From NCBI GenBank assembly GCA_030390025.1, contig CM059432.1, forward strand, positions 85,686,001 through 85,750,000: DNA of 64,000 nt. Direction: 5' to 3'. The notes under the pieces were generated by a model that searched no databases, was not told the origin of the DNA, and was given only the letters and a program-made list of their open reading frames with translations. Position numbers and translations under genes: made by a program. Within the stretch, counting starts at the first letter, position 1; each line of letters opens with the position of its first letter. The DNA comes from Squalus acanthias (lineage: Eukaryota). Shown piece by piece: positions 1-64,000 of this stretch.

Positions 1-2324
1 TTTTCCTTACATCCCCCCTGTATCTTTTGCCCCAAACCTTAAATCTGTGTCCCCTAGTCCTTGTACCATCAACGAGTGGGAACAGCCTTTCCCCGTCTAG
101 CCTATCCAAACCCGTCATAATCTTGTACATGTCTATCAAATCACCCCTCAACCTCCTTTGCTCTAATGAAAACAAATCCAGCTTCTCCAACCTGTCTTTG
201 TAGCTAAGAACCCCCATCCCCGGAACCATTCTGGTAAATCTCCTCTGCACCCTCTCAAGGGCCTTCACATCCTTCCTAAAGTGTGGTGACCAGAACTGGA
301 CACAATACTCCAGTTGTGGCCTAACCAGCACTTTATAAAGGTTCAGCATAACTTCTCTACTTTTGTACTCAATACATCTATTTATGAAACCCAAGATCCC
401 ATATGCTTTGTTAACCACTCTCTCAATATGTCCTGCCAACTTTCAGGGACCTCTGCACATTAACTCCCAGGTCCCTCTGTCCCTGCACACTCTTTAAAAC
501 TGTGCCATTAAGTGTATATTGCCTCTCCCTGTTCCTTCTGCCAAAATGCATCACCTCACACTTCTCTGTATTAAATTCCATCTGCCACTTGTCTGCCCAT
601 TCTGCTAGCCTTTCTATGTCCTGTTGCAGTCAATTGGTATCATCATCACTGTTTGCCACACCCCCAAGTTTGGTGTCATTGGCAAATTTAGAAATTCTAC
701 TCTGTATTCCAATATCCAAGTCATTTATATATATTTAAAAAAGCAGTGGCCCCAGCACTAACCCTTGGGGATCACCACTGTCTACCATCCTCCAGTCTGA
801 AAAACAACCATTTACCACAACTCGCTGTTTTCTGTCCTTAAGCCAATTCCTTATCCAAGTTGCCACTGACCCACCTAGTCCATGACCCTCAATTTTGTTA
901 ACCAGCCTTCTATGTGGTACTTTGTCAAACGCCTTCCGAAAATCCATGTAGACAACATCCATTGCATTCCCTTCATCAATCCTCTCTGTTACTTCATCAA
1001 AAAATTCAATTAGATTAGTCAAACACGATCTGCCTTTTACAAATCCGTGTTGGTTCTCCTTAATTAGCTTAAACCTCTCCAAGTGCCCGTTAATTTTTTC
1101 CTTGATTATTGTTTCTAAAACTTTACCCACCACTGATGTTAAACTGACCGGCCTGTAGTTACTAGGATTGTCCTAACACCATTTCTTAAACAATGGTGTC
1201 ACATTTGCCACTTTCCAATCCACAGGCACCTCCCCCGCATCTAGGGAAGATTGGAAAATTATGGCAAGCCCTTCCGCTATCTCCTCCCCCAATTCCCTTA
1301 GCATCCTGGGATGCAGGCCATCTGGACCAGGCGGCTTGTCCACTCTAAGCATACCCAGCCTTTCTAGTACATCCTGTCTATCAATTTTCACCCCTTCCAT
1401 TGCTTCTACCTTTTCCACTTCTACCGATATTTTGTTAGCATCCACCTCCTTAGTAAACACCGATACAAAGTACTCATTGAGTATTCTAACCTTGCCCAGC
1501 GCCTCTAAGCATATATCACGTTCTTTGTCCCTATTGGCTCCACCCCGCCTCTTACTACCCGCTTACTATTTACATGCCGGTAGAAGATTTTTGGGTTCCC
1601 TTTTATGTTAACTGCCATTCTACTCCCATATTCTCTCTTTGCCAATCTTATTTTCATCTTCACTTCCCTCAACTTATTGTATTTGGTCTGGTTCTCCCTT
1701 GAAGAATTCACCTGACATGCATCATACACCCTTTTTTTTTGTTTCATCAGCTTCTCTATCTCCCTCGTCATCCAAGGAGCCCTTGCTTTGGTTCCCTTAC
1801 CCTTCCCTCTTGTTGGAATGTACCTAGCCTGTACTTGAAACATCTCCTCCTTAAATATCACCCTTCCTAGTTGGGCCAAGAACATATTGGTCAAGGAAAT
1901 TCTCCTGAACACATTTCAGAAATTCCTCCCCCTCCTTTCCGTTTACCCTAGCATTATCCCAATCAATATTTGGGTGATTAAAGTCCCCCAATATCACCAC
2001 TCTATAGCGATTGCATATCTCTGTGATTTCCCTGCAGATTTGCTCCTCTACCTCCCTCTCACTATTTGGAGGCCTATAGAATACCCCCAATAGCGTGATC
2101 ATACCCTTTTTGCTTCTCAACTCTAACCAAATGGATTCTGTCCTTGTCCCCTCAAGAACATCCTCCCTTTCCAACACGACAATGTCTTTCTTAATCAGCA
2201 CTGCCACCTCACCTCCCTTTTTTCCCTTCCCTATCTTTTCTGAACACCTTGTACCCTTGAATATTAAGTGCCCAGTCCTCACCATTTTTAAGCCACGTTT
2301 CCGTTGTTGCCACAACATCATATT
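1..2324 (-). mobile_element. CR1 LINE ORF2 (EN-RT), decayed, interrupted by a second LINE
   Basis: Minus-strand ORF pieces carry CR1 motifs (GVFYRPPN, GDFNHPNIDW, PGPDGLHPRML, QHGFVKGRSCLTNL, YMDFRKAFDKV). Closely similar to the copy at 38630-43128, with frameshifts and an internal deletion near 1863. Confidence 0.93.
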
Positions 2325-2354
2325 ACTAGTTGATCTGTAGTTGCTAGGATTGTC

Positions 2355-4192
2355 CTAATCAACAGATCAGATCAAAGCTCTGCAGTCCTACCACATCCAG
2401 TCGTGAATGGTGGTGGATCATTAAACAACTAATGGGAGGAGGAGGCTCCATGAATATCCCCATCCTCAATGATGGTGGAGCCCAGCACGTGAGTGCAAAA
2501 GACAAGGCTGAAGCGTTTGCAACCATCTTCAACCAGAAGTGCCTGAGGTCACCACGATCACAGAAGCCAGTCTTCAGCCAATTCGATTTACTCCACGTGA
2601 TATCAAGAAACGGCTGAGCGCACTGGATACAGCAAAGGCTATGGGCCCCGACAACATCCCGGCTGTTGTGCTGACGACTTGTGCTCCAGAGCTAGCAGCG
2701 CCTCTAGCCAAGCTCTTCCAGTACAGCTACAATACTGGCATCTATCAGACAATGTGGAAAACTGCCCAGGTATGTCCTGTCCACAAAAAAACAGGACAAA
2801 TCCAACCCGGCTAATTACCGCCCCATCAGTCTACTCTCAATCATCAGCAAAGTAATGGAAGGTGTCATCAACAGTGCTATCAAGCGGCACTTACTCACCA
2901 ATAACCTGCTCACTGATGCCCAGTTTGGGTTCCGCCAAGACCACTCGGCTCCCGACCTCATTACAGCCTTGGTCCAAACATGGACAAAGGAGCTGAATTC
3001 CAGAGGTGAGGTGAGAGTAACTGCCCTGGACATCAAGGCAGCATTTGACCGAGTGTGGCATCAAGGAGCCCTAGAAAAACTGAAGTCAATGGGAATCGGG
3101 GGGAAAACACTCCACTGGCTGGAGTCATACCTAGCACAAAGGAAGATGGTTGTGGTGGTTGAAGGTCAATCATCACAGCCCCAGGACATCGCTGCAGGAG
3201 TTCCTCAGGGCAGTATCCTAGGCCCAACCATCTTCAGCTGCTTCATCAATGACCTTCCCTCCAAATTAAGGTCAGAAATGGGGATTTTCGCTGATGACTG
3301 CACAGTGTTCAGCGCCATTCACAACTCCTCAGATAATGTAGCACTCCATGCCCGCATGCAACAAGACCTGGACAACGTTCAGGCTTGGGCTGATAAGTGG
3401 CAGGTAACATTCGCGCCACAGAAGTGCCAGGCAATTACTATCTCCAACATGCGAGAGTCTAACCACCTCCCCTTGACATTCAACGGTATTACCATCGCCA
3501 AATCCCCCACCATCAACATCCTGGGGGTCACCATAGACCAGAAATTTAACTGGACCAGCCACATAAATACTGTGGCAACAAGAGCAGGTCAGAGGCTAGG
3601 TATTCTGCGGCGAGTATCTCACCTCCTGACTCCCCAAAGCCTTTCTACCATCTACAAGGCACAAGTAAGGAGTGTGATGGAATACTCTCCACTTGCCTGG
3701 ATGAGTGCAGCTCCAACAACACTCAAGAAGCTCGACACCATCCAGGACAAAGCAGTCCGCTTGATTGGCACCCCATCCACTACCTTAAACATTCACTCCC
3801 TCCACCACCGGCGCATCATGGCTGCAGTGTGTACCATCTACACGATGCACTGCAGCAACTCGCCAAGGCTTCTTCAGCAGCACCTCCCAAACCCGCGACC
3901 TCTTCCACCTAGAAGGACAAGGGCAGCAGGCGCATGGGAACACCACCACCTCCAAGTTCCCCTCCAAGTCACACACCATCCTGACTTAGAAATATATCGC
4001 CGATCCTTCATCGTCGCTGGGTCAAAATCCTGGAACTCCCTCCCTAACAGCACTGTGGGAGTACCTTCACCACGCAGACTGCAGCGGTTCAAGAAGGCGG
4101 CTCACCACCACTTTCTCAAGGGCAACTAGGGATGGGCAATAAATGCTGGCCTTGCCAGCGACGCCCACATCCCATAAATGAATTTTTTTTAA
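2355..4192 (+). mobile_element. 5'-truncated non-LTR retrotransposon, CR1/Zenon-like family; 424-aa RT ORF at 2855-4129
   Basis: RT motifs QFGFR, LDIKAAFDRVWH, GVPQGSILGP, FADD, YKAQVRSVMEY. The 3' UTR has a short hairpin and an A/T tail. ATATT flanks both sides (2320-2324, 4193-4197). Clade name is by recognition only. Confidence 0.9.
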
Positions 4193-4495
4193 ATATTGCT
4201 ACACTGCTAATTGTGCTTGTAGCTCACCAACCTTATTCACCACACTTTATGCGTTTACGTACATGCATTCTAAACCCATTTTTGAATTTTTCGTAGTCTT
4301 TCTTAGTCTGCTCCTATCTAATATCGTACTACTTCCGCCTCTAGTACTACTTTCTTCTCTAGTACTATCCAACACACTCACTCTTTCATGCACCTTATTC
4401 CTCTTTTCTACGTCTGTATGCTGGTGCCCATCCCCCTGCCAAACTAGTTTAAACCCTCCCCAACAGCACTAACAAACCTCCCCGCGAGAATATTG
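4193..4495 (-). mobile_element. Continuation of the interrupted CR1 (ORF1 end / ORF2 start)
   Basis: Colinear with the reverse complement of about 39555-39855; resumes where 2324 stops. Confidence 0.88.
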
Positions 4496-4847
4496 AATAA
4501 TGTTCAATTTGGTTAGATTCGTGATGGTGCAAAGAAGGAATTATCTGTTTTTTAAGGGGAGGAGAATCAATCTAAAAGAGTATTTTAAATATAAGCTAAA
4601 AGATCATTGTAAGCCTCTGTGGATGTTTTATTCAGAAAGGAATTTAAAGATAGTATTTTATGATCAATTTTTAAAGTACAATAGATTAATATGTGTTACG
4701 GGAGACAAATTAAACTTCAGGTTTTGATGTTAATATGTGTTGGAGGAATGGCTGTGCAGAGTGGAATAGATTTGTATGATACAATGGAATGATCATGATG
4801 TTGTAAATGTTTTTAATGTTCAATAAATAATATATATTAAAAAAAAA
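4496..4847 (+). mobile_element. Probable 3' end of an L1/Tx1-like LINE
   Basis: ORF 4500-4727 (RRNYLFFKGRRINLKEYFKYKL...LNFRF*) resembles Tx1-type ORF2 C-termini. It is followed by AATAAA and an A9 tail. Confidence 0.45.
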
Positions 4848-5307
4848 GTGGGTAGCACTCTCACCTCTGAGTCAAAAGGTTGTGGGTTCAAGTCCCACTC
4901 CAGGGACTTGAGCACAAAAATCTAGGCTGACTCTCCAGTGCAGTACTGAGGGAGTGCTGTACTATTGGAGGTGCCATCTTTCGGATGAGACGTTAAACCG
5001 AGGCCCCGTCTGCTCTCTCAGGTGGATGTAAAAGATCCCTTGGCACTATTTCGAAGAAGAGCAGGGGAGTTATCCCCGGTGTCCTGGGCAATATTTATCC
5101 CTCAATCAACATAACAAAAGCAGATTATCTGGTCATTATCACATTGCTGTTTGTGGGAGCTTGCTGAGCGCAAATTGGCTGCCGCGTTTCCTACATTACA
5201 ACAGTGACTACACTCCAAAAAGTACTTCCTTGGCTGTAAAGCGCTTTGAGACGTCCAGTGGTCGTGAAAGGCGCTATGTAAATCCAAGTCTTTCTTTTTC
5301 TTTCTTT
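4848..5307 (+). mobile_element. tRNA-derived SINE (Deu-domain/SacSINE1-like) with L2-type tail
   Basis: B-box GGTTCAAGTCC and a conserved core. The 3' end GTAAAGCGCTTTGAGACG...GGCGCTAT is followed by (TTTC)n. Matches the copy at 41936-42399. Confidence 0.85.
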
Positions 5308-5860
5308 ATATCACCTTTACCAACTTTCTCTTCCACCTTCCAGAAATCTTTGTTGAAGATACTAGTTTGCTTTGTCACAGTACAGTTTTTATTTTGCATG
5401 GAATTAGATAATCAGATGTAGAATGAAGTCAGAATTTTGTTGCCCTTTTGTGCTATGGTACCTCTGAAATTATTAGGGCACAGAAGGTCATGGGAAAGAA
5501 GGAAGGAACCAGATGCATCTAGATCAGTAACCTGGAGGAATTTCACAGGAAAATAATTGCATGCAGGTGTGAAAAGTTACCTTACCTTCAAACATCGCTT
5601 CAAGAGAAGCACGTGAAGCAAAACAGATCTAAAGTCAATCATTTAATGTTTAAAGCAATGTCAAAAGACCTCACAGGGAACAAAAGATGTGTCATTGCTG
5701 TTCATGTGCAATTACACAGGGCAAGAGATTAGTTGAGCCAGAAGCGCTATCATAGTAAAGACTATTAAGTAAATGGAGTCTGCAAAAATGTACTCATAAT
5801 GGGAATTGGACAGGAATTTGTATAAGTCAGTTCTTCATGAAAGCAAACTTAGAAAACAAG

Positions 5861-6020
5861 TGTCAGCTTAGCTCAGTTGACAGCACTCTCGAATCTTAGC
5901 CAGAAGTCATGGATTCAAGCCCCACTGCAGGATTTGAGCTTATAATTGCAGGAATACTACTGAAAGAATTCTACATTGTTGGATTCAGCTGCCACTATTT
6001 GGATGAGACATTAAAGTGAC
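5861..6020 (+). mobile_element. Degraded 5' part of the same SINE family
   Basis: GTGTCAGCTTAGCTCAGTTGACAGCACTCTC...GGATTCAAGCCC, with A/B-box remnants. Confidence 0.6.
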
Positions 6021-6128
6021 AGCACACAGTGTCATTAATTCAAAACAAGAAAGAAATGGTTAGGAAAGCCCAAAATGAAAATTCTAAGGAGAAAAGTGGG
6101 GATGTAGGTGGGAGCCCAGGGCAGCAGA

Positions 6129-7008
6129 GGCCTAGACTTTCCTTGTGGCCCCACAAAGATAAGTTTGAAATCGACCCTTGGGGTTTTTCGCTTCATCCCT
6201 GACAGCTTTTACTGAGCAGGGCGCCCACAGCAGGCTCAGTACACCACTAAAATGTAATTGGGGTCTAATGTATATCATAGGACCCTGATTAGCTTATATC
6301 GATGAGGATCCCACCTGAGACAGGCGGGAGCCTCATCCGCTGGAAAAAAACAGCCAGGTTACACCTGCTGCAGGGCGGGAATGGAGCAGCAAATAGTGAC
6401 ACTCGATTTTCACTCACATTCCGCCTGATGAGGGAGTTTAAATTTCCCCCCTGTAGGGAATTGTCAAGTGCAGGCCAGATGCTTCCCTATGTGAAATGGG
6501 GGGAAATTGGACACACAAGCCCCAATTTTATACCGCAGCTGGAGTTGTGCGGGCTGGGACCGAGGCGGACAAAAAACCATCTGGCCCTCCACAGCCTGAG
6601 GCCCACGAGATTTTAACTCCCAGGCCTCATCTCCATAGGCCCTCTCAGTCTACCACCCAAAGCTGGCAGGAAGCGCTAGCTGGCCGGTGGATGCCGCCAC
6701 TGGGAAACCGAAGGAACAGTCCCCAAAAGTCCTATAAGCAGTTAGGAGGAGGTTGGGAAGGCTTCGCAGTTGGGGAGTGAAAAGCCTCGAGTTAAAATTG
6801 CAGTTGGAGCTTGATGATGTCATCGGAGCCCAATCTTTATATTCGAAGAAGGTCCCTGCTAGACCTTCCAGTGGTTGTCCCACTTGTCAGCTGAAAAGAG
6901 TAGGTTAAAATTGCAACTAGGCAGCGGGATGGAGGGGTAAGTTGCTGTGGCCATTTTAACTGTCTGCCCAACTGGTTTCCGCTGGGCGGGCATGTTTAAA
7001 ATCATCCC
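6129..7008. mobile_element. Probable non-autonomous DNA transposon relic(s), Harbinger-like
   Basis: GC-richer segments bounded by GGGGGAAATT / AATTTCCCCC / AAAATCATCCC, resembling the Harbinger termini at 55718 and 63012. No ORF. Confidence 0.3.
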
Positions 7009-8378
7009 TAAAGTCTTCCTTATCTCTTTTACCATAACACAGCAGCATTGTCTGAACACTGAGAACAGATGGATTTTGAATTAGATGCATTGGGGGGCCA
7101 GTGGAGGTCAGTGAGAATGGGAATGATGGGCGAGTGCGACTTAGTGGGGAACGTGATGCAGGCAGGAAAACTTTGCATGAGTGCCTCTGGGTATTAAATG
7201 ATGTAGTTTGAACTCATACATTCAAAGTATTTGAATTTACCTAAATTTCTTTCACCTGATGACTTAATGACACTCTTGAAGCTATAACTTCCAGTATGAA
7301 GGAGATTTCAAAGAACATGATGTTTGATGCTCAGACACACTGCTCTCATTTTCCTGTACCCCAAAAACCCATTATAACTATGATCCTTAAATACATCAGG
7401 ACAGACTTAAATATATTTACAACTTTTCAAGTATTGCAGCCAAACTAATTTTAAAAACAATTTTATTTTCCTTCTGTAAGGATTATTTATGATTTTCACA
7501 CCTCCACGTTGGGTGTTAGAGTGGGGTTCGTAGACCTGAATCTGCCTTAACAGAAACACACAGATACACTATCTCTCACAGAGATCTTTTATTTAAGCAC
7601 TAACACACGGGTTAAATAAGAAACACAACTTGCCAGCACAGGTACGCCGGGCCGAATGGCCTCCTTCTGTGCTGTAAATTTCTAGACCTGTTCTGGAGTC
7701 TTCAAGTGTCCGATGGCCAAACCGACGATCTCCCAAAGTCTTTTGAAACCTTTAGACGTCTTCTTTCTGCTAGACCAGGACACGTTTGTCCTCACTGACT
7801 ACAGTAAAGGGGCTAGGTATTGTTAAGTTCTTATATTCTTTGAGTCCACACTTCCCTCATGATTTTCACATGCACATCTCAATGATTGGTTCCCTTAAGC
7901 GTGGCTATTCCCCTGGTTGTTCATGGTTGGTTCAAAGTTTAGTGGGGTCACTTCATCACGCGTGTCACTTCTGAAGTTTAACGAGGGTCTTATCTCAAGA
8001 CAGTACCAGTTGCTTCCGCTGGTCCCATCGCAACCCAAGATTTGTCCTTGGTTACAAGCTGCCTTTGTCTGACAAAATTTCTGTTCAATGTTCCTCCAGT
8101 TTAATGTGGTTTAGCCATATTAAAGTTCTTCTTGTTAGGGATTCACTTTGAATGTCTGAACATGTGCAGTTATTTTGTTGTGTACTTCAGTCTAGTTTGA
8201 ATTTCTGTTTGTGGAGAAGCAACTGACCAATTAGGTAAACAAAAAGCTTCTGCAGAGGAGTCTGAGATAGCGCGAAGATAGTAGGAGCAGCCGAGATAGC
8301 TTTTTACTGTCTCCTGGTTTACAATATTTTTGAGAGGTCGCACAACACCAGGTTATAGTCCAACAGTTTTATTTGAAA

Positions 8379-8416
8379 TCACAAGCTTTCGGAGCTATCG
8401 CTCCTTCCTCAGGTGA
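8379..8416 (-). ncRNA. Minimal type I hammerhead ribozyme motif (left-arm copy)
   Basis: Exact reverse complement of 9092-9129. Confidence 0.75.
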
Positions 8417-9091
8417 AGTAAATTGGATACAGAATCGCCAGAGCATATATAGATGGAAAAAAAAGCATGTGTACTTTACAATTGCAGACCAATAAATTAA
8501 ATCATCCTGACTATCTGCCGAGGTGTGATAAAGTTAATTAAGTCAGCCAGGAAGGTACCACATCAAAAGACATAGCAAGATACAACTGAGACAATGAGGT
8601 GTAGTCGCAGGGGTTCCAACGTGTCAAAAGCTGCCGTCTGTATGTAAAACGAAAAGCTTTAAAAAAAATTTACTTTTTTACTGGGAAAATTTTTACTTTT
8701 TTACTGGGAATCACATCTGTGAACAAGCTAACGACGACTCGAGTCCGGATCACGTCATGTATCGTGTATCACATGACGTGATCCGGACTCGAGTCGTCGT
8801 TAGCTTGTTCACAGATGTGATTCCCAGTAAAAAAGTAAATTTTTTTTAAAGCTTTTCGTTTTACATACAGACGGCAGCTTTTGACACGTTGGAACCCCTG
8901 CGACTACACCTCATTGTCTCAGTTGTATCTTGCTATGTCTTTTGATGTGGTACCTTCCTGGCTGACTTAATTAACTTTATCACACCTCGGCAGATAGTCA
9001 GGATGATTTAATTTATTGGTCTGCAATTGTAAAGTACACATGCTTTTTTTTCCATCTATATATGCTCTGGCGATTCTGTATCCAATTTACT

Positions 9092-9129
9092 TCACCTGAG
9101 GAAGGAGCGATAGCTCCGAAAGCTTGTGA
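9092..9129 (+). ncRNA. Minimal type I hammerhead ribozyme motif
   Basis: TCAC-CTGAGGA-A-GGAGC-GATA-GCTCC-GAAA-GCT-T-GTGA: CUGANGA and GAAA cores, 5-bp stem II, TCAC/GTGA stem I, palindromic AAGCTT in place of helix III. Confidence 0.78.
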
Positions 9130-9280
9130 TTTCAAATAAAACTGTTGGACTATAACCTGGTGTTGTGCGACCTCTCAATTTTGTCCACCCCAGTCCAACA
9201 CCGGCATCTCCGCATCATTACAATATTTTCCCATAGTATCATTCCATAAACTAACAGCCAGCAGATTACAGTGTCTGGAC

Positions 9281-9435
9281 CAACGTTCCCTCTAAGCAGC
9301 GCAGCGTGCAACTCTCTGCCATCCTGTGCAGCCCAGGACCGGCTTTTACAATGTTAAATTGTGCGTGAAACTGTGAATGGGCCGCGCAGCCCCTTAAAGG
9401 GGCCGTGCACCCAAAAAAAATTAGGGGGAACATTG
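9281..9435. mobile_element. hAT-type MITE (155 bp)
   Basis: TIRs CAACGTTCCCTCTAA / TTAGGGGGAACATTG; 8-bp TSD GTCTGGAC / GTCTGGAG (7 of 8 match). Confidence 0.8.
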
Positions 9436-9602
9436 GTCTGGAGTACCACTCTGCACATAAACAAAGTATGAGTGAGTGCCTGTTAATTTTGAATTGTGAG
9501 GAGTTTTGCACTGAGACACATGCCCAGCAAAGAAAGACAACTTTCATCCCATCAGGCTGGATCAAACCACATTCACTGAAGTGAAAACACGATGTTCTAA
9601 CC

Positions 9603-10782
9603 CAGGGATGTCCAACCTGCTGCCCTATGGACACATTTGGCCTTCGAGCTTTGGCAATTCAGCCCTCAAAGCCCAGACAATCCAGTCCTATTTTCACCTA
9701 TATTTATTCTGTTGGTTCGCCCTGTTACACACAAGGGATTATCAGAAATTAATACGCATGGAATTGGAGGTAACCTTGTGACATGGGTCGGTAATTGGTT
9801 GGGAGGTAGGAAACAAGAGAGTGGGGATAAAGAGTTTGTTCTCTGATTGACGGGATGTGACAAATGGAGTTTCCCAGGATCTGTACTGGGGCTTCCACTT
9901 TTCACCATATATATTAATGACTTGGATGAAGGAATAGAGAGTTGTGTATCCGAGTTTGCAGATGACACCGAGTTAGGAGGCACTGTAAGTTGTGTAGATA
10001 GGAGCAGGAAATTACAATGGGACATAGACAGATTGTGTTAATGGACAAAACTATGGTATATTGGCCTTAGAGCGGGGTAAAGCGCAGATTCACCAGAATT
10101 AAACCAAGGTTATTTATGAGGACAAGTTGCTTAAACTTGGTTTGTATCCACTTGAGTTTAGAAGGTTGCGGGGTGAACTAACTGAGGCATTTAAAATGAT
10201 AAAGGGATTTGATTGGGTAGAAACAAAGAAAGTATTTCCTCTGGTGAGGGAATCCAGAACAAGGGGGCATAATCTTAAAATTAGAGCTAAGCCATTTACG
10301 AGAGAAATCAAGAAGTATTTTCTCACACAAAGGGTAGTAGAAATCTGAAACTCTCTTCCCCGAAAGGCTGTGGACGCTGGGGGTAAATTCAAATTTTCAA
10401 GACTGAGATCTCAATTGATTTTTGTTAGGTAAGGGGAAATCAAGGAATATGGAGAATAGGTGGGTAAATGGAGTTGATGTACGGATCAGCCATAATCTAA
10501 TAGAACGGCAGAACAGGCTTGAGGGGCTGAATGACCTATTCCACTTCCCATTATCCTGTGTTTGAATGTTGTTGACCTGAAGCTTTAGAAACAGTTATCT
10601 TTAATGCTATTTCCTCATTGATAGATAAATCTTAAATCAGAATACCTGTAATGCTGTTACTATCAGCAACATGAGATATATCCAAATTAATGAGAATATT
10701 AATTTAAAATTTATATGTGCCCTATGAGGCTCTATTGTATGCATTTACACAGCCCGTAAAGACAAAAGATTGGACACCCCTG
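9603..10782. mobile_element. Old hAT/Charlie-like non-autonomous element with a nested CR1
   Basis: Termini CAGGGATGTCCAA / TTGGACACCCCTG; flanks TTCTAACC / TAGTAACT (5 of 8 match). Confidence 0.5.
9722..10555 (+). mobile_element. CR1 LINE 3' fragment
   Basis: GSVLGLPLFTIYINDLD, FADDT, LEFRRLRGEL, RTRGHNLKI; CR1 3' UTR hairpin remnant. Confidence 0.88.
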
Positions 10783-11075
10783 TAGTAACTCACTGTGTCA
10801 CTTTCTTTCAAATGTCGTTGTTTAATAGACTCAGGTTGTAAAAGGACAAATATCAGTTTTAATTAAGCCACTGCTGCAATAGAAACTTTCTGTATGTGTT
10901 GGTACTAAGTTACTCAGCTGTTTGCTTATTGTTACCCACGCACTTGTCCAGTCAATATGACGAACTCCCACACCATCTCCAATCACTGTAACAATCTGAC
11001 AATGAACAGTAAGGCGTCGAAATCACGCTATATGATATGAGTAATGGATATGCGAACCCTTGCAGGTATTGCGGC

Positions 11076-11192
11076 GGACCCTTGTTGGTGTTGCACGGGG
11101 GGAGGACCCTTGTTGGTGTTGCACGGGGGGAGGAGGACCCTTGTTGGTGTTGCACGGGGGGAGGAGGACCCTTGTTGGTGTTGCACGGGGGA
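11076..11192 (+). repeat. G-rich minisatellite, 4 units of 27-31 bp, ending 23 nt before the TERF1 ATG
   Basis: GGACCCTTGTTGGTGTTGCACGGGGG(G)A(GGA) starting at 11076, 11104, 11135 and 11166. Confidence 0.95.
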
Positions 11193-11215
11193 GGGGTGCA
11201 GTTTGTTTGAGTAAA

Positions 11216-11390
11216 ATGGAGGTGGGGAGCCGGACTGAGGGGGTGAGTGGCTCGTCTCTCGGGAATGACTTTTACCAGATGGTGGATGTGGCAAGCGGCT
11301 GGATCGTGGATTTCATGTGTTACTGTCTGTGCCAGTATTTCGGGGCGGGGATGTACGAGGAGTTCAGGGTGGTGAGGGACGCCATGAACG
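11216..11390 (+). CDS. TERF1: TERF1 exon 1 (short N-terminus, start of TRFH)
   Basis: AAAATGG Kozak context. MEVGSRTEGVSGSSLGNDFYQMVDVASGWIVDFMCYCLCQYFGAGMYEEFRVVRDAMN aligns with human VAAGWMLDFLCLSLCRAF. Donor G|GTGAGT, phase 1. Confidence 0.9.
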
Positions 11391-11599
11391 GTGAGTATCC
11401 AAACCCGAGGCTGCGCGTAAATCCTCCATCCCGTTGGGATTAATCACCGTCTTCCTTTGTAGAATCTCACTGAGACCGCTTCATCCACGGCTGGTGCCAA
11501 ATCCATAATCAGGATCGGCTGCTCGAAGCCGCTTTTTTCTCCTCTTTTCCTCACCATCTCTCCTGAAAGTACTGCCTTCTCGCTTGACGCCAGTTACTC

Positions 11600-11860
11600 A
11601 GCCTTCAGCTTCCTCTGGGATCTTGACTAAATGATAATTACTAACACCTAAGGCTTGCTAGAGTTGACAGGTTATTTAACTACAGGGGCAACACAGCCAA
11701 CCTCACCCGAGGTTTGCTGGATGGTGGCAAGAAGCAGGAACTCTAGCTGATTTTTCTTTCCTTAACCCAGGGGCACTGAGGCAAATTAGTATCAAGCTGA
11801 GACCATCCACTGACTGGGAATTAAACCTGGGATCTTCCTACAAGCTGCAGTGTAGGGTTC
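11600..11860 (-). mobile_element. Degraded tRNA-derived SINE (second family)
   Basis: Minus-strand B-box-like CCCAGGTTTAATTCCCAG followed by a CCTCAGTGCCCCTGGG core. Boundaries approximate. Confidence 0.4.
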
Positions 11861-12535
11861 ATGGCTTTGAAGTTTGTGGTAGCCTCCAACCTGCCCGCTC
11901 CGTCCAAACGGGTGTACTTGGATGAAACAGCTCCATGAACCTGAGCCTCCTTGATGCACCATATCAGGGCCTAATGGAACCTTTGTGTCCCGGATGGCTC
12001 TGTTCATGGGGTGGATGCAATGCCAAGCTAGCTAGGCAGCTAATGCATCTGGTGACATTTACCCCACTCCATCATCATCCAGTAGGTGTGCTTACTTTTT
12101 CAGCAAGGGTCCTTCTCTCCGCCATCCTCGCATTGCTGAACACGAATACACGCAACAGGAGGAGCTGATCCGCCAGGATTACCACCGTCTCGGTTGGGGG
12201 AAAACCCCCTGCTGGAAACGACCAACTTCCAAACCTTTATTATATTCCAGTAGAAGACAGGCAGGGGGTTATTGTGGTGAAAGGGTGAAAACAGGAACTA
12301 ATTGGGTGCTGTGCTAATGAGACACGCTTGTTTAAAAGTCTGGTTTTAACACACAATTTTGGACCTAATTGCTGATTACCATAATTTGAACTTGCCTGGA
12401 AGTACTAAACCAGAAAGCTGCAGGTTTAGCACGCGAGCGCTGATTAGAAGCAATTTTTGTGGCGCAGTATATGTGAGCTCCACTTCTGAAGGTGTGGAGT
12501 TTGCTGGCTGACGCACAGCGGTACGTTTAACATAA

Positions 12536-12962
12536 TGTACATAAGAAATAGGAGCAGTTGTAGGCCAAATTTCAGTGAGATCATGGCTCTCTACTTTCCT
12601 GCACTATCCCCATATCCCTTGATTCCCTTAATATTCAAATATCTATCGATCTCCATCTTGAATATACTCAACAACTGAGCCTCCACAGCTCTCTCGGGTA
12701 GAGAATCCAAAGATTCACCACCCTCTGAGTGAGGAAATTTCTCCTCATCCTAGTCCTAAATGGCCAACCCCTTATTCTGAGACTGTGATCCTGGTTCTAG
12801 ACTCCCCAGCCAGGGGAAACATCCTCCTTACATCTACCCTGTCAAGCCCTGTAAGAATTGTGTATGTTTCAATGAGATCACCTCTCATTCTTCTGAACAC
12901 TAGAGAATATAGGCTTAGTCTACTCAATCTCTCCTCGTAGGACAATCCTCCTATCCCAGGAA
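12536..12962 (-). mobile_element. CR1 LINE 3' end
   Basis: GLSYEERLSRLSLYSLVFRRMRGDLIETY; 3' tail CCTATTTCTTATGT. Confidence 0.88.
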
Positions 12963-12964
12963 CA

Positions 12965-13932
12965 ATAAGAATAATAAAACCGGACGGACCACCTGGCATC
13001 AACCTCGGTACCGGCTTCGGATTTGACAACGGCACACCCAGCCCAGTCGACCCTGCGAAGTCCTCCTCACAGAATCATACCTTTCAGCCAATGTCCCAGA
13101 CTCCTCCATCACCATCCCTGGGGTATGTCCTGGCCCACCAGAGGAGGCGGCACAGTCAGGAGGGCGTGGCCCTGGGAGTTCTCAACATTGACTCCGGACC
13201 CCACGAAGTCTCATGGCTTCAGGTCAAGCATGGGCAACGTCCTGCTGATTACCACCTACCGCCCTCCCTCAGCTGATGAATACATGTTGAACACCACTTG
13301 GAAGAAGCACTGAGGGTAGCAAGGGCATAGAATGTACTCTGGGTGGGGGACTTCAATGTCCATCACCAAGAGTGGCTCGGTAGCACCACTACTGACCGAG
13401 CTAGCCAAGCTCTGAAGGACATAGCTGCCAGACTGGGCCTGCGGCAGGTGATGAGACAACCAACACAAGGGGAAAAACCTACTTGACCTTGTCCTCACCA
13501 ATCTACCTGTTGTAGATGCATCATTGACAGCATTGGTGGCAGTAACCACTGCACAGTCCTGTGGAGACGAAGACCTGTCTTCACACTGAGGACACCATCA
13601 TGTTGTGTGGCACTACCACCGTGCTAAATAGGATAGATTCAGAACAGATCTAGCAGCTCAAAACTGGGCATCCATGAGGCGCTGTGGGCCAGCAGCAGCA
13701 GCAGCAGCAGCAGAATTGTACTCCATCACAATCTGTAACCTCATGGCCCGGCATATCCCTCACTCTGCCATCAAGCCAGGGGACCAATCCTGGTTCAATG
13801 AGGAGTGCAGAAGAGCATGCCAGGAGCAGCACTAGGCATACATAAAAATGAGGTGACAACCTGGGGAAGTTGCAACACTGGACTACATGCATGCTAAACA
13901 GCGAAAGCAGCATGCTATAGACAGAGCTAAGC
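12965..13932 (+). mobile_element. Zenon-like LINE fragment (endonuclease region) with (CAG)8 at 13690-13713
   Basis: TTYRPPS, VGDFNVHHQEWLG, LLDLVLTN, PWFNEEC motifs. Its 3' end overlaps the sequence at 62210-62256 of the minus-strand copy. Confidence 0.8.
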
Positions 13933-14281
13933 TTTTTAAAGCTGCCCCAGTCCACTGGATTTCCACTTTTCCTTGCATTTGTGTAAGCCTTTTCCTCTAG
14001 CTTGGTACTGTCTCTTGCCTCATTTGTTGAGCGTGGTTGCTTATGTACACAAATGGAACCTTTGGCTATTAGCAGTATGCACTGCTTTTGTATCACACCA
14101 AATACTTGCTACTGGTTGCCTTTAGGATTACCTAATAAAGACCAGGGTAATAGGTCTTGTTGCCCATACTTGTGATTAAGATCATAGATTATTCATATTC
14201 TAGAGTATTTGCTAATTATCCAGTATTAATTGTTTTAGTCTAGATGCAGGAAATGGAATTATAACAATCTAATTTCTAAAT

Positions 14282-17200
14282 TCATAGAATCTTACAACAC
14301 AGAAGCAGGCCATTTGGCCAGTCACGCCTGTGCTGGCTCTTTAAAAGAGCAATCCAATTTAGTCCCAGACCCCAGCCTTTTCCCCATAATCCTGCAAATT
14401 AGTCCTCTTCAGGTTCGTGTCTAGTTGCCTTTTAAAAGTTCCTATGGAATCTGATTCCACCACCCTTTCAGGTAGTGCGTACCAGATATTAACAACCCTC
14501 TGTGTAAAGAAATTTCTCCTCATTTCCCCTTTAATTCTTTTTGCCAATTATTTTAAATCTATGATCTCTGGTTACGGATCTACTTGCCAGAGGAAATAGT
14601 TTCTCCCTACTTGCTCTGTCAAAACATTTTATAATTTTGACTACCTCTATTAGGTCTCCCCTTAACATTCTCTGCTCTAAGGAGAAGAATCCCATTTCTC
14701 CACATAACGGAACTCCCTTATCCCTGGTGCCATCCTAGGGCCTAACCAGAGATTTGTGAAGGTTTAGCATGACTGTCTTTCTTTTGTATTCAGTGGCCCT
14801 ATTTACAAAGCCAAGTATCCCATATGCTTTATTAACTGCCTTCTTAACTTGGCCTGCTACCTTCAAATATTTGTGAATATGCAGCCAGGTCCCTCTGTTC
14901 TTGCACCCCCTCAAAATAATACCATTTAGATTAAAATAAAATACTGCCTCACCATGTTGTTTCTCCCAAAGTGCATCACTTCAGACTTATCCACATTAAA
15001 TTGCATCTGCCATGTGTCTGCCCATTTTGCCAGTCTGTCTGTCCTCCTGAAGTCTGCTACTATTATGCTCAGTGTTTACTACGTTGCCAAGTTTTGTGTC
15101 ATCTGCAAACTTCGAAATTGTACTCCCTATACTCAAGTCCAGGTTATTTTATATATAACATGAAAAGCACTGGTCCTAATAGTGACCCCTGGGGGACCCT
15201 ACTGCATACTTCTCCGGTCAGAAAAACATCTATTCACCACTACTCTCTGCCTCCTTTCCCTTAGCCAATTTCATACTCGAGTTACCACCGTCCCTTTAAT
15301 ACTGTTAATATTTTCTAAATAAGTCCGTTATGAGGTACTTTATCAAATGCCTTTTGAAAGTCCATATATACGTCTACTGCACCTTCATCAACCCTCTTTT
15401 TTAACCCGTCAAAGATCTCAATCAGGTTAGTCAGACACAGTTTGCCTTTAACAAATCCGCGCTGGCTGTCCTTTATTGACCCATGCTTCAAGTGAGAATT
15501 AATTTTGTACTTGACAATGGTCTCTTGTAGTTTTCCCACCACTGACATTAGACTGATTGCCCTGTAGTTACCAGCTTTATCCCTCTCACCTTTATTGAAC
15601 AGGGGTGCAACATTTGCAATTCTCCAGTCCTCTGGCACCACTCCAATCTCCAAGGAGGATTGAAAGATTGTGGTCTGAGCTTCTACTATCTCCATCCTAG
15701 CTTCCCTCAGCAACCTAGGATGCAACCCATCTGGACCGGTGATTTGTTAACTCATTTATCACCTATCTATTTTTATGCTATCCAATATCTCTACTCTGCC
15801 CCCCACTCTGACATTAACTTCATCCTCTTCTTTTGTGAAAACAGATACAAAGTACTCATTCAGTACCTTCATCATGCCCTCTGCCACAAAAGCAGGTTTT
15901 CTTTTTTGCCCCGAATCAGCCCCACCATTCCTTTATCCTTTTTCTTTTTATATGTCTATATAAGATTTTTGGGATGTCCTTTGTTACCTGCGAACCCTTT
16001 ATCATACTCTCTGTTTGCCCTTCTTGTATCTTTTATCAATTTCCCCCTGCATGCTCTGTATTCTACCTGGGTTTTGATGGATTCTGTACCTGACATTTGT
16101 CAGAAACTTTTTTTTCTGTTTTATTTTAACCTCTATTTCCTTTGTCATCCAGGGAGCCTTAGCTTAGGATGTCCCATCTTTCCTCCTTATGGGAATATGC
16201 TTGGTCTGTACTCAAACTATCTCCGCCTTGAAGGCCTGCCATTGCTCATTTACTGTTGTCTTGGCCAATCTTTTTCCAGTTCACCTGTGCTAGATTCCTT
16301 CTCAAATCACTGATATTGTCTCTCTTCCATTTGGGTATTTTCACCGTTGACTTTTCCATAATTACTTTAAACCTAATTATATTATGATCACTATTACCTA
16401 GATGTTCTCCCACTGAAACACACTCCACTTGTCCTACTTCATTCCCCAGAACTAGATGCAGCACTGCTTCCTTCCTCATAGGGCTAGAAACAGACTGAGT
16501 AAGAAAGTTCTCTTGTACACATTTTAGGAATTCTTCGCCCTCCTTGCCCTTTACACTGTTTTTTCCCAGTCTATGTTAGGGTAATTGAAGACCCCTACTA
16601 TTACTGCTCTGTTTTTACATTTCTCTGAAATTTGCCTACAGATTTGCTCCTCTACTATAAACCCCGAATAGTGAGGAGATAAACACCCAGCAATGTAATA
16701 GCTCCTTTTCTGTTAACTCTAACCAAATAGATTCAGTCTTTCAACCCTCTAGCATAACATTCCTCTGTAGAACTGTAATATTATCCTTGATTAATACTGC
16801 TACCCCCTCCTTTCTTTTCCCCTTCCCTATCCCTCCTCAATACATTGTAGCCAGGAATGTTTAGTTCCCATTCATGCCCATGTTTAAACCAGGTCTCCAT
16901 TATAGCCACTATATCATAACCCCATGTGGCAAGTTGCACCTGTAGCTCATCAAACTTATTTGCAACACTCTGCACATTAACACACATGCATCCAACACCA
17001 TGCTAGTCTGCTTTGCTTTTGTTCTCCATTTACTTCCTGCTTTTGCTACACTATTTTGTTCTGTTGCTGTTTGACCCTCCTAGTTTTCTGTGCGCCTTGT
17101 TTCCCTCTCTGCTGCTGCATCCTGGTGCGCCCCCCCCCTTCCTGCAGCTAAATTAGTTTAAACCCTCCCCCACAGCACTAGTTAAACTCCCTGCAAGGAC

Positions 17201-18470
17201 ATTGGTCCCGGCCCTGTTCAGGTGCAACCCGTCTGGCTTGTACAGGTCCCTCCTGCCCCAGAGCTAGTCCCAATGCTCCATGAATCTGAAGTCCTCCCTC
17301 CTGCACCACTTCTCCAGCCATGCATTTGCCATGCATTCACCTGCACTATCTTCCTGTTTCTGTACTCACTAGCACGTGGCACTGGAAGTAATCCAGATTG
17401 CTACCTTTTGAGGTCCTGTTCTTTAATCATTTTTCCTAGCTTCTGAAACTCTGCCTGTAGGACCTCAACCCTTTTCCTACCCATGTCATTGGTTCTAATA
17501 TGGACGATGGCTTCTGGCTGATCCCTTTCCCCTCACGGAATGTCCTGCACCCATTCAGTGAGATCCTTTACCCTGGCACCAGGGAGGCAACATACCATTT
17601 GGGACTCGTGTCTGCGGTTGCAGAAACGCCTGTCTCTTCCTCTGACTATCGAATCCCCTATAACAACTGCAGTGCTGCACTTTCTTATACACACCCTGTG
17701 CGGCCTAGTCTCCCACAGTGCCGTGGATTTGCTTCTGACTGCACTCCCCCAAGGTGTCATTACCTTCACTGGTATTCAACGCTGCATACTGGTTTGAGAG
17801 TGCCACACTCCATGGGGATACCTGACACTGCCTGCCTTTTCCTCCTTGTCTGCCTGGTGGTCCCCCACTCTCTCTTCCCCCTGAACTCTCTGTAGCTACA
17901 GGGTGACCACATCCTGAAATGTACTATCCACAGAAGTCTCAGCTTCCCGTATGCACTATAGTGACACCAGCCACTGAGCTTGAGCAGTCGGTGACACTTC
18001 CTGCATTTGTGGTTTTCTAGAACAGAGTGTTCTGGAGTTCCCACATGGCACAGGATGTGCATATGACAGGCCTCCGCTATCCTGCCATGTCAGTTAACAG
18101 TTATTTTAAATTGTTTGTTTAGCTTTAAGGCTGTTTAACTAATACTAAAACTCTAACCACTGAAAACACTAACCAATAAACTAAATACTTAAACTAACTT
18201 AACACTAACCACCAAATACTTATCCTAAATACTCTGCACAATTGTGACGTCACTTCTTCAGTTTTCTCCATGTGGTTGTTTTGCGATGCTATTGCCGCTC
18301 CCGCCCTGTTTTTTATTGTCTCGGACCTCCCGCAATGCTCTCTGATTATTTATATATTTACTGTTGCCCCCTTGGCTTAAAGCATTTAGTACCTCCTTCT
18401 CCCTCTGCACTAAATCCCCGATGCCACTCTGTACAGCAAGCCACTCCGTTTATCAGATTCTCCTAGCTCT
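14282..18470 (-). mobile_element. Near full-length decayed CR1 LINE (ORF1 zinc-knuckle/esterase plus ORF2)
   Basis: ORF1 pieces HKCRKC and VIGDSIVRG...CCLPGARVKD; EN motif DIVAIMETW; RT motifs LCLTNL and YMDFQKAFDKV; 3' tail near 14285. Confidence 0.9.
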
Positions 18471-18999
18471 CTGTACGAATTGAAATAAGTTTCTGGTTGA
18501 AACATAAAATAAGCTTTAATGTAGTGGTTACAGAATTTAAAAGTATCTGTACGCTAACCCGAGGCTGTGGAAGGTGGTCCACTGACAGTGCTGGAAAGTT
18601 TTCAGTCATGGTTCCTTTTATTACCCCCTGGGGCTGCAGCTAGTGACCTTTACATGTAAATGGAAATCTAACAAAATTACTGCTGTGCCTTAAATTGATT
18701 CACAGTATGTGTGAGTTTATTGTAGCAAAATTTTGATCTTAATTTTTTTCAATAAATACCTCACTGCAGTACTTCAGGATTAAGAGTAGCATGCTGTTCT
18801 GATTCCAGCCTGGTTGTTCTGAGTAGGTGCCGAGCAAAAGGCTCCCTTCAGAGAGGATGGGGAAATTGGCAAATGTGTGAGCCCAACCTGTGTTTGCACT
18901 TATTAGTGGCTCTATTTTATTATTAAGAAATCGCGATGATGGCCAAGGTCTGTTCAGCGCATATCTAAGATTAAAAGAGAAGAATGGGATAGGGTCAAA

Positions 19000-19850
19000 T
19001 TCTTCAGCAATTGTTCTTCATATGACTTCCTCCATTTATCATCCAACTCTTTTGCTATGTGTGCTGATGGCCTCCATCTGTGCCTCCCTTGATATTCTCT
19101 GCCAAACCCATCATGGCACCCGTTGTTGTAGCACCTGGAGCAGTAACCCCAGGTGTCTCATTCTCCGTCAACCAGCTCGCTCTTTGGAGTTAACCTCTCT
19201 AATCTCGCTACATATCCCTAAACTCTTGCATTGCTCCCCACCTCCTGATCCCACCAGTGGATCATGAAGGACAGTCCCATAACCTTCCAGAATATTCACT
19301 CACTCATCAACAAGACTCTCACTAATCACAGCTTTGTTGTGGATGAATCTGTTGACATCCTAGCGCTGGCAATGATTGCTCCCTCACCAAAGTCTCCCTG
19401 CCTGCCTGTTCCATCACTTGTCCTGTCTAAACTGCTGCAGCTATGGCTTACCACTTATCATGTCCCACCTTGGCCTTTCTTCTTACTACTGTAGCACTTT
19501 CTCCTTTGAACACCTCTTCCATCCCTTCTGCGCTTCTCTCAGAATCATAGTCATCTCCAACCCCATGATAACTCTTCACTGAGATCTCCTCCCTTAGCTG
19601 CCGCACTGAGTGACTTGTCATGCTAGGTGATTTCAGCTTCATCTAAACTCCTCTAGACCTCCGCCCCCCAACTTTTCTGTCCTGACTTAGTTTCACCCTT
19701 TGCAGAAACTTTCCTACCCACATCCGTAGCTACTCCCTTGACCTCACTATCTCAAATAGCCTCTCTACCTGCAAAGCCTCAATCATTGATAATGCTGTCT
19801 GAGCACTTCCTGATGATCTTCCATCTCCACTATCCCTAATCTGTGGTCCT
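19000..19850 (+). mobile_element. Old L2-like LINE fragment (endonuclease region)
   Basis: QNIHSLINK...VDILAL and LGDF remnants; pyrimidine-rich L2-like composition. Confidence 0.5.
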
Positions 19851-20002
19851 GGAAAATGTATAATGGAGAACCGCCACACCTTCAGTTTGATTATTTTAAA
19901 AGTGCCTTCAGAAAAAAAAATCTTTAAAAAATGAATATATTAGGCAATTTACACAGACTTAGAATACAATAATTCTGACAAATATATATTTTTTTCCTTT
20001 AG

Positions 20003-20098
20003 GTTTTGTTCAGCGGCCGTCCATTACAGAGACTGACCAGGCAAAGAAGGTGCATATCTGCCAAATCCTGTCCCGAATTGTTGAAGGGAAAAATCTTG
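20003..20098 (+). CDS. TERF1: TERF1 exon 2
   Basis: TTTCCTTTAG acceptor. (G)FVQRPSITETDQAKKVHICQILSRIVEGKNL aligns with human ICQFLTRIAAGKTL. 96 nt, phase 1-1, donor GTTGGT. Confidence 0.92.
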
Positions 20099-20854
20099 GT
20101 TGGTAACTTATTTTTATTGTTATGTGGTTTATTTTCCCCCAACGCAAGGTTTAAATGGACTGAGATCCCAATCACTAGGGGCTACATGTATTTTTATCAA
20201 AATTATAGTAGTTAACAGTTATAGTTGTGTCTGTAGCTGCATGCTTGAAAGAAATGAATGCACAAAACATGTATATTTTACTCCTGTAATTTGATCAATT
20301 GCACCTCTGAGTCACTTTCAGACTATTAAAACACATTCTTGATAAACATGTTGCAACACAATTGGAGCAGAATATCTTGTTTTGAGTATTTTCATTTAAT
20401 TCTGTAATTCATGTTATACATATCTGCAGACACCTGACTGACATACATCTCTAAGCCTTTCCATGATAAAGCATATAATTGCTGAGTTAATGCCAAAAAA
20501 AAGTGCAAACATAACCATGGCAAATTGCAGACTGAATTTTAATAGCATGAAAATTTGTTATTCCAGTGCTAGGTTTCAGACCAGCACGAGTTCAGATAAT
20601 CAGTTGGGTGTAAACTGGTTTTAAATGTAAGTGGATTGACAGCAGTATAAACATGAGATACAATCTTTATTAACTTTGCTTTGTAAAAATTCTTGTAAAT
20701 TTGGAGTATGGGTTTTAACTACATACTGATCATAGTTGGCAATACAACAGGGATTTGTAAAAGTAAATGTAGAAATTCAATACAGCAGCAGACACAACAG
20801 TGGGTTATCCGAAGAGGATGTTTTCATTCACAAGTATGGAACTCCAGGAACAAT

Positions 20855-20951
20855 TACTCACCACCACCTTCTCAATGGCAACTAGGGATGGGTAATAAAA
20901 TTCTGGCCTTGCCAACCATGCCCACACCCCGTGAATGAATTTTTAAAAAAA
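20855..20951 (+). mobile_element. 3' tail fragment of the Zenon-like LINE
   Basis: CTCACCACCACCTTCTCAATGGCAACTAGGGATGGG...TGAATGAAT matches 4101-4190. Confidence 0.75.
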
Positions 20952-21248
20952 TGCAGCAATTTCATGAAACTCAGTGAGGTTGAGGGTGAGCTGCCTCTTT
21001 CGCAAGGCTAACAGCGGAGTGGCACAAATAGTCCAACAACTTGTGGCGATTCGCAATTCATGGGATATCTCTTCCTTGCCACAAGTTGCTGGATGATTTA
21101 CAGATTAATAATGCCATGCGCATTAAACTCTGTTATTTTGGCAGCAAAATCTCGGCCAATAACTTAAAAAGGCACCTATTGATAAATACGGTAATGCTAT
21201 TCACATAGCTTTTTTTAAGCCAGTGGTTGTTTTCATTTTGCACTTCAG

Positions 21249-21382
21249 ATGTCCAGTTTGACACAGATGAAAGTATAACCCCATTGGAATCTGCATTACT
21301 CGTTTTGATTGAAATGGCAGACAGCAAGGAACTAAAGAAAGATGCACTATATGTAGAACTGAAACAGTTGCTTCAAATTCAG
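21249..21382 (+). CDS. TERF1: TERF1 exon 3
   Basis: DVQFDTDESITPLESALLVLIEMADSKELKKDALYVELKQLLQIQ aligns with human DAQFENDERITPLESAL...LIKIQ. CAG acceptor, GTTAGT donor. Confidence 0.95.
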
Positions 21383-22478
21383 GTTAGTCCTGTGGTCCCA
21401 GTGACGATTATTATGAAGGGTATTTTGAGAAAACCTTAACGATGATCTTCTAATTGAAACATATGCTGTGCTAATTTAATTTAATGCTATAAATGCTGCT
21501 AACAGTTTTAAAGGAAAATGAATTCCATGTATACAATGTAAAACAGTTAACTTGACGCTCAGTCGGTGCTAAATTATTTAAAAGCTGGCTTTTAAACTGA
21601 GAAGTAGATCTAAATGCTCAATTGACGGAGTCTGCAGTTGATGCCATTTTTGTGCTTGCACAGATGTCCACCATATCTAAAGTGTTCCATGCTACTGTGG
21701 CAGAGTGTTGGTGTATAATATTTCCCGTAAATATTTAGGAGCTTTTAATAGGTACTGTTGCTAAATGCCACAAATAGAAAATTGTGCCACTAATTCTTTC
21801 TAACTCGCTCTGTGTCTGTATGTGCCCCTCTTTCATATCTATTCTCGTTGTCTGATTGTCTCCGACTCACTTTCTGTAAGTCTCCTGTTTATCTCCTGCT
21901 CTGTATGCACCTCATACACTTTCACTCTCACTTGCTCCCTTATTTATTCTCAAAGTATTTTACCTGTTCGCTGCCCCCAACCCCATTTAATTCTGTTTAT
22001 TCCTATCTGTGAACCAAAATGGCTTCTATGCTTCTGGGCATACTGGTTAATCCTTCGCTTGGGAAAAAAAATCAGTACTTGTATATAGCCTGCAATTACT
22101 GCTCATCCCCAGCCACGTGGAGCTGTTAATCTTTAGCATGTGTGTATCTCTCCCTTGTTCAGGTAATATTAACAATTCTCAGTACAGTTATCATTGCTAA
22201 AGGGCCAGGAGGAACCAGCAAATCTGCAGCACGAGACCACTCCTGGAGACCATTAATAAAACAGTGTGGACTTGAACAGAGTGCTTTGGTTGGGAATTTG
22301 GAAAGAGAGGGAAGGAGTTGTTGCTTTTTGCCTACACTACTTGTAGTGCTTGGTGTTACAGGTAGATATTTAATTTCAGTACCCTTAACTTAATCTAGAT
22401 CAAGTAAGTAGTCAGGAAACTACACTAAACTAAGTTACCTAATTACAAATTTAGTTAAATAAATCAAGGTCATATAGG

Positions 22479-24163
22479 GATGGCAGTGCAGGTGGTGTGC
22501 CGCAACTGCAGCATGTGGGAGTTTGTGGAGAGCATTGTGATCCTGGACAACCACGTTTGCAGTAAGTGCCTGCATCCTGAGGAACTCCAGCTCAGAGTTT
22601 TTGTGCTCGAGTCTGACTTGCAGACATTGCGGGGCATCCGGGATGAGGAGTGTTACCTGGACACTTTGATCTGGGAGGCAGTTGCACCCCTTAGGTTAGG
22701 TCGTGGTACAGGTCTGGTTCGTGGTACAGGTCTGGTTAGTGGTCAGGGACAGGAGGGTGTGACTGCAACTTAGGCAGGTATGAGATTCTTGCTGCCTGTG
22801 TGGTTGAGGAAAAAGCCTGTAGGATGGATGAGCAGGCTGACCATGGCACCGTGGTGCAGGAGGCCATTCAAGTGGGGGCAGTGAAAGAGGAATGTAGTTG
22901 TGGTAGGGGACAGTATAGTCGGGGATAGATATTGCTCTCTGCAGCCGCAACCGGGAGTTCCGTAGGTTGTGTTGCCTGCCCAGTGCCAGGGTTAAAGACA
23001 TCTCTTCGCAGCTGGAGAAGAACTTGGAGTGGGAGGGGGAGGATCCAGTTGTCGTGGTCGTGGTCCACATAAGAACTAACGACATAGGTAGAACTAGGAA
23101 TGAGGTTCTGCTGAGGGAGTTTGAGGAGCTAGGATCCAAATTAAAAAGCAGAACCTCAAAGGTGGTAATCTCTGGATTGTTACCTGAGCCACTCACAAAT
23201 TGGCATAGGGATAAACAGATTAGAGGTTTAAATGCGTGGCTGAGAGTGGTGTGGGAGGAAGGGGTTTTGGTTCATGGGGCACTGGCACCAGTACTGGGGA
23301 AAGAGGGAGCTGTTCCATTGGGACGGGCTCCACTTAAACTGGGCTGGGACCAGTGTCCTGGCGAACCGAATAACTAGGGCAGTAGACAGGGCTTTAAACT
23401 AATGAAGGGGGGTGGTGGGAGGATTCAGGAAAGAGTAAATTTAAAAGCAGCGAGAGAAATGTCAAGGCTCTAGCACAGAGTAGAGTGTTGGGTAAAAATA
23501 AGCAGAGTGGGTCAGGAAGGGACAGAGAGAGCAACAAAGGTGAGGCATCAGTGACCTCAGGGAAAAAGAGAAATAAGTTAAAGCTAAAGGCACTATATCT
23601 GAGTGCGCAAAGCATTCGCAACAAAATAGATGAATTAATAGCGCAGATAGAAATTAACAGGTTTGATCTAATAGCCATAACGGAGACGTGGTTGCAAAGT
23701 GGCCAAGGTTGGGAACTAAATATTCCAGGATACACTTTAGAAGGGATAGGCAAAATGGAAAAGGAGGAGGGGTAGCCCTGATAATAAATGATGGGATAAA
23801 GACAGTAGAGAGAAAGGATCTTGGCTCCAAAAATCAAGAAGTAGAATCAGTTTGGGTGGAGCTAAGAAACAGCAAGGGGCAGAAAACATTGATGGGAGTT
23901 GTTTATAGGCCCCCAAACAGTAGTTGTAATGTAGGGCAGAGTATAAATCAGGAAATTAGAGGCGCATATAACAAGGGTAATACAGTAATCACGAGGGACT
24001 TTAATCTCCATATAGACTGGGCAAACCAAATTTGCAGTAATAGTGTGGAAGACGAATTCATGGAATGTATGCAAGATAGTTTTCTAGATCAGTATGTTGA
24101 GGAACTAACTAGGGAACAGGCTATGTTAGATCTCGTATTGTGCAACGAGAAAGGGTTAATTAA
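22479..24163 (+). mobile_element. CR1 LINE 5' half (ORF1 plus endonuclease), 3'-truncated
   Basis: MAVQVVCRNCSMWE...HVCSKC, CCLPSARVKD, KVVISGLLP, DLIAITETWL, VYRPPN, LDLVLCNE. Confidence 0.9.
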
Positions 24164-24910
24164 CTGGCCAATCAACTCATTTGCTGTGCACAAATTGGCT
24201 GCTGTGTACAAATTGGCTGTCTGGGTTGGTTACATAACAGTAACTGCACTTGAAAAGTAATTCATTCCTTGCAAAATACTTGGGATGTCCTGAAGATGGG
24301 ACAAGCTGCTATATATATGTTTTTTATTTGTTTCCATGGAAGACTGAAAAAAACATTGCACACTTAACCAATGAGGAAGAAAGAAATTGACAGAAGTTCA
24401 CGACAGATGCAAAACATTTTATTTTATTGATGGATAAACAGGTGGAACATCTATGTGTTGTGCCTTGGCGCATTCAATTTCCCCCCACACTTCCAAATTC
24501 CCATCTCGTGCACTGCTGTGAGAGGGAATAATCTGTTAGAATCGGTCCTCATGCTGCTATTGTATGCTTCCTGGCGGTTGGCTTATAGTGGCATTGGAAG
24601 GAGCCTGTGAACAGATCGCCACCTACCTTTGCAGTCAGATGGCTCATGAGCTCAGGAAATTAGGAAGAAAATTGTGATTTTTATATCCAAGAAAAATAAG
24701 TGTGTGGCGGATGGGGAAAGTTCTATAACATCTTAAAAATGTGAGCATGGCTTCCACAGATTTACAAACCGGTGTTGTCTCTCCTTGAAGCATAGTCCTT
24801 TGAAGCCTAATCTGATATTTGAAGATAAGAGTTTGCCATTTCCCCAGCACTCCTAAGTGATTGACTTTTGCATAGAATATACAGGCCATGCAGCCCAACC
24901 AGTCCATGGC

Positions 24911-25099
24911 ACAAAAATGAGAAGTCGCACAACACCAGGTTATAGTCCAACAGTTTTATTTGAAATTACGAGCTTTCGGAGCGCTGCTCCTTCGTCAGGT
25001 ACAGCTCGTAATTTCAAATAAAACTGTTGGACTATAACCTGGTGTTGTGCGACTTCTCATTTTTGTCCACCCCAGTCCAACACTGGCATCTCCGCATCA
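24911..25099 (+). mobile_element. Short Penelope-like fold-back insertion, same family as 8330-9217
   Basis: 64-bp inverted arms (24911-24974, 25003-25066) and the same GTCCACCCCAGTCCAACAC.GGCATCTCCGCATCA tail. TSD (CA)GTCCATGGCAC at 24900-24912 and 25098-25110. Confidence 0.85.
24967..25001 (-). ncRNA. Minimal type I hammerhead ribozyme motif
   Basis: Minus strand reads TAC-CTGACGA-A-GGAGC-AGC-GCTCC-GAAA-GCT-C-GTA. Confidence 0.75.
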
Positions 25100-26463
25100 G
25101 TCCATGGCACGTTTATTCTCCACTCGAGCCTCCTCCCATCCTTCCTCATCTAACTATCAGCATAACCCTCTATTCCCTTTGCCATCATATGCTTATCTAG
25201 CCTCCCCTTAAATGCATCTATACTATTCGCCTCAACTGCTCCCTGTGGTAGCGAGTTCAACATTCTCACCACTCTCAGGGAATTCAGAAGAAACTTCTTT
25301 TCCCAATTTGATTTCTTGGTGATTATCTTATATTGATGGCCTCTAGTTTTGTTCTTCCCCAAAAGTGGAAACACTCTATCAAAACCTTTCACAATTTTAA
25401 AGGTCCCTATTAGGTCACCCATCGGCCTTCTCTTTTCAAGAGAAAAGAGACCCAGCCTGTTCATCGTTTCCTGATGGGTATAACCTCGCAGTTCTGGTAC
25501 CATCCTTGTAAATCTTTTGGGCACCCACTCCAGTGCCTCTATATCCTTTTTTATAATATGGCGACCAGAATTGTACACAGTACTTCGTGTGGTCTAACCA
25601 AGGTTCGTTTCCCTGAAGCTGACTAGTTTGATTGCTCCAGGGGCAGCACCATAGTGGTAGTATATCGTGCATGATTTCTTTGACTGTGCTGTGTTGGGAA
25701 TGTGGGATGTATTTCCTGAGAACTGACTCATGCAGTGTTATGTACAGAGGCCTAGGAATAGGTTGCTTGCCAATCTTACCCACCTGAGAATAGGTGCAAA
25801 GATGGAGGGAAATAAAAATATACATTTTTAAAAATGGGATTTTTAACAATAGTGCCGAGTGTGTTGCTGTTGAAAATTGTACGAAGAGTTTTATATAGAG
25901 AACAGTTCAACATCTATTATAGAATGTTCCATGAGTGTATTGAGCCCTTTCAAAAAACCCAGTTAGTTGGCCCCCTCTCCTGAGGGTGTATGCAGACAGT
26001 CTCTGCTCTTTTGAGGAGTGTGTACGTTTAAGGAAGTGATTTTAACTCTAGCAAGGATTTTGTGTTTTGGAGGTGAGAGTCTTAACGTTGCTGAGGACAG
26101 TGTGAAAGTGACTGGTGTCTCAACTGTGCTTAGGATTTGTATGGGCAGGGGTCCCTACACTTCTAATAGATGGGAGTGCACAACTCTGCTGAGGAAGATC
26201 AACAAAGAGGGCTGATGTAACTGTTCTGTTAGTTGGCATTTCAGCAACGGAGGTGGCAAAGAAAAAGTTTAATCAAAACTGTACAGAAATGTCAAAGTTT
26301 TATATTCCATCAAACGGTCCTTTCTGGTCTACCAGGTTTAGCATGGCATATAAATAAACGCATCTTTTAATTGAGGCACAGACACTTCTGGATTCTAATG
26401 GACAACATCAGAAAGTCTTGTGCTTTTATCAAAATCACTTTTAAAAGCTTTCTTGTTTTGTAG

Positions 26464-26559
26464 AGTGTGGTGGTCTGTATGGAGAAGGGAGACTTCAAGA
26501 AAGCTTCTAAAGTTCTGGAACGACAATTTCAAGAAAACATATCCTCTGAGTCAGACCAG
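26464..26559 (+). CDS. TERF1: TERF1 exon 4
   Basis: SVVVCMEKGDFKKASKVLERQFQENISSESDQ aligns with human AIAVCMENGNFKEAEEVFERIF. TAG acceptor, GTATTT donor, phase 0-0. Confidence 0.94.
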
Positions 26560-26761
26560 GTATTTGTGTTTCCGATCTCTTGTGTTTAAAGATGTCACAG
26601 CGCACCTCACATTTCTAGCAGCAGATTTTCTGCAAAGTGTCACATACAGCAGTTTAGTTCTATTGATTTCTGAGGCAAAGTTATTTACTTTTCATAATCT
26701 GTTTTTGTGTAGATCTTTGGTGTTTTACTGATCATTTTGCTTACTTTGTTTTGTTTTCCAG

Positions 26762-26911
26762 TCTTTAAAAAGGAAGCTATCCTTGATTATCAGCAAGAAA
26801 GATCCATACCATAAATTTCTTAACAACTTCAGTAACAAACGATTAGTAGACAGTGCTGAGTCTCTTGCTAAAAGAATGCTAAGTGAGAAAACGTCAAACT
26901 TCCTTTTTCAA
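26762..26911 (+). CDS. TERF1: TERF1 exon 5
   Basis: SLKRKLSLIISKKDPYHKFLNNFSNKRLVDSAESLAKRMLSEKTSNFLFQ aligns with human KSKLLMIISQKDTFHSFFQHFS. 150 nt, GTAAGT donor. Confidence 0.95.
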
Positions 26912-26974
26912 GTAAGTGCAACTTGCATCATCCAGCTGATTACTTTGTGTTCTCCTCACAGCTTACTTTCCCAC

Positions 26975-29900
26975 CTAGCTTTGTATCGGCGACAAACTTA
27001 GATACATTGCACTCGGTCCCTTCATCTAAGTTATTAATATAGATTGTAAATAGCTGAAGCTGAGGCCGAAGCACTGATCCTTGCAGCACCCCACTAGTTA
27101 CTGCCTGCCAGCCTGAAAATTACCCGTTTATCCCTACTCTGTTTTCTGTCTGTTAACCAATCTTCTCTCCGTGTTAATATATTACCCCCAACCCCATGAG
27201 CCCTTATCCTGCATAGCAACCTTTTAAGTGGCACTTGATAGAATGCTTTTTGGAAATCCAAATATACTACAGCCACTGGTTCCCCTTTACCCTGCTAGTT
27301 ACATCCTCAAAAAACTCGATTTCCCTTTCGTAAAACGATGTTGACTCTGCCTAATCATATTACGATTTTTAAGTGCCCTGTTACCACTTCCTTAAAAATG
27401 GATTCCAGCATTTTCCAGACAACTGATGTCAGGCTAACTGGCCTGTAGTTCTGTGTTTTCTCTCCCTCCTTTCTTGAATAGTGGGATTACATTTGCTACC
27501 TGCCAATCCGCTAGGACTGTTCCAGAATCATGGGGATTTTGGAAGATCACAACCAAAGCATCCACCTCTTTTAGAACCCTAGGATGTAGGCCATCAGATA
27601 CAGGGTATTTGTCGGCATTTAGTCCCATTAGTTTCCCAAGTACTTTTTCCCTACTGATCTTACTTACTTGAAGTTCCTCACTCTCATTATCCCCTTGGTT
27701 CCCCACTGTTTTTGTTATGCTTTTTGTGTCTTCTACTGTGAAGACAGATACAAATTATTTGTTTAAAGTCTCTGCCTTTTCCTTATTCTCCATTTATAAT
27801 TTCTCCTGTCTCAGCCACTAAGGGACCAACGCTTACTTTTGCTACTGTCTTCCTTTTTACATACTTGTAGAAGCTCTTGCAATCTGTTTTTATATTTCTT
27901 GCTAGTTTACCCTCATTCCATTTTCTCCCTTTTATCAATTTTTTTTTTGGTCATCCTTTGCTGGTTTCTAAAGCTCTTCCAATCCTCAAGCTTACTACTA
28001 TTCTTTGCAACATTGTAAGTCTCTCTTAATCTAACACTATCCTTAACTTCTTTATTTAGCCACGGATGGCTCACTTTTCCCATGGAGTTTTTATTTCTCA
28101 ATGGAATGTATATTCATTGAGAATTTTAGAATATTTCTTTAAATGTTTGCCACTGCTTATCTACCATCATTCCTTTTTAATCTAATTTCCAAATCTACCG
28201 TAGCCAACTCGCCCCTCATACCAATGTAATTGGCTTTATTTAAGTTTAAGACTCTAGTTTTGTACTTGAGTATTTCACTCTCAAACTTAATGTCAAATTC
28301 TAACGTATTATGATCACTCTTCCCCAGAGGATGCTTTACTATGAGATTACTAATTAGCCCTGTCTCATTACACAATACAAGATCTAAAATAGCCTGTTCC
28401 CTGGTTGGTTCCACGACATATTGTTCTAGGAAACTGCCTCCAATGCATTCCATAAACTCGTCCTCCAGACTACCTTTGCCAATTTGATTTGCCCAGCCTC
28501 TATGAAGATTAATGTCCCCCACGATTATTGCATTACCTTTGTTACAAGGTCGTATTATTTGTTGATTAATACTCTGTCCAACGGTATAGCTACTGTTAGA
28601 GGCCCCTATAAAGTACTCTCACCAGTGTTTTCTGCCCCTTGTTATTTCCTGTCTCCACCCATACTGATTCTACTTCCTGATCTTCCGAGCCAAGATTCTT
28701 TCTCACTACTGTACTTATGTCATCCTTTATTATCAGGGCTACCACTCTCCTTTTCCATTCTGCCTGTCTTTTCGAAATGTCAAGTACCCTGAAATATTTA
28801 GTTCCCAACCTTGGTCACCTTGCAACTACGTCTCTGTAATGGCTATTAGATCAAACCCATTTATCTCTATTTGTGCCACTAATTCGTCTGTCTTGTTACG
28901 AATGCTTCGTGCATTCAAATAAAGAGCTTTTAATTTAAATTTTTTACCATTATTCCCTGATGCACTATGACCATTAACCTCTCTGTCCCTTCCTGCCACA
29001 CTCTGCTTATCTTTACCCAAATCGCTACACTGCTCCATTGCCTTGACCTTTCTCTCTAGATTTCTAAACCTCCCCTCGCCTCAACCCCCCCACCCTTTTT
29101 AATTTAATGCCTATCTACAGCCCTAGTTATTCACTTCGCCAGGACACTGGTCCCAGCCCAGTTTAAGTGGAGCCCGTCCCAAAGGAACAGCTCCCTCTCT
29201 CCCCAGGACTGATGCCAGTGCCCGATGAATTGAAAACCCCTCCCTCCCACACCACTCCTTGAGCCATGCATTTAACTCTCTGATCTGCTTGTCCCTATGC
29301 TAATTTGCACATGGCTCGGGTAACAATCCATCCAGAGATTATTACCTTTTTGAGGTTCTGCTTTTTAATTTGGACTCTAGCTCCTCAAACTGACTCAGCA
29401 GAACCTCATTCCTTCTTCTACCTACATCATTGGTTCCCACGTGGACCACGACAGCTGCATCCCCCACCCCCCCTCCAAAATCTTTTCTAGTTGCGAGGAG
29501 ATATCCTTAACCCTCGCACCGGGCAGGCAAAACAGACTTCGGAACTCCCGGTCGCGGCTGCAGAGAACAGTATCTATCCTTCTGACTATACTTTCCCCTA
29601 CCACTACAACATTCCTTTTCACTCTTTTTCCCTCCCCCCCACCCCCCCCCCCCACACACACTTGAATAGCCTCCTGTACCACAATGCTGTGGCCAGTTTG
29701 CTCATTCACCCTGCAGACTTTGCACTCCTCCACACCGATAGCAAGAACCTCGTACCTTTTGGATAAGGGCAAAGGCTGAGGCTCCTCCAGCGCTGCACCT
29801 GGGGTCCACTTACCTCTCTGAGTCGCAGTCACACCCTCCTGTCCCTGACCACTAACCAGACCTGTACCTAACCTAAGGGGTGTGACTGCCTCCTGGACCA

Positions 29901-30075
29901 GTGTCCAGGTAACTTTCTCCCTCCCTGATGCCCTGCAACGTCTGCACCTCGGACTCCAGCTCAACAACTCTTGAGCTGAAGTTCCCTGAGTTGCAGACAC
30001 TTACTGCAGACGTGGTCGTCCGGGATCACGATGTCTCCACAAACATGCTGCAATTGAGGCATACCAGCTGCACTG
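26975..30075 (-). mobile_element. CR1 LINE (ORF1 plus most of ORF2), decayed
   Basis: FCLPGARVKD, LNARSIRNK...DLIAITET, LGKSDHN, DGLHPRVLKE, YLDFQKAF. Same subfamily as 22479-24163, in the opposite orientation. Confidence 0.9.
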
Positions 30076-30184
30076 TCTTGTCTAATATTTCTGTTTCTTT
30101 ATATGTAGAGGAAGTAATCACTTAACATGCTAACTATTCCAAGTTCGTCCTCCATTTTGGCCATATTATACATGCTTCCCATTT

Positions 30185-30591
30185 CATAGAAACATAGAAG
30201 ATAGGAGCAGGAGTAGGCCATTCGGCCCCTCGAGCCTGCTCCGCCATTTAATGAGATCATGGCTGATCATCCAAATTCAGTACCCTGTCCCTGCTTTCTC
30301 CCCATATCCCTTGATCCCCTTAGCCTTTAAGAAATATATCTAACTCCTTCTTGAATATATTTAATGAATTGGACTCAACTGTCTTCTGCGGTAGAGAATT
30401 CCACAGGTTCACCACACTCTGGGTGAAGAAATTCCTCCTCATCTCAGTCCTAAATGGCTTACCCCTTATCTTTTAGACTGTGACCCCTGGTTCTGGACTC
30501 CCCCGCCATCGGGAATATCCTTCCTGCATCTAGTCTGTCTAGTCCTGTTAGAATGTTATAAGTTTCAATGAGATCCCCTCTCATTCTTCTC
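30185..30591 (-). mobile_element. CR1 LINE 3' end
   Basis: CATAGAAACATAGAA tail and terminal hairpin; RRMRGDLIETY coding remnant. Confidence 0.88.
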
Positions 30592-31413
30592 CTTTCTCAA
30601 GCCAAGATAAAAGTAAGCATAAGCTTTCTTTGCTGGCTGGGACTGCACTTGGAATTTCATATATATTTTCACTAATAAATTCAGGGGAGTGATTTGAATA
30701 ATTTACTGCCCGATGACTGCTGCCTAAAGACTTCCCTGACTCTCCGCCTTCCATCATCAGTGACTACCAAGGCCCTTGCATCACCATCAAGACCACCTAG
30801 CTCATGCAGCCCCTAGGCCTGCTATTGATATCTCCCACTTCTGGCCCTTGCCTCAACATTAATGCTTAATGTGGCAATTGGGATATGATGGCACAAAAAT
30901 CATTAATTGGTAGGTTTGCTGTAAAAAGTCCCAATAAAGACAAATGGTATTAGTCCCAAAATCTGGCTATTGGAAAACAAAATGACAATGTATTGAACTA
31001 CAAGAGCCAAGTGTCCTTTATTTTTAGAAACAGGATGACTTAAGTCTCTATGAATGGAATTCAAACATGTTCATTATTGATTTAACAGTTTATCAGTAGC
31101 ATGTTTCCACTGACACTGAAAGTATTTTTTAAGCACAACAAGCCAGCCCTGCTCTGATGGGCTCACAACATGCTCTGATTTTTTTTTTTTAAAGCAAACC
31201 AGGGTTTGTGTTTGAGTTGTCTTTAAAAGTGAATATCTAGCAATAGTTGAGATCCTTTTTCTTCCTAAAAACAATTCCTTTTTTTTTTTAAACAGGAGGG
31301 AAAATACAGAAATATTTTCTGACATAATACAGGGTTGAACCCATGTCCATCGCAGCCACATTTAACCATGCTAGAGAGACTGATAATGTAGCTAGCTATC
31401 TTTTTGTTTTCAG

Positions 31414-31508
31414 GCAGCAACCAAAGTGGTGCAGTCCAAAACGAAGAGAGATGCAAACCTGGACAGTTCTGGAGATGAGAGTAATTATGAACACCAGCAT
31501 GGAAAATG
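31414..31508 (+). CDS. TERF1: TERF1 exon 6
   Basis: AATKVVQSKTKRDANLDSSGDESNYEHQHGK aligns with human AAAKVVESKR. TTTTCAG acceptor, TG|GTAAGC donor, phase 0-2. Confidence 0.9.
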
Positions 31509-32299
31509 GTAAGCGTGCTAGATACTGATGAAGCAATTGTATTTGAAAGGTGAAGATCAAGCCTTACTTTAAACTATGGTAAATAAGTAGGTACTCTGTT
31601 TTGAATTGTTGTTTTTGCTGATTTTTGTGTCCCCATCTGCAAAATAAAAACTATTTGCTTGGGGTGAAAAATGCAATGGTGTTTTTTGAACTGTCACTGG
31701 ATGAAAGGTGGAGCTATCAAAGGTAAAAATTGGCATCTTGGGCTTGAGGTACATGAAGAAACTGTCTTAGCATAGTTAAAAGAAACACAATTTTCTTTGC
31801 CCTCCTCGTGGTGTAGGTGAAGTGAAACTAGGTTATATTAAAGTAGAATAATTAACGAGAGCGAGAGAGAGGATTGAATGATGAGTGGAGGTAGCCATTG
31901 ATATAGATACGGAACAGACTGGCAGAAAGAATAGAGCCTTGGAGGATCTGAATTGATACAAAAAGTCACAGGATAAATTGTCAAATAGACCATAGAGCAA
32001 TATTGCACAAAACCAGACAGCCGAAAATGCTTAACTTCATGCTTAACTTGCACACTACTTCAACATGTTATGAAAATAAAGTGTGCGAATTCTTAGAACC
32101 CTTTCAGCATCTTTTAACTGGCTCTTTGAAGATTGTAACACAGGTGCCTCATCACTCTATGGAGTCTTGCCTCACTGCCGTGATGTGGGAGGACAAAGCT
32201 GTTGTTGCAAATAAAGCTGTAACCTAAAGATGGTGAAAAGCCTGCCATATATATCAAACCAAGTAATCTCTGAACAAAGAACTGTCGTTGAATCCAGTT

Positions 32300-33870
32300 C
32301 AATGACTGTAGCACCCCCATCTCTTCCTAGTTTTTCTCCCATTTCCCCCATGCCATCTCCAAGCTCGTCTAGTCTGAGACCCAGCTTCTGCTCCCTCAAT
32401 CCTATTCCCACTAAATTCCTGACTGCTTAATTTCCCTTCCTGGCTGTCATGATAGCTGACATAAATGGTTCCCTTTCCTTGGGAATTATCCCTTTACTTT
32501 TCAAAACTGCCGTCATCACCTTCCCTTAGAAAGAAAGCGCCTCAACCCCTTTGTCCTTACAAGCTACTGCCTCATCTGCAACCTTCCTTTCCTCTCCTTG
32601 AACATGTCACCTCCCACATCTGTGCCCCTCTTTCCCGCAACTCCAGTTTGAATCCCTCCAATCGGGTTTCCATCTCTCCCTTACTGAAACAGCCATTAAC
32701 CAGAGTCACAAATGACATTCTCTGTGACTATGCTGCATTATCCCTCTATCTTTTGACACAGTTGACTACACCATCCTCCCCCAATATTTCTCCTCCATTG
32801 TCCAGCTCAGTGGACTGCCTTTGTTTGGTTCCATTTTTATCTATACGATCATATCCAGATCATCTCTAGCAATGGATTTTCTTTCCACCCCTGCAGCATC
32901 GCCTTGGGAGTTGCACGAGGATCCAGTCTTGGCCCCGCTCTTCCTCATCTACATGCTGACCCTTGGCAACTCCTCTGCAGACGTGGGGCCAGCATAACCT
33001 CTCCACCACCTCACTTTACCCCTCCAATGTGCAGTCAGATTGCTTGTCCAACATCCAGTCTTGGGTGAGCTACAGTTTCCTCCAGCTAAACATTGCGAAG
33101 ACTTCAGCCCTCCCCACAAATTGTGTACACTTTCCATTGATTCCACCCTGCACCCGACACTGTCTCAGGCTGGGCAATTTACTATGTTAAAGGTGCTATA
33201 TAAATGCAAGTTGCTGTAAACTAGACTGTTTGAAATTTTAGCATCCTATTCAACACCAATCTGAGCTTCCAACCCCATGTTGTCTACATCACATACACCA
33301 CCTCTATAACATTGCTCACCTCTACCTCTGCCCATTTGCCATTGAAACACTGATGCACGCCTCTAACCTTCAGACTTGATTGCTCCAATGCTATAGTGGC
33401 TGACCTCCATAAACTTCAGCTCATCCAAAACTCTGCTCTACGTATGCTACCCGCACCAATTTTCACTCGTCTATGGCTCCTGTCCTCGCTAACCTACATT
33501 GCCTCCTGGTCCTCCAGTACCTCAAATTTAAAATTCTCATTCTTGTGGTTAAATCTCTTCATGGCCTCAACACTCCCTATCTCTAACCTCCAACACTACA
33601 ACCCCTTCACCCTTCTCCCAAACTCTCCATTCCTCTGACTCCAGCATCTTGGGAATCCCTCTCCCTTTGCCCTGCTAGGCACATCTCTAGAATTACATCC
33701 CTAAACCCTCTGCCTCGCCCCCTCCCCTCTACTTCTTTAACACAGCTTTTGGACACCCCCTCTAATACTTCCTCCTTTGACTTGACATCCATTTTTTTCT
33801 CTTGCACCAACTTGGGATGTTTTTCTATGTTAAAAAGTGGTATACAAATGCAAGTTGTTTGTTGTTGAAC
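32300..33870 (+). mobile_element. Old L2 LINE RT/3' fragment
   Basis: SCSLNPIPTK, VTNDILCD, KLQLIQNSA remnants; L2 tail TATATAAATGCAAGTTG. Confidence 0.75.
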
Positions 33871-34217
33871 ATAGTCACTTGATGAGCAAATGTTCACACT
33901 TCATCCAAGCCTAGAATACCCATTAATGCTTTAATGAGGCTTAACCTGACTCCAGCATCTTGGGAGTCCCCCTCCCTGCCCTGCTAGGCCCATTTCTAGA
34001 ATTCCCTACCTAAACCCTCTACCTCGCCTATTTGATCTGTGAATTCAAGATCCTGGCTGGCATTTTTCAGATCCCTGGCACCAGTCCTCCATTTTGTACC
34101 TAGTAGGGCAAGACAGATTCCATCTTGAAACTTGTTCAAACATGTATATCTGGTGTAACAACAGAAAACGCTGGAAAAACTCAGCAGGCCAGGCAGCATC
34201 CGTGGAGAGAGAAAGAG

Positions 34218-34254
34218 AGTTAACGTTTCAGGTCGATGACCTTTCGTCAGAACT
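34218..34254 (-). ncRNA. Minimal type I hammerhead ribozyme motif (second Penelope family)
   Basis: Minus strand reads AGTT-CTGACGA-A-AGGTC-ATC-GACCT-GAAA-CGT-T-AACT; palindromic AACGTT helix III. Confidence 0.8.
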
Positions 34255-34521
34255 GTGACGAGCCGGAAATCAAATAGATTTAAGGCCAGAGTAAAGCTGG
34301 GAAAAGGGGGAGGGGATAAAGGAACAAAGGGGGAGATGAAGAGACATTAAGAGATATGCAAGGCTAGAGGTGGTGTTAATGTGACAGATTAAGGCTGAAA
34401 GAAGTGTGAAATCCACTGGCAGAATGAAGGACAGCTGCCAGCTTCTAGGAGGAAAAAAAAAGGTGGGGGGGGCAAATAAAAGGGTGGAAAAAATAAAATA
34501 TAAATGTGATTGGAGCTGAGG

Positions 34522-35140
34522 TTATGATCTAAAATTGTTGAACTCGATATTGAGTCCAGAGGGCTGTAGCGTGCCTAAACGAAAGATGAGGTGCTGTTCC
34601 TCAAGCTTACGCTGCGCTTCCGTGGAACAGTGTAATAGGCCGAGGACGGTGAGGTCAGAGTGGGAGTGAAGCGGTGAATTAAAGTGACAGGCCACCGGGA
34701 GCTCGGGGTCCCCCTTACGGACTGAACGGAGGTGTTCCGCAAAGCGGTCACCCAATCTGCGTTTGGTCTCCCCAATGTAGAGGAGACCACATCGTGAGCA
34801 GCGAATACAGTATACTAAATTGCAGGAAGTACAAGTAAATCGCTGTTTCACCTGGAAGGGGTGTTTGGGGCCCTGGACAGTGGGAAGAGGGGAGGTGTAA
34901 GGGCATGTGTTGCATCTCCTGCGCGTGCACGGGAAGGTGCCGGGCGAAGGGGAAGGGGTGCTGGGGGTGGTAGAGGAGTGGACAAGGGTGTCGCGGAGGG
35001 AGCGGTCCCTGCGGAATGCTGAAAGGGGAGGTGAGGGGAAGATGTGTTTGGTGGTGGGATCACGCTGGAGGTGGCGGAAATGGCGGAGGATGATCCGTTG
35101 AATGTGGAGGCTGGTGGGGTGAAAGGTGAGGACAAGGGTA
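34522..35140 (-). pseudogene. Penelope ORF C-terminus: linker, CCHH motif and GIY-YIG endonuclease; open but 5'-truncated
   Basis: LVLTFHP...AFRRDRSLRDTLVHS...PCTRRRCNTC...NLVYCIRCSRCGLLYIGETKRRLGDRFAEH...VACHF...GTLQPSGLN. Confidence 0.92.
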
Positions 35141-35681
35141 AATAAATCTATAGATTTTGTGTAGCTCATGGTGAGTCAGAGGTTTTTTGACAAGTAGTAT
35201 TATTGAGACAATGGAAGGGGGGGGTGAGGGGGCTGAATATTAGCAGTGTGGAGAAAGGTTCTGGGAGCACTGGGGAGGGAAGTGTTGGGGTCTGCGTGCT
35301 TTTGATTTGTCATCTTCATGTTGATATGTATTTCTATCTCCTGTACTCTTCTAATTCTCTCTTTTTCCTTCCACCTGCCCCCCCCCCCCCCGCCCCTTCC
35401 TGTCTTTCTGTATATGTGTATTCTATCTCACTCACATTATTTGGGGTGCCATGCAAAGCGCAAGTATGATGGTGAGAGGAGCTGCTGAGAGTTGAAGGTT
35501 GTTGAGTATGGGTGATGGCTGTCAATCGAAACATTGCAACTCATTTGGTACCTGAAACAGGACATCAGTCAATAATTTAATTGATTTACCCCTAGCCATC
35601 AACCTCCCAGGCTTATTAAATTTGCCCACCACAAGAGCAAAGTTATTAACCCCTTTTATTTAAAGAAATCTGCAGGACAAA

Positions 35682-37140
35682 TGTAGGGTGTTTTTGCGTG
35701 CCCCGTGTTTCTATGACTCTCCCTTGAGTCGACCCGTGCCTCAAACTCCCCAGTTTGGGTTGTTTCCCTTGGACGGCAGGAGCTTTTGCCAATGGTCCCT
35801 GCCCAGCCCGTCGATTAGCGGGTAATCCCACAGAGAGAGAGAGACCAAGGCCAGATAGGTCTTCTCCTATGCCCGATGCGCAGCGTCCCCAGCGGGATTA
35901 CTGTGTAACCCGGCCATGACCGCATGCCACCCGGTTGGTCTTCCGAATTATACCGCGAACCACAACCCCCAAGTTCGGACCCAAGGAGTTACTGTGGATA
36001 GATTATAATTGACTCAGACAAAACGAAACGGTTCAGGTTGGTCAAAGATCGATTCCTTTTATTACACACTCAAAACGACAATCCCTACTCCTCTCGCTTA
36101 CGGCATAACGAGTAGGTGACCGTGGACACTAGCTTATAACTTTAGACTAAAATGCCCACCCTGTTGGTTACGCCGAACCAACCCCTTCCCAGAATCTAAG
36201 CCTAGATAATGGAAAAACCCTTCTAACTAAACCCCTGTCCCGGTTTGGTCAGAACCCACACTTGGAAGCCTCCTCACGCACACGTTAGCCTGCGTCTTGG
36301 ACACTTGCAGTTCCTCAGCAGCCAAACACGCGGGCGGTCCTGGGGATTTCTAGAGGTGTATGCTGGATATAATTACCAGCCCTTGTCGTTGATTCACGTA
36401 GTCCCGGCTCCGTTCGACTCCAGAGACAAAACCGTGCCTAACAGAGGCCTGCGATGAGGCCTAGAGAGTTGCGTTCAGGCAGTACGACAAGGCACTCACT
36501 TCGGGCGTTCCTGGAGAGTTGACGGACGCCTAGTTACGCGGAGAACCCCGTCCCAGATGGTAGAGAAAGGCAAGCCCTGAGTCCCCAAAGTTCAGCATAT
36601 TTATACCCCATATAATACACAACTGGCTGGGCGATTCCTGGTTACCATGGTCGCAGAGATGCTAGTTGGTTTTCCTGGTGACGTCTGTGTCCTGGATTGG
36701 TCATCTTGATGAAAACAATGGTAGGCCATTACTGTAGATGAGCAGTTCTCGAATTGCTAACTGTTTGTTAAGTTCTTGACTGCTCCTTCATTGAAAGAGT
36801 CCAGAGGTGTTACTTTTGGCCTGCAAACCTCATTGTCCATCCAGACATCCCGGCTCCATGGACAAAAGGTGGTTTTCCCCAAATCTCACAAGTTCGACTA
36901 TGAAAAGGCTCCTGCCTTTCATGATGTCAACGTTGAGACTGGTCCCATGGCAACCCAAAAGACAGACAGTTCCTGCTATCTTCATAGAAACCAACAGTCA
37001 GTCCTTTTTAAAGTCCAAACTCCATTTTGAAACGCAGCCCAAGTGCATCTCCATTTTAAAAGGGTACATATCCATTTTAAAAGTCCAAAAATCCTTCAGG
37101 CACATGCACCCACTGATGTTGGCACCGGCCAAACCTTACA
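35682..37140 (-). mobile_element. Solo LTR (1459 bp) with 4-bp TSD
   Basis: Termini TGTAGGG / CCTTACA; CAAA at 35678-35681 and 37141-37144. Minus-strand CCAAT (about 36696), TATAAATA (about 36599-36606) and AATAAA (about 36058-36063). Confidence 0.7.
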
Positions 37141-37544
37141 CAAAGGAGATTTGGGAGCAAATCTAAATGGCAAGGGAGGAAGAAAAAAAAACTTGGCAGA
37201 GGTGGCCTGGGCGTGCAGAGAAAGCCAGCAAGAACAGTGCAGAAAGGCTTGGGAGAACAGAAAGAGCAATGAGAGTGGGGCTAAAGTGGTGAAGTAGCCT
37301 GAGATTTAGCAAGACCAGGGGTGAAGGCAAAGATTCATGAAGAGCACAGAACAGCTGCTGGAGAGATTTGAAATGAAAGTGCAGCAGAAGTGGTAGAGAT
37401 ACAATAGACTGCAAACAGACTGAGACTGGCTGCGGGCAACACTGAGTTGGAGGAAAGGCATGACAGTTAAAATTTGAATGGGATATAGGATTTCAGTGGG
37501 GCCACAGATTGGTGGAAAGTCCTTTGGAGGCACAAATCGATATA

Positions 37545-37845
37545 CAGGTTGAGCGTCCCGAATCCAGCAACCTCGGGACTGAGGCTGAGTCGGTTTTCGG
37601 GTTTTTCCGGACTTCAGCACGTGTTTCTGATGTCCAAAGTCCGGAAACGCCCGAGTCCAGGTTGCAATATTTCCGGACTTCGGACATCACAAACACGTGC
37701 CGAGTCCGGAAATGCCTGGGCCCAGGTTGCGCTATTTCTGGTTTTTGGTAAACCTCCCTCGGTGTCCGGATTCCGGAACATTTTATGGATTCCGGACCCC
37801 TGCCACCAATCATTCCGGAACTCCGGATTTGTGACGCTCAACCTG
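37545..37845. mobile_element. Tc1/mariner-pogo (Tigger-like) MITE, 301 bp
   Basis: TIR CAGGTTGAGCGTC at both ends (perfect over 13 bp, similar over about 23 bp); TA TSD. Confidence 0.9.
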
Positions 37846-38629
37846 TATTATTAAAAATACAATTTATTTAAATTTACAGTTTCTAGATAGTTAGATAATG
37901 CAAAATAATGCTATGATTTATGAGAATTAAATAATGGAAATTGTATTTTTAATAGATCATTGTTCGACTATTTTTTGCTTCAAATTTTATGAATATGCCC
38001 ACATTTTCATGGAAATTGTAAATCAATTGCCTTGATTATTATTTAGTTGTGTGGTGGCTTTTTTTCTTGTCTTTTTTTAAAGTCCAAGATCTAAAGGAGG
38101 ATGAAAGTGAAGATATTTCAGGTTGGGGTAGTAGGTTTGTAGGAGTACTAGAAGGGGAATGTTTTAGTCACATTGGAAGGGTGGTCTCCGAATGTGGGAG
38201 CTGTAGGAAGGGGGTGGCTGGTGTGTGGGAGTATGATGGGGAAGGGGTTCTTGAGTGTTGGAGTACTAATTGCTGTAATCTCTGTTACCACTGGGTGGTG
38301 CTGTAGTCCTCTCTCAGAAATGCACTGGCTTGATGTGATGTTTAGTTTCACTATCCAGGAGCAGTAAATAAAAAGTGAAACGTGCTATTCAGTTTTTGCA
38401 GAGTGCTACCCACTGTCTGAATCGGGTACTGAAACAATAATCATCTTTGTTACATGACCATATAGTGCCAGTAACTGGGGCACTATGACATAATTTGTGG
38501 TAATTTCTTTTTGTTCTGTTTTGAGTATATTTCTGCTAAGTAGTTCATAGCCTATCTAATAGAGGGAAATGCTGATTGGTGGGCAGCTGTTCAGTGTTAA
38601 GTTTTAAGTTTATTTCTGCTAAATTACCT

Positions 38630-41600
38630 TCATAATCTGGTAAATAGAGGCATGGCAGGGCAGCTCAGTCCTGTGATTTGCACATCCTGTGCCATGTGGG
38701 ATATCCTGGACACTTCTTGCAGCCTGGACGACCACGTGTGCAGGAAGTGTCGCCAACTGCAGCAACTCGAGCTCCAGGTTTCGGAGCTTGAGCGGCAGCT
38801 GGAGTCACTACAGTGCATCCGCGAGGCTGAGAAATACTTGGAAAGCACGTTTCTAGAAGTGGCCACCCCGCAGCCTCAATGTGCAGGCAGAGAGGGAATG
38901 GGTGACCACTGGACAGAGAAGGAGGACCAGGCAGGTAGGGCAGGAATCTCCAGAGTACATCTTGCTCGCTAACTGGTTCACATTCTGGAAACTGGTGAGG
39001 GCGATGGTTCCTCTGGGGAGAGCAGCCAGAGCCAAGGCCATGGCACCACGGGTGGCTCAGCTGCACAGGGGTGAGGAAGAGGAGTGGAAGAGCAATAGTG
39101 ATAAGGGATTCATTGGTTAGGGGAACAGATAGGTGTTTCTGTGGACAAAGGCGTGACTCCAGGATGGTATGTGGCCTTCCTGGTGCCAGGGTCAAGGATG
39201 TCACTGAGCGGCTGCAGGACACTCTGAGACGGGAGGGTGAACAGCCAGAGGTCGTTGTCCATATCAGTACCAACGACATAGGCAGAGAGAGGGATGAGGT
39301 CCTGCAGGCATACTATAGGGAGCTAGGAAAGAGATTAAAAAGCAGGTCCTCAAATGTAGTAATCTCCGGATTACTTCCGGTGCCACGTGCTAGTGAGTAC
39401 AGGAATAGGAGGATAGAACAGATAGATAGATAGATGCGTGGCTGGAGAGATGGTGCAGGAGGGAGGGTTTTAGATTCCTGAAGCATTGGGACCGTTTCTG
39501 GGGAAGGTGGGACCTGTACAAGCCGGACGGGTTACACCTCACAGAGCCGGGACCAATATTCTCACGGGGAGGTTTGCTGGTGTTGTTGGGGAGGGTGTAA
39601 ACTAGCTTGGCAGGGGGGTGGGCACCAGCATATAAGGAGTAGAAAAGAGGAATAAGGTGCATAAAAGAGTGAGTGTGTTGGATAGTACTAGAGAAGAAAG
39701 TAGTACTAGAGGCGGAAGTAGTACCACATTAGATAGGAGCAGACCAAGAAAGACTACGAAAAATTCAAAAATGGGTTTAGAATGCATGTACGTAAACGCA
39801 CAAGTGTGGTGAATAAGGTTGGTGAGCTACAGCACAATTAGCCATGTGGCAATATGATGTTGTGGCAATAACGGAAACGTGACTTAAAAACGGTGAGGAC
39901 TGGGCACTTAATATTCAAGGGTACAAGGTGTTCAGAAAAGATAGGAAAGGGAAAAAAGGGAGGTGGGGTGGCAGAGCTGATTAAGGAAGACATTGTAGTG
40001 GTGGAAAGGGAGGATGTTCTGGAGGAGACAAGGACAGAATCCATTTGGTTAGAGATGAGGAGCAAAAAGGGTATGATCACACTATTGGGGGAATTCTATA
40101 GGCCTCCAAATAGTGAGAGGAAGGTAGAGGAGCAAATCTGAAGGAAAATCGCAGAGATATGCAAGAGCTATAGAGTGGTGATATTGGGGGGCTTTAACTA
40201 CCCAAATATCAATTAGGATAATAGGGTAAAGGGAAAGGAGGGGGAGAGGGATTTCTGAAATGTGTTCAGGAGAATTTCCTTGACCAGTATGTTCTTGGCC
40301 CAACTAGGAAGGAGGCATTGCTGGATCTGGTGCTGGAGAATGAGGTGGGCCAGGTCGACCAAGTGTCTGTGGGAGAACACTTGGGTACGAGTGATCATCG
40401 TATCATAAGATTTAAATTAGTAATGGAGAGGAGCAAGGAACAATCTAGAGAGGAACTTCTAAACTGGAATAGGGCTAACTTCAATGGGATGCGAAAGGAT
40501 CGAGCCAGGGTAAAATGGAACCAAAGACTGACAGGAAAAACTGTAACGGAACAATGGGTGATCTTTTAAGGAAGAGATGTTCCAAGTACAGGCTAGGTAC
40601 ATTCCAACAAGAAGGAAGGGAACCAAAGCAAGGGCTCCTTGGATGACGAGGAAGATAGAGAAGCTGATGAAACAAAAAAAAGGGTGTATGATGTATGTCA
40701 GGGATTAGCATTCTTCAAGGGAGAACCAGACCAAATACAATAAGTTGAGAGGGGAAGTGAAGATGAAAATAAGATTGGCAAAGAGAGAATATGAGAGTAG
40801 AATCGCAGTTAACATAAAAGGGAACCCAAAAATCTTCTACCGGCATGTAAACAGTAAGCGGGTAGTAAGAGGCAGGATGGGGCCTATTGGAGACAAAGAA
40901 GGTGATATATGCTTAGAAGCACAGGGCAAGGCTAGAATACTTAGTACTTTGTATCGGTGTTTACTAAGGAGGTGGATGCTGACAAAATATAAGTAGCAGT
41001 GGAAAAGGTAGAAGCAATGGAAGGGGTGAAAATTGATAGACAGGATGTACTAGAAAGGCTGGGTATGCTTAGAGTGGATAATTTGTCTGGTCCAGATGGC
41101 TTGCAGCCCATGTTGCTAAGGGAATGGGGGGAGGAGATAGCGGAAGGGCTTGCCATTATTTTCCAATCTTCCCTAGATGTGGGGGAGGTGCCTGAGGATT
41201 GCAAAGTGGCAAATGTGACACCATTGTTCAAGAAAGGGTGTAAGGACAATCCTAGTAACTACAGGCCGGTCAGTTTAACATCAGTGGTGGGTAAAGTTTT
41301 AGAAACAATAATCAAAGAAAAAACAATAATCAAAGAAAAAATTAACAGGCACTTGGAGAGGTTTAAGCTAATTAAGGAGAGCCAACACTGATTTGTAAAA
41401 GGCAGATCGTGTTTGACTAATCTAATTGAATTTTTTGATGAAGTAACAGGGAGGATTGATGAAGGGAATGCAATGGATGTTGTCTACGTGGATTTTAGGA
41501 AGGTGTTTGACAAAGTACCAGATAGAAGGCTGGTTAACAAAATTGAGGCTCATGGAATAGGTGGGTCAGTGGCAGCTTGGATAAGAATGGCTTAAGGACA

Positions 41601-43128
41601 GAAAACAGTGAGTTGTGGTAAATGGCTGTTTTTCAGACTGGAGGATGGTAGACAGTGGTGTTCCCCAAGGGTCAGTGCTGGGGCCACTGCTTTTTTTGAT
41701 ATATATAAATGACCTGGATATTGGAATACAGAGTAGAATTTCTAAATTTGCCGATGACCCAAACTTGGGGGTGTGGCAAACAATGAGGATGACACCAATC
41801 GACTGCAACAGGACATAGAAAGGCTAGCAGAATGGGCAGACAAGTGGCAGATGGAATTTAATACAGAGAAGTGTGAGGTGATGCATTTTGGCCGAGGGAG
41901 CAGGGAGAGGCAATATACACTTAATGGCATAGTTTAAAAAAGAAAGACTTGCATTTATATAGCGTCTTTCACGACCACCGGACGTCTCAAAGAGCTCTAC
42001 AGTCAATGAAGTACTTTTTTGGAGTGGAATCGCTGTTGTAATGTGGGAAACACGGCAGCCAATTTGCGCACAGCAAGGTCCCACAATGTGATAATGACCA
42101 GATAATCTGTTGTTGTTATGTTGGTTGAGGGATAAATATTGGCCAGGACACCGGGGACAACTCCCCTACTCTTCTTCGAAATAGTGCCATGGGATCTTTT
42201 ACGTCCACCTGAGAAAGCAGACGGGGCCTCGGTTTAACTTCTCATCTGAAAGACGGCACCTCCAACAGTGCAGCACTCCCTCAGCACTGCACTGGAGTGT
42301 CAGCCTAGCTTTATGTGCTCAACTCCCTGGAGTGGGACTTGAACCCACAACCTTCTGACTCGGAGACGAGTGTGCTCCCAACTGAGCCACAGCTGACACT
42401 AAGAGTGTGCAGGGACTGAGGGACCTGGGAGTTAATGTGCATAGGTCCCTGAAGGTGGCAGGACATATTGAGAGAGTGGTTAGCAAAGCCTGTTGGATCT
42501 TGGGCTTCATAAATAGAGGTATTGAGTACAAAAGTAGAGAAGTTATGCTGAACCTTTATAAAGCGCTGGTTAGGCCACAACTGGAGTATTGCATCCAGTT
42601 CTGGTCACCACACTTTAAGAAGGATGTGAAGGCCCTTGAGAGGGTGCAGAAGAGATTTGCCAGAATGGTTCCGGGGGTGGGGAATCTTAGCTACAAGGAC
42701 AGGTTGGAGAAGCTGGATTTGTTTTCATTAGAGCAAAGGAGGTTGAGGGGTGATTTGATAGAGGTGTACAAGATTATGATGGGTTTGGATAGGCTAGACA
42801 GGGAAAGGCTGTTCCCATTAGTTGATGGTAGAAGGACTAGGGGACACAGATTTAAGGTTTTGGGCAAGAGATACAGGGGGGATGTGAGGAAACATGTTTA
42901 CGCAGCGAGTGGTGAGGACCTGGAACTCGCTGCCGACGGAAGTGGTGGAAGCGGAGACACTCAATGTTTTCAAGGGGAGACTGGATAGGCACTTGAGGGA
43001 AATAAACTTGCAGGGCTACGGGGATAGAGCGGGGGAATGTGACTGACTGGATTGCTCTACAGAGAGCCGGCACGGACTCGATGGGCCGAATGGCCTCCTT
43101 CTGTGCCGTTATGGCTCTATGACTCTAT
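38630..43128 (+). mobile_element. Near full-length CR1 LINE (ORF1 from 38652; ORF2 about 39770-43040), inactivated, with a SINE inserted
   Basis: ORF1 MAGQLSPVICTSCAMW...VCRKC coiled coil and esterase; EN and RT motifs through RPQLEYCIQFWSPH; (ATGACTCT)n tail; multiple stops and frameshifts. Confidence 0.95.
41936..42399 (-). mobile_element. Full-length tRNA-derived SINE nested in the CR1
   Basis: Minus strand GTGTCAGCTGTGGCTCAGTTGG (A-box)...GGTTCAAGTCCC (B-box)...L2-like tail. The CR1 is colinear on both sides. Confidence 0.9.
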
Positions 43129-43289
43129 AATAAAACCGACCATCACTTTCATTATGTTGCTATTGTGTCCAATTCCTGTCAGACCTCAAAGGAGGGCTTT
43201 CTGCTAATTTGGACCAAGACTTAAGTTTCAAACCTTCGACCAGTGTAAATTTGCCATTTTTCCAAATTCCAGCAGTGTGAATGTTGCAT

Positions 43290-43740
43290 TATTTTGGCCC
43301 TGCCACAAGCTCTACTCCCTTGCCACTGATTCCACTGTCTCAGGTTAAAGAAGACTCTTTACAGCAATTGTTTGACCCCCAAGCTGCACTTCAAAGGCCA
43401 TATCTTTCCCATGATAAAGATCATTTACTTCCACCTCCGCAAAGTTGTCTGTCCCTACCTCAGTCCCTCCACCACTGAAACCTGCATCACTTCCAGACTC
43501 GACTACTTCAACACTTTCCATGCTTCTCTTCCATCTGCCACATTGTATAAACACCAACTTGTCCAAAACTCTGCTGCATGTATCTTGTCCTGTACTAGGC
43601 TCCGTTCACCTATCACCCCTGTCATCACAGACCTACATTGGCTCCCTGTCTCTAAATGCCTTTAATTTAAAATTCTCATCCTCACCTTTAACTCCTACCT
43701 TGCCCTACCCTAGTTCCACAAACTTCTCTATTCCTATTTT
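43290..43740 (+). mobile_element. Old L2 LINE 3' fragment
   Basis: ITSRLDYFN, QLVQNSAACIL, ITPVITDLHWLPV. Confidence 0.8.
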
Positions 43741-44697
43741 TGGCACCTGACAGAATTGTGGAGATAAATTCCAGAGTCTGGCAACGTTAGGGTCTGACAA
43801 CTGTAGCAGAGACCAATTGAGGGTCTGCCAACACTGGAGAGTATTGCACCACAAAGAGAGGAAGCCTAACATCTGGCAGCACAGTGATTTGGGGGGGGGG
43901 GGTTGGTATTCGCAAATCTGGCAGACACGAGATCTAGAAGCTATTGTCTGGCAGTACAGGGCGAGCTGAACCAGGGAATCATTGCTTGTCAAATTCTATT
44001 TGATCATCGCTCATGTGAAGTGCCTTGCGACATTTTACTAAGAGGTTAAAATAGACTCTCACCTGCAATTGTTTTTCCCATTAGCTTTCCTGCAGTTGTT
44101 TTTCCCATTAGCTTTCCTGAAACAGTATTTGAATTTGAAGAGGCCTCTATTGCTCAGTCCTTTGTCTGGAGATTGCATATTATCCTTCCTTGTATTGTAT
44201 TGATATTTATTGCAGGTATCTCTAACCAAAATGATGCGCCACAGACTTCTCTATAATCAGAAGAGGTCAGGATTAAGTACATGTTGTGGTCTGTTCCCTT
44301 CTGTTAGGTTCCCATTCCATAGTGAGTGTTCTCCACTTGAAAAATTGTGTTTAACCTTTCACTTGATGAATTTAATGTACTTCCCACGTCCCTGTCCCCT
44401 CAATGTAAATAGTGAGCCTAAAATTCCTGTGATCAGAGATGCTAGCTAGCTGAAAATTTTTGGCATCTGACACATCACTTCCAATAGTGCATTACATTGA
44501 TCCTAGCTGCACTATTTTTAGCATTTATTATAAAGCATGTTATGAATAAGTGTCAAGAGTCCAGTACAGCAACAATAACGAATAAATATGGCTTGAGCTG
44601 AAAAACCCTGCTTTTGTCAGAAATGGTAATTTCAGCTCCCTGTATTTTTCACAACTTGTTTGGAAGGTGTTGGATAATCCATCCTTTTTGTTTCCAG

Positions 44698-44763
44698 CAG
44701 TGAAGATTTATTGAGAGGAGAAACAGTGGGAGAGTTGAATAACACCGAGTCTAATACGCGAAG
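44698..44763 (+). CDS. TERF1: TERF1 exon 7 (symmetric phase 2-2; tandem acceptor, alternative start 44701)
   Basis: CTTTTTGTTTCCAG|CAG acceptor; (C)SEDLLRGETVGELNNTESNTR(R); AG|GTTTGT donor. It is the only candidate I found that restores frame between exons 6 and 8. Positional homology only. Confidence 0.75.
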
Positions 44764-45431
44764 GTTTGTTATACTTGTACAGTTCTGCCCTCCTGTTGTT
44801 GTTTCTGTTTTGTGGTTTAAATTGATTTGGGAACTGTGCATTATTGCAAAAGCAAAATATATTAATAAAAATCTAATAGCATGTACCAAAAATAAGAGCT
44901 TTGAAATTGCTGTCTGGATATGTTTAAGGCTTCCTGATTTTAGAGCAATCTTTAAAAGAGAATGAACATTAAAGTTGAGTCTTTCAATTTTATTTTTCCC
45001 TTTTACTATAGAACTAGGGAAATTTAAATTTTGGTTAATATTTATCTATTGGTTTGCTCATTTTTGTATACTGGGTGGTGTAAACAACCTTGTTCTTGCA
45101 CTATCACTCTAACCAGAAGGGTTGTATTTGCAGTTAGCACTCACTGCAAAAATCCCAATTAACTTATGATTATAAATCTAAAACCCCTGTCCAGAATTTG
45201 CTTTTCTCATCCCCATCCTGTGCACCAAACACCCAGCACACCTGCAAAGTAGATACATGTAGAGGTTCATGGAGAGGCTTGTAAATCTGAAAATTGCTAA
45301 AACTTTGAGACTTTTTAGTTACAGGTGTTTTCCTGTTTTGTAATGCTCCCCTCTAAATACCCCCTCTAAATGTTAGTAAATGTAAATATTACTCTTTGCT
45401 GAAATTATAAGTGAAATACATTTTATTGCAG

Positions 45432-45538
45432 ATCTAAAAAGAAGCTTTACAGTTTTGTTGAACACAAAGGTTGGAAACCGATAAAGTCTGAAGCAGTCAA
45501 AGCTTTGGCAGGAAAAAGAAAAAGGTCATCTGCGAGAA
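45432..45538 (+). CDS. TERF1: TERF1 exon 8 (basic, NLS-like)
   Basis: TTTTATTGCAG acceptor; SKKKLYSFVEHKGWKPIKSEAVKALAGKRKRSSAR; donor GTGGGT; phase 2-1. Confidence 0.8.
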
Positions 45539-46164
45539 GTGGGTATATCAAAATGTGCTGATCAAATTTTGGCATTGATTAGTCCAAATACAAGCCTATA
45601 ATCATTGGTACTTTTATTGCCAGTTGCAGCCTTCCAATCTGAACAAAATACATGGTCTAGATCTGCAAAGTGTACAAAACAAAAGTACTCTGTGGGAGGA
45701 GGAATTAACTTATTTTGCTGCAGTGATACTACTAGTTGTGGCCGGCCGATCTTCCCTCCACCTATTGCTCCAAGTGGATTTACTGCTCCATGTACCACTG
45801 GGGATACATTTATGATCTGCCTGGCTGTGGATTATTGACTGAGCTGAGATTCAGTATGTTCACTGTTTGTGTTCTCTGGAAAAAGGAGTTAAGTGAATGC
45901 TATCAGACAAAGTTATCCCAGCTTCCAAGGAGCAAGTGTAAGAGCCCTATTAAAATAGAACTATTGGTCCTACAGTTTTATTTATATTTTTCCTACTCTT
46001 CCCTGTGGGAAATTCTTTGCTGGCCTCTTGGCAACTGTCCACAGTCGCATGATTGAAATCAGGAGTTCACTGTGAGAATTGCAGGTCTGGGTCTGTGGCC
46101 CAACATGTTGACGTATTCCTGAGAGTGGTTCGGATTGTGGCCCTGCATAAAAACTTCAGTAAAG

Positions 46165-46528
46165 AAAGAAAAACAAAGGAGCTTGCATTCGTATTGCACT
46201 TTCATGACATCAGGATGCCATAAATAGCATTAAGATAAGGCAGCATATAATCTGTTTTGGTGGTGTTGATTGAGGAATAAATGTTGGCCAGGCCACTCTG
46301 AGAACTCCCCTGCTCTAATTTGAAAAGTGCCATAAGGATTTTTTACATCCACATGAGAGGGCAGATGGGGATCTGGGTTTAACATCTCATTCGAAAGATG
46401 GCATCTCAAGAAGTGCAGCACTCCCTCAGTACTGTACTGAAGTGTCAGCCTAGAATATTTCTCTGATGTGGTGCATGAACCCACAACCTTCTGACTCAGG
46501 TGAGAGTGCTGCCACTGAGCCATGGCTA
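46165..46528 (-). mobile_element. Degraded copy of the tRNA-SINE (a CR1 3' tail follows at about 46612-46730)
   Basis: Minus strand GCCATGGCTCAGTGGCAGCACTCTCACCTGAGTCAGAAGGTTGTGGGTTCA plus core. Confidence 0.8.
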
Positions 46529-47545
46529 CCATCACCTTGAGTTGGAGAGCATGCCACTCGTGATGTGTTCCAGCAACCAAAATCAAACGGCATTGGCTAG
46601 GGTCTGGAAGTATAGAATCATACAGCACAGAAGGAAGCCATTAGACCTATTGTGCCTGCAAGAGCTATTCAATTAGTCCCACTCCCCTGCTCTTTCCCCA
46701 TAGCCCTGCAAATTTTCCCCCTTCAAGTAATTAAATACTTAAAGTAGTGTTGCTTTATCATATTTTCAGCAAGATGATAAGTACTGTGGTCAGATTTTGA
46801 GCCTCTGTCCAAACTACCTGCCTGTGGATCCATGAACATTAATTCACAGATTTTTTTAAATAAAAAATTACACTAATAAAGTATAAGATGTGTTATTTTA
46901 GTGAGTTGTGCTTTCATCCCAATTTCTCTTATGATATGCTTAAGTCATTTGAAAGAATAAATGGAGAACTTCTTTTTCATACCACAAACCTAACTCGGTG
47001 AATTGGGATTTCACTGATCTGAGCTATAATCAGACTTGCTTCAGTATTTTTTACCAGCTAATGCACCGTGCCACTGGGTGTAAGACACAGCTTTGCACCC
47101 ACAATTCCCCATGCTGGAGTTCCTGATTTCTGCCTTGCCACTGGAATCGAGAGAACAGAGGCTATGCACCTCCCAGCCGGTGTGGGAGAAAGTTGGAGAG
47201 CATTCATTTCCCATGTTCAAACGGCAGTGGCAAGGGTCTGGGCGCAGGTCACCTCCCAATCAGCTTGGAAATGGCGAAGGATGCTGAGACACTGAAGAAG
47301 GGAGAGAAAATTAAATGCTAAACAACATCTCCACTTGAAATACAAGTGCAAATTGTTGGTATAATGTACTTAGCTGGCCAAACCACAACACTGTTGAGGC
47401 ATTGTGTTTAAAAGCACGTTTCCATTTAGAAACTTGGATATTGATGTTGGAATTGGCACAGCATAGATCCACTGGGATCATCTGGGGAAAGGTGAAGGCT
47501 TTTGCAGCTGTTCAAATATTGTCTGTTCTGTTCTATCTTTTACAG

Positions 47546-47631
47546 AGAAGAGAATCGCAAGTAGTGGACATCTGGTGGAAATTAAAAAGCAAAATATATC
47601 CGTTAATTCAGAAGTGCCGAGGAAGAAAAGA
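47546..47631 (+). CDS. TERF1: TERF1 exon 9
   Basis: TCTTTTACAG acceptor; (K)KRIASSGHLVEIKKQNISVNSEVPRKKR; GTAAGT donor; phase 1-0, leading into the Myb exon as human ARKRQ does. Confidence 0.87.
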
Positions 47632-50194
47632 GTAAGTATTTGATAAAAGGAAAATCTATACCACTCGTGAAACAAAAAGGTTACATCATTGAAGTCATAA
47701 AAGAAACACAAGCTTCTTCCCACCACCATTTTTTGGGGGGATAGGGGGGTGGGGGGGGAGCAGTGGTGGCGAAGAAGGGATAGAGCTGATTTTGATTTCA
47801 ATGTACAGATTTTTCTATCATTTACCAATCCTATGGGGTGCAGCTATAGGGTACTTGTTCTTGCGAGAATATGGCATCATCTTAAAATGAGATTTTCCTT
47901 TTCTGTGCCCATTGTACTGCCTTGTATTTTTCTCCATAATTCTGCTATGCTGGCAAGCCTCTAGTATCCCAGTTGTGATGTACTTCAATATTTGCTAAAT
48001 GTTATTTTGGTCAAAACATTAACAATATTTTAATGTTTTTGTTTTGATTTTAGATATGTTTGAAATTCCTGTTTGTCTCTTGTGATCCTCCAACTGTAGC
48101 TTGGAGATAGGGCGGGCAGTATGCTCTTAAACCTTCTCCAATGCTATTTTGAACTGCCGGTTAGAATGTATGTGACTGTGGTCTAGAAATGTCACTGGTT
48201 TTTCTATCCCACCTTCCCATTGCAGGAATGCACCTTTCCACAGCAGTACAGCTGCAAATGGGTTTACAATGGCATGGGGATAAAACTACAACTGCATCTC
48301 CCGAGTGTAAATTAACAAAATGGTATTTTGAATTTTGCATTTTTTCCTGCCCCTGACTGTCGCAACTAATGCCTACCTGGTGGTGGTAAATAATTTATAG
48401 AAACTTCATTTCAGAGGCATAGTCAAAAGTTGAGTTTCTTTTGTATATTACTGCTGCTATTGGGGTCTCTTGTATAAAGTGAAGCCTTACAGTGCACCAG
48501 TAGGGACCTGGACAAAGATGCAATAATTGAGAATCCCATTTCCTGATTATAAAAGGAAATCAAGAGGGGGACTGGCTGGTGCACTAGATTAGCACACTAT
48601 CTTTTTACCTCTGGAACTGGGGTTTGAATCCAGCCAGCTGTAACAATTCTTCATGAAAGAAGTTTGGGCCGTTTCAACTTACTTCCTGATGGGCACGGCA
48701 TACAGCACGGACTAGCCCACAAATGGACACCTAACTTTCAAAAACTGTATCATTCCAATGCTGTAAAATTGGTTGCTGTCAGAAATTGATGAATTCACGC
48801 AGGCTCAATAGAAAGCTGGTCTTGGGCACGGAGTACCCTGTAAGGCATATCCATTTGGAGCATTCGGAGCTTGCCAGGGGAAAATTTAAAAGATATGTTA
48901 TAGCTCTTGGTGAAATTATATTTGTGGTGCAAGTTGGTGTAATCACCACTTAATCCTTGGTAATGAAGCACCTGATCAGACCTGATTTGGACATAGCAAA
49001 ATTCTCCTTCAAATCATTAGTTTTCCACTTATGTATACCCAGATATGTCTCTGAAGTTTTTACAGGTGGTTTCCATTATAAATAGTGTCATTGAAATTTA
49101 TAATGGGGAAAAAAGTTGACAGGAAGTGCACACAGGCATAAGATTTTTAATATATTATAGATCTAGATTTTCTAAAGTATTTTTCCTGCCACTATAAACT
49201 GCTGTTAAAAGTTACAATTGTGATATTCAGCAATCTAGATAGTATTTTGGAACACTTACATTTGGGGAATTGAATTGCAGACAAGAGTTGTGTAAAATGG
49301 AGAAACACACTTTATCTTAAAACATGCCTAACTGATTGAAGCATACTCAGGTTTAAGAGACTTTGAAAAGAAGCAGAAAGTCATTGTCGTTAACTGGAGT
49401 TAAATCAATAGTGTATGCATGAAATTTTAGAAGCCTACTTGGCAAGCTCTTCATTGCGAAATGAAACAAAATGCGTCATATTCTGAAGATTGCTAAAAGG
49501 TTTATGTGACGCCATGTAGAACATATTAAGGCAAAGAATTAATTAGGTGTGGTAGTTCAGTTACTGAATCTTGAAATGGACTCTCTAAGCTACTTTAGTT
49601 CAATGTTTGCTTTGTTTTCTCTCTAATAGCTTTTGATGAAACAGTTCAGTTCCTTGGTGCAGTATGCACCGTTTTGTGAGTAGTTTTGTTGCGTGTTATC
49701 CAAGTCTGACAAATTGAACGAAGAATTTTGGTTTTGTAGCACTACAGACTTCTTACTATTAGCCCATCCTCTTTCTAAGCCTGTGATTGTCCAATTTGAA
49801 TAGCTTAGGAATCATAATGCTTAAGCTACTGTTTGAATATTAATAAAGTTGTATTACTATTTGTCGTATACATTATTCCATAGTTCATATTTCAGTAGGG
49901 TTTCTAAGAATAAAAGCATATTTTATTGAACCATACTGCATGTGATGGCCTGCCCAAATCTTGTACAGTAAGTTGTTTGTCCCACAGTAGTGTTCTGTCA
50001 TAGACTATGGCTACCCTGAATTACAGGTTATTATATTTCTGTCATTACTTGATGTAGCCCAACCTAGCTACTTTGATTAGTAGAATAATGAATGAGCAAA
50101 TTAAATGGAAGTGGGCCAAATAAGTGGTCACTGAACTTCACTGTTCAATTCAGACATCAAACATGCAATCTTTTACCGACTGAATATGACCTTC

Positions 50195-51225
50195 AACTTT
50201 CTGAACTCACATCTTTCTCTAGTTTCTCTCCTATCTCCCCTCATGCCCTCTCTGAGCTCATCTTCTCCATGAGACCCACCTCTTGCTCCCTCAACCCTAT
50301 TCCCACCAAACTGCTGACCACCCAACTTCCCTTCCTGGCCCCCATGTTAGCTGATATTGTTGACCGTTCCCATTCCTCGGGTACTGTCCCCCTCCCATTC
50401 AAATCTGCCATCATCACCCACTCCTCAAAAAACCCCACCCTTGACCCCACTGTCCTTGCAAACTACCGCCCCATCTCCAACCTCCCTTTCCTCTCAAATC
50501 CTTGAATGTATTGGCGCCTCCCAAATCCGTGTCCATCTTTCCCGCAACTCCATGTTTGAATACCTCTAACCGGGTTTCTGCCCTGCCACAGCACTGAAAC
50601 GGCCCTTATCAAAATCACAAATTACATCCTGTATGACTGTGACCGTGCTAAACTATCGCTCCTCATCCTTCTCGACCGCTCTGCAGCCTTTGACGCAGTT
50701 GACCACGCCATCCTCCTCCAACGCCTGTCCTCCGTTGTTGAGCTAGCTGGGACTGCCTTACCCTGGTTCCATTCCAATCTATCCAGTCGTAGCCAGAGAA
50801 TCACCTGCAATGACTTCTCGCTCCTGCACAGTTGCCTCTGGACTCCCTCAAGGATCTATTCTTGGCCCCCTCCTATTTCTCATCTACATGCTGCCCCCTC
50901 AGCGATATCTTCCAAAAACATGACATCCGGTTCCACATGTACGCTGACTACACCCAGTGCTACCTCACCACCATTTCTGTCGACCCCGCCACTGTGTCTG
51001 ATTTGTCACGCTGCTTGTCTGACATCCAGTATTGGATGAGCAGAAATTTCCTGTAATTAAATATTGGAAAGTCCGAAGCCATAGTCTTCAGTCCCCGCCA
51101 CAAACTCCATTCCCTCGTCATTGACTTCATCCGTCTACTTGGCCACTGTCTGAGGCTGATCCAAACTATTTGCAACCTTGGTGTCCTATTTGACCCTGAG
51201 CAGAACTACTGACCCCATATCCCCT
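50195..51225 (+). mobile_element. L2 LINE RT fragment
   Basis: PTSCSLNPIPTKLL, LDPTVLANYRPISNLPFLS, HSTETALIKI, FHMYADYTQ. Confidence 0.88.
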
Positions 51226-51365
51226 TTAATGAATTAGGCATTAAACCAAATAAATGTATTAAACATTCAAAGAATAAGTGAACAGTAGTAATGGCACAAC
51301 ATAGATTTTACAGTAATTATTAAACTGAACTATCTCCACGAGAAAATAGAAAATAAATAGTCGCA

Positions 51366-52002
51366 ACTACAACAACAACAACTTGTATTTATATAGCGCC
51401 TTTAGCTTTAGTAAAACGTCCCAAGGCACTTCACGAGTGTTATCAAACAAAATTTGACACTAAGCTACATAAGGAGAAATTAGGGCAGATGACCAAAAGC
51501 TAGATCAAAGAGGTAGGTTTTAAGGAGCGTCTTAAAGGAGGAAAGAGAGGTGGAGAGGTTTAGAGAGGGAACTCGAGAGCTTCGTGCCTTGGCAGCTGAA
51601 GGCACGGCCGCCAATGGTGCAGCGATTAAAATCGGGGATGCTTGAGGCCAGCATTGGAGGAGCGCAGATATTTCAGAGGGTTGTGGGGCTGGAGGAGATT
51701 AGAGATAGGGAGGGCAAAGCCATGAAAACAAGGATGAGAATTTTAAAATCTAGGCGTTGCTTAACCGGAGCCGATGTAGGTCAGCGAACACAGGGGTGAT
51801 GGGCTATGATCCCTGTAATTTATTTTGGCCCTGCGCGGCCCCTTAAATACCGCGCATGTGCGGTTTTTACATTGAAAAGCCGGCTGTGTAGGTTCCCTTG
51901 AGCAGTGCGCATCTGTGCGGCCTGCGCACCTTACAGGAACACTGGTGATGGGCGAATGGGACTTGTTGCGAGTTAGGTCACAGGCAGCAGAGTTTTGGAT
52001 AA
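51366..52002 (-). mobile_element. L2 LINE 3' end, split by a MITE
   Basis: (AAC)n-TTGTATTTATATAGCGCC tail; L2 ORF2 C-terminal remnant. Confidence 0.82.
51804..51944. mobile_element. hAT-type MITE (141 bp), related to 9281-9435
   Basis: Perfect 8-bp TSD GTGATGGG (51796-51803, 51945-51952); degenerate TIRs CTATGATCCCTGTAA / TTACAGGAACACTG. Confidence 0.8.
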
Positions 52003-52517
52003 CTCTGAAAAGTGAAAAAGTTCTGCCTGACCTGCCTACCTTACTCTAACTTCCCAATTTTAATTTGTCCTGGTATTTTCACCTTTTACCAGAGTGAACA
52101 ATTTGCTTGGATTTGTTTTGTCAGCTCCCTTCATAATCTTAAATAGTTCAGTTAGGTTACCTCAAAACCTCTTTTCCAAATAAGCAAACCTAACTGAATT
52201 AACCATTTATTTCAGGGGTGAGGATAAGATGTGAAGCACTAAATGTAAGCTGTTGTAATATTTTGTGTGGAAAATTGTTTACCAGGCTAAGCAGGTAATT
52301 TATAGGGAAGGTCAGAATTATCATCCTAGCACCTATGTAGCTAATGATCACATGCACTCAATTTCAAAAAGTCGTCTTTAATATATAATATATTCCCTTG
52401 TGAATGATCTAGTAGCAGACAATACTTGTCATAACAGGGAATGTTTATTAATTATCCAATTTATAAAGAGCTGCAAATCAACTTACTGCTGTATTTAAAT
52501 AAGTATTTATTTTAAAG

Positions 52518-52712
52518 CCCTGGTTATGGGAAGAAGACATGCAGCTAAAGGAAGGAGTGAGAAGATTTGGATCTGGAAATTGGACCAAGATTCTGGAGCA
52601 CTATGAATTCAACAATCGTACCAGTGTAATGCTGAAGGACAGATGGAGAACCATGAAAAAGCTCTGCATGGTCAACTCTGATGGTGATGATGATGATGAT
52701 GATGGTAGCTGA
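52518..52712 (+). CDS. TERF1: TERF1 exon 10 (telobox Myb domain, stop codon)
   Basis: [70 protein letters not shown] and [19 protein letters not shown] are TRF1-type, not TRF2-type. Confidence 0.97.
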
Positions 52713-53457
52713 GAAATAATAGCACTAAAAATTCCACAGCCATTGACCATCATAAATGAAGGGATGGACTGGTGATCTTTTTCACATTTTTATGGTAATG
52801 TGTAGATCAACCTATTTAACTACCAGATTCATCGCTTTGAAACATCTGTGTTCATTCAGTAGGCTTTGAGCAGGACTTGATATTATCAGACACATTTGGT
52901 AAATTTCTCAAATATACCATCTAATTGTAGCATTATTGTGTCTTGTGTTTATCTAAATTCTGTCTTGCTTTTTGTAATGAAATGCTCGCTTTGTGAAATA
53001 TGAAGATTGCAGCACATCTGAATAATTTTTCTTAATGTTGTGTTCCTTAAACATGGGTGTAGAGACCAATCGAGGCATAACAGATATTTTATTTAGATCT
53101 TTCCCAGAGTTTGAGGTTGAGTAAACTGCAAGTGAATGGGAAGTGACTTATCAAAGATGTGTGTATATATACTAAAGAGCATCAAACCTTTACACGAGAG
53201 CCCATTAGCCTATTTTGTGAGCTGCTGTGAAAATCCTATTTGTTGTTCTCATTTAGTATAGAAATTGCAATGAAAAGTTCACACCATATAATTGGCATTA
53301 AAAAATTGTTTTACCAAAATATCCCCACACAGTGCTACTTTAGTAACATTGTATAAAAGAACATATTGCAAGTAATGACCAGATAGAGAATAGTGATCGT
53401 TTCCCAGTGTACTGTGTGGGGTGGGGTATTGAAATTTTGATGTTGTCAGTCTTGTGC

Positions 53458-53580
53458 CTTTTCCCACATTACAACAGTGACTCTACTTTATAAGTACTTC
53501 ATTGGCTGTAAAGCGCTTTGAGACGTCCAGTGGTCATGAAAGGCGCTATATAGATGTCTGTCTGTCTCTTTTTTTTCCTT
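53458..53580 (+). mobile_element. 3' fragment of the tRNA-SINE inside the presumptive TERF1 3' UTR
   Basis: Matches 5187-5300 (ACATTACAACAGTGACT...GTAAAGCGCTTTGAGACGTCCAGTGGTC). Confidence 0.8.
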
Positions 53581-54246
53581 CTTAGTGTTGAACTCCAAGC
53601 CAGAGGGTCAGTGTTTAAACCCTATTCTCAATGGCTGTTATTGGAACACACTTGTTAGATGGGTTTTACAAGTTCCCAGTTTGGTAGTGAAGGGACAAGA
53701 AAAGACCTGACAGGACCAGTTCTACCCCACAAAAGTGTGGCAGCTCCTTTCAGCTTATTGTGGAGCAACAGTAATCTGTGGAGATGTCTGCATTCTCAGC
53801 TCAAATCATCATCTCCTGTTTGAAAGAGAAACCATGCCAGTAGAAAAACAATTCTAAATGGCTGAATGAACTCTTGGGAGTTCAAAATTTTATGGGAACT
53901 AAATGCAGTTTGATTCTAAATGTTATGCATATCCCATATTGGGGTGCCGATTTTATTAACGTTTCGCTGCATTGTGTAAGATCTGCTGCTGTATACTGTG
54001 CGAGTTTGGTAAAATCACAGTGCATTCCTGGTTTTGTTTGTATCATTGCAGGAGTGTTGGCTGGAAGCTAGCCAACTCCCTATAGGAAGGGAAACTGCAG
54101 AGCAGCAACATGAGACCATTGTTACATGCCCATTATTGAATGATGCTGCCAGGAGCTTAAAAAAAAAAAATTTTGGGAAGGAGGATTTTTATTTTAAATC
54201 AAATGATAGAAATACTGTCCAGCTTCATATCTGTATGTGATATGTG

Positions 54247-54252
54247 AATAAA
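54247..54252 (+). terminator. TERF1: Candidate TERF1 polyadenylation signal
   Basis: First AATAAA I found after the stop, followed by GT/T-rich sequence. Implies a 3' UTR of about 1.55 kb. Confidence 0.4.
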
Positions 54253-55966
54253 TGTTGTTCATGACATCAGATTGCAGCATTTGTCTCTTTTGTTACAACA
54301 TGCTTCAATATTTATCATTTTTAAAATTTCTACCCCCATTTGACGCCCGACTCCCTTGCTAATAGTGAGCATGGATCATTCACCCTTCCCAATGCATTTT
54401 TAGTTTTTGAAAACGTTAAGATACCATTATATATTCCAATATGCCCAAACTGTGACCAATATTTAATGTATGCAATTTTTGTACTTTTTAATTTAAAGCA
54501 TCTTTTAGAGTAAACATGGTCTTATTCTATCAATGATAAATTTCCCTTGTACATTAGAAGTTTTGTAAGAAAGAGAATAGGTAAATTCTGAGAAATATCC
54601 AAAGGACTCTGCACTTGAGCAAGAATACTGAGGCAATTCTTCCCAGTTTGTAACTGAGAGTATTACTGTTCGGTGTCTTTTTGCATTCTTCCTGTTTAGT
54701 TACCTTAATCCAAAGAAAGACTTGGTGAACTTTTGGTTTCTTTGTTGGCAGTACGTGAACTGAAATGCTTACAATGCCTGCAACAGTGAATAAACTGGAT
54801 TTCTTAGGATCACAATTTTGCAAGAGGGAGAAACAAACAAAAAGAGCTGTTTACCCTGAGCTTGGCCTCTGGGCTAGGGAATAGTACATAGGACCAAATA
54901 ACTTGACTGGAAGGGTGGAGGTGGACAGATGTCAACTCCCATTACAAATGCTTCGTTATGATTTCCAACTTCTGCATTGTTTCTAAATATCCATTTTTCA
55001 GTATTTCTACTTTGTAAATTCATTGAAGTGTATTAGGTTTAAATGAATGAATGACTGTGCATGAGCAGGTAGCAAGTTACCTTTATAACCCTTTTCAACA
55101 AATCCACTGTCTGGTAGCATATTTGAGCCAGCACACGCTATCTTGTTTCCTCAGTCCACAGTTCCTGGTCTGAATCAGAGTGTTGTGGGAAATGCTAAGG
55201 GAAAGCAAGACTTTCTAAATAGAATAGAGGGAAAATCAATAGGAAGGTCATCTCCAGATGGCCCTTGTGCAGAGCATCATCTGCCCTCTCTTATTTTAGT
55301 TGGTGCACGACTTGGTAGACCAGAGTGAAAATGGAAAGGAAAAATAATAGAATTAATTTTTTAAAACAGGTGAAACACAACTGCAGTGTCTGATGAGAAG
55401 GCTGATACTCCTATTGTATACACATTTGTCAGTGCACCAGTATCAACTAAACTGAATTCCCAAAAGTGTGTAACTAATTATATCACTGCTACAAAACACA
55501 ACCACCCCAATCTGGTCAGAAATGTTCAAGTTGTTTGACATGTTCTATGCATATCTGTAAGTGAAGTCCCATTGAGCCCTTTTGGATTGGATGTTTTTAT
55601 CCCTGTTTTTAAAAAGAAAATGCGCGACAATAGTGGAACATCATCATGCAGTGCTGTAAACTGACGGGACGCAGGTTTGATTCTTTCATTCTCCTGAGTA
55701 CCTGGCCTTGATGACATGGGGCTGGATTTTCCCAGCGGAGGTGGGTTTGTGGCGGGTTCCGGTCCTGCTGCCAGTTCCAACAGCACTGAACGATTTTCAT
55801 TAGATTGGCTTATTAAGCCCGCTATGCGCATTACCCGGCCCAATCGGTGGGTTCGGGTTTGCTGCTCGCCTTTGCTGATGTCTTCGACTCCGCTGCATTT
55901 AAGGGGCCCATGTAGCCTTTGGATTTCATTTACTTTCTGATGCTCCTGAGTGCTGGCCTTTGCGAG

Positions 55967-57780
55967 ATGACTGCTTCAAGAACAAAGGCTGCTCCCCGCT
56001 TTGATGATGACTTCCTCCATGCTCTTGTGGAGGGAGTAAGAAGGCGCAGGGAGGTTCTGTTCCCTTCCAATTGACGGAGGCAGCCTCCTCGGCACACAAA
56101 GGCAGCCTGGCTGCAAATTGCTGAGGAGGTAAGCGCTAGGTCTGTGTGCTCACGCACCTGGGTTCAGTGTAGAAAAAGGTTCAATGACCTGCTACGCTCA
56201 GCAACCATGAGTATAACATCACACTTGCCTTCAATCTGCTTCCCATCTCCTCTCATCACCAGCACTCTGCATTGTCAACCTACCTGCACATCCCAACTTA
56301 CCCTTACATCCCTTGCACCCTTAACCATCCCTCTCTATGTACCGAATCACTTCACCAACCTACTATGCACCCCTCACACTCGCTCTCACTTATGCAATGA
56401 CAACAACTAACCGCACAGGGAGGGACCTAGGTATTGGCACCTCACTCCATCGTTGTCTCCCTCTAAGCATCTATGTTATGGATTCTTTACACTCACTCCA
56501 TCAATCTCTCTGAAACTCTACTTGTGTCCCTCATTGCAGGAAAAGAGCCCACAATAAGAGGGGGAGGACAGGAGGAGGGCCCACCTTCCATGGCGCATTT
56601 AACTAACGCTGAGGAGGCTGCTATCGAGATCGTCAGAGTTGCAGAGGAGCTGGAAGTGGGGGACGGAGAGATGAGCACAGTACAGCAAGCTGGTGACGGA
56701 ATAGATTTGCAACCCTCATTTAGATTTCATGAGTGACTGATACGGCATCTGATGTTCATAGAGATTGAGTTCTGATCATCTGTGCAATGGGATGTATCTG
56801 CTACCTAAATATTACATGTCTAACTCATGCCTTTACTCCCCCACAGGACCATCGAGAGCCCCTCTCCCCACTATCCAGGAGGAAGAGCTGGACGACTCGT
56901 CGGAGAAACCTGAAGCCTCTGAGGGAGCCGAGTCACCAGAAATGAGCGTACCCAGCACCAGCACAGAGACGCGCACCTCAGTGGGTCCTTTGCGAGATAG
57001 AGTAGTGTTGTCAACTGGTGTATCACAGCTCACAAGTGAGCATCAACAGATGGTGGAGACAGGGACAGCAGTGGAGACTCCTCGTCAGGCTGCTGGACGC
57101 TCTTAGCTCTGCTCAGCTGCATGTAGATGCTGTGCCTCTGGGGCCATCCAGAAAGAGAGCAGTGCTAGAGCTTCAGGAACAAGTGTAGGAGGCTCTGACA
57201 GGGTTTGCAACCATGGTAACTGCAAGTGTGCAGAGAATGGAGGAGTCCATGTCAAACATCAGCAATGCTGTGATGCACACAATGGGAAAAGATGGCAACC
57301 TCCATGGAGGACATAAATCGCCAGACTCCGGAGAACATGGTAACACTTCTAAATAGATGGCCATCTATGGAGGAGAGAAACCAGAGGTTCATGGACGTCC
57401 TTGTTATGAGGAATGTTAGCGCAGAAATGGGTCCTCATGGCCCCACTGATGTGCAGCAAGGTGTTCTCCAGATACTTGCTAGCAGTGAAGTGCGGGCGAC
57501 CCATGAGAGGGATGTTGGTGGTCGACAAGGAAGAGTGGGCTCCTCTCCAAGCGCTCATTCTCCCATGCCACTGCGGAGCCCTCGGTCAGAACCCCAGATT
57601 CCTCACCCAACTGAGTTGGCCGTCTCCGCACCTGCACAGACGCAGGAGGAGCAAACTTTTGGGGAGCTTTCCCAGGCTCCCAAACCTAGAGGACGCCCGC
57701 CAAAAGCAGCAGAGAAGTGAGCAAGCTGCCTCTACGTCTGCTGAAGCTACAGGGGAAGCACCATGTAAGAGAAACCTAAC
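55967..57780 (+). pseudogene. Harbinger Myb/SANT-like (MADF/trihelix) DNA-binding gene, about 3 exons, inactivated
   Basis: MTASRTKAAPRFDDDFLHALVEGVRRRREVLFPSN*RR...AWLQIAEEVSARSVCSRTWVQCRKRFNDLLR. Stop at 56072; donor decayed to ATGAGT (56207); acceptors near 56539 and 56847. Confidence 0.8.
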
Positions 57781-58074
57781 ACACATAGTCACAAGGGTAG
57801 TCACTTGGGTGTTTTGATATAATACAAAGTTACGTTTGTCATCTTTATTTCTATTGTATTAAACAAATACGATGTCAAAGAATCAAAGAGTTGGCCGATG
57901 TGTGCTCAGAATTGGAAGTGACACAGTAAGGGGTGAGGGTGCCTTTCATCTGCAGTGATGGTGGGGAGAGTGACAGGAATGCACAGTTAATTGTACAGAT
58001 GCTGTATGGTGTGTAATGACGGTCCTGCAAACCCTCATATCCATGTGCCAGCCACATGTCTTTGCTGCGTAAAG

Positions 58075-59053
58075 TTACGCGAATCTGGCATGGATTAGTG
58101 CATCTCTTGCCTCACAGCCATCAATGTGCTGATGGCACTGGGACATTCGCTTCCGCCAGGTCTTCCTCATCTGCACCCTCATTTGGCTATTCCTCCTCCT
58201 CTGAGGAGGCTGTGCGCTCTGCCACTTTTTCCTCAGGCAGTGGTAAGCCATGCTGCAGTGTGATGTGCAGGGCACAGCAGATGACGATGATTCTGGACAC
58301 CCTGGCTGGTGCGTACTGAAGGGATCCACCAGATTTGTCCAGGTATCTGCAGCGCATTTTGAGCAAGCCTATGGTTTGCTCTATGAGGCTTCTGGTGGAA
58401 ATGTGGCTGTCATTGTAGTGCTCCTCAGATTCGTTTGATGGCCTCCTCATCGGTCTCATTAGCCACGTCTTCAGGGGATAGCCCTTGTCTCTAAGTAGCC
58501 ATCCAGAAAGTTGGGTTGGCGGATTGAAGAGCTGAGGCACAGTAGACTGCCGCAGGATGAACGAGTCATGGCAACTGCCAGGGAACTTTGCGCAAACATG
58601 CATAATGTTCTTCCTGTGGTTACACACCAGCTGGCCGTTAAGGGAGTGGAAGCCCTTGCGGTTCACAAATACAGCTGGGTTGTGATGGGGTGCCCTGATG
58701 GCCACATGTGTGCAGTCGATGATGCCCTGCACCCTTGAGAAGCCTGCCAGATTGGCAGTAACACTTGCTTCATCCGTTGAGAAGTGGATGTAATTGTGCG
58801 ACTTGGCAAGCAGGGCATCGGTAACCTGCGTGATGCAACTGTGTGCGGCTGACTGGGAGATGTCGCTGATGTCTGCTGCTGATCCCTGGAAGGACCCTGA
58901 AGCAAAGAAGTTGAGGGCGGTGGTGACTTTGACAGCCACTGGTAAGGAGTGTCCACCCGCTCCTCTGGGCTGCAGGTGTTGGTGCAGCATTGTGCAGATG
59001 TTAGCAATTACCTCTCCTGAAAGTCTCAGCCTCCTTTGGCACTGCTGCTCACT
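58075..59053 (-). pseudogene. Harbinger (HARBI1-like) DDE transposase, main part
   Basis: [62 protein letters not shown]; frameshifted C-terminus ARDALIHARFA*. Confidence 0.92.
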
Positions 59054-60554
59054 TTTTGTTTTATTATTCGTTCATGGGATGTGGGCGTCGCTGGCGAGGC
59101 CAACATTCATTGCCCATCCCTAATTGCCCTTGAGAAGGTGGTGGTGAGCCGCCGCCTTGAACCGCTGCAGTCCGTGTGGTGAAGGTACCCCCACAGTGCT
59201 GCTAGGGAGAGAGTTCCAAGATTTTGGACCAGCGACGATGAAGGAACGGCGATATACTTCCAAGTCAGGATGGTGTGTGACTTGGAGGAGAACTTGGAGG
59301 TGGTGGTGTTCCGATGCGCCTGCTGCCCTTGTCCTTCTAGGTGGAAGAGGTCGCGGGTTTGGGAGGTGCTGCCGAAGAAGCCTTGGCGAGTTGCTGCTGT
59401 GCATCTTGTAGATGGTACACACTGCAGCCACGGTATGCCGGTGGTGGAGGGAGTGAATGTTTAACGTCATGGATGAGGTGCCAATCAAGCGGGCTGCTTT
59501 GTCCTGGATGGTGTCGAGCTTCTTGAGTGTTGTTGGAGCTGCACTCATCCAGGCAAGTGGAGAGTATTCCATCACACTCCTAACTTGTGCTTTGTAGATG
59601 GTGGAAAGGCTTTGGGGAGTCAGGAGGGGAGACACTCGCCGCAGAATACCTAGCCTCTGACCTGCTCTTGTTGCCACAGTATTTATGTGGCTGGTCCAGT
59701 TAAGTTTCTGGTCAATGGTGACCCCCCAGGATATTGATGGTGGGGGATTCGACAATGGTAATGCTGTTGAATGTCAATGGGTGGTGGTTAGACTCTTGCT
59801 TGTTAGAAATAGTCATTGCCTGGCACTTCTGTGGCGCGAATGTTACCTGCCACTTATCATCGTCCAGGTCTTGTTGCATGCGGGCATGGACTGCTTCATT
59901 ATCTGAGGAGTTGTGAGTGGCACTGAACACTGTGCAGTCATCAGCGAACATCCCCATTTCTGACCTTATGTTGGAAGGAAGGTCATTGATGAAGCAGCTA
60001 AAGATGTTTGGGCTTAGGACACTGCCCTGAGGAACTCCTGCAGCGATGTCCGGGGACTGTGATGATTGACCTCCAACCACCACAACCATCTTCCTTTGTG
60101 CTAGGAATTACTCCAGCCAGTGGAAAGTTTTCCCCCAGATTCCCATTGACTTCAGTTTTACTAGGGTTCCTTGATGCCACACTCGGTCAAATGCTGCCTT
60201 GATGTCAAGGGCAGTCACACTCACCTCACCTCTGGAATTCAGCTCCTTTGTCCACGTTTGGACCAAGGCTGTAATGAGGTCGGGAACCGAGTGGTCTTGG
60301 CGGAACCCAAACTGGGCATCAGTGAGCAGGTTATTGGTGAGTAAGTGTTGCTTGATAGCACTGTTGATGACACCTTCCATCACTCTGCTGATGATTGAGA
60401 GTAGACTGATGGGGCGGTAATTGGCTGGATTGGATTTGTCCTGCTTTTTGTGGACAGGACATACCTGGGCAGTTTTCCACATTGTCGGATAGATGCCAGT
60501 GTTGTAGCTGTACTGGAACAGCTTGGCTAGAGGAGCAGCTAGTCTGTAGCACAA
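59054..60554 (-). mobile_element. Zenon-like LINE, 3' part, inserted in the transposase
   Basis: Peptide nearly identical to 2855-4129; tail at 59054-59075. Confidence 0.92.
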
Positions 60555-61849
60555 AAGATTATTGCTTAAGGTAAAAAATCACGGGATTGGGGGTAATATT
60601 CTGGCATGGATAGAGGATTGGCTATCTAACAGAAAGCAAAGAGTTGGGATAAATGGTTCATTCTCAGACTGGCAATCAGTAACTAGTGGTGTTCCACAGG
60701 GGTCAGTGCTGGGTCCCCAACTCTTTACAATCTATATTAACGATTTGGAGGAAGGGACCAAGTGTAACATATCAAAATTTGCAGATGATACTAAGATGGG
60801 AGGGAAAGTAGTGAGTGAGGAGGACATAAAAAACCTGCAAGGGGACATAGACAGGCTAAGTAAGTGGGCAGAGATTTGGCAGATGGAATACAACACTGAA
60901 AGTGTGAGGTGATGCACTTTGGCAGGAAAAATCCTAGAGCAATTTATTATCTTAATGGCAAGAAACTGGAGAGTACTGAAGTGCAAAGGGATCTGGGAGT
61001 CCTGGTGCACGAAACTCAAAAGGTTAGTATGCAGGTGCAGCAAGTGATTAAGAAGGCAAATGGAATGTTGGCTTTCATTGCTAGGGGGATAGAATATAAA
61101 AATAGGGAGGTATTGCTTCAGTTGTACAAGGTATTGGTGAGACCGCACCTGGAATACTGCATACAGTTTTGGTGTCCTTACTTAAGGAAAGACATCCTTG
61201 CTCTTGAGGCAGTGCAAAAAAGGTTCACTCGGTTAATCCCGGGGATGAGGGGGTGGTCATATGAGGAGAGGTTGTGTAGATTGGGACTCTACTCATTGGA
61301 GTTCAGAAGAATGAGAGGCGATCTTATTGAAACATATAAGATTGTGAAGGGGTTGGATCGGGTGGATGCGGGGAGGATGTTCCCGATGACGGGTGAGACT
61401 AGAACTAGGGGACATAGTCTTAGAATAAGGGGCTGCTCTTTCAAAACTGAGATGAGGAGGAACTACTTCACTCAGAGGGTGGTAGGTCCATGGAATATGC
61501 TGCCACAAAAAGCTGTAGAAGCTACATCATTAAATAAATTTAAAACAGAAATAGACAGTTTCCTAGAAGTAAAGGGCATTAAGGGTTACGGGGAGCGGGC
61601 AGGAATTTGGACATGAGTCTAGGTTCGGATCGGTCATGGCCCTGTGGGTAGTGGAGCGGGCCCAGGGACCGTGTAGCCTGATTCTGCTCCTATTTCGTGT
61701 GTGCAATTCTGTTAGATGCAGGAGATGGTTCTGTGATAGTAGATAGTAGATTGGCGGTTAGGATCAGATCAGCCATGATCTTATTGAATGGCAGAGCAGG
61801 CTCGAGGGGCCGATTGGCCTACTCCTGCTCCTATTTCTTATGTTATGTT
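60550..61849 (+). mobile_element. 5'-truncated CR1 LINE nested in the Zenon-like LINE
   Basis: [30 protein letters not shown], one frameshift near 60900; 3' hairpin and TATGT tail. Confidence 0.93.
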
Positions 61850-62256
61850 AAGTCTTCAGCACACCAGCCAGGATGTTGTCGGGGCCCATAACCTTTGCTG
61901 TATCCAGTGTGCTGAGCCATTTCTTGATATCATGTGGAGTGAATCGAATTGACTGAAGACTGGCTTTTGTGATGGTGGGTACCTCAGGAGGAGGCCGATC
62001 TGGATCATCCACTCGGCACTTCTGGCTGAAGATGGTTGCAAACGCTTCAGCCTTGTCTTTTGCACTCACGTGCTGGGCTCCACCATCATTGAGGATGGGG
62101 ATATTCATGGCGCCTCCTCCTCCCGTTAGTTGTTTAATGGTCCACCACCATTCAAGACTGGATGTGGCAGGACTGCAGAGCTTTGATCTGATCCGTTGAT
62201 TGTAGGATCACTTAGCCCTGTCTATAGCATGCTGATTTCGCTGTTTAGCATGCATG
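61850..62256 (-). mobile_element. Zenon-like LINE, 5' part
   Basis: MNIPILNDGGAQHVSAKDKAEAFATIF, as at 2450-2530. Confidence 0.9.
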
Positions 62257-62345
62257 TTGAGGAAGCTCATCCTCGGCCTGTAAACCCTGTGTTGGGGGTA
62301 TCTCCTGCGGCGCAGCCCTGCAGTGATGCCCTCTGACCTGTGCAG
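62253..62345 (-). pseudogene. Harbinger transposase N-terminal part
   Basis: RRRRYPQHRVYRPRMSFLNM joins in frame to [12 protein letters not shown] at 59053. Start codon unclear. Confidence 0.8.
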
Positions 62346-64000
62346 CATCAGGTGGCTGAGGAGAAGGTTGGCACTCCTGTTGGTGCTGCTGGTGTGCCTG
62401 GTTCTGCTGCTGCCATGGCTACTCTTCCTCCAAAGCTAAGGACCAGGATGAGAGGGTATAATTGGTTACCATTCTGCTGGTCCATATGTCAGTTGAGGAA
62501 GAGATGTTATAAGCGCTCAGTCAATGTGGGGAGAGGTTATTCCAAGGAGGTCACAGTGCATATAGATCTCAGGACAAACACTTACAACCTCAATACACCT
62601 GAAAAATGTCTTCCAAATCCTGAAAACAGAAAGTTCTGGCATCTGAAATTGAACTAATGTTGCAGGTTAGCTTTTATGCTGTAGTTGCAGCTGTGAACTA
62701 TTCAGCTTGTTGCAATACCCAACACAATCAGCTGGCGTGTTTGTCGAACGCGTGGAGCACGCTGAAAATGTGGCAAAATCAAAAAAGCCTGTAAAAAAAG
62801 GATTAAGCAGGTAGTTAACAAGCTGTTAACTACCTTAAGTGCCTCTCCCGCCGCTTGGTGTCGGGTCTGATCAGAAGTCACAGACCCGACACTTTGGAAA
62901 GTCGCGTGGAAGCGGGATGGTGGCGGGTTCGCAACCCGCCATCAATCATTTTGATTTTAACTCTGGACCCACCTCCAAACCTGCCCTATGAACGCCGACA
63001 AAATCACGGCTTTAGTTACTAAAGTGGGAAAAATAGAATACTCTCGAGCAGAATAGGCAGAGGCCTGGGAGCAGGCACCTAGAGGAAGCAAAGAGACCGG
63101 AACATGGAGAAAAAATAGTGAAGAAAACTGCTGGCACCTGATATTGTAAATGTTCTGTCCTAGAGCACTAACCTTCATCTCAATAACTAAAAAGTAATTT
63201 ATCAAGTCAGTTAAATATTTTATTAACTTCTTAGTTCCCTTCTATATATGGTAAGCTTGGTTAATCTGCATTACCAAGACTGAGAAATGACTTATATTAG
63301 CTGAAAAACTTTTAGGTTTTAAACAATTTTTATTATGTGGTATAATAGTAAAACCAGAGGCATTTGTATTTAGGACACCACACCTATGCATCTTAAATGT
63401 GATGCTTCTAGTTACTGGGAATATGGGAAGACTTACAGAAATTGTACTGGTGTACCAAGGGGGAATTCACTGACTTTCCATGGGTTAATGCATGTTCTAA
63501 AAACACTAAATCAGCGAGAGATGTTCACCCCATATTTGAACTGTACCGTGGACAAAAGCAGTTCCCTGCTCCAATTCTGTGCAGACTTTTTTGTATGAAT
63601 ACAAAATGTTCAGGTGGAGCTTCAATGTTCCTGGTGTAAATTTGAATGTCTTTAGTAGTAGCCACTTGTGTATTGCTGCTGGGGTTATTATTCACCTTGT
63701 CTAAAACACGCAAGATCATGTAACACTAATTTATTTTAAATGTTAGCTTGGTTGAAACTTTCCATTTCTGCAGGTGGCTAGAGCCTGAATTGAGCTAATG
63801 TCTACAGCGCGAATAGTTGGAGCTCATCCATTGCAACCACGGGCTAAAAATTTTGGAGTGGAAGAGTTCCCACTACTGGCCCTGTGTATCAGTGGTGGTC
63901 GGTAACATGAGAAAAGTGATGCATTACTACCTCTACAAGGGTTCATGTGGGCCCCACCAGTGGGTGTGGCCTTGCAAGTGGCCTCCACCCCTGAAGATGA

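Follow-up and report, generated by a model that had tools for sequence, protein, structure and literature searches.

A 0.9-kb fold-back insertion, probably a recent by-product of a Penelope-like element, upstream of TERF1 in Squalus acanthias

The window analysed here, a 64,000-nucleotide stretch of Squalus acanthias DNA (contig CM059432.1 of assembly GCA_030390025.1, positions 85,686,001 to 85,750,000), contains ahead of the TERF1 gene a 0.9-kb unit, hereafter copy 1, which is bounded by 12-bp target-site duplications (TSDs) and folds back on itself over most of its length. An earlier note on this DNA had read it as a young, non-coding Penelope insertion with a hammerhead ribozyme on each strand. 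This raises the questions of whether the fold-back is real, what kind of element produced it and by which steps, and whether it is likely to have any consequence for the neighboring gene. The parts of copy 1 are as follows (the hammerhead motifs are matches of a descriptor):

8319 to 8330, no strand: left TSD, 12 bp, 11 of 12 bases A or T; base 8330 is common to the TSD and the left arm
8330 to 8760, minus strand: left arm, 431 nt with the duplication; it repeats the element's 3' end in inverted orientation, is 5'-truncated and lacks the tail
8379 to 8416, minus strand: minimal type I hammerhead motif in the left arm, core start at 8412
8663 to 8710, no strand: 23-nt tandem duplication, confined to the left arm
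8761 to 8770, no strand: spacer, 10 nt
8771 to 9178, plus strand: right arm, the 5'-truncated 3' end of the element, oriented as TERF1
9092 to 9129, plus strand: minimal type I hammerhead motif in the right arm
9179 to 9217, plus strand: tail, 39 nt, one-sided, equal to the family 3' end
9218 to 9229, no strand: right TSD, a 12-bp direct repeat of the left one

Alignment of the left arm (8330-8760) with the right arm (8771-9178) gives no mismatch over 408 bases (408/408), and the only interruption is a single 23-nt gap, just as had been claimed of the arms; the 10-nt loop, the 39-nt unpaired tail and the 12-bp TSD also came out the same on re-measurement. At least the first 6 nt of the spacer are probably left-arm family sequence, because one contig of the public run X5 (see below) jumps from 8766 to 8862. 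Stop codons interrupt all six frames of the right arm plus tail, in agreement with the non-coding nature proposed earlier, and the observed/expected CpG ratio is 1.33 in 8771-8920, as against 0.56 in the remaining arm and 0.35 in the whole window, which bears out the view that the CpGs at the apex are intact. Separately, the A/T run at 8820-8842 is a hotspot of the family: among contigs of X1 and X5 it varies in length several times over and shows two tandem duplications that are not the same.

Could the fold-back be an artefact of the assembly or of a chimeric read? None of the listed pieces of public contigs crosses the apex or the filled junctions, and the sampled runs appear to carry the empty site, both of which would suit such an origin. 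Against it, the inversion ends at the 12-bp TSD and unique flank resumes on either side, whereas a chimera would mirror the flank too; moreover, the arms are unequal, given the 23-nt duplication and the 39-nt tail, and the layout is repeated, with its own TSD, by a second copy. We hence regard an artefact as extremely improbable. The second copy was recovered by self-BLAST of the window:

24901 to 25110, no strand: copy 2, a second fold-back of the same family, in a TERF1 intron

The presence of this second family fold-back within the TERF1 intron is new here. Its TSD of 12-13 bp differs from that of copy 1 and has A or T at 5 of 12 positions, and its arms are equal at 64 of 64 paired bases. 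The left arm alone has about 25 nt of additional family sequence, including the hammerhead core, while the right arm alone has the tail of about 33 nt. Between the two copies 5 of the 97 shared bases differ; the hammerhead core is retained in copy 2, where position 7 and loop II read differently, and position 17 is U in copy 1 and C in copy 2. Thus, both family insertions in the window (2/2) are fold-backs that share a common 3' end and differ in their truncation points, a pattern to be expected of retro-copies, but neither of a DNA transposon nor of chimeric reads.

MITEs and foldback-type DNA transposons have terminal inverted repeats that are flush with both TSDs, and their ends are fixed among copies. 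An element of this type, with long terminal inverted repeats and an incidental hammerhead, would account for long inverted arms within TSDs and for the want of coding capacity. However, the tail is one-sided, so that the inverted repeat stops short of the right TSD; the arms measure 408 nt in one copy and 64 nt in the other despite the common 3' end, which is typical of 5'-truncated retro-copies; and the hammerhead belongs to the minimal type seen in Penelope-like elements (PLEs). Such a DNA transposon is accordingly scarcely credible as the source. Likewise, non-LTR retrozymes are defined by head-to-tail tandem repeats of a hammerhead-bearing unit (10.64898/2026.07.22.740005), whereas the arms of copy 1 stand head to head.

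The hammerhead descriptor, applied to both strands of the window, gave three matches, at 9096 (plus), 8412 (minus) and 34250 (minus), and none in any of 20 length-matched first-order Markov controls. The first two are the cores of copy 1, so that a hammerhead motif on each strand, as the earlier note had it, is indeed present. The motif in the right arm comprises a 4-bp stem I, the core at 9096-9102, one extra base, a 5-bp stem II, GAAA and a palindromic remnant of helix III, with the cut predicted after the U at 9125. It carries the features of the PLE-type minimal form, namely the core boxes together with a short stem I, the extra base at 9/10.1, G10.1-C11.1 and the palindromic 15.2-16.2; the last four, along with a possible dimer, are shared with the minimal hammerheads described in the portion of PMC4209133 compared here, although the stem II of 5 bp differs from that of the Schistosoma minimal hammerhead (7-8 bp). 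That portion includes no minimal hammerhead of a cartilaginous fish, while its supplements may list further vertebrate motifs, and in the accessible part of PMC6155905 sharks appear solely in connection with the name of the ribozyme. Rfam reports no family in the window at gathering score, hammerhead models included, and the ribozyme assignment therefore draws on the descriptor matches, together with their likeness to the motifs of Cervera and de la Pena 2014. An Rfam hit to mir-879 in an arm of copy 1 (E 1.3) was set aside as a chance match.

Of the Penelope anatomy that had been claimed, the inverted 5'-truncated copy, the one-sided tail, the TSD and the minimal hammerheads are all present. 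The head-to-head inverted copy recurs in both family insertions of the window, the tails (39 nt and about 33 nt) lack poly(A), and the TSDs are short (12 bp and 12-13 bp). The A/T content of the target is 11/12 in copy 1 and 5/12 in copy 2, the preference of the PAc element (see below) being AT-rich; the family hence shows every non-coding PLE hallmark examined, save a consistent AT-rich target. DNA-pattern scans for the RT/GIY-YIG ORF of the family returned 0 loci in viral contigs and 0 in metagenome contigs, and a locus in genome contigs (L001) proved to be a 24-nt chance match within a bacterial gene. A peptide search with the 42-aa reading of the tail frame of copy 2 had 0 matches, which is weak evidence; the 39-aa reading of the tail frame of copy 1 led to a 4,818-aa repeat protein (P0003), matched through 15 summed stretches and devoid of an RT or GIY-YIG family, and was rejected. 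As these searches tied no such ORF to the family, its membership in the PLEs rests on the non-coding hallmarks. Elsewhere in the window, 34160-35175 (minus strand) is the 3' part of a different PLE family, consisting of the end of a GIY-YIG ORF (Pfam PF01541, E 1.4e-4), a UTR and the hammerhead at 34250. In that family a GIY-YIG ORF end is followed by the same type of hammerhead, which by analogy would lend indirect backing to the PLE assignment. On these grounds copy 1 is, with high confidence, an insertion of PLE type.

Comparison with known systems places copy 1 within a familiar scheme. PLEs typically have an inverted 5'-truncated copy and a one-sided tail of 30-40 bp (PMC8557442), and Pen2/Pen2a of Adineta vaga have an inverted pLTR, a 31-bp tail and a TSD of 8-10 bp (PMC3846280). 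Copy 1 agrees with both in its head-to-head inverted truncated copy, one-sided tail and short TSD, and the layout is hence usual for PLEs and not special to this locus. It differs from Pen2/Pen2a in that both of its halves are truncated, which leaves no internal ORF, in its 12-bp TSD, and in that its arms are long and still perfect. With PAc, the Poseidon element of Anolis carolinensis (Frangieh et al. 2024, PMC11167929), it shares a hammerhead near the 3' end; in PAc the tail is bounded by two RT start sites, the target is AT-rich and both strands are cut and extended in vitro. The ORF of PAc starts inside the hammerhead, whereas the family of copy 1 has no start codon there. Insertion of PAc in vitro does not require cleavage by the ribozyme (PMC11167929). 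A paper of 2014 (PMC4209133) reports pairs of minimal hammerheads that lie on opposite strands at distances of 100-700 bp, and siRNAs were mapped to inverted Penelope parts in transgenic Drosophila (review PMC3681739); hammerheads on both strands and small RNAs from inverted copies had thus already been described. As in the inverted Drosophila Penelope copies, the inverted repeats of copy 1 are long and might yield dsRNA. Our search of the open-access literature found no relevant description of such fold-backs in sharks, which is not proof of absence.

A further parallel is provided by the 320-bp Alu quasi-palindromes studied in yeast, which are of similar arm length, near-perfect and with a short spacer; in these, breaks drop by about 80% past a spacer of 8-9 bp, with no fork pausing seen (PMC8053094). 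The spacer of copy 1, at 10 nt, lies just over this transition, which is known from yeast data only, and copy 1 additionally differs in having a 23-nt bulge 75 bp from the apex.

Contigs of four out of 24 listed public runs were aligned to 8731-11050, a segment that covers the apex as well as the right arm with its tail and the flank on that side, and leaves most of the left arm outside. Three of the runs are non-RNA and come from three studies: X1 and X5, from two of these, represent organism A, and X7 represents a relative, organism B. The remaining run, X6, is tentatively taken to be RNA, and its coverage of the arm was left out of account. The 3' end of the family is sharp, as 137 X1 and 114 X5 contigs enter unlike flanks behind 9217/9218. 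The summed X1 depth is 0.5-5.4 million over the arms against about 12 in the flanks, which is a sign of abundance and not a copy number; the depth is lower over the tail, a drop from which no number of tail-less copies was derived. In X7, the bins at 8887-9042 have no cover at 88% likeness, and no weight was put on this. In the right flank, 9355-9432 is a short high-copy repeat with a summed X1 depth of about 100,000.

Each of the three non-RNA runs also has a contig at single-copy depth that departs exactly where the right TSD starts, at 9218 (3/3). The X1 contig follows the flank rightward from 9218 for 362 nt at a depth of 11.9 with 0 differences, and the X5 contig for 407 nt at a depth of 12, again with 0 differences; in both, the other side consists of 219 letters that are not the tail. 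The X7 contig, which starts at the same base, extends over 348 nt at a depth of 12.1 with 6 differences and 2 gaps, its other side being 210 non-tail letters. These contigs likely represent the empty site, as judged from the point of departure and not from the letters beyond the stretch; X1 is possibly the window's own sample. Given that contigs parting at the TSD are read in this way, the insertion is likely to be recent and unfixed, i.e. absent from other chromosomes of the species, and the young, polymorphic state suggested for copy 1 thereby becomes likely. The filled right junction and the apex are crossed by none of the 32 pieces listed out of 82,181, and none of the 15 joints listed out of 358 changes strand. 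The filled allele hence depends wholly on the assembly of the window.

The same contigs inform on the 23-nt duplication. Its junction is present in an X1 contig with a depth of 135.5, where single-copy depth is about 12 and contig depth does not equal copy number, and X5 has a different duplication at the same spot with a depth of 43.2. Consequently, the duplication is likely to be a variant of the family, and hence of the template, or a recurrent slip of the RT.

How might such a fold-back have arisen? The protein of PAc acts on both strands, cutting and extending them, and two RT start sites bound the tail; the inverted joining is left without explanation in the portion of PMC11167929 on which we draw. 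Building on this precedent, we would picture the GIY-YIG endonuclease nicking the two strands of AT-rich DNA 12 nt apart. The end of the bottom strand would then prime reverse transcription from the outer start site and so yield the right arm with its tail, while the end of the top strand would prime from the inner one, which lies 39 nt further in, and so yield the left arm without a tail. Both cDNAs would halt after about 0.44 kb and be joined head to head, with fill-in generating the TSD, and the two templates would have come from one source lineage, the identity of the arms being observed and its cause conjectural.

The main competitor of this scheme is one in which the same PLE insertion acquired its second arm by self-priming, the cDNA folding at a 3' short palindrome and copying itself, or in which the arms were homogenised after insertion. 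Self-priming has been put forward for head-to-head PLE junctions (PMC3846280), and the arms are identical at 408/408 and 64/64 positions though the two insertions differ from each other at 5/97. Were the two templates independent, the chance of perfect arm identity would be 8e-10 at 5% divergence and 0.017 at 1%; perfect identity is therefore very improbable for random family templates and calls for one source lineage or later homogenisation. Identity as such fits self-copying or homogenisation equally well. What speaks against self-priming is that in copy 2 the core is solely on the left and the tail solely on the right, so that plain copying of one arm from the other accounts for neither; since family sequence is present in each arm that is missing from its partner, two primings are favored over simple self-copying. 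In copy 1, similarly, only one arm has the 23-nt duplication, and the X1 depth of its junction (135.5 against about 12) suggests a template variant or recurrent RT slip. We therefore lean toward reverse transcription primed on both target strands and treat self-priming as a serious rival, albeit a doubtful one. In the open-access literature nothing relevant to a two-template model was found besides PMC11167929, which again is not proof of absence. As a whole, we think it probable that this genuine fold-back of 0.9 kb was left by an abundant PLE, likely as a non-coding by-product of recent date, and likely with priming on both nicked strands.

Copy 1 would give rise to no protein. Transcription through the whole insertion is predicted to yield a single hairpin of -774.7 kcal/mol, i.e. 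about 400 bp of dsRNA, as had been anticipated. It had further been expected that the ribozyme fold would compete with this hairpin, but the pairing probability of hammerhead stems I and II is 0.0 in the read-through RNA (computed for the plus strand and, by symmetry, for the minus strand), and likewise at a predicted 0.0 in a nascent RNA ending at 9130. The ribozyme is predicted to lose the competition because, in a head-to-head fold-back, the sense ribozyme always sits in the arm that is transcribed second; the hairpin is thus predicted to bury the ribozyme in read-through RNA of either direction. Among the RNA starts tried, stem II was predicted (0.997-0.999) only for starts at or beyond 8430. 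In the dimer form of the hammerhead all pairs are canonical, with a computed energy of -24.9 kcal/mol against -29.6 kcal/mol for the cofold optimum; monomers of minimal hammerheads are inactive and dimers weak (PMC4209133).

We then considered the position of the insertion relative to TERF1, the relevant neighbor outside the element being:

11216 to 11390, plus strand: first coding exon of TERF1, ATG at 11216

This exon matches the TRFH domain of human TRF1 in PDB with E 5e-5, Pfam giving no recognition of it, and 52551-52691 matches the TRF1 Myb domain with E 3.5e-21. The identification of a TERF1 gene about 2 kb downstream thereby stands, the insertion lying 1,987 nt before the ATG. Its supposed location next to the TERF1 promoter does not: the likely promoter is the CpG-richer 5' region of the gene at 10801-11700, at least 1.6 kb from the insertion, with high-copy repeats in between. 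The idea of a CpG promoter further upstream, at 7.9-8.3 kb, received no support from the CpG profile. Immediately before the gene, 11076-11191 is a 31-nt minisatellite of 3.8 copies that ends 25 nt before the ATG, and this is a closer candidate than the fold-back for variation in TERF1 expression.

It might nevertheless be argued that copy 1 is a functional regulatory allele, acting either through a pLTR promoter in the right arm aimed at TERF1 or through silencing of the TERF1 promoter drawn by the hairpin. The right arm shares the direction of the gene from 2 kb upstream, the 3' pLTR of D. virilis suffices for transcription, by which genes downstream of it could be driven (PMC2377424), and hammerhead stem II is predicted to come free (0.997) in an RNA whose start is at or beyond 8430. 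These points are countered by the distance to the CpG-richer region and the intervening repeats, by the great abundance of the family, from which a single copy near a gene is to be expected, and by the apparently unfixed state of the insertion site. A regulatory role is thus very unlikely, and a shade less likely still is a segregating fold-back that serves as a cis-regulatory allele of TERF1, with carriers differing in shelterin dose and telomere length. We are correspondingly confident that copy 1 has no measurable effect on TERF1; it would most likely be neutral or mildly unstable.

Several other features of the window were recorded in passing. The flanks of the insertion lie between 6-bp TG...CA inverted ends at 7514-9256, about 0.84 kb apart when the insertion is disregarded, and are possibly an old solo LTR, for which no TSD was seen. 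A third, imperfect inverted repeat at 37583-37712 (77% over 115 nt) is CpG-rich and unrelated to the fold-back family. At 58187-59071 (minus strand) a frame of 294 aa reads as a DDE transposase of Harbinger type (Pfam DDE_Tnp_4, E 3e-33), and more frames lie on the opposite strand at 56075-57817.

In kind, then, copy 1 is ordinary, being the usual footprint of a very abundant retroelement, and as a single locus it is of little import by itself. The steps by which PLEs form inverted copies have been called undefined (PMC8557442), and young fold-backs with differing arms, such as copies 1 and 2, are natural test material for models of this process. The likely presence/absence polymorphism 2 kb from TERF1 would also be a cheap marker, and copy 1 offers a test of whether a near-perfect palindrome of 400 bp is tolerated or affects the neighboring gene.
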